Assembly (NCBI RefSeq): GCF_008065095.1
Contig: NZ_CP042911.1
Coordinates: 1,980,001 to 2,012,000 of the forward strand
Reading direction: 5' to 3'
From: Gemmata obscuriglobus
Lineage (GTDB): Bacteria > Planctomycetota > Planctomycetia > Gemmatales > Gemmataceae
DNA: 32,000 nucleotides
Shown: piece after piece, positions 1 through 32,000 of the stretch
Layout: each line of letters begins with the position of its first letter
Position numbering within the stretch: position 1 is the first letter of the stretch
Notes under the pieces: generated by a model
What the model saw: the letters and a program-made list of their open reading frames with translations, nothing else
The model's database searches: none
What the model was told of the DNA's origin: nothing
Program-made: the position numbers and the translations under genes

Positions 1-35
1 GCGAACTGTCGTAGCGGCGCGGGGCACGTCGGCAG

Positions 36-587
36 TCAGTCGTTCGGCCGCCGGCCCGCGGGCAGTTTCATTTCCCCGAGTTCGTTGAGCTTCTTGAGTT
101 CGGCGCGGACGCGATCGTTTTCGGCGACCTTCCCGGTTGTGGGAATCGCGGCCTTCAGATCGCGCACGTCCTGTACAAGTGCGGCGTGGGTCTCAAGCAA
201 CTTCCGCTCGCTCGGCGACCCCGGGGTGACGAGCCGGTTCCCGTCCGCGAGCGTCGGGAGTAGCGCGTCGCGAACCACGTTGTGGAACAGGCCGGTGAGT
301 TCGGCCACCCGTTCGGCCTCTTGCCTGTCGGCGGCGTGCTGTGCGGCGCTCGCGAGCACCCTGGCGGCTTTGTGGCACTGTTGCGCCCGGTCTTCGGGCG
401 TGTCCGCGCGGGATAACTGGACCCCGTGGTCCACGAGGTTGTCGATCAGCGTGCCGTTCGCTTTGAGGAGCCGGAGCTGGTCGGCGGGGCTCAGCGGCGC
501 CGGAGCGGCCCCCGGGCCTTGCGCGCCGGCCCACGCCGCGAGAGCGACGAACACGGCGGTGATGTACGCCCAGCGGGCCATCGTCAT
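36..587 (-). CDS. secreted hypothetical protein, translationally coupled to the anti-sigma gene
   Basis: 183-aa ORF with a signal-like N-terminus, MARWAYITAVFVALAAWAGAQG. Its ATG (585-587) overlaps the TGA (584-586) of the upstream anti-sigma ORF as ATGA. I recognised no family. Confidence 0.7.
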   Translation of the reverse strand: MTMARWAYITAVFVALAAWAGAQGPGAAPAPLSPADQLRLLKANGTLIDNLVDHGVQLSRADTPEDRAQQCHKAARVLASAAQHAADRQEAERVAELTGLFHNVVRDALLPTLADGNRLVTPGSPSERKLLETHAALVQDVRDLKAAIPTTGKVAENDRVRAELKKLNELGEMKLPAGRRPND

Positions 588-1387
588 CTCCCCTTGGCGA
601 GCGACAGCTCCCGCGCGCCTTCGCGGGCCGTGTCCGCCATCCGCTTGAGTGTCGGTTGCGCGTCCTGCGGGGCCTCGGTTGCCAGCTTGTCCGCCTCGGC
701 CGCGTCCGCCTCCAGGCGGCCTTTCAGGTTGTCGAGCAGGCGCCGCTTCTCGCCGGCGTCCATGTGAAGGGGCAGCTCCTTGACCTGCCGCACCATGCCG
801 TCCTTCACCACTTTATCGTACCACCGGGCGAAGTCTTTCAGCTCCGCGGACGGGGCGATCCGGGCCATGCCGCGGGTCTCCCCGGCGAGGTCCTCGGCCA
901 TCCCGCCGAGCACCTCGAGCCGCTTGGCGGGGCCGTCCGCGCGTGTCAGCGCCACGTCGCGGGCCACCATCTTCCGCAGGAGCGGGTGCTCGTGCGACTC
1001 CACGAACTCGTGCGGTACGGTTCGCGGCCGGGTGCCGTACCACACGAGCCCGACCGTGATCAGCACCGCGGCCGCCAGCCCGCCGATGGAGGACGGGTGC
1101 TCACGCGCGAGCCGCGCCAGCGGGGCCACAACGCTCGGGCGCGGCGCCGGCGCGACCATCGGCCGGATGACCGGGTCGGCGGCCATCAGCTCGCCGATGA
1201 GCGCCTCTTTCCGGTCGCGGGGGGCGGACGGCACGGGCAACCGCTTGAGCATCGACTCGAGCCGCGCGGCGCGCTGCGCCCAACCCTGGCACGCTTCGCA
1301 CGTGCTGACGTGCGCGAGCAGCGACGGCGGCAGGTGCCGCGGGTCTGCCAGGGCGATGATCTGGTTCTGAACGGCCTGACAGTTCAT
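584..1387 (-). CDS. anti-sigma factor (zf-HC2 type), single-pass membrane protein
   Basis: The N-terminus MNCQAVQNQ...LLAHVSTCEACQGW carries the H-x3-C-x2-C zf-HC2 motif. A central hydrophobic helix (IGGLAAAVLITVGLVWY) is present, and the gene sits directly downstream of an ECF sigma gene. The start is placed at ATG 1385-1387; the ORF track start at 1423 adds 12 unlikely residues. Confidence 0.8.
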   Translation of the reverse strand: MNCQAVQNQIIALADPRHLPPSLLAHVSTCEACQGWAQRAARLESMLKRLPVPSAPRDRKEALIGELMAADPVIRPMVAPAPRPSVVAPLARLAREHPSSIGGLAAAVLITVGLVWYGTRPRTVPHEFVESHEHPLLRKMVARDVALTRADGPAKRLEVLGGMAEDLAGETRGMARIAPSAELKDFARWYDKVVKDGMVRQVKELPLHMDAGEKRRLLDNLKGRLEADAAEADKLATEAPQDAQPTLKRMADTAREGARELSLAKGR

Positions 1388-1408
1388 CTCGACACCAAGG
1401 ACAGCACA

Positions 1409-1501
1409 GCCGCAAAAAAGCACACAAGGGCGACGGAATGAATGATGTTAATTAGTAACACTGTTCGTCGCCTGGCGTTCGACTTTTGTGCATTTCGCGG
1501 C
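1409..1501. repeat. imperfect inverted repeat, a possible degenerate copy of the palindromic element family seen at 21831 and 29979
   Basis: The left arm GCCGCAAAAAAGCACACAAGGGCGACG (1409-1435) pairs imperfectly with CGTCGCC...TTTTGTGCATTTCGCGGC (1466-1501). The left arm resembles the 21833-21857 arm GCCGCAAAAACGCACAAGAGGCAC. The right arm shares AAAAGTC and AAGTCGAA with the 29979 palindrome. It starts 9 nt downstream of the sigma-factor stop codon. Confidence 0.35.
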
Positions 1502-1509
1502 CGCTACTT

Positions 1510-2157
1510 TTATTCTTTCGCCTCTTCCGGCACCGCGCCGGGTGGGAGCAACTCGGGGGAGAGTACCTTCATCAGCTTCTGGCGGGCCTTGAACACCCGC
1601 CACCGGGCCGTTTCCTCGGTCGTGTTGAGCACCTTCGCCACCTCGCGGAACGACAGCCCCTCCTCGACCCGGAGCAGCAGGGCGGCCCGGAAATCGGACG
1701 GCAGGTCCGCGACCGCTCGGCTCACCACCTCCAGCGCCTCGCGGTTCTCCGCGGCGCTCTCGGCCGAGTTCCCTTCCGACGCCGGCGCGGGCGTCTCGTC
1801 GGACAGTTGGTGCTTTGTGCGCCGCTCGGACCGCTTCTGGTTCACGAAGTTGTTGTGCCCGATGCGGAACACCCACGCCCGGAAGTTGCTGCCCGGCCGG
1901 AACGATTTCACCGCGGCCAGCGCCCGCAGGAACGTTTCCTGGGTCAGGTCCTCGGCGGTGTGCCGGTCGCGGGTCAGGTGGTACAGCCAGCGGTATAGCC
2001 GGTCCCAGTACGCGTCGATGAGCAACGCAAACGCGGACCGGTCGCCGTTCTGGGCGGCCCGTATCCATTCGGCCTCCGCGGACAGCGGTTCGGAGGGGGA
2101 ACCTGCGAGTGGTTCGCCGTCCGCCCCGGGGAGGGCAGGGTCCGGTTCACGGGTCAC
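1510..2157 (-). CDS. ECF-type RNA polymerase sigma factor (sigma-70 family, group 4)
   Basis: 215-aa ORF with a region 2-like segment (AFALLIDAYWDRLYRWLYHLTRDRHTAEDLTQETFLRAL...FRAWVFRIGHNNFVNQ) and a region 4 HTH (LSFREVAKVLNTTEETARWRVFKARQKL). GTG start at 2155-2157. An anti-sigma gene lies downstream. Confidence 0.9.
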   Translation of the reverse strand: MTREPDPALPGADGEPLAGSPSEPLSAEAEWIRAAQNGDRSAFALLIDAYWDRLYRWLYHLTRDRHTAEDLTQETFLRALAAVKSFRPGSNFRAWVFRIGHNNFVNQKRSERRTKHQLSDETPAPASEGNSAESAAENREALEVVSRAVADLPSDFRAALLLRVEEGLSFREVAKVLNTTEETARWRVFKARQKLMKVLSPELLPPGAVPEEAKE

Positions 2158-2429
2158 GCGTCGTTCGTCCGGCGATCAGGGAGGCAAGGCGATTGGTGCA
2201 TTCGTTTGTTGCCGCGGCCGTGTTTACACATTGGCCAGGCTCGCGAGGGCTGATCCCCCGCGGCCGCGCTCGCACAGCGCACCGGCAACTTCCTCATCCA
2301 CCTTAACCACCCGTGCGGCCGGTTGTCCAGCACCGGCTGAATCTTGCGCCCGTTCCGCCCCGTTCGCAGGGTACAACGGGGCCGGCGGCGGTTCGTTGGC
2401 GGGCGGGGAGAATTTTGGGCCGACAGCCG

Positions 2430-3875
2430 CTACAGGAGGTCCGGTTGTGCCGGCGAATGCGGTGGCTCCGCTCCGGCACCGGGCGCCGCGGCTCCCGACC
2501 GCTCAAGCTCGAACGCGCGGCGCTTCTCCTGGGCGAGCGCGAACCACTCCCGCCCGCGGGGCGAACACAGGGCTACCAAGTTCGCCGCGGCGACGGCCAA
2601 GAACAGCGCGCCGAGCGCCAACAGCAGCGTGGACGGCTCGCGGGACACCGAAACCGCGATCAGCCACAGGGTGAGGCACACGACGCACCAACCGCCGACC
2701 CGCGCCCACCGGCGCCCGGTCGACATTTGCCCGCCGGCGAACAGGTGTACGGCCGCGATGCCCGCGAACTCGGGCAGGTCGTTGCTCGTCGGCTTGCTAA
2801 GCAGCAGGAACGCCGTGCAGATCAGGAAGAACGCGCCGAACGCGAAGTTCGCGTACACCGCGGCGGACACGCCCCGCGGGCGGGCGGCGAACACCTCGAT
2901 CGGGTTGAACCGGTACCGGTACCCTGTCGCGGTCACGCGCGCGCCGGCGAGGTGGCGGTCCAGGTCGGCGAGCAACTCGCCCGCGTCCGCGTACCGCTCG
3001 CCCGGGGATTTGGCGGTGGCGCGGTGGACGACGTTGGCCAGGTCGGGCGGCACGGCCGGGTTGCGCCCCGCGAGCGGCGGGATCGGCTTGTGCAGCACTT
3101 CGCCCAGCAGGGCCTCGACCGTTCGGCCCCGGAACGGGAGCGTGAGGGACAGCAGCTCGTACCCGATCAGGCCGAGCGCGTACACGTCCGACGCCGGCCC
3201 CGCGGGGTTCCCGCCGAGTTGCTCGGGCGCCATGTACATCGGCGTGCCGATGGGGCCGCTGTGCGTGGTGAGCGTGGTGTCGGTGAACGACCGGGCGAGA
3301 CCGAAATCGATCACCACAACCCGCCCGTCCGGTTCGACCATTACGTTTTCCGGCTTCAGGTCGCGGTGCGCCACCCCGACTGAGTGCGCGTAAGCGACCG
3401 CCGCAACCAGGTCGCGCCACACGCGCAGCGCGTCCTTCAGCCGTTCCGGCGCGGCCGGCCCGGGCGGTTGCGGCTCCGCGTGCGGCGGGGCCGCTCCGCG
3501 TGGTTGGCGGTTGAGCCACCCGCGGAGCGTCGTCCCCTGCACCTGGCGCATCGCGATGTAGCACGCCTGCGCGGTCTGGCCGACGTGGTACAGTTCGACG
3601 ATGCCGGGGTGCTTGAGTTTAGAAACGGTTGCGGCCTCGCGCTGGAACCGGCCGAACAGCGTCGGGTCGGAAATGGCGCCGCCGAGCACCTTGACCGCGA
3701 CCCATCGCTCCTCGTCGAGGTCCCAGGCCGCGTACACCGTGCCCATCCCGCCGCGGCCGATGGCGCAGTCGAGGCGGTAGCGGCCGAGTACGGTCCCCGG
3801 CGGGAGGTCCAAAGGGTGGTACACCTCGTCCGGGGCGGACGAGGCAAGAGAGACAGGGGGCGACGTGCCGAACAT
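2430..3875 (-). CDS. Ser/Thr protein kinase with a C-terminal multi-pass membrane domain
   Basis: Hanks kinase motifs are present: GRGGMGTVY, VAVKVL, HRDLKPENVMV, DFGLAR and MAPEQ. About four hydrophobic helices occur in the last 150 aa. ATG at 3873-3875 is preceded by GAGGAC. Confidence 0.92.
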   Translation of the reverse strand: MFGTSPPVSLASSAPDEVYHPLDLPPGTVLGRYRLDCAIGRGGMGTVYAAWDLDEERWVAVKVLGGAISDPTLFGRFQREAATVSKLKHPGIVELYHVGQTAQACYIAMRQVQGTTLRGWLNRQPRGAAPPHAEPQPPGPAAPERLKDALRVWRDLVAAVAYAHSVGVAHRDLKPENVMVEPDGRVVVIDFGLARSFTDTTLTTHSGPIGTPMYMAPEQLGGNPAGPASDVYALGLIGYELLSLTLPFRGRTVEALLGEVLHKPIPPLAGRNPAVPPDLANVVHRATAKSPGERYADAGELLADLDRHLAGARVTATGYRYRFNPIEVFAARPRGVSAAVYANFAFGAFFLICTAFLLLSKPTSNDLPEFAGIAAVHLFAGGQMSTGRRWARVGGWCVVCLTLWLIAVSVSREPSTLLLALGALFLAVAAANLVALCSPRGREWFALAQEKRRAFELERSGAAAPGAGAEPPHSPAQPDLL

Positions 3876-3954
3876 GATGTCCTCGGCGCGGAGGGGCGGA
3901 AATGGGCAACGCGAGCACCGGGCGCAGTCTAGCTCGCGTTCCGCGCCATCACAA

Positions 3955-4860
3955 TCATTTCGCGGGCGGGAGCCACCGGGCGAGCAACTTCGTTTGCGGT
4001 CCGGCGGCCCAGTCCTTCGCCCCGCTGCTGCGGCCGACCGCCGTACCGTCCGGGGCGATCAGCCAGACCGTCGGGAGCGCCTGCACCTCGTACCGGGCGG
4101 CCCCGACCCCGCTCGCCTCGACGAGAGCGGGCGCGCCCGGGGCGAACTTGTCGAGCACCGCCTGCGCGTCGGCCGGGGTGTCGGCGTCCGTGCAAACGTG
4201 CAGCACTTTGAGGCGGCCGGCGTGCTCATGCTCCAGTCGTTGAAGGGCCGGAACCTCTTTGACGCAGTGCGTGCAGTTGGTGCCCCAAAAGTGCAGGAGG
4301 ACGAGTTGCCCCTTCAGGTCGGCCAGCCGCGTCGTGCGGTCACGCGCGTCGAGCAGCGACAGCGGTGGCGGCGCGGCGCCGGTGAGGTCTGTGAACCCGG
4401 CGGCGGCCAGCAACTGTGCGTCCGCGGAAAGCGGCTTTACGGAACCGCCCCCGCCGGCCGCGAGCCGCTCGACGTGCGCAACGACCGCGTCCAGATCGGC
4501 CGGCGGGAGGGAGCGGAATGACGCCATTGCGGTCCCCGGAATGCCGTCGAACGTGACCCTCCGGATCGCTTCGGGTGTGGGCGCGAACCGCCACGGGCGG
4601 GCGGCGAAGTCGCGCGGCGGCGGGCGCAACGCGGCTGAGGCGGTCCCGTCACCGTGCCCGTCCGGGCCGTGACACGACGCGCAGTACATCTGGTACACGA
4701 GCGGCCCGCGGTCCGCGACTGGCGCGGGCGCGGGTTGGGTTTGGTCCGGCGCGGGTGCGGGTCCAACCGCCCGTTTGCGCCAGGTGCCGATTCCCCACCC
4801 GACCGCGCCGGTCGCGACCAGTAGGACCGCGGCGAGCAGCGGGAACGAGAGGCGCTTCAT
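3955..4860 (-). CDS. membrane-anchored cytochrome c / thioredoxin-like (TlpA/ResA-type) fusion protein
   Basis: 301 aa. It has a signal/anchor (MKRLSFPLLAAVLLVATGAV), a heme-binding CxxCH (CASCHG) and a thioredoxin-fold CxxC (HFWGTNCTHCVKEVPAL). Its ATG 4858-4860 overlaps the upstream gene's TGA 4857-4859 as ATGA. The 808-aa track ORF is a run-on, so I trimmed it. Confidence 0.88.
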   Translation of the reverse strand: MKRLSFPLLAAVLLVATGAVGWGIGTWRKRAVGPAPAPDQTQPAPAPVADRGPLVYQMYCASCHGPDGHGDGTASAALRPPPRDFAARPWRFAPTPEAIRRVTFDGIPGTAMASFRSLPPADLDAVVAHVERLAAGGGGSVKPLSADAQLLAAAGFTDLTGAAPPPLSLLDARDRTTRLADLKGQLVLLHFWGTNCTHCVKEVPALQRLEHEHAGRLKVLHVCTDADTPADAQAVLDKFAPGAPALVEASGVGAARYEVQALPTVWLIAPDGTAVGRSSGAKDWAAGPQTKLLARWLPPAK

Positions 4861-6257
4861 TTCACTGCTCCTGCCCCTGCGAGCGGCACGACCGTTACGG
4901 CCTTGCCGCTCTCGTCGAGTTCGTTCCACGCGACCACGATTTCTCCGGTCGGGGTGCCGGTGATTGCGGGGCGCGTCTGAAACGCGCCGGTCTTCGGCGC
5001 AACGGCCCGCGCCGCGCCAAACTGTGCGGCCCCCGGCGGCATCGCGCGGTGCATGATCGCGCGCCCGCCTCCGGCCCCCACCGTCGGCGCGACGGGCTCG
5101 TGTTGGTGTTTGGGTGCGGGAGCCGGTTCCGCACCGCTGCTCTCCTCCCACACGGCGTGGAGCGTGCCCGTGGCGTCCGCGAACAACTTGGCATTGCCCT
5201 GCGTGCCGCCCGCGCCCGCGTTCAACTCTTGTGCGGTGAATTTCAGATCCGAGCGCCGAGCGGAAGCGTGGTAGCACCGCTGCGAGCCGGTGCGCGCGTC
5301 CATCCAGGCCACGTGTAGCGTGTCCCCGACGAGCGCAAGCGACGGGCCGTCGTGCGGGCACCCGTTGAACGCCCACGTCGGCGGCACCACCGGAACCACG
5401 TCGAAGGAATTCGCACCGGGGCGCTTGACGCCCAGCGCGATGTCGCGGTAGCCGTTCGCGACGTTGCGGAACGCGACGTAGGCCGTGCCGTCCGGTGCGA
5501 CCAGGCTCGCGGTCGGGCAGCACGGGCACACCCCTTTGTCGTCGTCCCCGGTGTGGACGACCGCTTCGGGCTCGAACGCGGCCGCGCCGGCGGGGCGCAC
5601 CGCCGCGAAACACTGCTGGGCCTTGTTCCGGTTGTCCAGCCAGGACGCGAGCAGCGCCCCGTCCGGGCCGGCGGTGAGCGCGGTGAAGGTGGGCCGTGCC
5701 CCGGCCCCGCGATGCACCTGAGCCGGTGCCCCGAAGGTGTCGCCCCGGTCCCGCGACTCGACCGCTGCCATGCGCACGCCGTTCCCGCCGGGCACCGTTT
5801 CGGTCCACGCGAGGTGCAGCGCCGGCCCCGCGGCGACGAGGTGCGGCACCATGCGCAGCTCGCGGGTGACGGTCTTGCCTTTCATTTGCGAGACCGCTTT
5901 GAACACGCCCGACCGCGCGACCGATCGCGCGGGGGCGAAGTGCCGGGCGCCGTCGTCGGAGCGGGTGAGGTAGAGGGTGCGCTCGTCGTCGCCGGTGCGG
6001 GACGCCCACGCGAGGTACACCCGGCCGCCCGCGTCGGTGGCGAGCGTCGGGGCTTCGAGCGTGTCCTTCGCGTCGGCCGCGCTGAGCGCGAAGCGGCACG
6101 GGGCGGTGGGCGGTGCCGCTTCCCCGGCCGTCGGTGGCGGCGGTTCGGGCGGCCCGCCCGCGAGGTACAACCCGCCCCCGAGGCCGCCGGCCGCGAGGAC
6201 GAACAGAACGGCGTACTTTGCCCAGCCGGGGCGGGCGTCCGGTGCTGTCGCGATCAT
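4857..6257 (-). CDS. BNR/Asp-box repeat (sialidase-like beta-propeller) protein with an N-terminal anchor
   Basis: 466 aa from ATG 6255-6257. It has an N-terminal hydrophobic helix (WAKYAVLFVLAAGGLGGGLYLAG), Asp-box-like motifs (TRSDDGARHF, SRDRGDTF) and Cys motifs (GVCPCCPTA, FNGCPHDGP). The upstream part of the 581-aa track ORF overlaps the DUF1559 gene, so it was rejected. Confidence 0.8.
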   Translation of the reverse strand: MIATAPDARPGWAKYAVLFVLAAGGLGGGLYLAGGPPEPPPPTAGEAAPPTAPCRFALSAADAKDTLEAPTLATDAGGRVYLAWASRTGDDERTLYLTRSDDGARHFAPARSVARSGVFKAVSQMKGKTVTRELRMVPHLVAAGPALHLAWTETVPGGNGVRMAAVESRDRGDTFGAPAQVHRGAGARPTFTALTAGPDGALLASWLDNRNKAQQCFAAVRPAGAAAFEPEAVVHTGDDDKGVCPCCPTASLVAPDGTAYVAFRNVANGYRDIALGVKRPGANSFDVVPVVPPTWAFNGCPHDGPSLALVGDTLHVAWMDARTGSQRCYHASARRSDLKFTAQELNAGAGGTQGNAKLFADATGTLHAVWEESSGAEPAPAPKHQHEPVAPTVGAGGGRAIMHRAMPPGAAQFGAARAVAPKTGAFQTRPAITGTPTGEIVVAWNELDESGKAVTVVPLAGAGAVK

Positions 6258-6322
6258 CGGCTGAATCCTTTGTGTTGAACGGTGGAGATGCCGGGCGGTC
6301 GTAACGACCGCCCGACGGGCGG

Positions 6323-7288
6323 TCAGAACTCGCCGAGCACCTCGCCGCTGGCGCGGGTCGAGGCCGCGCGCCACGCGGCAAGGTCGACGGCGTCGCGGAC
6401 GAACCGAACGCTGCCGTCGCACAGCAGCACGTTCACCCCGCCGGTGTGCGCGCTCGCGGCCTTGTAGAACCCGGCCCCGCTCCGGGCGCAGTCGATGGCC
6501 CGCTGGTTCGGCCGGTGCGTGGTGGTGAAGCAGACGTTGAACTCGCGCCCCCACAGCCAACTGCTCCCGCGGTTCCCGGCCCACCGGGTGGCGGTGGCGC
6601 ACGTGGCCTCGTCGAGCAGCGCGCCCTGGCCGCCGAAGCTGGCGTACTGGCGGAGCGGCTCTATCGGGGCCGAGGCGGGCTCGGTCTGGATGTTGTTCCC
6701 GCGCAGCGCCTCCGCCATCAGCAGGGTGTTCGACGTGCCGTCCGTGACGTCGGTGATGCGGAGCTTGGACGTGTACCAGACGATGCCGTCGTTCGCGTTA
6801 GCCAGCGATTGCACGGTCACGCCGGTGCCCATGTTCACCATGTAGTTGTTCGGCGTCCAGTCCGCCAAGTTGTTCTGGTACAGGACCGGCCCCGCGTCGG
6901 ACGGGCAGAGGAACAGCCCGACCGGCGATTTCGCGGGCGTGGCGTGAACGGGGTTGAGGGTTTGCGACCCGCCGCTCCCGAGTGTGATGGCCTGCGTGAA
7001 ATCGACCAGCTTGCGGAGGTTGTCCTGCTCGACGTGCGGCAGCAACTGGGCCTGGAACGAGAACGCCCACTGGCTGGCGTTCTGCGTCGCCCCGGCCGGG
7101 AACTGGCCCATCGCTCCTTCGTAGTTGTGCGCGGCCAGCCCGAGCTGTTTGAGGTTGTTCTGGCACTTCATCCGTGCGGCGGCCTCGCGGACCTTTTGCA
7201 CCGCGGGCAGCAAGAGGCCGATCAGGATCGCGATGATCGCGATCACTACGAGCAACTCAATGAGGGTAAATCCGGAACGCTTGTTCAC
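6323..7288 (-). CDS. DUF1559 family protein with a prepilin-type N-terminal cleavage/methylation motif
   Basis: N-terminus [57 protein letters not shown]-terminal motif [17 protein letters not shown]...[11 protein letters not shown] start at 7286-7288 with an AGGAGA Shine-Dalgarno 8 nt upstream. Confidence 0.9.
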
Positions 7289-7401
7289 GGTGAGAATCTC
7301 CTGATGTACGTGCGGGACGTGCCGGTACGAGCCGACACGGACGTTCGGTCGGTGCGCGCGGTCCCGGGGCGAGCGGGTCGCGAACGAAAGCAACGGAAAC
7401 G

Positions 7402-8007
7402 TCAGGAGATTCGCGGGGGCCGGGTCGGCGGGCGGAACGAGACGGGGGTGATGTGGACGGCCGGTTCACGGACGGAATCGGCCAGGGCAAACGCCCCGCG
7501 CGGTGCCACGGGCCGCGCGGGAACCGAGATCAGTTCGAGCTTGAGCAGCCCGCCGGGGCCTTCGCCGCGGCACTTCTGCGCGAACATCCCCGCGACCCAC
7601 CGGACGACCGGCTTGCTCGCCTGGGGTTCGTGCTCGCCGTCCGCGTGCGGGGCGCTCTCGCAGCAGGATTTTGTGTTCTTCGTGCAGCAGGTCTGTTTGC
7701 TCGTGCGGGCGAGCTGCCGCGCCGCGACCGTGGGGCGGACGTGTTCCGGCGGCGTGATCCCGCGCTCTTCGGCCCAGGCCAGCTTCTGTTCGAGCGTGAA
7801 GCAGCAACAGTCGCCGGCCCAGCCCTGCTCGCTGGTCTGGCAGCCGCACGGGTGGCTCTGGCACGGAAACGGGATCGCCCCTGGCCCGCCCTTCGCAGGG
7901 CGAACGAGGACCGGCGCCCCGGTGGCCGCGATCACCTGTGCCAACAGTGCCGCAACCGCCACCATGTGACGGAGGGCGTTGGTCAGTCGTGGTCGGGAGA
8001 GCCGCAT
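7402..8007 (-). CDS. Cys-rich secreted hypothetical protein
   Basis: 201 aa from ATG 8005-8007, with a signal-like start ([31 protein letters not shown]). Eleven Cys fall within about 100 aa, in clusters: [19 protein letters not shown]. It is the first gene of the minus-strand gene string. The start could be further upstream, up to 8097. Confidence 0.65.
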
Positions 8008-8393
8008 TCGGGCATTCAGGGTGGGAAGGTACAGGCATTTTACGGCCGCCGCCCCACAACGCCAGCACCGACCCCGCAGAAGCCGCGGAGGGTGCAAAAG
8101 GGCACGTGTGATCGCGGAACTCGTGTGTTTTCACCGCAACAGTTGAGTTCGGAACATGCTGACCCGAGACCGTGGCGACGAGTCGTATTAACAGCGACGA
8201 CAACTACGGCTACATTTGATGCGCTGGGACGTGTCAGAACGGCGCGAAGGTGGGATGTGAGATGACCGTTTACTTCTGTTCTTCCACCGTTCCCAGTCCC
8301 CACCCCCCAACTTCCCGTCCCGGCCCCACTGACAAATCCCTGAGTGACTAAAAACAGCGTTCGTTGTACCCCCCGCTCTACAGGTCTGCACCG

Positions 8394-9479
8394 ATGTCAC
8401 GGAACGGCACGCTTCGGTTCGCGTTTGGTTCGTTGCTTGTGCTTTCGGTGCCCCTCGTGGCGGTGGCGGACGATGACCTCGTCCGCCAGGTTCGGGACGG
8501 ACACCGGGCGGCTCGTGAGTCGATCCAGACGCTCACTGCGACGCTGACCAGTGAGCAAATTCATCCGGATCGCCAGATCGTGACTCAAGCAAAGTACAGC
8601 CGTTCTGGCGGTGTCGCCCGCATTCGGGAAGGCCGGGAAGGTGGCCACACCGAAGACCTGTTGATGAAAGGGGGCGAAATCCGCCACATCGGGCGGTCGT
8701 GGAAGGCGGGGAAGGCTGGGCCGTCTGCGGTCGCTTTCCGCGCGCCGGGAAACGCGTTCTTTGGCCCGGGCGATGTGTGGCGCGAAATGTTGATTGAACT
8801 CACCGGCCCGGCCGGGGGGCAACTGGATCTCGACCAGCTCCTGACAGCGGCAGACGGCCCCGTGCGGGCAGATCGAGAGAAGCTGGACGGCCGCGAGTGC
8901 GTTCGGCTGCGGTTTTCGGCAACGTACCCGAGCGGCGCGAAGGAGCGTGTGACGCTTTGGCACGACATCGGCCGCAATTATTTGGTCTGCCGAGTGCTAG
9001 TTGAACGTCCCGACCTGCCGACCTCTCGCTACAGCGTGCTTCAGGTTCTCGATTTTATCGAGCCGCAACCGGGTGTCGTCTTTCCCGTTAAGGTGCGGCG
9101 CGAACACTTTCGTAACGGGGAGATGTTTTCCGCCACGGTTGCCACGCTCACAGACGTAACCATCAACAAGCTGTTGCCGCCCGACGCACTGGCGCTTCCG
9201 CAAGTACCGAGGGGAACGACGTTGCACGACCGAATTGAAGGCAAGGAAGGGCCGATCGATTCGGATTGGAAGCCGCTGGGGGTGATGCGGCCGGCGGCCC
9301 CGCCCCCCCTTCCGCCGGCGCCGAAAGTCGCGCCGGCGGACGCCCCCGCCGTACCGTCCACGTCCGAACCAGTTTCGACCGGTCGTTGGGTGCTGAGCGG
9401 CTCGCTTGTGCTTCTTGTTCTTGCGGCCGGTGTGGCCGTCGTCAGCCGGGTGCGTGCTCGCCGTAACTCTACTGCTTGA
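8394..9479 (+). CDS. hypothetical envelope protein (signal peptide, Pro-rich linker, C-terminal TM anchor)
   Basis: 361 aa from ATG 8394. Signal [25 protein letters not shown], a Pro-rich stretch ([22 protein letters not shown]) and a C-terminal helix ([19 protein letters not shown]). A LolA/RseB-like fold is only a weak guess. The track ORF start at 8364 is a TTG. Confidence 0.8.
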
Positions 9480-9487
9480 GGTCGCCC

Positions 9488-9835
9488 ATGAGAACGATAG
9501 GTTTCCTCCCCGACCGGGCCGTGCCGGGCGTCTTCCCACGCGTTACCGGTGGACTGGTCGCCAGCCCGACCGCGGTCGTACTCGGCGACATCCCGCTCGA
9601 GCAACCGACGAGAATGACCGTCCGGCTCCGCAACAACGGTGCCCTCAATCGGCGCGTCCAATCGGTGGGTGGTCTGCAACCGGACCGGTTCGATGTCCGA
9701 TTGGTGTCGCCCGATGCTTCCGACTCCGGCCACCCCGCTCCGGAATTGCCTGTCGCCGGGACCGGGATGGTTCGGGTGGGGGACGGCTCGTTCACGCTGA
9801 CCATCCCGGTGACAACCGTTGGGGCGAAACCATGA
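9488..9835 (+). CDS. small hypothetical protein, possibly an Ig-like (DUF1573-like) fold
   Basis: 115 aa from ATG 9488, 8 nt after the upstream stop. The segment [31 protein letters not shown] resembles DUF1573-type beta-sandwich proteins. Its TGA (9833-9835) overlaps the ATG (9832-9834) of the next gene. Confidence 0.6.
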
Positions 9836-10773
9836 CCCGCACGCGCACTGCCTTCACTCTTGTCGAAGTTCTGGTCGTAATCGGGGTGACGGGTGTCCTG
9901 ATCGGTTTGCTCCTGTCTGCGGTCCAGGCGGCACGCGGGGCGGCGGCCCGACTCGCGTGCGCGAACAACCTGAAACAGATCGCTCTCGCGACCCACCACT
10001 ACCACGAGGCGCGAGGCACGTTCCCGGCGGCCTACGACTCGCTCAACGGCCCTCCGGGTTCGCTCGCGTGGCCGGTTGTTCGCTGGCCGGTACGGCTCCT
10101 TCCGTACCTCGATCAAGACGCTCTTTGGGCACAAACTGAGGCGGCGTATCGGGTAACAACGGACGCGAATCGGAACCCGCCGCATGTCGGCTTGTCCACG
10201 GTCGTCAAAGTGTATGCGTGCCCGGCCGACGGGCGGTTGGCCGCTCCTCTTACCGACGACCGCGGGTACACAGCCGCTTACGGCTCGTACGAAGGCGTCG
10301 GTGGTGGCGTCGCGCGGGCCGGACACGAAGGCGCCGATGGGGTGACGCGGCCGGCGGGCTCCGACGGCGTGATGCGGGGGCCGCTCGGAGTGCGGTTGGC
10401 CGAAATCACCGACGGCGCGAGTGCGACCGTGATGATCGGTGAAAAACCGCCCTGGGGGCGGTACCTCGGTGGCACGTGGTACGCAAGCATCATTGACGAC
10501 CCGGCGCTGGTGAGCGACCCGAATTATGGCGGGGGGGCGATCGGCTCAATGCACGCGCGCGACGACGGCGACTGGTACGGCTGTCGCGGGCCGTTCCGGT
10601 TCGGCCCCGGGCGGTTGAGCAACCGATGCGACGCAAACCATTTTTGGAGCACGCACGGTGGCGGTGGACAGTTCGCTTTCGCGGACGGCGCGGTCCGGTT
10701 CCTCTCCTACGCGGCGGCCGACATTCTACCCGCACTGGCGACCCGTGCCGGCGGCGAAATCGTTCCGGACTAG
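9832..10773 (+). CDS. DUF1559 family protein with a prepilin-type N-terminal motif
   Basis: 313 aa. N-terminus [59 protein letters not shown]-terminus [17 protein letters not shown]...[13 protein letters not shown] overlap with the preceding gene. The track ORF start at 9406 was rejected. Confidence 0.9.
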
Positions 10774-10939
10774 TTCCGAAGCACGTCGGGCTGGCATGGC
10801 AGTCCAATATCGCCCTCGGCCCGGACAGCGTTTTCGGTCAGTAGCCGGGCGCAACTCGACGCTGGTGTGTCCAGACTCTGTGGCAGATATTACAACACGC
10901 GCAGAAGCTGGCTGGTGCCGACGGACGGGCTTCGCCCCG

Positions 10940-11197
10940 TCAGTCGGTCCCAGTCGGCGTTTTGGGCGTTCCCTTTTCTCGGCGTGGCGGTAACGGGCGC
11001 TCGATCGGCACCGGGGCTGCCACCTTGCGGTACCCCAGACACCGCGCGACATGCAACACCTCGAGCCACGTCGGGTAGCGCCGGCCGAACCGCTTCTGAA
11101 ACTCGGCGATCGCGCGCAGGAACTCGACCTCGTCATCGGCCATGTCGCCACCGTCGAAGTACGGAGAGTAAGAGGTGTAACTCATCCAGTGCGACAT
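10940..11197 (-). CDS. small hypothetical protein
   Basis: 85 aa from ATG 11195-11197, with GAAGGTGA upstream. Sequence: [58 protein letters not shown]... The upstream part of the 138-aa track ORF looks non-coding and AT-rich. Confidence 0.55.
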
Positions 11198-11429
11198 GGG
11201 GCCGTCACCTTCTTTATTGGACCGCAACGGGATAAGGCCAGAAACCCGGCGCGGCAACGGAACACTTCGACCCAGTACCGGGCGCACCCGGCGCAGGTTG
11301 ATTAGTGATATTTTGTACACTTTCGATATTGCGCGACGCAAGGTGATTGTCAACACGAGGGCGCGGATTTTTCGCGCGGTAGCGGATACGATGCGCAGGA
11401 CCGGAACTGCGGGCCGTGAGGGGTGTGCG

Positions 11430-12173
11430 ATGCGATGCGTACTGGCTGGGGGTGTTGCGTTCGTGCTGGCGTGCGCGGTCGGGACCGCCGACGAGCCGCA
11501 GAAGCCGCGCGAGAAGCCGAAGTACGAGTACCGCCAGGAGCACGACCCGAACGGGATCGGGAAGTTCTACCTCGACCGCGAGATCGCGCACGTCATGGGT
11601 TTCCAGGCCGCCGGCTGGCTCGAACGCAAAGAGCGCATCAAGGAGGAAGACCCCGAAAAGCTCATCAAGGCGCTCGACCTCAAGGAGGGCATGGTGGTCG
11701 CGGACGTGGGCGCCGGCAGCGGCTATCACACGTTCATGATGGCGCCGCGGGTGGGCGAGAAGGGGAAGGTGATCGCGTCGGACATCCAGCAGGAGATGCT
11801 CGACATCGTCACCAAGAAGGCCAAGGACAAGAAGCTCACGAACGTCGAGGCCGTGAAGGGCACCACCACCGACCCGAAGCTACCCGCGGGGCAGGTGGAT
11901 CTCATCCTCTTGGTGGACGTGTACCACGAGTTCGAGTTCCCCTACGAGATGACGGAAAAGATGGTCGCGGCGCTCAAGCCGGGCGGGCGCCTGGTGTTCG
12001 TCGAGTTCCGGCTGGAAGACGACAAGGTCGCGATCAAACTGGTCCACAAGATGAGCGAGCGGCAGGTGCTGAAGGAGGCCGCGGTGTTCCCGGAACTGGA
12101 GCACACGAAAACCGTGGGCACGCTCCCGTGGCAGCACGTCGTCATTTTCACCAAGAAGGGCGAGAAGAAGTGA
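11430..12173 (+). CDS. class I SAM-dependent methyltransferase with a signal/lipobox-like N-terminus
   Basis: 247 aa from ATG 11430. Motif I is [15 protein letters not shown], followed by [19 protein letters not shown] and [12 protein letters not shown]. The N-terminus [18 protein letters not shown] looks like a signal peptide. Confidence 0.87.
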
Positions 12174-13252
12174 TCGCGCTGCTACTCGTGTGCCTCGGCG
12201 CGCCCCCGGCGCCGCCGGCCGTCGTCAAATCCGAACCGGACGCCGCACTCACCGCCTCGTTCCGTCAGAAGGACGGGTGGGTCGGTGGCGACGGGGCGTT
12301 CTCCGTTTCGCTCGGCGAGAAGCGGGCGCTGTGGCTGTTCAGCGACACCTGGGTCGGTGCCGTTCGCGACGGTAAACGCAAGGACGTGGAACTGGTCAAC
12401 AACAGCGTCGGCGTCGAGGACGGAACCGGTGCCGACCGCAAGCTGTCGTTCGCGATCCAGAAGGGGGCGAAGGGCAAGCCCGCCGCGCTCTTTACGCCGC
12501 CGGACGGGGAAGGGTGGTTCTGGCAGTTCGCCGGGCACGTGGCGGACGACAAGTTGCACGTCTTTCTGCCCCGGTTCGAGAAGACGAGCGACCCCGGGGC
12601 GTTCGGGTTCCGGGGCTTCGACCTGTGGCTGGGCACGGTCGCGCGGCCGGACGCCGACCCGCTCAAGTGGAAGCCCGAGTACACCAAGGTGCCGTTCGCG
12701 GACCTGACGGGCAAGCGCAAGTGGGCGTTCGGCTCGGCGGTGCTGACGGTCGGCGATTTCGCCTACGTTTACGGCTACGAAGAAACGCCGAGCAAGCCGT
12801 TCCCGGTGCGGAAGCTGCTCACCGCCCGCGTTCCCAGGGACAAGCTGGCCGACTTCAAGGCGTGGCGGTTCCTGGCGAACGGCGAATGGACGGCCGACCC
12901 GAAGGACGCCGCGGGGCAGGCCGACAAAGTTGCGGTGGAGCTTTCCGTGAGCTACCTTCCCGGCCTCAAGCAGTACGCGCTGGTCCACACCGAAAACGGC
13001 CTTTCGGACCGCATCGTCGGCCGGTTCGCGCCGGCCCCCGAAGGGCCGTGGTCGGACCCCGTGCTGCTGTACACGTGCCCCGAGATGAAAAAGGACAAGC
13101 GGGTGTTCAGCTACGCGGCGAAGGCGCACTCGCACCTCGCGACCGGGAACGAACTGGTGATCTCGTATGTGGTCAACTCGTTCGACCTGGGGCCGGTCGT
13201 CAACAACGCCGAGCTGTACTGGCCGCTGTTCGTCCGGGTGCGGCTGAAGTGA
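12170..13252 (+). CDS. secreted DUF4185-like (putative glycoside-hydrolase-like propeller) protein
   Basis: 360 aa from GTG 12170, which overlaps the methyltransferase TGA (12171-12173) as GTGA. It has a hydrophobic N-terminus ([17 protein letters not shown]). GWVGGDGAFSVSLGEKRALWLFSDTWVG and the C-terminal NELVISYVVNS...YWPLFVRV resemble DUF4185-type proteins. The family call is from memory only. Confidence 0.75.
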   Translation: MIALLLVCLGAPPAPPAVVKSEPDAALTASFRQKDGWVGGDGAFSVSLGEKRALWLFSDTWVGAVRDGKRKDVELVNNSVGVEDGTGADRKLSFAIQKGAKGKPAALFTPPDGEGWFWQFAGHVADDKLHVFLPRFEKTSDPGAFGFRGFDLWLGTVARPDADPLKWKPEYTKVPFADLTGKRKWAFGSAVLTVGDFAYVYGYEETPSKPFPVRKLLTARVPRDKLADFKAWRFLANGEWTADPKDAAGQADKVAVELSVSYLPGLKQYALVHTENGLSDRIVGRFAPAPEGPWSDPVLLYTCPEMKKDKRVFSYAAKAHSHLATGNELVISYVVNSFDLGPVVNNAELYWPLFVRVRLK

Positions 13253-13301
13253 GCGCGGCGTACACTTCCTGTTCGCCCGCCCTCGAACGACGGAGCGCGA
13301 T

Positions 13302-13826
13302 ATGAGCCTGACCGGAAAGCGGGTCGCGGTGCTGGTGGAGCAGCAGTACCAGGAAATGGAAGTGTGGTACCCGGTGTACCGGTTGCGCGAGGCGGGGTGC
13401 GTGGTGGAACTGGTCGGCCCGGAGGCGGGCAAGACGTACTCGAGCAAGCTCGGCTACCCCGCGAAGGCGACGCTGGCGGCGAAGGACGCGCACGCGACCG
13501 ACTTCGCCGCGGTGGTGGTCCCGGGCGGGTTCGCGCCGGACTACATCCGCCGCAGCGAGCCGATGCTGAAGCTGGTGCGCGACGCGCTGGCGCAGAACAA
13601 GCCGGTCGCGGCGATCTGCCACGGCCCGTGGGTGCTGTGCAGTACGACCGGCCTGAAGGGGCGGAAGGTGACGTGCTTCCACTCGATCAAGGACGACGTG
13701 GTCAACGCGGGCGGCACCTACGTCGACCAGGAAGTGTGCGTCGACGGGAACGTCATCACGAGCCGCACGCCGGAGGACTTGCCGGCGTTCGTAGTGGCGC
13801 TGATCGAGATGATGCACAAGGGGTAA
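13302..13826 (+). CDS. DJ-1/PfpI family protein (type 1 glutamine amidotransferase-like)
   Basis: 174 aa. It has the nucleophile-elbow motif AAICHGPWVL, VVVPGGFAPDY and GNVITSRTPEDLPAF. A GGAG Shine-Dalgarno lies 6 nt upstream of ATG 13302. Confidence 0.93.
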   Translation: MSLTGKRVAVLVEQQYQEMEVWYPVYRLREAGCVVELVGPEAGKTYSSKLGYPAKATLAAKDAHATDFAAVVVPGGFAPDYIRRSEPMLKLVRDALAQNKPVAAICHGPWVLCSTTGLKGRKVTCFHSIKDDVVNAGGTYVDQEVCVDGNVITSRTPEDLPAFVVALIEMMHKG

Positions 13827-13931
13827 TTGCGCCGGCTCAATAAATAATCTGAGTCGCACGATTCTGCCGCCGTGCGGCTCGCGCCGCATTCCTGAAAATG
13901 CGGACCGCACAGAAGTCGGAATTCTTCTCTC

Positions 13932-13959
13932 GGGGCGACTGATTGAAGCTCGTCGCCCC
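13932..13959. terminator. hairpin between convergent genes (candidate terminator, no U-tract)
   Basis: GGGGCGAC (13932-13939) pairs with GTCGCCCC (13952-13959) around a 12-nt loop. It lies between the DJ-1 gene (+) and the DUF1559 gene (-). A second hairpin, CCGCATT-cctgaa-AATGCGG, lies at 13884-13903. Confidence 0.3.
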
Positions 13960-13967
13960 GGCGACAC

Positions 13968-14825
13968 TCAGTCTAAAGAGACGATTTCACCTTTGTCGGG
14001 AGTGACTGCGCCCCAAAATGTTGTGTGACTAGTGTTTTCGCCTATGAACCTGACGCTTCCGTCGGCCAGGCCGCAGAGGAGCCCGCCTGACAACGACGAT
14101 TGCGGAATTCGTGGGTCACATTTTTCAAATGTCGGCCGAACTTGGAAGGTCAGTGGCAAGCTTCCAACAGAAACCGCGCCGCCCTGACCCATAGTCGTTT
14201 CTGGACGAACATCGAGAAACATAGGCGAATCCGCAAAGGTCGCTCGACGTGGAACTCCAGATTCGCACGGGATTATCTTCCCAGATCCATCCATACATAC
14301 CGATCCATTGTATTTCCAGTAGAACGTGGTGTAGTTGCAAGAGCCGTAGTGTTCAGTTGTCGCTATAGTTGTTGATAAACCGTCAGGAATCGATGCAGAG
14401 AACCGACCGCCGGAATACACGCGGGGGTTGAAGGCGATGCTCGTCGCGCTCTCCTGGGGCGACTCACTCGTCGGGAAAAGTGGAGCAGGTAGGGTGACTG
14501 TAAGAGAAGGATCTGATCGAAATCGAATCATCTTTGGAGGGTGGTTTAGGTCCGCTTCAAGGAACGGCCCAAGGATGCACATGACAGAATATCCGCCCGT
14601 TGAGTGCATGTTGCCATCGACACTCGGCCACTTGTCTTGATTGGCACTTGCGTAATTGTGAGAGGCAAGGACGACCTGCCTGATGGCATTGGTGTTCACT
14701 AATCGCAGTGCCGCGTTACGAACTTTTTGTACAGCCGGCAGGAGCAGGCCGATAAGAACGGCAATTATGGCGATCACTACAAGCAGCTCCACGAGCGTGA
14801 ACGCACGACGTGATCGATCGACCAT
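13968..14825 (-). CDS. DUF1559 family protein with a prepilin-type N-terminal motif (low-GC, divergent paralogue)
   Basis: 285 aa from ATG 14823-14825, with an AGGAGGA Shine-Dalgarno. N-terminus [42 protein letters not shown]-terminus [13 protein letters not shown]...DKGEIVSLD. Hand counts on 60-nt lines give about 43-57% G+C over most of the gene. Confidence 0.88.
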
Positions 14826-14999
14826 TCTGCCGTCCTCCTGTGCGATTCGCGCATGCACTATAACGCCGGGTCATTGCTGGTCGTCTGTCTATACAACGGC
14901 CGCATCGGGCTGGCAATACGTAGGCCGGTGCCAGAGCCGATGCGGGGTTGCGCCCGGCGGCGCATCGGCCGTGCTGAGGGTGGTTCCAGAGGGGGCCTG

Positions 15000-15662
15000 A
15001 TGACCGAAGCGGAATGGTGGGCGTGTGCCGACCCGGTGAAACTCTTGGCGTCTGCCCGTCGCAAAAAGAAGTTGTTGACGGACCGCAAATTTAGGTTGTT
15101 TGCCGTCGAATGCACCCGCGCCGTGTGGGATTTGTTGCCGAGTGAAAACGGTCACAAAGCCGCAGGTGTGGCGGAGAGATACGCCGATGGCACAGCCACG
15201 AAGAAAGAACTCCTCGCTGCGCATCTCGCCGCAGTACGCGACACCGCGGAGGAGAAGGACATCACCAACCAAGCCGAGTACGCGGCGAATCAAGCGTTGT
15301 TCTCGGCCATCAATGCGTCCGGTGACCGGAGCAACTTACGTTACGCGGCCGAGTGTGCTGTCGAGTGCGCAGCGGATGATTCGGAAGCAGTAGCCGAGCG
15401 CGTGCGGCAGTGCGTGACGCTTCGCGACATTCTCGGCAACCCGTTCCGCCCGGTTGCCTTCACTCCGGACTGGCGCACTGGCACCGCGGTGTCACTGGCT
15501 CGCGGGATGTACGAATCGCGGGACTTCAGCGCGATGCCGATTCTCGCCGACGCCCTTCAAGACGCCGGGTGCGACTCCGACGACATCCTTTCGCACTGCC
15601 AAGGTCCGGGGCCGCACGTGCGCGGATGCTGGGTCGTAGACTTGGTGCTCGGGAAAGAGTAG
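15000..15662 (+). CDS. conserved hypothetical protein (C-terminal ...HCQGPGPHVRGCWVVDLVLGKE type)
   Basis: 220 aa from ATG 15000, preceded by GAGGGGG. MTEAEWWACADPVKLL...RKFRLFAVECTRAVWDLL, ...ILGNPFRPVAF...MPILADALQDAGCDSDDILSHC...HVRGCWVVDLVLGK recalls a family common in planctomycetes and myxobacteria. I do not know its function. Confidence 0.75.
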   Translation: MTEAEWWACADPVKLLASARRKKKLLTDRKFRLFAVECTRAVWDLLPSENGHKAAGVAERYADGTATKKELLAAHLAAVRDTAEEKDITNQAEYAANQALFSAINASGDRSNLRYAAECAVECAADDSEAVAERVRQCVTLRDILGNPFRPVAFTPDWRTGTAVSLARGMYESRDFSAMPILADALQDAGCDSDDILSHCQGPGPHVRGCWVVDLVLGKE

Positions 15663-15817
15663 TATCGAGCCGAACTGGCGGCGTTGAATCGATGGTCGGG
15701 TGCCCGATCCCGGACTGTACCGCGGCGGATGCTGTCGCGCCTCCGACCGCCCTCAAGTCTCAAAACGCTCCCGACCGTTTCGCCCCGCACGTCCGCCGGT
15801 TCAAAAGGAGTGTGCCC

Positions 15818-17011
15818 ATGACTCGGCTCCTGACCGCCCTCGCCATCTGCATCGTCGCGGCCCCCGCCCGCGGCACCGAATCGCCGCTGGCCGAGAAGTT
15901 CTTACACGACGGCCGGCTCGCGGAGGGGGAGACGGCCCTGTTGGTTGTCCTCGACGCCGCCCCGAAGGACGACACGACCCGGTTCGGCCTGGGGATGATC
16001 CAGTTCGCGCGGGCGGTGGAGAACCTCGGCCGGGCGCTGTACGAGTACGGGTGCGTGTCCGAGAAGGCGACGCAGCCGTTTCTGCGGCTCCCGGTGCCGA
16101 AGAACGACGCGCCGGCGGTCATCAGCTACCGGGCACTCGGGCGCATCCTCGACGCCTTCGCCACGGACCTCCAGCGGGCCGAGCGCACCCTCGCCGGCAT
16201 CACCGACGACAAGGTGAAGCTGCGGCTGCGGCTGGCCAACGTCGCCTTCGACTTCGCCGGCACCGGCGAGAGCCACACGACCCTGATCGACCTGCTCAAC
16301 ACGCTGAACGGCGGGCGGTTCGGGTTCCAGACGGACAACCCCGAGTTCCGCGTCCACTTCGACCGCGGGGACGTGGCGTGGCTGCGGTCGTACTGCTATT
16401 TGCTCTCGGCGATGGTGGAAGGGTACCGGTCGGTGGACGAGGAGGCCGGGTTCGAGGTGCGGGTGCGGGACATCTTCCCGAAGGTGGCCCCACCGGCCCG
16501 CGAGCCCGACCCGAACTGGCTCGGCGGGCTCAAGGTCGTGGACCCGCCCCGGCTGCGGCGGGCGCGGCTCCACATGGTGGCGGTGTGCGAACTGAACCGC
16601 GAGACGTGGATGCACATCCGCGTGGAAACCGACGACGACTACGAGTGGCTCCCGCACCCCAAGCAGACCGACCAGTTGGGCCTGCCGCTGACGGACGAGC
16701 GGATCGACGCGTGGCTGGCGATGATGGCGCAAGGAGAAGAGCTGTTGAAGGGCGAGCGGCTGGTGCCGGGGTTCCTGATCTCGTTCGTCTTCCGGGAGCA
16801 CCCGGTCGAACAGGGGCTGAACCTGAAGACCTTGCTCGACGACCCGCCAGCGGACCTGCTGAACGAGAAGCGCCTGCGGTTGAAGGGGATCGATGCGAAG
16901 TACCTGGAGCCGGAGAAGGGCAAGAAGCTACTCGACCTGAGCACGCTGGGGCCGATCAACCAGTTGTTCAACGGGCCGTTCGGGTTCGCCTACGCCGCCC
17001 GATTGAACTGA
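15818..17011 (+). CDS. secreted hypothetical protein
   Basis: 397 aa from ATG 15818, with an AAGGAG Shine-Dalgarno at 15805-15810. Signal peptide MTRLLTALAICIVAAPARG. I recognised no family. The upstream part of the 533-aa track ORF was rejected. Confidence 0.8.
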   Translation: MTRLLTALAICIVAAPARGTESPLAEKFLHDGRLAEGETALLVVLDAAPKDDTTRFGLGMIQFARAVENLGRALYEYGCVSEKATQPFLRLPVPKNDAPAVISYRALGRILDAFATDLQRAERTLAGITDDKVKLRLRLANVAFDFAGTGESHTTLIDLLNTLNGGRFGFQTDNPEFRVHFDRGDVAWLRSYCYLLSAMVEGYRSVDEEAGFEVRVRDIFPKVAPPAREPDPNWLGGLKVVDPPRLRRARLHMVAVCELNRETWMHIRVETDDDYEWLPHPKQTDQLGLPLTDERIDAWLAMMAQGEELLKGERLVPGFLISFVFREHPVEQGLNLKTLLDDPPADLLNEKRLRLKGIDAKYLEPEKGKKLLDLSTLGPINQLFNGPFGFAYAARLN

Positions 17012-17181
17012 CATCCGAGTGGCCGAATCACCGCCGCACCGGGCGCAACTGGCCGCCCAGCGAGCGAACCCTTCGGTGCCGTGGTTTTGCGTGAGCAGAT
17101 GCGAGGCTCAGAGGCTACACGGCAAACGTTCGGCGACGGCTTTGATGAGATCAATTGCCGGACCCGAACACACCGAGGTCA

Positions 17182-17207
17182 CACCCGCCTTCATCAGCAG
17201 GCGGGTG
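17182..17207. terminator. hairpin between convergent genes (candidate terminator, no U-tract)
   Basis: CACCCGCC (17182-17189) pairs with GGCGGGTG (17200-17207) around a 10-nt loop. It lies between the 15818-17011 (+) and 17235-19262 (-) genes. Confidence 0.3.
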
Positions 17208-17234
17208 GCGAACAACCAACAACTTGGGGCGCCG

Positions 17235-19262
17235 CTACAGCCCTTTGTACGCCGCTTCGAGGTAGTTCACGTACCCCGGCACGTTCGTCACCGGCGACTG
17301 GCTCATCATGTCGCGCAGGCTCGATCGCAGGTCCGCGAGCCCGGCCCGCTGGTCCGCCCACGTCGCCGCCAGCGTCACGAGCTGGTCCGTGTCGTCGGCG
17401 ATGAACTCCGGCAGCCCCAGCGCCGTCAGCAGGCTCATGCTCTGCCGGCCCCGCGCGTCCCGGCCCGCCACCGTGAGCACGGGAACCCCCATCCACAGCG
17501 CGTCGCACGTGGTCACGGCGCCGCCGTAGGGGAACGGGTCCAGCATCAGGTCGAGCGGCTGGTACGCCTCGAAGTAATCGCTCCCCGACAGCCGGTACAC
17601 CAGCTCCAGCCGGTCGGTAACGATCCCGCGCTGCGTGAACCGGGCGGAGATCTCCGCCGACGACGCCACCGATTGGCCCGCCAGCAGCACCAGGCGCGAC
17701 TTCGGCACCGCCTTCAGTACGGCGGCCCACGCGTCGAGGCACGCGTCGGACAGCTTCGCCGGGTGGTTCAGGCACCCGAAAGTGAACGCCCGGCGGGCCG
17801 CGGGCGCCGCGCTCGGCACCGGCGCGTCCGCGGGCGGGACGTACACCCCGCCGAGGTCCGGCAGCCGGAGGAGCTTCTCCACGTAGAGCGCGTCGGCCCC
17901 GGGCGGGTCGGCCACCGCGTCCGTCACCCGGTAGTCCATCGCCCTCATGCCGGTCGTCGCCGGGTAGCCGAACAGGCTCAACTGAACCGGGGCCGGCTTG
18001 CGCGCGAACAGCAGCAGCCGGTTGCCCTGCCCGTGCCCGTTCAGGTCCGCGAGGATGTCGATCTCGTCGGTGCGGATCAGCTCCGCCGCCCGCTCGTCGG
18101 TGAGGTGCGGGATCGGGTGCCAGGTGTCCGCGAGCCGGTGCAGCCGCTCGTACACCTCGCCCTGCCGCCCCGAGTTGGCGTACACCGTGACGTGGAACTG
18201 CCGGCGGTCGTGGTGGGTCAGCAGCGCTTCCAGGAACGAGACCGCGGCCCGCGACTTGAACTCGCCGATCACGTACCCCACGCGGACGCGCCCCGGCCGG
18301 TTCGTGCGCCGCGGCTTCTCGGCCGGCGTCAGCGGGTCGGCGTGCTTCTGCGCCCAGGCGACGTGCTCGTCGCGGAGCTGTTCCGGGGTCAGCGTGCCCG
18401 GGTAGAGCAGGTTCGTCAGCAGCGCGCTTTGTGCGATCGGGTTCGGGGCCAGGTCCAGCGCCTTGCGGAGTGCCGCCACCGCCTCGCCCACCCGCCCCTG
18501 CTCGCCGAGGCTGGTGCCGAGGTTCGCCCACGCGTCGGCGAAGCCGTCGCGCAGTTCGACGGCGGCGCGGTACGCCCGCTGCGCCTCGTCGGCGCGGCCC
18601 ACCGCCTCGTACGCCACGCCGAGCGCGTTCTGCGCCTCCGGGTAGTCGGCGCGCAGCTCGACGGCCTTTTCCAACACCTCCACGGCCTGCTCGTGCTCGC
18701 CGGTTGCCGCGAGGTGCAGCCCCAGGTGGCAGTACCCGCGGGGCTGGTCCGGGAACCGCGCGACCGCCTCCCGGAACGCGCCGATCGCCTCCGCGCGCCG
18801 CCCGCACCGCGCCAGCGCGTCGCCGAGCAGCGTGAGCCCCTCGGGCACGTCCGGGTTCACCGTTACGGCGCGGGCGAAGCACTCGACGGACCGCGGCCAG
18901 TTGCCCACGTCGCCCGCGGCCAGACCCAGGTTGACGAGCACGGCGGGCGCGTCGGGCGAGAGCCGCAGCGCGTCCTCGTAGTGCGGGATGGCGTCGGCGG
19001 ACCGGCCGGTGCGGCGGTACAGGTTCGCGAGGTTGAAGTGCGTGTTGAGCTGGTCGGGGTCGGCGCCGAGCGATTCGAGGTACAGGCGCTCGGCCTCGTC
19101 GGCGTCCCCGCGCTGGGCCACGATCGCGGCCAGGTTGGTGAGCGCCGGCGGGTGGTTCGGGGTCGCGGTGAGGAGCTGCCGGTAGCCGTGCTCGGCTTCG
19201 TCGAGCGATCCGCTGCGGTGCGCCGCCACGGCGCGCTGGAAGAGGTCGTCCAGGGTGGCCAC
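17235..19262 (-). CDS. TPR-repeat protein fused to a GT41 (SPINDLY/OGT-like) glycosyltransferase domain
   Basis: The N-terminal half is tandem TPR-like repeats (...AEAIGAFREAVARFPDQPRGYCHLGLHL...). The C-terminal half has GT41-like blocks (VGYVIGEFKSRAAVSFLEALLTHHDR, ILADLNGHGQGNRLLLFARKPAPVQLSLFGYPATTGMRAMDYRVTD, FTFGCLNHPAKLSDACLDAWAAVLKAVPKSRLVLL). The start is set at GTG 19260-19262, with GGAGGG 4 nt upstream. The track start at 19367 is a TTG, so the start is uncertain by about 35 codons. Confidence 0.87.
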   Translation of the reverse strand: MATLDDLFQRAVAAHRSGSLDEAEHGYRQLLTATPNHPPALTNLAAIVAQRGDADEAERLYLESLGADPDQLNTHFNLANLYRRTGRSADAIPHYEDALRLSPDAPAVLVNLGLAAGDVGNWPRSVECFARAVTVNPDVPEGLTLLGDALARCGRRAEAIGAFREAVARFPDQPRGYCHLGLHLAATGEHEQAVEVLEKAVELRADYPEAQNALGVAYEAVGRADEAQRAYRAAVELRDGFADAWANLGTSLGEQGRVGEAVAALRKALDLAPNPIAQSALLTNLLYPGTLTPEQLRDEHVAWAQKHADPLTPAEKPRRTNRPGRVRVGYVIGEFKSRAAVSFLEALLTHHDRRQFHVTVYANSGRQGEVYERLHRLADTWHPIPHLTDERAAELIRTDEIDILADLNGHGQGNRLLLFARKPAPVQLSLFGYPATTGMRAMDYRVTDAVADPPGADALYVEKLLRLPDLGGVYVPPADAPVPSAAPAARRAFTFGCLNHPAKLSDACLDAWAAVLKAVPKSRLVLLAGQSVASSAEISARFTQRGIVTDRLELVYRLSGSDYFEAYQPLDLMLDPFPYGGAVTTCDALWMGVPVLTVAGRDARGRQSMSLLTALGLPEFIADDTDQLVTLAATWADQRAGLADLRSSLRDMMSQSPVTNVPGYVNYLEAAYKGL

Positions 19263-19403
19263 AGGTCCCTCCGGCCGGAGCGGGCGAACGGTGCGGGCTG
19301 TATTATCCTGAAACGCACCGGGGCGCCAAGTCGCGGGACGTTTCCCGTAACCCGGCGCCCGTGTCAAGTCGGCTCGTTGGGGCCGCTCTTCTCGGAAGGA
19401 GAG

Positions 19404-19646
19404 CTACTCTCCGACGTACGGCAGCAGGCCCATGAAGCGGGCCCGCTTCACCGCGGTGCCGACCTCGCGCTGGAACGTGGCGCACAGCCCGCTCCGCTTG
19501 CGGCTCACCAACTTCCCTTGCCCGGTGATCATCTTCTTCAGGTTGCCCACGTCCTTGTAGTCCACGAACGCCGGCCGCGGGCACCCGTCCTTCGTACAAA
19601 ACCGGCACCGACCCGCCCGCGACCGCCCCAACTTCTTCCGGTTCAT
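19404..19646 (-). CDS. rpsR: 30S ribosomal protein S18
   Basis: 80 aa: ...CRFCTKDGCPRPAFVDYKDVGNLKKMITGQGKLVSRKRSGLCATFQREVGTAVKRARFMGLLPY. This matches the S18 signature (DYKD...GKI..R..TG....QR....AIKRAR..ALLPY). Confidence 0.93.
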   Translation of the reverse strand: MNRKKLGRSRAGRCRFCTKDGCPRPAFVDYKDVGNLKKMITGQGKLVSRKRSGLCATFQREVGTAVKRARFMGLLPYVGE

Positions 19647-19781
19647 GTCGTTCTCAACGCCCCGTGTGGAACTGTAGTGACAGTTCCGGTGATTCGGAAA
19701 GGGTTAATATAGACGGCGGGACGAGGAACGGCAACGGACCGGTCGGCAGCGGTCTCTGCGCGCCAACGTGGCCCCGGGGCG

Positions 19782-20210
19782 TTACACCCCCAGGTCCTTT
19801 TTCAGCGCCGCGTACCAGTCCCTGAACCACCCGGTGCGCACCTTGTTGTTCCCGGTCGTCTCCATGGTCTGCACGATCATCTTCTTGATGTCGCGGTCGG
19901 GCTTCTTGCCGGCCATCGCGCGTTTCACGTTCCCGAAGATCAGGTCGAACTCGCGCTGGTCGATCTTCCCGTCGTTACCCGCGGCGGTGGCGAGCTGGTC
20001 CTCGATCTGTTTCTGCACCCGCGACTCCAGCGCGTAGCTGAACTCGTCGCACACCTGGTTCAGCGCCGCCAGCGCGCTCTCGACCGTCACGCCCAGTTCA
20101 ATCGCGATGCGGACGATCTCCCGCTCCTCGTTGCGGTCGATGTACTTGTCGTCGTACGCGCGGGCCTTGATCTCGTTGACGATCCGCTTCTTGATGTCGT
20201 CCGGGGACAT
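19782..20210 (-). CDS. hypothetical protein (weak TerB-like character)
   Basis: 142 aa from ATG 20208-20210: MSPDDIKKRIVNEIKARAYDDKYIDRNEEREIVRIAIELGV...DGKIDQREFDLIF... Composition is coding-like. The family assignment is not secure. Confidence 0.7.
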   Translation of the reverse strand: MSPDDIKKRIVNEIKARAYDDKYIDRNEEREIVRIAIELGVTVESALAALNQVCDEFSYALESRVQKQIEDQLATAAGNDGKIDQREFDLIFGNVKRAMAGKKPDRDIKKMIVQTMETTGNNKVRTGWFRDWYAALKKDLGV

Positions 20211-20326
20211 GGGGGCCGGGCTCCTGCTGCGTGGAGGGCTCCGCACCGGGCACCGTTCGGCGCCGCCGGGAGCGATGCGCGAATTTTAGCCCGCCGCCAT
20301 CGTCTCGCAATGACGGAGCCCGCCCC

Positions 20327-20713
20327 TCACTTGTCCTTCTTCTTTTTCTTCTTGTGCTCGTCCTTGTGGCCGTTCGCCGACGGGGCCAGCACCACCGACA
20401 GCTCCCCACCGGCGCCCACGAGCGCCTCGCGCAGCTTCTTGCCCTTCTTCTTCTCTTTCTTCTTCTCCTTCTTCGACGGGAACGCCCCTTCCGGCGGGTC
20501 CACCAGGTCTTCAATGAGTTCGCCGGGGCGCACGCCCAGAGCGCCGGCCAGAGCGATCAGGGTGCTGGCCCGCGGGTCGGCCTTCCGCGCCTGCTCCATC
20601 TTCGCCACCAGCGACAGGCTCAGGTCGGCCTTCTCCGCGATCGCCTCCTGCGACAGGCCCGCCGCGGCGCGCAGCGTTTGTAGCCGGTAGGCGATTTGCT
20701 TCGACAACCCCAT
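20327..20713 (-). CDS. XRE-family helix-turn-helix protein with a lysine-rich C-terminal tail
   Basis: 128 aa from ATG 20711-20713, with GAGGG 6 nt upstream. HTH_XRE-like segment LRAAAGLSQEAIAEKADLSLSLVAKMEQARKADPRASTLIALAGALGVRPGELI. Tail: SKKEKKKEKKKGKK...HKKKKKKDK. Confidence 0.82.
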   Translation of the reverse strand: MGLSKQIAYRLQTLRAAAGLSQEAIAEKADLSLSLVAKMEQARKADPRASTLIALAGALGVRPGELIEDLVDPPEGAFPSKKEKKKEKKKGKKLREALVGAGGELSVVLAPSANGHKDEHKKKKKKDK

Positions 20714-20773
20714 ACGCAACCCTCGTGAGGGAATGGAATGTGTGGAAAATGTGTAATCAATGAGATGATACCG

Positions 20774-20807
20774 AGAATCGGGTAGGACTCAAGTCCTACC
20801 CGATTCT
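20774..20807 (-). terminator. 15-bp perfect stem-loop downstream of the DHS-like gene (candidate intrinsic terminator)
   Basis: AGAATCGGGTAGGAC (20774-20788) pairs with GTCCTACCCGATTCT (20793-20807) around the loop TCAA. It starts 30 nt after the stop at 20837. On the minus strand it is followed by a moderately U-rich stretch (cggtatcatctcattgatt). Confidence 0.5.
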
Positions 20808-20836
20808 AGCGAGGGGGTGTGCGACGGAGGTGCGCG

Positions 20837-21802
20837 CTACGGCGCTTCTGCGGCGGCGGTGGCGGCGCCCCAGACGGCGGGCACGGTATCCTTGTGGTCG
20901 CCCTGGACGTAGAAGCTCTCGCCCCCGTCCGCGACCGTGCGGACCAGGATGGTCTTCCACGGCCGGTAGTAGTACCGCGGGTCGGTCTTCGGCGCCTGGG
21001 CGTGGTAGTCGTCGCCGAGCGGCAGCAGGTCGAACACCGCCGTGGTGAACGTGGCGATCCGCTCGCCCCTCTGGTGCGCCACGTTGCGGGCCATCGCCAG
21101 CGCCTTCAGGTACACCTCCGGCCCCATCACGGCCGTGCCGAAGTTGAGGACGATCCCGCCTTCCAGCTTCCGGATGTGCTCGGCGAACACCAGGAAGTCG
21201 GTGTAGCTGGCGCGGCCCAGCACCCCGCCGTCGGCGTTCGGGTGCTCGTGGATGATGTCGTACCCGATGCCGATGTGCACCGTGACCGGGATCTTGAGCC
21301 GGTACGCCGCGGCCAGGACGCTCGCGTGCTTGTACGGGAAGAACCCTTCCGCGATGGCCCGCCCGACGCTCTCGCCCAGCCCCATGCCGTCGCGCACCCC
21401 GCGGGTGATCGCGTCGTTCATCTTCCCGGTCTCGTCCCACAGCCCGAACTCCCCGGACGACACGTACCGGGCCACGCTCTCGGTGCTGGCCCCGATCAGC
21501 GCGAACTCCCAGTCGTGGATCGGCCCGGCGCCGTTCATGGCGATCAGCGACACCAGCCCGCGCTCCATGAGGTCGATCAGGTGCCGCTGCGCGCCGGCGC
21601 GCAGCACGTGCGCGCCCATCATGAGCACCCGGGCGGCCCCGCGGGCCTTCGCCTCGGCCAGCCGCCGGCCGATCGCGGGCAGCGACGGGTGGGCGAACGC
21701 GCCGGCGGCGAGCGGCAGCATTACGTCAAGGGTGAGGTCGTGCTGACGGTTGGCGAGCGGCTGGAGCCGGAGCTGCGAGCGGTTGAACTGCGGGTACGGC
21801 AT
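20837..21802 (-). CDS. deoxyhypusine synthase-like (DS family) protein
   Basis: 321 aa from ATG 21800-21802, with GAGGG upstream. ARVLMMGAHVLRAGAQRHLIDLMERGLVSLIAMNGAGPIHDWEFALIGASTESV and VTVHIGIGYDIIHEHP recall bacterial DS/COG1899-type proteins. The family call is from memory only. The 832-aa track ORF is a run-on. Confidence 0.75.
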   Translation of the reverse strand: MPYPQFNRSQLRLQPLANRQHDLTLDVMLPLAAGAFAHPSLPAIGRRLAEAKARGAARVLMMGAHVLRAGAQRHLIDLMERGLVSLIAMNGAGPIHDWEFALIGASTESVARYVSSGEFGLWDETGKMNDAITRGVRDGMGLGESVGRAIAEGFFPYKHASVLAAAYRLKIPVTVHIGIGYDIIHEHPNADGGVLGRASYTDFLVFAEHIRKLEGGIVLNFGTAVMGPEVYLKALAMARNVAHQRGERIATFTTAVFDLLPLGDDYHAQAPKTDPRYYYRPWKTILVRTVADGGESFYVQGDHKDTVPAVWGAATAAAEAP

Positions 21803-21830
21803 CGGTGCCCTCACGCAAAGAGAAAGGAGG

Positions 21831-21949
21831 TTGGCCGCAAAAACGCACAAGAGGCACAAAAAAGAACGTGGATCAGGGGACCGAATGTGGTATTCGGTCG
21901 GCCGCTCCCAGCCTTCTTTTTTGTGCCTCTTGTGCGTTTTTGCGGCCAA
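21831..21949. repeat. 119-nt perfect palindromic element (36-bp arms, 47-nt spacer)
   Basis: The arms TTGGCCGCAAAAACGCACAAGAGGCACAAAAAAGAA (21831-21866) and 21914-21949 are exact reverse complements. The spacer contains its own hairpin, CCGAAT-gtggt-ATTCGG (21881-21897). Imperfect pairing extends to about 21824-21956. It lies 12 nt after the patatin stop and 29 nt before the DHS-like start. Confidence 0.9.
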
Positions 21950-21960
21950 TCTTCTTCGTT

Positions 21961-23181
21961 TTATGGCTGTGTGGTGAACTCCAGCCCGGCGCGGGGCGGG
22001 TTGGTCTGCCCCGGGGCGGTGTCCGGCGGGAGCAGCTCCCAGGCGCCGCCGGCGCCCATCTGGTAGCCCACCAAGTACATGCGCTTCGACTCTTCCGGGT
22101 CGAACACCATGCTGCTGGACCGCCCCTCGAAGTTGTCCGGCAGGGCGATCAGCCCGAACCGCGAGTTGGTCACCCGGCACAGGGCGTGGAGCTTCACCGT
22201 GTCGGCCCGGAACAGGGCGTAGAGCGCGGTCGAGACGGCGTTCACGAGCGTCTCGAACGTGCCCGGGTTCTGCCGCGACCGGTTCTGGTGCGTTTTGCCC
22301 GCGGACAGGACCCACACGTTCGACCCGGGCGCCAGCGGGCCGTTGGTGCGCACGAACACCTGCGCCAGGTTGCCGGCGTCGGCGTGCAGCTCCTGGTAAC
22401 GGACCCCGTCGACGGTCACGTCGAACTTGACCGCCGGGACGATGCCCGGGATCGAGCACGCGGCCAGCACCACCTTGCGCACGATCTCCTTCGCGTCCGG
22501 GCGGCCGGAGCTGGCGATCCCGCCCAGGTCCCACACCACCAGCCGGTGCGTGAGCACGTTCGAGGTGGCGATGAACAGCCGCCGCCCGTCGGCCTGGGCC
22601 GCGCACAGGTCGGCCATGACCTCGTCGTCGATGTACCGCCCGAGCAGTTCCTCGAGCGGCGCCGAGGTCATCAGCGCGCCGCCGCTGAGCACCCCGCGGA
22701 CCGGGCGCCAGCGGAACAGGTCGGAGCGGCGCAGGCTCACGAAGATGCTGGACAGCGCGCGGTCGTACTTGGGGCCGAGGAACGCGAGGAACGCGGTCGG
22801 CGCGCCGCTGCTCACGCCCGTCGCCACGTCGAACGTGGGCCGGGTGCCGGCCGCGCTCCAGCCGACCAGCGCGCCGGCGGTGAACGCGGCGTACTTGCCC
22901 CCCCCGGACACGCACAGCACGTTCTGGGGGCGGCCCGCCGGCGGGGCGGCGGCCCCCTGCATCACGGCCGCCAGCCCGGCGACCGCGTCGGTGTCCGCGT
23001 CGTGGTAGTCGTCCCCGGGCCGGGCGTTGGACCAGACTTTGGTCGCGACCTCGTCCGGCACCGGCGGGCGCACCTTCGGCCCGAGGCACCCGACGGTCGC
23101 GGCGAGCGCCAGCGGCACCAGTCGCGTGAACAACTGCGCGATCCGGGCGCCCCCCAGCCGCCCGAACGAGCCGGTTCCCAT
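21961..23181 (-). CDS. patatin-like phospholipase family protein (signal peptide, possible lipoprotein)
   Basis: 406 aa from ATG 23179-23181. Oxyanion motif CVSGGGKYAAF, GxSxG serine motif TGVSSGA and an Asp dyad candidate HADAGN. N-terminus MGTGSFGRLGGARIAQLFTRLVPLALAATVGC. The track start at 23295 lies inside the IS terminal repeat and was rejected. Confidence 0.87.
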   Translation of the reverse strand: MGTGSFGRLGGARIAQLFTRLVPLALAATVGCLGPKVRPPVPDEVATKVWSNARPGDDYHDADTDAVAGLAAVMQGAAAPPAGRPQNVLCVSGGGKYAAFTAGALVGWSAAGTRPTFDVATGVSSGAPTAFLAFLGPKYDRALSSIFVSLRRSDLFRWRPVRGVLSGGALMTSAPLEELLGRYIDDEVMADLCAAQADGRRLFIATSNVLTHRLVVWDLGGIASSGRPDAKEIVRKVVLAACSIPGIVPAVKFDVTVDGVRYQELHADAGNLAQVFVRTNGPLAPGSNVWVLSAGKTHQNRSRQNPGTFETLVNAVSTALYALFRADTVKLHALCRVTNSRFGLIALPDNFEGRSSSMVFDPEESKRMYLVGYQMGAGGAWELLPPDTAPGQTNPPRAGLEFTTQP

Positions 23182-23262
23182 GCATACCCCCGCTACGGTC
23201 CCTTGTGGGCGGGAGGAGATAGCACCACTCGCACAACCGGTCAAGCGCCAAGTCGGGGTCCG

Positions 23263-23271
23263 CAGGGCTAC
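23263..23271. repeat. target-site duplication (left copy) of the ISKra4-family element
   Basis: CAGGGCTAC lies immediately outside the left TIR. An identical 9-mer lies at 24734-24742, immediately outside the right TIR. Confidence 0.8.
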
Positions 23272-24733
23272 GGGTGCCCCTCTGGATTTTGGCATTTGTG
23301 AACGGTATGGGAGCCGGCTGGGGAAGCCGTGGCAATCTGGGAGGGATACTGATGCCGACGCTGACTATAGAATACAGTACCGAATCCGAACGGTTGGCCT
23401 TGGAACAACTGCTGGGCTATTTCACGGACCTGAATCGTCTGGCCCAAGAAGCTCCCGACGGCACGGTCCTGGCCGCCTGCGAGAAGCATGCACTCGATCA
23501 AGGGCGCAAACTGTTGCGGACCACACTCGGTGCCGCCTTGGGTTCACGGATCGAGAAGGACGAGCAAAAAGGGGGCGCGCCCGCACCTGCGCGAAGACGC
23601 ACCCCGGGCGCTCCAAAGGACCGCACACCCGAACGGTTGTGACCGCCGTTGGTCCGATTGAGCTGGAGCGGAGGTATTTCCACTGCCCCACTTGCGGGCA
23701 AGGCGAGTTCGGAGCCGATCGCGGGCTGGGCCTCAGCGGCTACGTCACCCCGGGCGCCTGTCGGATGGCCGTCTTGCTGGGCGTCCAACAGTCCTTCGCC
23801 AAAGCCGAAGTGACTCTGGCCGAGGTGGTCGGCTGGGAATTGGACGACAACACCATCCGGCAACTCTGCCACGCCACGGCGGCCCAGGCCACCGCCACCC
23901 GGCAACACCGCTCGACCGCTGAAGTCTTCACCCGAGCCCAAGCCGCGGCCAGGACCGAGCGGCCGGTGGACAGCGAGTTGCACATCGACGCGGGCAAGGT
24001 CAACACTGTGGAGGACGGTTGGCGGGATCTCAAGATGGCCGTTTTTGCCCGGCGCGAGCGAAGTGCGCCGACCACGGCGATGGACTGGGAGGGACGCGAC
24101 CTGCCAACCCCGTTGGCGCGGTCGGTGATCGCGGCCGTGGAGGAGGCGAGCCTGTTCGGGAAGCGGTGTCACGACGAGGCCACGCGACTGGAGTGGACCG
24201 ATTCGAGCCAAATGACGGTACTGGGGATGGGGCCGAGTGGTTGTGGAACGTGTCCGAGCAGCACTTCCGTGACGCGACCCAGGTCCTCGACTTCTGGCAT
24301 GGGGCGGAGTACCTCGCCAGCGGGGCGAAGGCGGTGTTCGGTCCCGGGGGCCAAGCCGCGACGGCGTTTGTCCGGGGCAAGTCGAAGCTGCTGGAAGACG
24401 GATATCCCGGGTTGGTGGACTGGATCGGAGAACTGACCGGGCAGATGCCCGCCGGAGGCGACGGAGCCGCCTTGGGCGGCGTATTGAATTACTTTTGTGG
24501 CCAACAGGGGCGGTTGAATTATGCGGTGCGTTTGCGGCGGGGGCAGTCGATTGGAAGCGGGTTGGTGGAGGGAACGGTTAAGCAATTGCTCAACATCAGA
24601 ATGAAACAAACTGGGGCGAGATGGAATCTGGGGCATGTGGCACCGTTTGTCGAACTGGGGGCATTAGCAGCGGGGCCGGAGTGGAAGGGGTTTTGGGAAA
24701 ACCAATAACGGGCCAAAATCCAGAGGGGCACCC
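23272..24733 (+). mobile_element. ISKra4-family insertion sequence (1462 bp)
   Basis: Perfect 22-bp terminal inverted repeats: GGGTGCCCCTCTGGATTTTGGC (23272-23293) and its reverse complement (24712-24733). It is flanked by the 9-bp direct repeat CAGGGCTAC. A single transposase reading frame fills the element. GGG ends and a 9-bp direct repeat fit my recollection of the ISKra4 group. Confidence 0.8.
23352..24708 (+). pseudogene. ISKra4-family transposase, interrupted by two frameshifts
   Basis: Three consecutive frames: MPTLTIEYSTESERLALEQ...EKDEQKGG; then ...TVVTAVGPIELERRYFHCPTCGQGEFGADRGLGL...QMTVLG; then DGAEWLWNVSEQHFRDATQVLDFWHGAEYL...GQSIGSGLVEGTVKQLLNIRMKQTGARWN... The shifts are near 23570-23590 (A5G5 run) and 24215-24225 (GGGG runs). 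ATG 23352 is preceded by GGGAGGG. Confidence 0.8.
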
Positions 24734-24742
24734 CAGGGCTAC
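24734..24742. repeat. target-site duplication (right copy) of the ISKra4-family element, which is also the terminal CAGGG end of the ISAs1-family element
   Basis: CAGGGCTAC is followed by a near-repeat, AGGGCTAC (24743-24750). The 9-mer reappears as CAGGGCTGC, reverse-complemented, at 25960-25968. Confidence 0.7.
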
Positions 24743-24746
24743 AGGG

Positions 24747-25890
24747 CTACTCAGAGACTGAAACTGGCTGATGGGCGGCCGCCAGTGCCAGCTCAGGTTT
24801 GGCACCAACCGTCCGAATCACGGCTGCGATGGTGCCGGTACCGAGGTGCCGCAGCAGGTACACGGCCACGTTCCGCAGCACCGCCAGCACCCGTGGTGCG
24901 GCGCCCCGGCGCACCCGGCACCGGTCCTCGCCCAAGGTCGCGTCGCGGATGTGGTGCCGGCTCTCGATGCCCCAGTGGGTGCGGGTGTACCGGAGTAACG
25001 CATCGGGTGCCGCGTCTACCGAGCTCAGACTAGAAATCCCGTACACCACCTCCACGGTTGTCTTCCCACCGACCTGACGGGTGCGCGTGAGCCGGAACAC
25101 CTGTTGCACCCCGGGCCACCGGGTCAGGTACTCGTTGAGCCAGGTGGTGGTCGTCACGGTCCGCCGCTCGACCCACCCGTGCCCCTGGCTCACCTCACAC
25201 GCGGTGCCCGCGTCCCGGTCCCACTGGCGCGGCAACCCGGGGGGAAAAGTCGCCCCCGCGGCGGTGGCGAACGCGGCTTCCAGGTCCGTGCACAGCGTAC
25301 CCTGGTTGCTCTTGGCGTACAGGATGTAATCCCCGCCTCGCTCCTGTACCGCGGCGCACACGTCCGGCTGGGTGAACATGGCGTCCCCGGTGATGACGGT
25401 CCCGCCAGCGGGGGCAACACGCCCAGCAACCGGAGCGCCGCCTCGTGCTCGTGGGTGGTGGTCTCGACCGTCATCTGGGCGACCACCGCCGAGACGCCCG
25501 GGGCGCACGCGGCCCGCCGGTGGACCCCCGGCCCCTCGCTGTCTCGCGACCCGTGCAACCGCTTGCCGTTCAACGCGAGGTGTTCCCACCCGTCGGGGTG
25601 CCGGTCCGCCAACCCGTCCCCGATGATCCGGTCCAGGTGGTCGGCGTCCAACTTTCGCAGCAACCCCGCGCTGGTGTTGGGGCACGGCATATTGCCGTGC
25701 CGGAACACCAGCGCGTGACCCAACCGCTTCTGCCGCCGTCGCCCGAACGGAGAAATCGCCTCGGGCGTGGTGTGCCCGCTCATCACCGCTACCAAGCACA
25801 GGGTCAACAGGCCTACCAGTGGTGCTGGCGACCGTGATGGCTCCGCGGGGCCGGTAGCTCGGCCAATCGCTCGACCAGGGAACGGGACAT
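24747..25890 (-). pseudogene. ISAs1-family transposase, interrupted by two frameshifts
   Basis: Three frames: MSRSLVERLAELPAPRSHHGRQH; then PLVGLLTLCLVAVMSGHTTPEAISPFG...HLALNGKRLHGS...EHEAALRLLGVLPPLAG; then TVITGDAMFTQPDVCAAVQERGGDYILYAKSNQ...YTRTHWGIESRHHIRDATLGEDRCRV... The usual IAIDGK catalytic Asp position reads LALNGK. Confidence 0.78.
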
Positions 25891-25971
25891 CGACGGCCCC
25901 TGAAACGAGGAGCCGTACCCATACCCACATGCCGCAGCTTACCCAACACCAATCCGTGCGCAGCCCTGCCC

Positions 25972-26142
25972 TTCGGTCAATCCTTGTGCCGCCGCGGTGG
26001 CGATCTGTTCCATCGTGCGAAAGTCCACGTCCAAACCCGGCCCGTGCTTCCCGAAAGCCCGCTTGGAAACGATTTTGCCCTACGCCGCCGCCAGTTCCCG
26101 GAGTTGGTCCGGTTCCTCGGCCGTGAAACGCAGTGTGCTCAT
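25972..26142 (-). pseudogene. transposase N-terminal remnant (possibly ISKra4-like) with an in-frame TAG
   Basis: Reading from ATG 26140-26142: MSTLRFTAEEPDQLRELAAAA*GKIVSKRAFGKHGPGLDVDFRTMEQIATAAAQGLTEG. It stops at the ISAs1 end. Its layout is loosely similar to the N-terminus of the 23352 transposase (MPTLTIEYSTESERL...). This is a weak call. Confidence 0.3.
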
Positions 26143-26338
26143 GGCCCGTCCTGTGCAACAGTTGCGGCAAATGCGACTCGCGCTTTTCCGATCCCGAGGC
26201 CCGAGGGACGCAAGGGCCACTGCAAACCGTGGCGTGACCTCCGCGACGGTCGCGCCGGGGCGAAACTGTTTGACCCGCGCGCGACGGGCGTCATATCATC
26301 CAGATTGCCCGGACCGGCTCTCCGAGGGAGACACCGTC

Positions 26339-27559
26339 ATGTTCGCCGCACGAATCGTTGGTGTGTGTGTGCTCGTTGCCTTTGTGGCACTAACCAATGG
26401 GGCGGCGCGGGCCGACGACAAGGACCCGGTGTACGAGGGGAAGAAGTTCTCGCAGTGGGTCAGCACGGTGCAGAACGACAAGTCCGCGCGGCAGCGGGCA
26501 CTGGCGGTCGACGCGCTGAGCAAGATCTGGCTGCTCGAGCCGAGGACCGACGCCATCAGCCACATCACCGCGACGCTGCGCACCGACCCGAGTGCGGCCG
26601 TTCGCGCCCAGTGCGCGATCGTGCTCGCCGGGCTCCGCGAGAACGATATGGAGCGGCACGGGGCCAAGCCGCTCATCGAGGTGCTCCGGACCGAGAAAGA
26701 GTCGCGCGTCCGCAAGGAGATTATCGCCGCAATGTCCAAGTACCCGGCGGTGTGCGCCGCGGGTGTCGAGTCGCTCATCGCGGTTCTGAAAGACGCCGAG
26801 CCAGGCGTGCGCGTCCAGGCCGCCGAGGCGCTGGCCCTGGCTGGTGCGAAGGCCAACTCCGCGGCCGGGCCGCTCGCCGAACTCCTGAAGGACGGCGAGA
26901 AGCCGGTGCGCGTCGCGGCCGTTTACGCGCTCGGTCGAATCGCCCCTGAAGCGGGCACCACGATCGCGGAGGCACTTGCCGCGATGCTGGCCACCGAGAA
27001 GGAAGCCGACATCAAGCGTGAGGTGCTCGCGTCGCTGGGACTGCTGGGAGAGAAGTCCGGACCGGTTGTAACGGCTCTCACGGCGGCGCTCGCGGACAAG
27101 GACGACGACGTGCGGCGCGGCGCGGCCCGCACACTGGGTACGCTCGGCACCGCTGCCGCTGGTGCGACGGACGAACTGTTCAAAGTGCTGACCACCGACC
27201 CCACCAAGGATATTCGCGTGGACGCGGTGCGGGCGTTCGGCTCGGCGTTGGGGCCGAACGGGGTGAAAGCGCGGCTCGCGGACCTCCGCCCACTGCTCGA
27301 CCCCAAAAAGCAACCGGATTACGAGGTCCGGCTCGCGCTGATCGAGGAGGTCGCGGCGCTCGGGTACGAGCACCTCGGGGCCGATTTGCTGTCGACGGAC
27401 AAGGCCGTGAAGGCCGCGGCCGAGGAGACGCTCCGGGCGCTGCGGTTGCGCCTCGCCGATCCGCAGGTCAAGGTCCGCGAGGCGGCCGGAATCGCGGTGC
27501 GCAAGATCGAAAAGAAGCCCGAGCCCAAGAAGGAGCCCGCGCCGAAGAAGGAGCCGTGA
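26339..27559 (+). CDS. HEAT-repeat (PBS-lyase HEAT-like) protein with a signal peptide
   Basis: 406 aa from ATG 26339. Signal MFAARIVGVCVLVAFVALTNGAARA. Repeated ...VR..A...LG... units are present (AAVRAQCAIVLAGL, GVRVQAAEALALAG, PVRVAAVYALGRI, DVRRGAARTLGTLG, IRVDAVRAFGSAL). The tail is Lys/Pro-rich (KKPEPKKEPAPKKEP). Confidence 0.85.
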   Translation: MFAARIVGVCVLVAFVALTNGAARADDKDPVYEGKKFSQWVSTVQNDKSARQRALAVDALSKIWLLEPRTDAISHITATLRTDPSAAVRAQCAIVLAGLRENDMERHGAKPLIEVLRTEKESRVRKEIIAAMSKYPAVCAAGVESLIAVLKDAEPGVRVQAAEALALAGAKANSAAGPLAELLKDGEKPVRVAAVYALGRIAPEAGTTIAEALAAMLATEKEADIKREVLASLGLLGEKSGPVVTALTAALADKDDDVRRGAARTLGTLGTAAAGATDELFKVLTTDPTKDIRVDAVRAFGSALGPNGVKARLADLRPLLDPKKQPDYEVRLALIEEVAALGYEHLGADLLSTDKAVKAAAEETLRALRLRLADPQVKVREAAGIAVRKIEKKPEPKKEPAPKKEP

Positions 27560-27911
27560 AGTGAACGGCTCGGCGGCTCACGTGAGGCCATTCGCCGCGG
27601 TCTCGCACCGCGCGGCGCGGCCGGCGTTTGATGGCTGGGGGGATTATGCGAGACGCATCCGCGGCAACGGTGTTTGCTTACTTGGGCTCAGAGGCCGGTG
27701 CGTTGGTGTGCCTGTTCGCCAGATCGGAACGTCGGTGCCACGAGAACCTGATATAACTGTCTACGCCCCTGAGCGGACTGCCGGACGCAACGGCTACGGA
27801 GGTCCGGTAGCCGCCCGCTCGGCGGGCATTATGATCGCTTTTAAAGACAATTTCGCGATCTTCATATTATTCTGCACATCTTATCTGTTCGTGCGAAGCG
27901 ATACAACCCGG

Positions 27912-27939
27912 TTGACTTCGTTTTCGTCCGTTCTAGATA
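27912..27939 (+). promoter_or_regulatory. candidate sigma-70-type promoter upstream of the histidine kinase gene
   Basis: TTGACT (27912-27917), a 16-nt spacer, then TAGATA (27934-27939). It sits in a conspicuously AT-rich stretch about 80 nt upstream of the 28017 start. Confidence 0.3.
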
Positions 27940-27942
27940 CAG

Positions 27943-27991
27943 GATGAATTCCCTGAATTCAGCTATTGCCATAGCTCGCCCCGATGAATTC
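27943..27991 (+). promoter_or_regulatory. three TGAATTC motifs (candidate operator sites)
   Basis: GATGAATTC occurs at 27943-27951 and 27983-27991, 40 bp apart. The palindromic TGAATTCA is at 27954-27961. All lie between the candidate -10 element and the kinase start codon. Confidence 0.3.
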
Positions 27992-28016
27992 GCATTGACG
28001 GTTGGGAGCGTCGCAG

Positions 28017-29249
28017 ATGTCCACCCCGGGTACCCTGTCAGCAGCCCTCGCGTTCGTGCCGAATTGGTGGCAGGAGTCCGCCGACCCGGCCGCGTTCGAC
28101 GCGCTGCTCGTAAACTGGGCCCGTGCGTGCGGGTGGCGTGCGTGCGGGTTCGTGTGGTCCGGTGAGGGGCCGCCCGTTGTGAAGACGGTGCAGGCCGGGG
28201 CGCCGCTCGAGCTGCCGGCGCCGCCGGAAGTGCCCGACGCGCTCCGCCGGCTTAAGAGCGGTGAGGCCACGGTGGCGTACTCGCTCCCCGGCACGACCGG
28301 GCGCGTGTTCGCCGCCGTTCAACCGGCCGGGCGCCCCGCCGGGGTGCTGTGGGCCGAAAAGGCCGCCGGCAACCCCTGGACCGATTCGGACCGCGCGTAC
28401 ATGGCGCTGGCCGCCAAGACCGTCGAGCGGGCGCCGACCCTCTCCGCCGTCGTGGGGCCGGTGCTCGACCCCGACCGCCTGTACCAGCGGCTCGGCGACG
28501 TGGCCGTGATCGCCGGCCGCATGGCCCACGACTTCGACAACCTGCTGCAAGGGATCATCGGGTTTTCGGACCTCACCCTCCCGCTGCTCCAGCCGGGCTC
28601 GCAGCCCGCGAACTTCGTGACCGAGATCGGGAAGGTGGGGCAGCGCGGGATCCAGTTCACCCAGCAGCTCCACCACCTGAGCCGGAGCGGGCAAGTGAAG
28701 CCCAGCCCCGGCGCGGTGGCGCTGGCCGTTACCAAAGAAGAGACCCGCCTCAAGCTCGTCGCGCCCGGCGTGCGGATCGAAAAGGACCTGGTACCGAACC
28801 TGCCGCCGGTGGCGGTGGAGACCGGCCCGCTCCAGATCGTGCTCGGCCACCTGATGGAGAACGCCGTGGAAGCGTGCCCGGCCGGCGGGGTGGTGCGGGT
28901 GGCCGCCCGCCCGGTCGAACTGAGCGACGCCGACTCGCGCGGCTACCTTGGCCGCGCGGCGGTCGGCGGGTACCTCCAAATCACCGTTTCCGACACCGGC
29001 CCGGGCATCAAGCCGGAGGTGCGGCGGCGGCTGTTCGTTGAACCGTTCTTCACCACCAAGGTGCGGCACCGCGGGCTCGGGCTGGCCATCGCGTACCGGG
29101 TCCTGTGCTCGCACCGCGGTGGCATCCAGATCGAATCCGTGCCCGCGCCGGGGACCGGTACGCAGGTGCGCGTCGTGCTGCCGCTGGCGGCCGTGCGGCC
29201 GCCGGCGGTCGCACCCGGGACCATCACCGCTACCGCCGTCGGAGGCTGA
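28017..29249 (+). CDS. cytoplasmic sensor histidine kinase (HisKA + HATPase_c)
   Basis: 410 aa from ATG 28017, with GGGAG 8 nt upstream. H-box AGRMAHDFDNLLQGIIGFSDL, N-box LGHLMENAVEA, G1 DTGPGI and G2 GLGLAIAYRV. I saw no TM helix. The N-terminal sensory region of about 150 aa is of unclear type. Confidence 0.88.
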   Translation: MSTPGTLSAALAFVPNWWQESADPAAFDALLVNWARACGWRACGFVWSGEGPPVVKTVQAGAPLELPAPPEVPDALRRLKSGEATVAYSLPGTTGRVFAAVQPAGRPAGVLWAEKAAGNPWTDSDRAYMALAAKTVERAPTLSAVVGPVLDPDRLYQRLGDVAVIAGRMAHDFDNLLQGIIGFSDLTLPLLQPGSQPANFVTEIGKVGQRGIQFTQQLHHLSRSGQVKPSPGAVALAVTKEETRLKLVAPGVRIEKDLVPNLPPVAVETGPLQIVLGHLMENAVEACPAGGVVRVAARPVELSDADSRGYLGRAAVGGYLQITVSDTGPGIKPEVRRRLFVEPFFTTKVRHRGLGLAIAYRVLCSHRGGIQIESVPAPGTGTQVRVVLPLAAVRPPAVAPGTITATAVGG

Positions 29250-29254
29250 ACACC

Positions 29255-29974
29255 GTGCCGTACGATCTTGACGACTACCGCCTGACCCAAACACCCAAGC
29301 CGATGTATCCCATGACTCCTCCACCGAAAGCGCAACCGCAGCCCGCGCCACGGGAGCTGCAGTCGTCGGGCGACATCCACATCCTGATTCTGGACGACGA
29401 CCCCCACACCTGTGCGGTCATCCAGGCGGCGCTGAACAACCGCGACTTCGTCACGGAAGTGGTGTCCGACCCGATGATGGTGCAGTCGGCCCTCTCGTCG
29501 GGCCAGCGGTACCACCTGATCGTCCTCGACTACGTGCTCCCGGGCCTGGAGCCGGAGCAGGTGTTCGGCTGGATCCGCGACCACCAGCCCGACGCGAACA
29601 TCGTCGTGGTGACCGGGTACCCGTCGGTGGACAGCGCGATCAACTGCCTCCGCGCCAAGACCTGCGACTACCTGACCAAACCGTTCCAGATCGAGCAGCT
29701 CCGCGAGATCGTGTACCGGTGCCTGGAGAGCCAGGGCCTGCTGCGCATGACCGAGGACGCGCTCAAGGAGGCGCTCGGCGCGGCGATCCGCGAGCGCCGC
29801 AAGGCGCTGAGCCTCACCCTCTCGAACATGAGCGACCGGACCGGGGTCTCGCTGGGGTACCTCAGCCAGATCGAACTGGGCAAGAACTCGGCGTCCATCG
29901 AAACGCTCTACCGCATCTGCCTGGCGCTCGGGATGAAGATGAGCGAGCTGTTCCAGTCGGTGCAGCGGGCGTAA
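29255..29974 (+). CDS. response regulator: receiver domain fused to an XRE-type HTH output domain
   Basis: 239 aa from GTG 29255, with a GGAGG Shine-Dalgarno at 29241-29245. An alternative ATG lies at 29303. REC motifs: ILILDDD, LIVLDYVLPG, VVVTGY, YLTKPF. C-terminus: RERRKALSLTLSNMSDRTGVSLGYLSQIELGKNSASIETLYRICLALGMKMSELF (HTH_XRE). Confidence 0.85.
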   Translation: MPYDLDDYRLTQTPKPMYPMTPPPKAQPQPAPRELQSSGDIHILILDDDPHTCAVIQAALNNRDFVTEVVSDPMMVQSALSSGQRYHLIVLDYVLPGLEPEQVFGWIRDHQPDANIVVVTGYPSVDSAINCLRAKTCDYLTKPFQIEQLREIVYRCLESQGLLRMTEDALKEALGAAIRERRKALSLTLSNMSDRTGVSLGYLSQIELGKNSASIETLYRICLALGMKMSELFQSVQRA

Positions 29975-29978
29975 ATCA

Positions 29979-30080
29979 GCAGGTCTCAGGTCAGAAAAGT
30001 CACAAGTCCCAAGTCGAAGAGCTGCCCACTGCGGAAGCTCTTCGACTTGGGACTTGTGACTTTTCTGACCTGAGACCTGC
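29979..30080. repeat. 102-nt perfect palindrome (45-bp stem, 12-nt loop) filling the gap between convergent stop codons
   Basis: GCAGGTCTCAGGTCAGAAAAGTCACAAGTCCCAAGTCGAAGAGCT (29979-30023) is the exact reverse complement of 30036-30080. The loop is GCCCACTGCGGA. It starts 5 nt after the TAA at 29972-29974 and ends 4 nt before the TAA at 30085-30087 (minus strand). Confidence 0.9.
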
Positions 30081-30084
30081 AAAC

Positions 30085-31707
30085 TTAGAAATCGTCGCCG
30101 AGGACTTCGCCGCCCGCCGGTGAGAGCAACGCGCCGAGCGTCTTGTCACTGATGCCGTCCGCGATGAACCGCACCGAGCCGTCCCAGAGCAGCGCCTGGA
30201 ACCCGCCCTTAAACTGACCGCCGAACTTCTTCTTCAAGTCTTTGGGAAGCTCCTTTCCAGGGAGCATGACATCGTCGGGCTTCGTCCAGACGACGGGATC
30301 GGCCGCCTCAACCACTGCCAGCGTGTTGGACGTACCGTCGGTGATAAAAACCAGAGTGGTCGCCAGCGGGGGCATCGCCTTCGGCCCGATCACCATTTGC
30401 AGGTTCGTGTAGCCCGGCTTACCCGGCTTCTGGACCGGAGCATAGATGTTGGGCATCTTCTCGATCAGCTTCTTGTTGTTCTCGGAGTCCCACGGCTCGT
30501 CGAGCTTGAACTGCTTGTACAGCGCGTCCTGCTCGAGGTACGGCAGGAGGGCGACCCGCCAGCTCAGCAGCGGTTTGTCGGTCGCTTTCGTGAGCCTGGT
30601 GCCATTCGCCCCGGTGCCGTGAATCGGAATCCACGCGTTGCTGTCGTGGAAGTTGTGCAGCGCGAGGCCGATCATTTTTAGGTTGTTCGACACCTTCATC
30701 CGCGCGGCGGCCTCGCGCACTTTCTTGGCCCCTTCCACCACCATTGTGCCGAAGTCAAAGTCGGCCTTGTAGTCGGCGACCAGTGTGACGTCCGAGCCGC
30801 TCACCTCCAGCTTCGCGCCCGCGAGGGCGCGGTCGGCCTCCTTCACCGCTGCGAGCAGCGGGCCGAGGTCCTCAGTGCCCTGACGCTTCAGGAACTTCGC
30901 GATCTCGTCGGTTGCGACTTTGATGAACTCCTGACCCTTGTCCTTCGCTTTGCCCGCAGCATCGGCGTCGGCGAACGCCGCGCGCCCGGCAAGGACGAGC
31001 GTTTTGTCTTTCAGGTTCCCGGTCACGGTTACGGCCCGTGCGGCGAGCAGCGGGCCAACATCGCCCATCTCGCGGCCGTTCTTTAGTTCGTTAGGCAATT
31101 TGTCGAGCTGGACGTGGGCGAACAGCGTGTGCCCCGCGGCGGCCTTTGACAGGTCCGGGGTGAGCGGCCAGCCGGCGCGGTCCTTCGCGTACCCGTCGAG
31201 GTACTTTTTCCGCAAGCTTCGGGTCAGCACCACGAGCGTTTTGTCGTCCGGGAAGTGCGCGTCCGCCGTGGGTGAAACGATGTAGCACCCGTCCGCGTCC
31301 GGCTCCGTGCCCTGTTTGATTCCGAACGCCCCGTTCTTGGGGATCGCAGTGTTGGCCTTCACGATCAGGACGAGTTGCGGCCCGTCGCGCTCTGTCACGT
31401 CGGTCACGCAGACCGTCACGGCGTCGACATCGGACGGCTTGAAACCGGTCTGACTGGCGAACCCCTTCTCGACCTCGTTCCACTCGGCTGCGCCACCGGC
31501 CTTCGTGAACGCTTGCCTGATTTCTGCGAACAGGGCGCCGTCGCGGATCTGCTTTATGTCAACGTGCGCGAAAGCGACGTAATCGGATTTCACCGCCGTA
31601 GGCGGGGCGGACGGGTCGGGTGCGGCTTCCTTCTTGCGACACGCCGGCACAACGGTCAGCCCGAAGAGCAAGAGGCCGAACGGCACCAGGAACGACCGGC
31701 GGAACAT
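30085..31707 (-). CDS. probable lipoprotein: a novel N-terminal domain fused to a DUF1559 domain that lacks the pilin-like N-terminus
   Basis: 540 aa. ATG 31705-31707 has a GGAGGAG Shine-Dalgarno. Signal/lipobox-like MFRRSFLVPFGLLLFGLTVVPAC. Residues from about 320 to the end match the DUF1559 body ([28 protein letters not shown] ... LLWDGSVRFIADG...PAGGEVLGDDF). Confidence 0.88.
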   Translation of the reverse strand: MFRRSFLVPFGLLLFGLTVVPACRKKEAAPDPSAPPTAVKSDYVAFAHVDIKQIRDGALFAEIRQAFTKAGGAAEWNEVEKGFASQTGFKPSDVDAVTVCVTDVTERDGPQLVLIVKANTAIPKNGAFGIKQGTEPDADGCYIVSPTADAHFPDDKTLVVLTRSLRKKYLDGYAKDRAGWPLTPDLSKAAAGHTLFAHVQLDKLPNELKNGREMGDVGPLLAARAVTVTGNLKDKTLVLAGRAAFADADAAGKAKDKGQEFIKVATDEIAKFLKRQGTEDLGPLLAAVKEADRALAGAKLEVSGSDVTLVADYKADFDFGTMVVEGAKKVREAAARMKVSNNLKMIGLALHNFHDSNAWIPIHGTGANGTRLTKATDKPLLSWRVALLPYLEQDALYKQFKLDEPWDSENNKKLIEKMPNIYAPVQKPGKPGYTNLQMVIGPKAMPPLATTLVFITDGTSNTLAVVEAADPVVWTKPDDVMLPGKELPKDLKKKFGGQFKGGFQALLWDGSVRFIADGISDKTLGALLSPAGGEVLGDDF

Positions 31708-31746
31708 GACGCTCCTCCGTTTGGGGAAGGGATCACGAGGCGAAAC

Positions 31747-31986
31747 TCACCGCTTCAATCGCTCACGCACGGACTCCAGCACCGACTGCTCGTCGGGGAA
31801 CGTTCCGGTTTGGAGCTTCGAGTAGATTAACTCGCCGTTAACCGTGACCTCGAAGCACCCGCCGCCGGCGGGTACGAGCGTCAGCCCCTTCACTTTTTGT
31901 TTCAGACTCGTGAGCAGTGTGGCCGCCAGACTGACGGCTTTGGGCTCGTACCCTCAGAGCGAGCAGTACTTCAGTTCGATGTTCAT
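31747..31986 (-). CDS. SelW/SelT/SelH (Rdx) family selenoprotein, CxxU motif with an in-frame UGA
   Basis: Hand translation from ATG 31984-31986, with an AGGAGA Shine-Dalgarno 8 nt upstream: MNIELKYCSL[TGA 31954-31956]GYEPKAVSLAATLLTSLKQKVKGLTLVPAGGGCFEVTVNGELIYSKLQTGTFPDEQSVLESVRERLKR, stop at 31747-31749. The frame stays open for 68 codons after the TGA. The sequence matches the Rdx pattern (YC..U/C.Y..RA..L ... GG.FEV.V.G.L..SK...G.FP). It is not in the ORF track because of the TGA. Confidence 0.75.
31922..31938 (-). promoter_or_regulatory. candidate bacterial SECIS stem-loop
   Basis: Minus-strand RNA 5'-GCCGUC AGUCU GGCGGC-3' forms a 6-bp stem including one G.U pair. Its 5-nt loop contains GU. 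It begins 15 nt after the UGA. An outer GAGC/GCUC pairing is possible. Confidence 0.35.
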
Positions 31987-32000
31987 TAACGTGTTCTCCT

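Follow-up and report, generated by a model that had tools for sequence, protein, structure and literature searches.

Near the end of the window (the whole 32,000-nt stretch of Gemmata obscuriglobus DNA analysed here), the minus strand carries a frame that resembles the SelW/SelT/SelH proteins and is interrupted at its eleventh codon by a TGA. Is this TGA a stop, a lesion or a selenocysteine (Sec) codon? An earlier note, made from the letters alone, had favoured the last answer: it proposed that a complete 79-codon gene, missing from the list of open reading frames, is read on this strand if the TGA is decoded, that an AGGAGA Shine-Dalgarno sequence stands 8 nt before its ATG, and that the frame remains open and family-like for 68 codons past the TGA. 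Direct translation of the minus strand from 31986 to 31747 agrees, giving MNIELKYCSL*GYEPKAVSLAATLLTSLKQKVKGLTLVPAGGGCFEVTVNGELIYSKLQTGTFPDEQSVLESVRERLKR*, that is, 79 sense or recoded codons before the terminator (Table 1). The Shine-Dalgarno sequence is present where the note had placed it, and the 68 codons lie in the same frame, with the family profile matched end to end. The full-length gene was indeed unlisted, the mechanical list holding only a 48-aa remnant with a GTG start (31747..31893, minus strand) and antisense frames. Since the gene starts only 14 nt from the window edge, the upstream region was taken from a public record of the locus (L001); there, at 9706-9722, the Shine-Dalgarno sequence is lengthened to GAGGAGA and the site reads cgaacgAGGAGAacacgttaATG. 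In L002, an independent assembly of this organism from Logan, the 240-nt gene is identical, TGA included.

Table 1. Features of the selW-like locus and of related loci. Positions are those of the window unless a locus handle (L) is given.
Feature	Location	Strand	Remarks
Predicted SelW-like (Rdx family) selenoprotein CDS	31747..31986	-	79 codons including Sec11, then terminal TGA
Shine-Dalgarno-like AGGAGA	31995..32000	-	8 nt before ATG, read from the sequence
Cys8 codon TGC, first CxxU redox residue	31963..31965	-	invariant Cys, 77/77 distinct homologues
In-frame UGA, codon 11 (predicted Sec11)	31954..31956	-	TGA in 78/79 anchored loci
Putative SECIS stem-loop GCCGUCA-GUC-UGGCGGC, codons 17-22	31922..31938	-	7 bp; from codon usage, pairing and covariation
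Conserved core of the putative SECIS	31936-31932 with 31928-31924, GUY triloop 31931-31929	-	5 bp
Genuine terminator TGA	31747..31749	-	no SECIS-like hairpin after it; next gene starts at 31707
Publicly annotated CDS, 60 aa, CTG start at codon 20 (very probably truncated)	31747..31929	-	gene call at L001 9779-9961
Equivalents of the anti-sigma-like gene	L003, L004, L008, L009, L013, L015, L017, L018, L032, L056		
selW then selD, same strand	L010, L011, L015, L016, L017, L023 (~3270-4390)		six Planctomycetota loci, several of them Gemmataceae
selW-selD-selA-selB	L075 3591-6216; L076 2410-5003		two Verrucomicrobia MAGs
SelD-related oxidoreductase fusion, divergent	L020 3481-4512; L022 432-2756	opposite to selW	Pirellulales MAGs
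Further sel-linked loci	L039, L058, L059, L062, L080 (~6020-6230); L044 2-1612		
In-frame TGA of selD	L010 3298; L011 3298; L015 3398; L016 3386; L017 3384; L075 3633; L076 2443		

Does the product, read through the TGA, belong to a recognizable family? Profile searches were run with the U of the product written as C. The Pfam Rdx profile (PF10262) matched residues 2-75 over positions 1-74 of its 74, with an E value of 1.7e-20 and 73.4 bits against a cutoff of 22.6, and the NCBIfam model TIGR02174 (CXXU_selWTH) scored 73.9 bits against a cutoff of 34.2. The NF041051 equivalog (SelTWH_Campy) scored 73.5 bits, below its cutoff of 88. Judged by these scores, the gene belongs to the broad SelW-like subfamily and not to the Campylobacter-type equivalog. 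Eight Rdx-fold PDB entries (2LJK, 3DEX, 2FA8, 2P0G, 2OBK, 2OKA, 2OJL and 2NPB) were matched over residues 3-77, and from these solved structures a thioredoxin-like Rdx fold is predicted for the product. In the printed alignments, YCSL-U-GY stands opposite YCepCGF (2LJK), YCtqCrW (3DEX), YCtqCnW (2FA8) and YCrqCnW (2P0G). The YC-x-x-C of these four proteins matches YC-S-L-U, and the UGA therefore occupies the second redox residue: C8-S-L-U11 falls on the CxxC of the solved Rdx-fold proteins, their second Cys aligning with codon 11, exactly where the earlier note had located the TGA within the CxxC/CxxU motif. One further cysteine, Cys44 (31857-31855), lies outside the CxxU motif of the family, in a GGGCFE segment, and is near-invariant (71/77 clade sequences); it could act as a resolving residue or as a third ligand.

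We then compared 80 related loci, obtained by scanning one genome per species, of which 79 were anchored; they come mostly from Planctomycetota (Gemmataceae and Pirellulales), with a few from Verrucomicrobiota, Eisenbacteria and Latescibacterota. The same codon is TGA in 78 of the 79 anchored loci, and the protein is conserved on both sides of it in a single frame, with the pattern MxIxLxYC[SA]x-U-[GN]YEPKAVSLA. Conservation extends over codons 1-10 and 12-66, with synonymous variation outside the hairpin described below. Before the TGA, Y7 is kept in 74/77 and C8 in 77/77 sequences, yet the codons used vary: TTG, CTG, CTT or CTC for L5, TAC (47) or TAT (27) for Y7, and TGC (62) or TGT (15) for C8. 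Because the protein is conserved while its codons vary synonymously, codons 1-10 are translated in frame with the 68 codons that follow the TGA. The Gemmata algarum locus is 95% identical over residues 1-79, and no Cys form at codon 11 was found among the 80 related loci or the listed protein matches. The sole sense codon is a GGT (Gly) at the Sec position in an uncultured Gemmataceae MAG (L041 50-286, CALEEC010000172.1), which also reads GGGSFE, with Ser in place of Cys44; from its sequence, this locus looks like a Sec-loss variant in which the redox motif was also given up. The earlier note had named beforehand, as grounds for abandoning its reading, homologues that end at the TGA and orthologues with a sense codon and a disrupted frame, as in pseudogenes. 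Neither was encountered: the 78 loci continue in frame past the TGA, and the single sense-codon exception has lost the hairpin too.

The earlier note had pointed to a GU-containing hairpin starting 15 nt after the UGA, where a bacterial SECIS would be expected, and GCCGUCA-GUC-UGGCGGC at 31938-31922 begins exactly there, its GUC/GUU loop beginning 22 nt after the UGA. In a local 23-nt fold it reaches -10.3 kcal/mol (z = -3.28), and of the window's 666 TGA triplets only 14 (2.1%) precede a comparable hairpin. Only this local hairpin stands out, the 71-nt region after the UGA being no more stable than its shuffles (z = -0.13). Across the clade, codon choice at positions 17-21 is nearly fixed, with A17 written GCC 63, GCT 12 and GCG 2 times, V18 GTC in 75/76, S19 AGT in 75/76, L20 TTG 69 and CTG 8 times (of 77), and A21 GCG 58, GCA 10 and GCC 2 times; at other positions of the gene, Val, Ser and Leu each use at least four codons. 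This collapse of synonymous-codon entropy is the signature of an RNA element inside the coding sequence. Base pairing agrees with it. When the pairs of the window's 7-bp stem were counted in the ungapped 80-sequence alignment (A1), 86% of the stem cells were paired, versus 24-55% with the partner slid by 1 to 3 columns, and both sides had changed in 11 cells, against a shuffled mean of 1.6 (none of the 500 shuffles got to 11). Of the 80 sequences, 78-80 retain the five inner pairs and only about half the two outer ones, and covariation is limited to one inner pair (C-G 66, U-A 10, G-C 1). RNAalifold independently returned the same 5-bp core with its GUY triloop. In the Gly-containing locus, a G·G mismatch replaces the covarying pair, and the fold reaches only -1.8 kcal/mol (z = 0.08). 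A search of the window with all Rfam families gave no match, the hairpin reaching the threshold of no curated family. The element is uniform enough (…AAR GCC GUC AGU UUG GCG…) to be used as a simple search pattern for genes of this kind in Planctomycetota.

Taken together, these results lead us to conclude, with a probability of about 0.92, that the locus is functional and encodes a SelW-like (Rdx-fold) selenoprotein of 79 residues, its UGA being recoded as Sec. In the mechanism that we propose, the ribosome would arrive at the UGA of codon 11, the stem-loop 15 nt downstream would recruit SelB-GTP-Sec-tRNA(Sec) through its GU-containing triloop, and selenocysteine would be inserted in place of termination. 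The UGA that ends the gene lacks such an element and would act as a stop. To judge from the family, C8-x-x-U11 would cycle between the selenol/thiol and the selenenylsulfide forms, and the product would probably be a small thiol-dependent oxidoreductase.

Three other readings have to be weighed, which the comparative data make jointly very unlikely. The least improbable of them, though very improbable in itself, is that near-cognate suppression or reassignment lets the UGA be read mainly as Cys, Trp or Gly in place of Sec. In selenium-limited bacteria, UGA is known to undergo near-cognate read-through, and one relative does carry Gly (GGT) at codon 11. Reassignment of UGA as Gly or Trp is ruled out, since the terminator of the same gene is a TGA, which is also the commonest stop among the long open reading frames of the window (24/42). 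As for suppression, the conserved SECIS-type hairpin, its selD-like triloop and the linkage to sel genes in relatives (see below) point to SelB-dependent insertion of Sec.

Slightly less probable again is that the codon-11 UGA is an ordinary stop and that the product is the annotated protein of 60 aa (CTG start) or one of 48 aa (GTG start). NCBI, JGI and other callers did make such calls, here and in 120 listed homologues. The public product (P0001), which starts MAATLL..., is named 'SelT/SelW/SelH family protein [Gemmata obscuriglobus]', and among the 120 database matches listed all homologues are N-truncated, 47-69 aa long, covering about 59-76% of the query. Each of these was called from some start codon past the UGA, and the choice of start differs from one to the next, which argues against this reading; the CTG annotated in G. 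obscuriglobus lies within the conserved hairpin. Moreover, a product begun there would be missing the family's two defining elements, beta-1 and the CxxC/CxxU motif. Purifying selection acts on the protein encoded by the ten codons upstream of the TGA, which share the frame of the rest, and the full-length start has both a Shine-Dalgarno sequence and an ATG. We conclude that the public G. obscuriglobus annotation, starting past the UGA, is very probably truncated. That gene callers would miss or truncate this gene had been anticipated by the earlier note; besides the 60-aa call of NCBI and the truncated homologues, no gene at all was called at this locus in the L002 assembly. The G. obscuriglobus record and essentially every entry of the clade (47-69 aa) are without the catalytic N-terminus, and the clade entries merit re-annotation as 77-80-aa selenoproteins with a transl_except at the UGA. 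The third reading, a pseudogene decaying in G. obscuriglobus after a Cys codon (TGC/TGT) mutated to the stop TGA, is every bit as improbable as a true stop and is effectively refuted by the comparative sequences: TGA is one substitution away from TGC/TGT and Cys-form Rdx proteins exist, but the same TGA recurs across several orders and at least two phyla with no Cys form among the loci or the listed protein matches, the gene matches that of G. algarum at 95% identity from end to end and is unchanged in a second assembly, and its SECIS is intact, with 7 bp exceeding the family core.

The preferred reading, a Sec-decoded UGA, implies that the organism possesses Sec machinery, as the earlier note had pointed out. 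The selA, selB, selC and selD genes have all been reported in G. obscuriglobus, in the text and in a BLASTp-based supplementary table with IMG gene ids (Table S8; PMC4807772). The tRNA table of the same work gives 0 tRNA-SeC for this species, though Table S8 gives a selC gene id (PMC4807772). In our own searches, a Gemmataceae SelD probe (L017) returned no G. obscuriglobus SelD among its top 120 matches, metagenomic relatives having filled the list, ARAGORN found no tRNA-Sec in the window or in 60 loci, and neither the window nor the next 10 kb contained a sel gene, a tRNA or an Rfam family. A genome without selABCD was the note's third ground for abandoning its reading; the published gene set speaks against it, and our SelD probe did not add to that support. 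The selW-like gene provides a concrete selenoprotein for a model planctomycete whose use of Sec had previously been inferred from machinery genes only.

The surroundings of the gene differ between lineages. In G. obscuriglobus, a pair of genes outside the window (L001 8322-9613) ends 110 nt before the SelW-like gene; it encodes a sigma factor of the ECF type (Sigma70_r2/r4_2) and an anti-sigma-like protein of 248 aa with an HxxxCxxC motif (HLATCPAC). The anti-sigma-like frame is kept at this place in 10 other loci, mostly Gemmataceae (Table 1). This upstream pair may indicate thiol-stress control of selW in Gemmata. Between the anti-sigma gene and selW, also outside the window, lies a perfect 10-bp GC-rich inverted repeat, GAACGCCCCG-gcgcaagt-CGGGGCGTTC (L001 9636-9663), about 60 nt before the selW ATG and without a U-tract, which could be a terminator of the sigma/anti-sigma operon or a regulatory element; a scan of L001 9500-10100 for sigma-70 promoters and terminators gave nothing relevant. 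On the other side, 40 nt downstream of selW, the gene for a 540-aa protein (30085-31707, minus strand) has a GGAGGAG ribosome-binding site to itself and may be co-transcribed with selW; the protein has a signal or lipobox-like sequence at its N-terminus and an SBP_bac_10 (DUF1559-type) domain at its C-terminus. Farther away, a DDE_Tnp_1 transposase gene of the public record (window ~24748-25509, L001 16200-16961) marks an insertion sequence about 6 kb from the SelW-like gene. In Pirellulales, syntenic housekeeping genes flank the SelW-like gene, and in other lineages sel genes do. The largest 'family' of neighbouring frames (50 loci) was discarded, being an antisense reading of the SelW-like gene itself.

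The sel neighbours were identified with E. coli SelD, SelB and SelA probes, and matches were accepted only after confirmation by Pfam or NCBIfam (349 bits to TIGR00476 for SelD, 325 bits to TIGR00475 for SelB, 2e-70 to PF03841 for SelA). Counted without regard to shared ancestry, the SelW-like gene has selD, selA or selB no more than 3 kb away in 16 of the 80 loci. The linkage takes at least four arrangements (Table 1) and is absent in G. obscuriglobus; in Pirellulaceae, selB lies about 2.8 kb from the SelW-like gene. The adjacent 'selD' of L020 and L022 encodes a 775-aa fusion (Pyr_redox_2 + AIRS + AIRS_C), which may belong to the NCBIfam 'oxidoreductase/SelD-related fusion protein' family (TIGR04369) and not be a true SelD. 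The neighbouring selD genes are themselves selenoprotein genes, with an in-frame TGA in SCAG-U-AGKL, the known Sec/Cys site. About 33 nt downstream of this TGA, a 6-8-bp hairpin displays a GUN triloop (…CAG-GUN-CUG…), as in the selW SECIS, and a triloop common to both genes is expected if one SelB reads both.

Because the linkage to sel genes recurs in at least four different arrangements, we entertain, as a long shot, a role for the SelW-like protein as a working part of the selenium-utilisation pathway in Planctomycetota and Verrucomicrobiota, and not just as a generic redox protein; this is doubtful. The protein may, for example, reduce selenium or hand it to the Sec-containing SelD, or be the selenoprotein that keeps the Sec trait under selection. 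We found no report of selW-sel gene linkage in the searched literature. The repeated coupling of selW to selD, selA and selB is the only lead of some research value here, and a mildly new one.

How, finally, does the gene compare with known systems? The earlier note rated it as more novel than it is. Selenoproteins of the bacterial SelW-like CxxU kind date back to about 2004, and papers of 2005-2006 already listed them as known. In marine metagenomes no other bacterial selenoprotein family is as abundant, with 48 Sec against 7 Cys forms in the Sargasso Sea data and 427 against 56 in the GOS data. A redox function has been suggested for them, the function being unclear (PMC1088965), and SelW annotations that are truncated or missing in GenBank have been explicitly reported (PMC4607533). 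We found no literature report that names the Gemmata gene as a selenoprotein, but with a family known since about 2004 and its misannotation documented, the novelty is low and the conceptual picture is unchanged.

More distant relatives differ in their redox residue or in their SECIS. Mammalian SELENOW (PDB 2NPB) shares the family profile and has its CxxU at the same position, with marginal similarity (E = 9.6e-4, residues 3-71); its SECIS lies in the 3' UTR, whereas the hairpin here lies in the coding region, just after the UGA. Eukaryotic SelW depends on a kink-turn SECIS in the 3' UTR and on the factors SBP2 and eEFSec. The Cys-type bacterial Rdx proteins (3DEX SAV_2001, 2FA8 Atu0228, 2P0G, 2OBK, 2OKA and 2OJL) and human MIEN1/C17orf37 (2LJK), matched with E values of 5e-11 to 2e-6, have Cys in place of Sec, about 105 aa with extra termini, and no SECIS. 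At 5 bp (7 bp in Gemmata), the conserved stem falls short of that of the E. coli fdhF-type SECIS; it bears a triloop, with no bulged U evident. By contrast, nothing essential distinguishes the gene from the bacterial SelW-like selenoproteins (PF10262, formerly PF05169; TIGR02174), which, as here, are about 80 aa long with an N-terminal CxxU and have an in-frame UGA followed, within the coding sequence, by a SECIS with a small G-containing apical loop. What sets this lineage apart among them is a very uniform SECIS, with a UCA-GUY-UGG core and its loop 22 nt after the UGA, the near-invariant Cys44 of GGGCFE, and the lack of Cys forms among the 80 loci. In conclusion, the gene is a sound yet unremarkable case within a bacterial selenoprotein family that is already well known.
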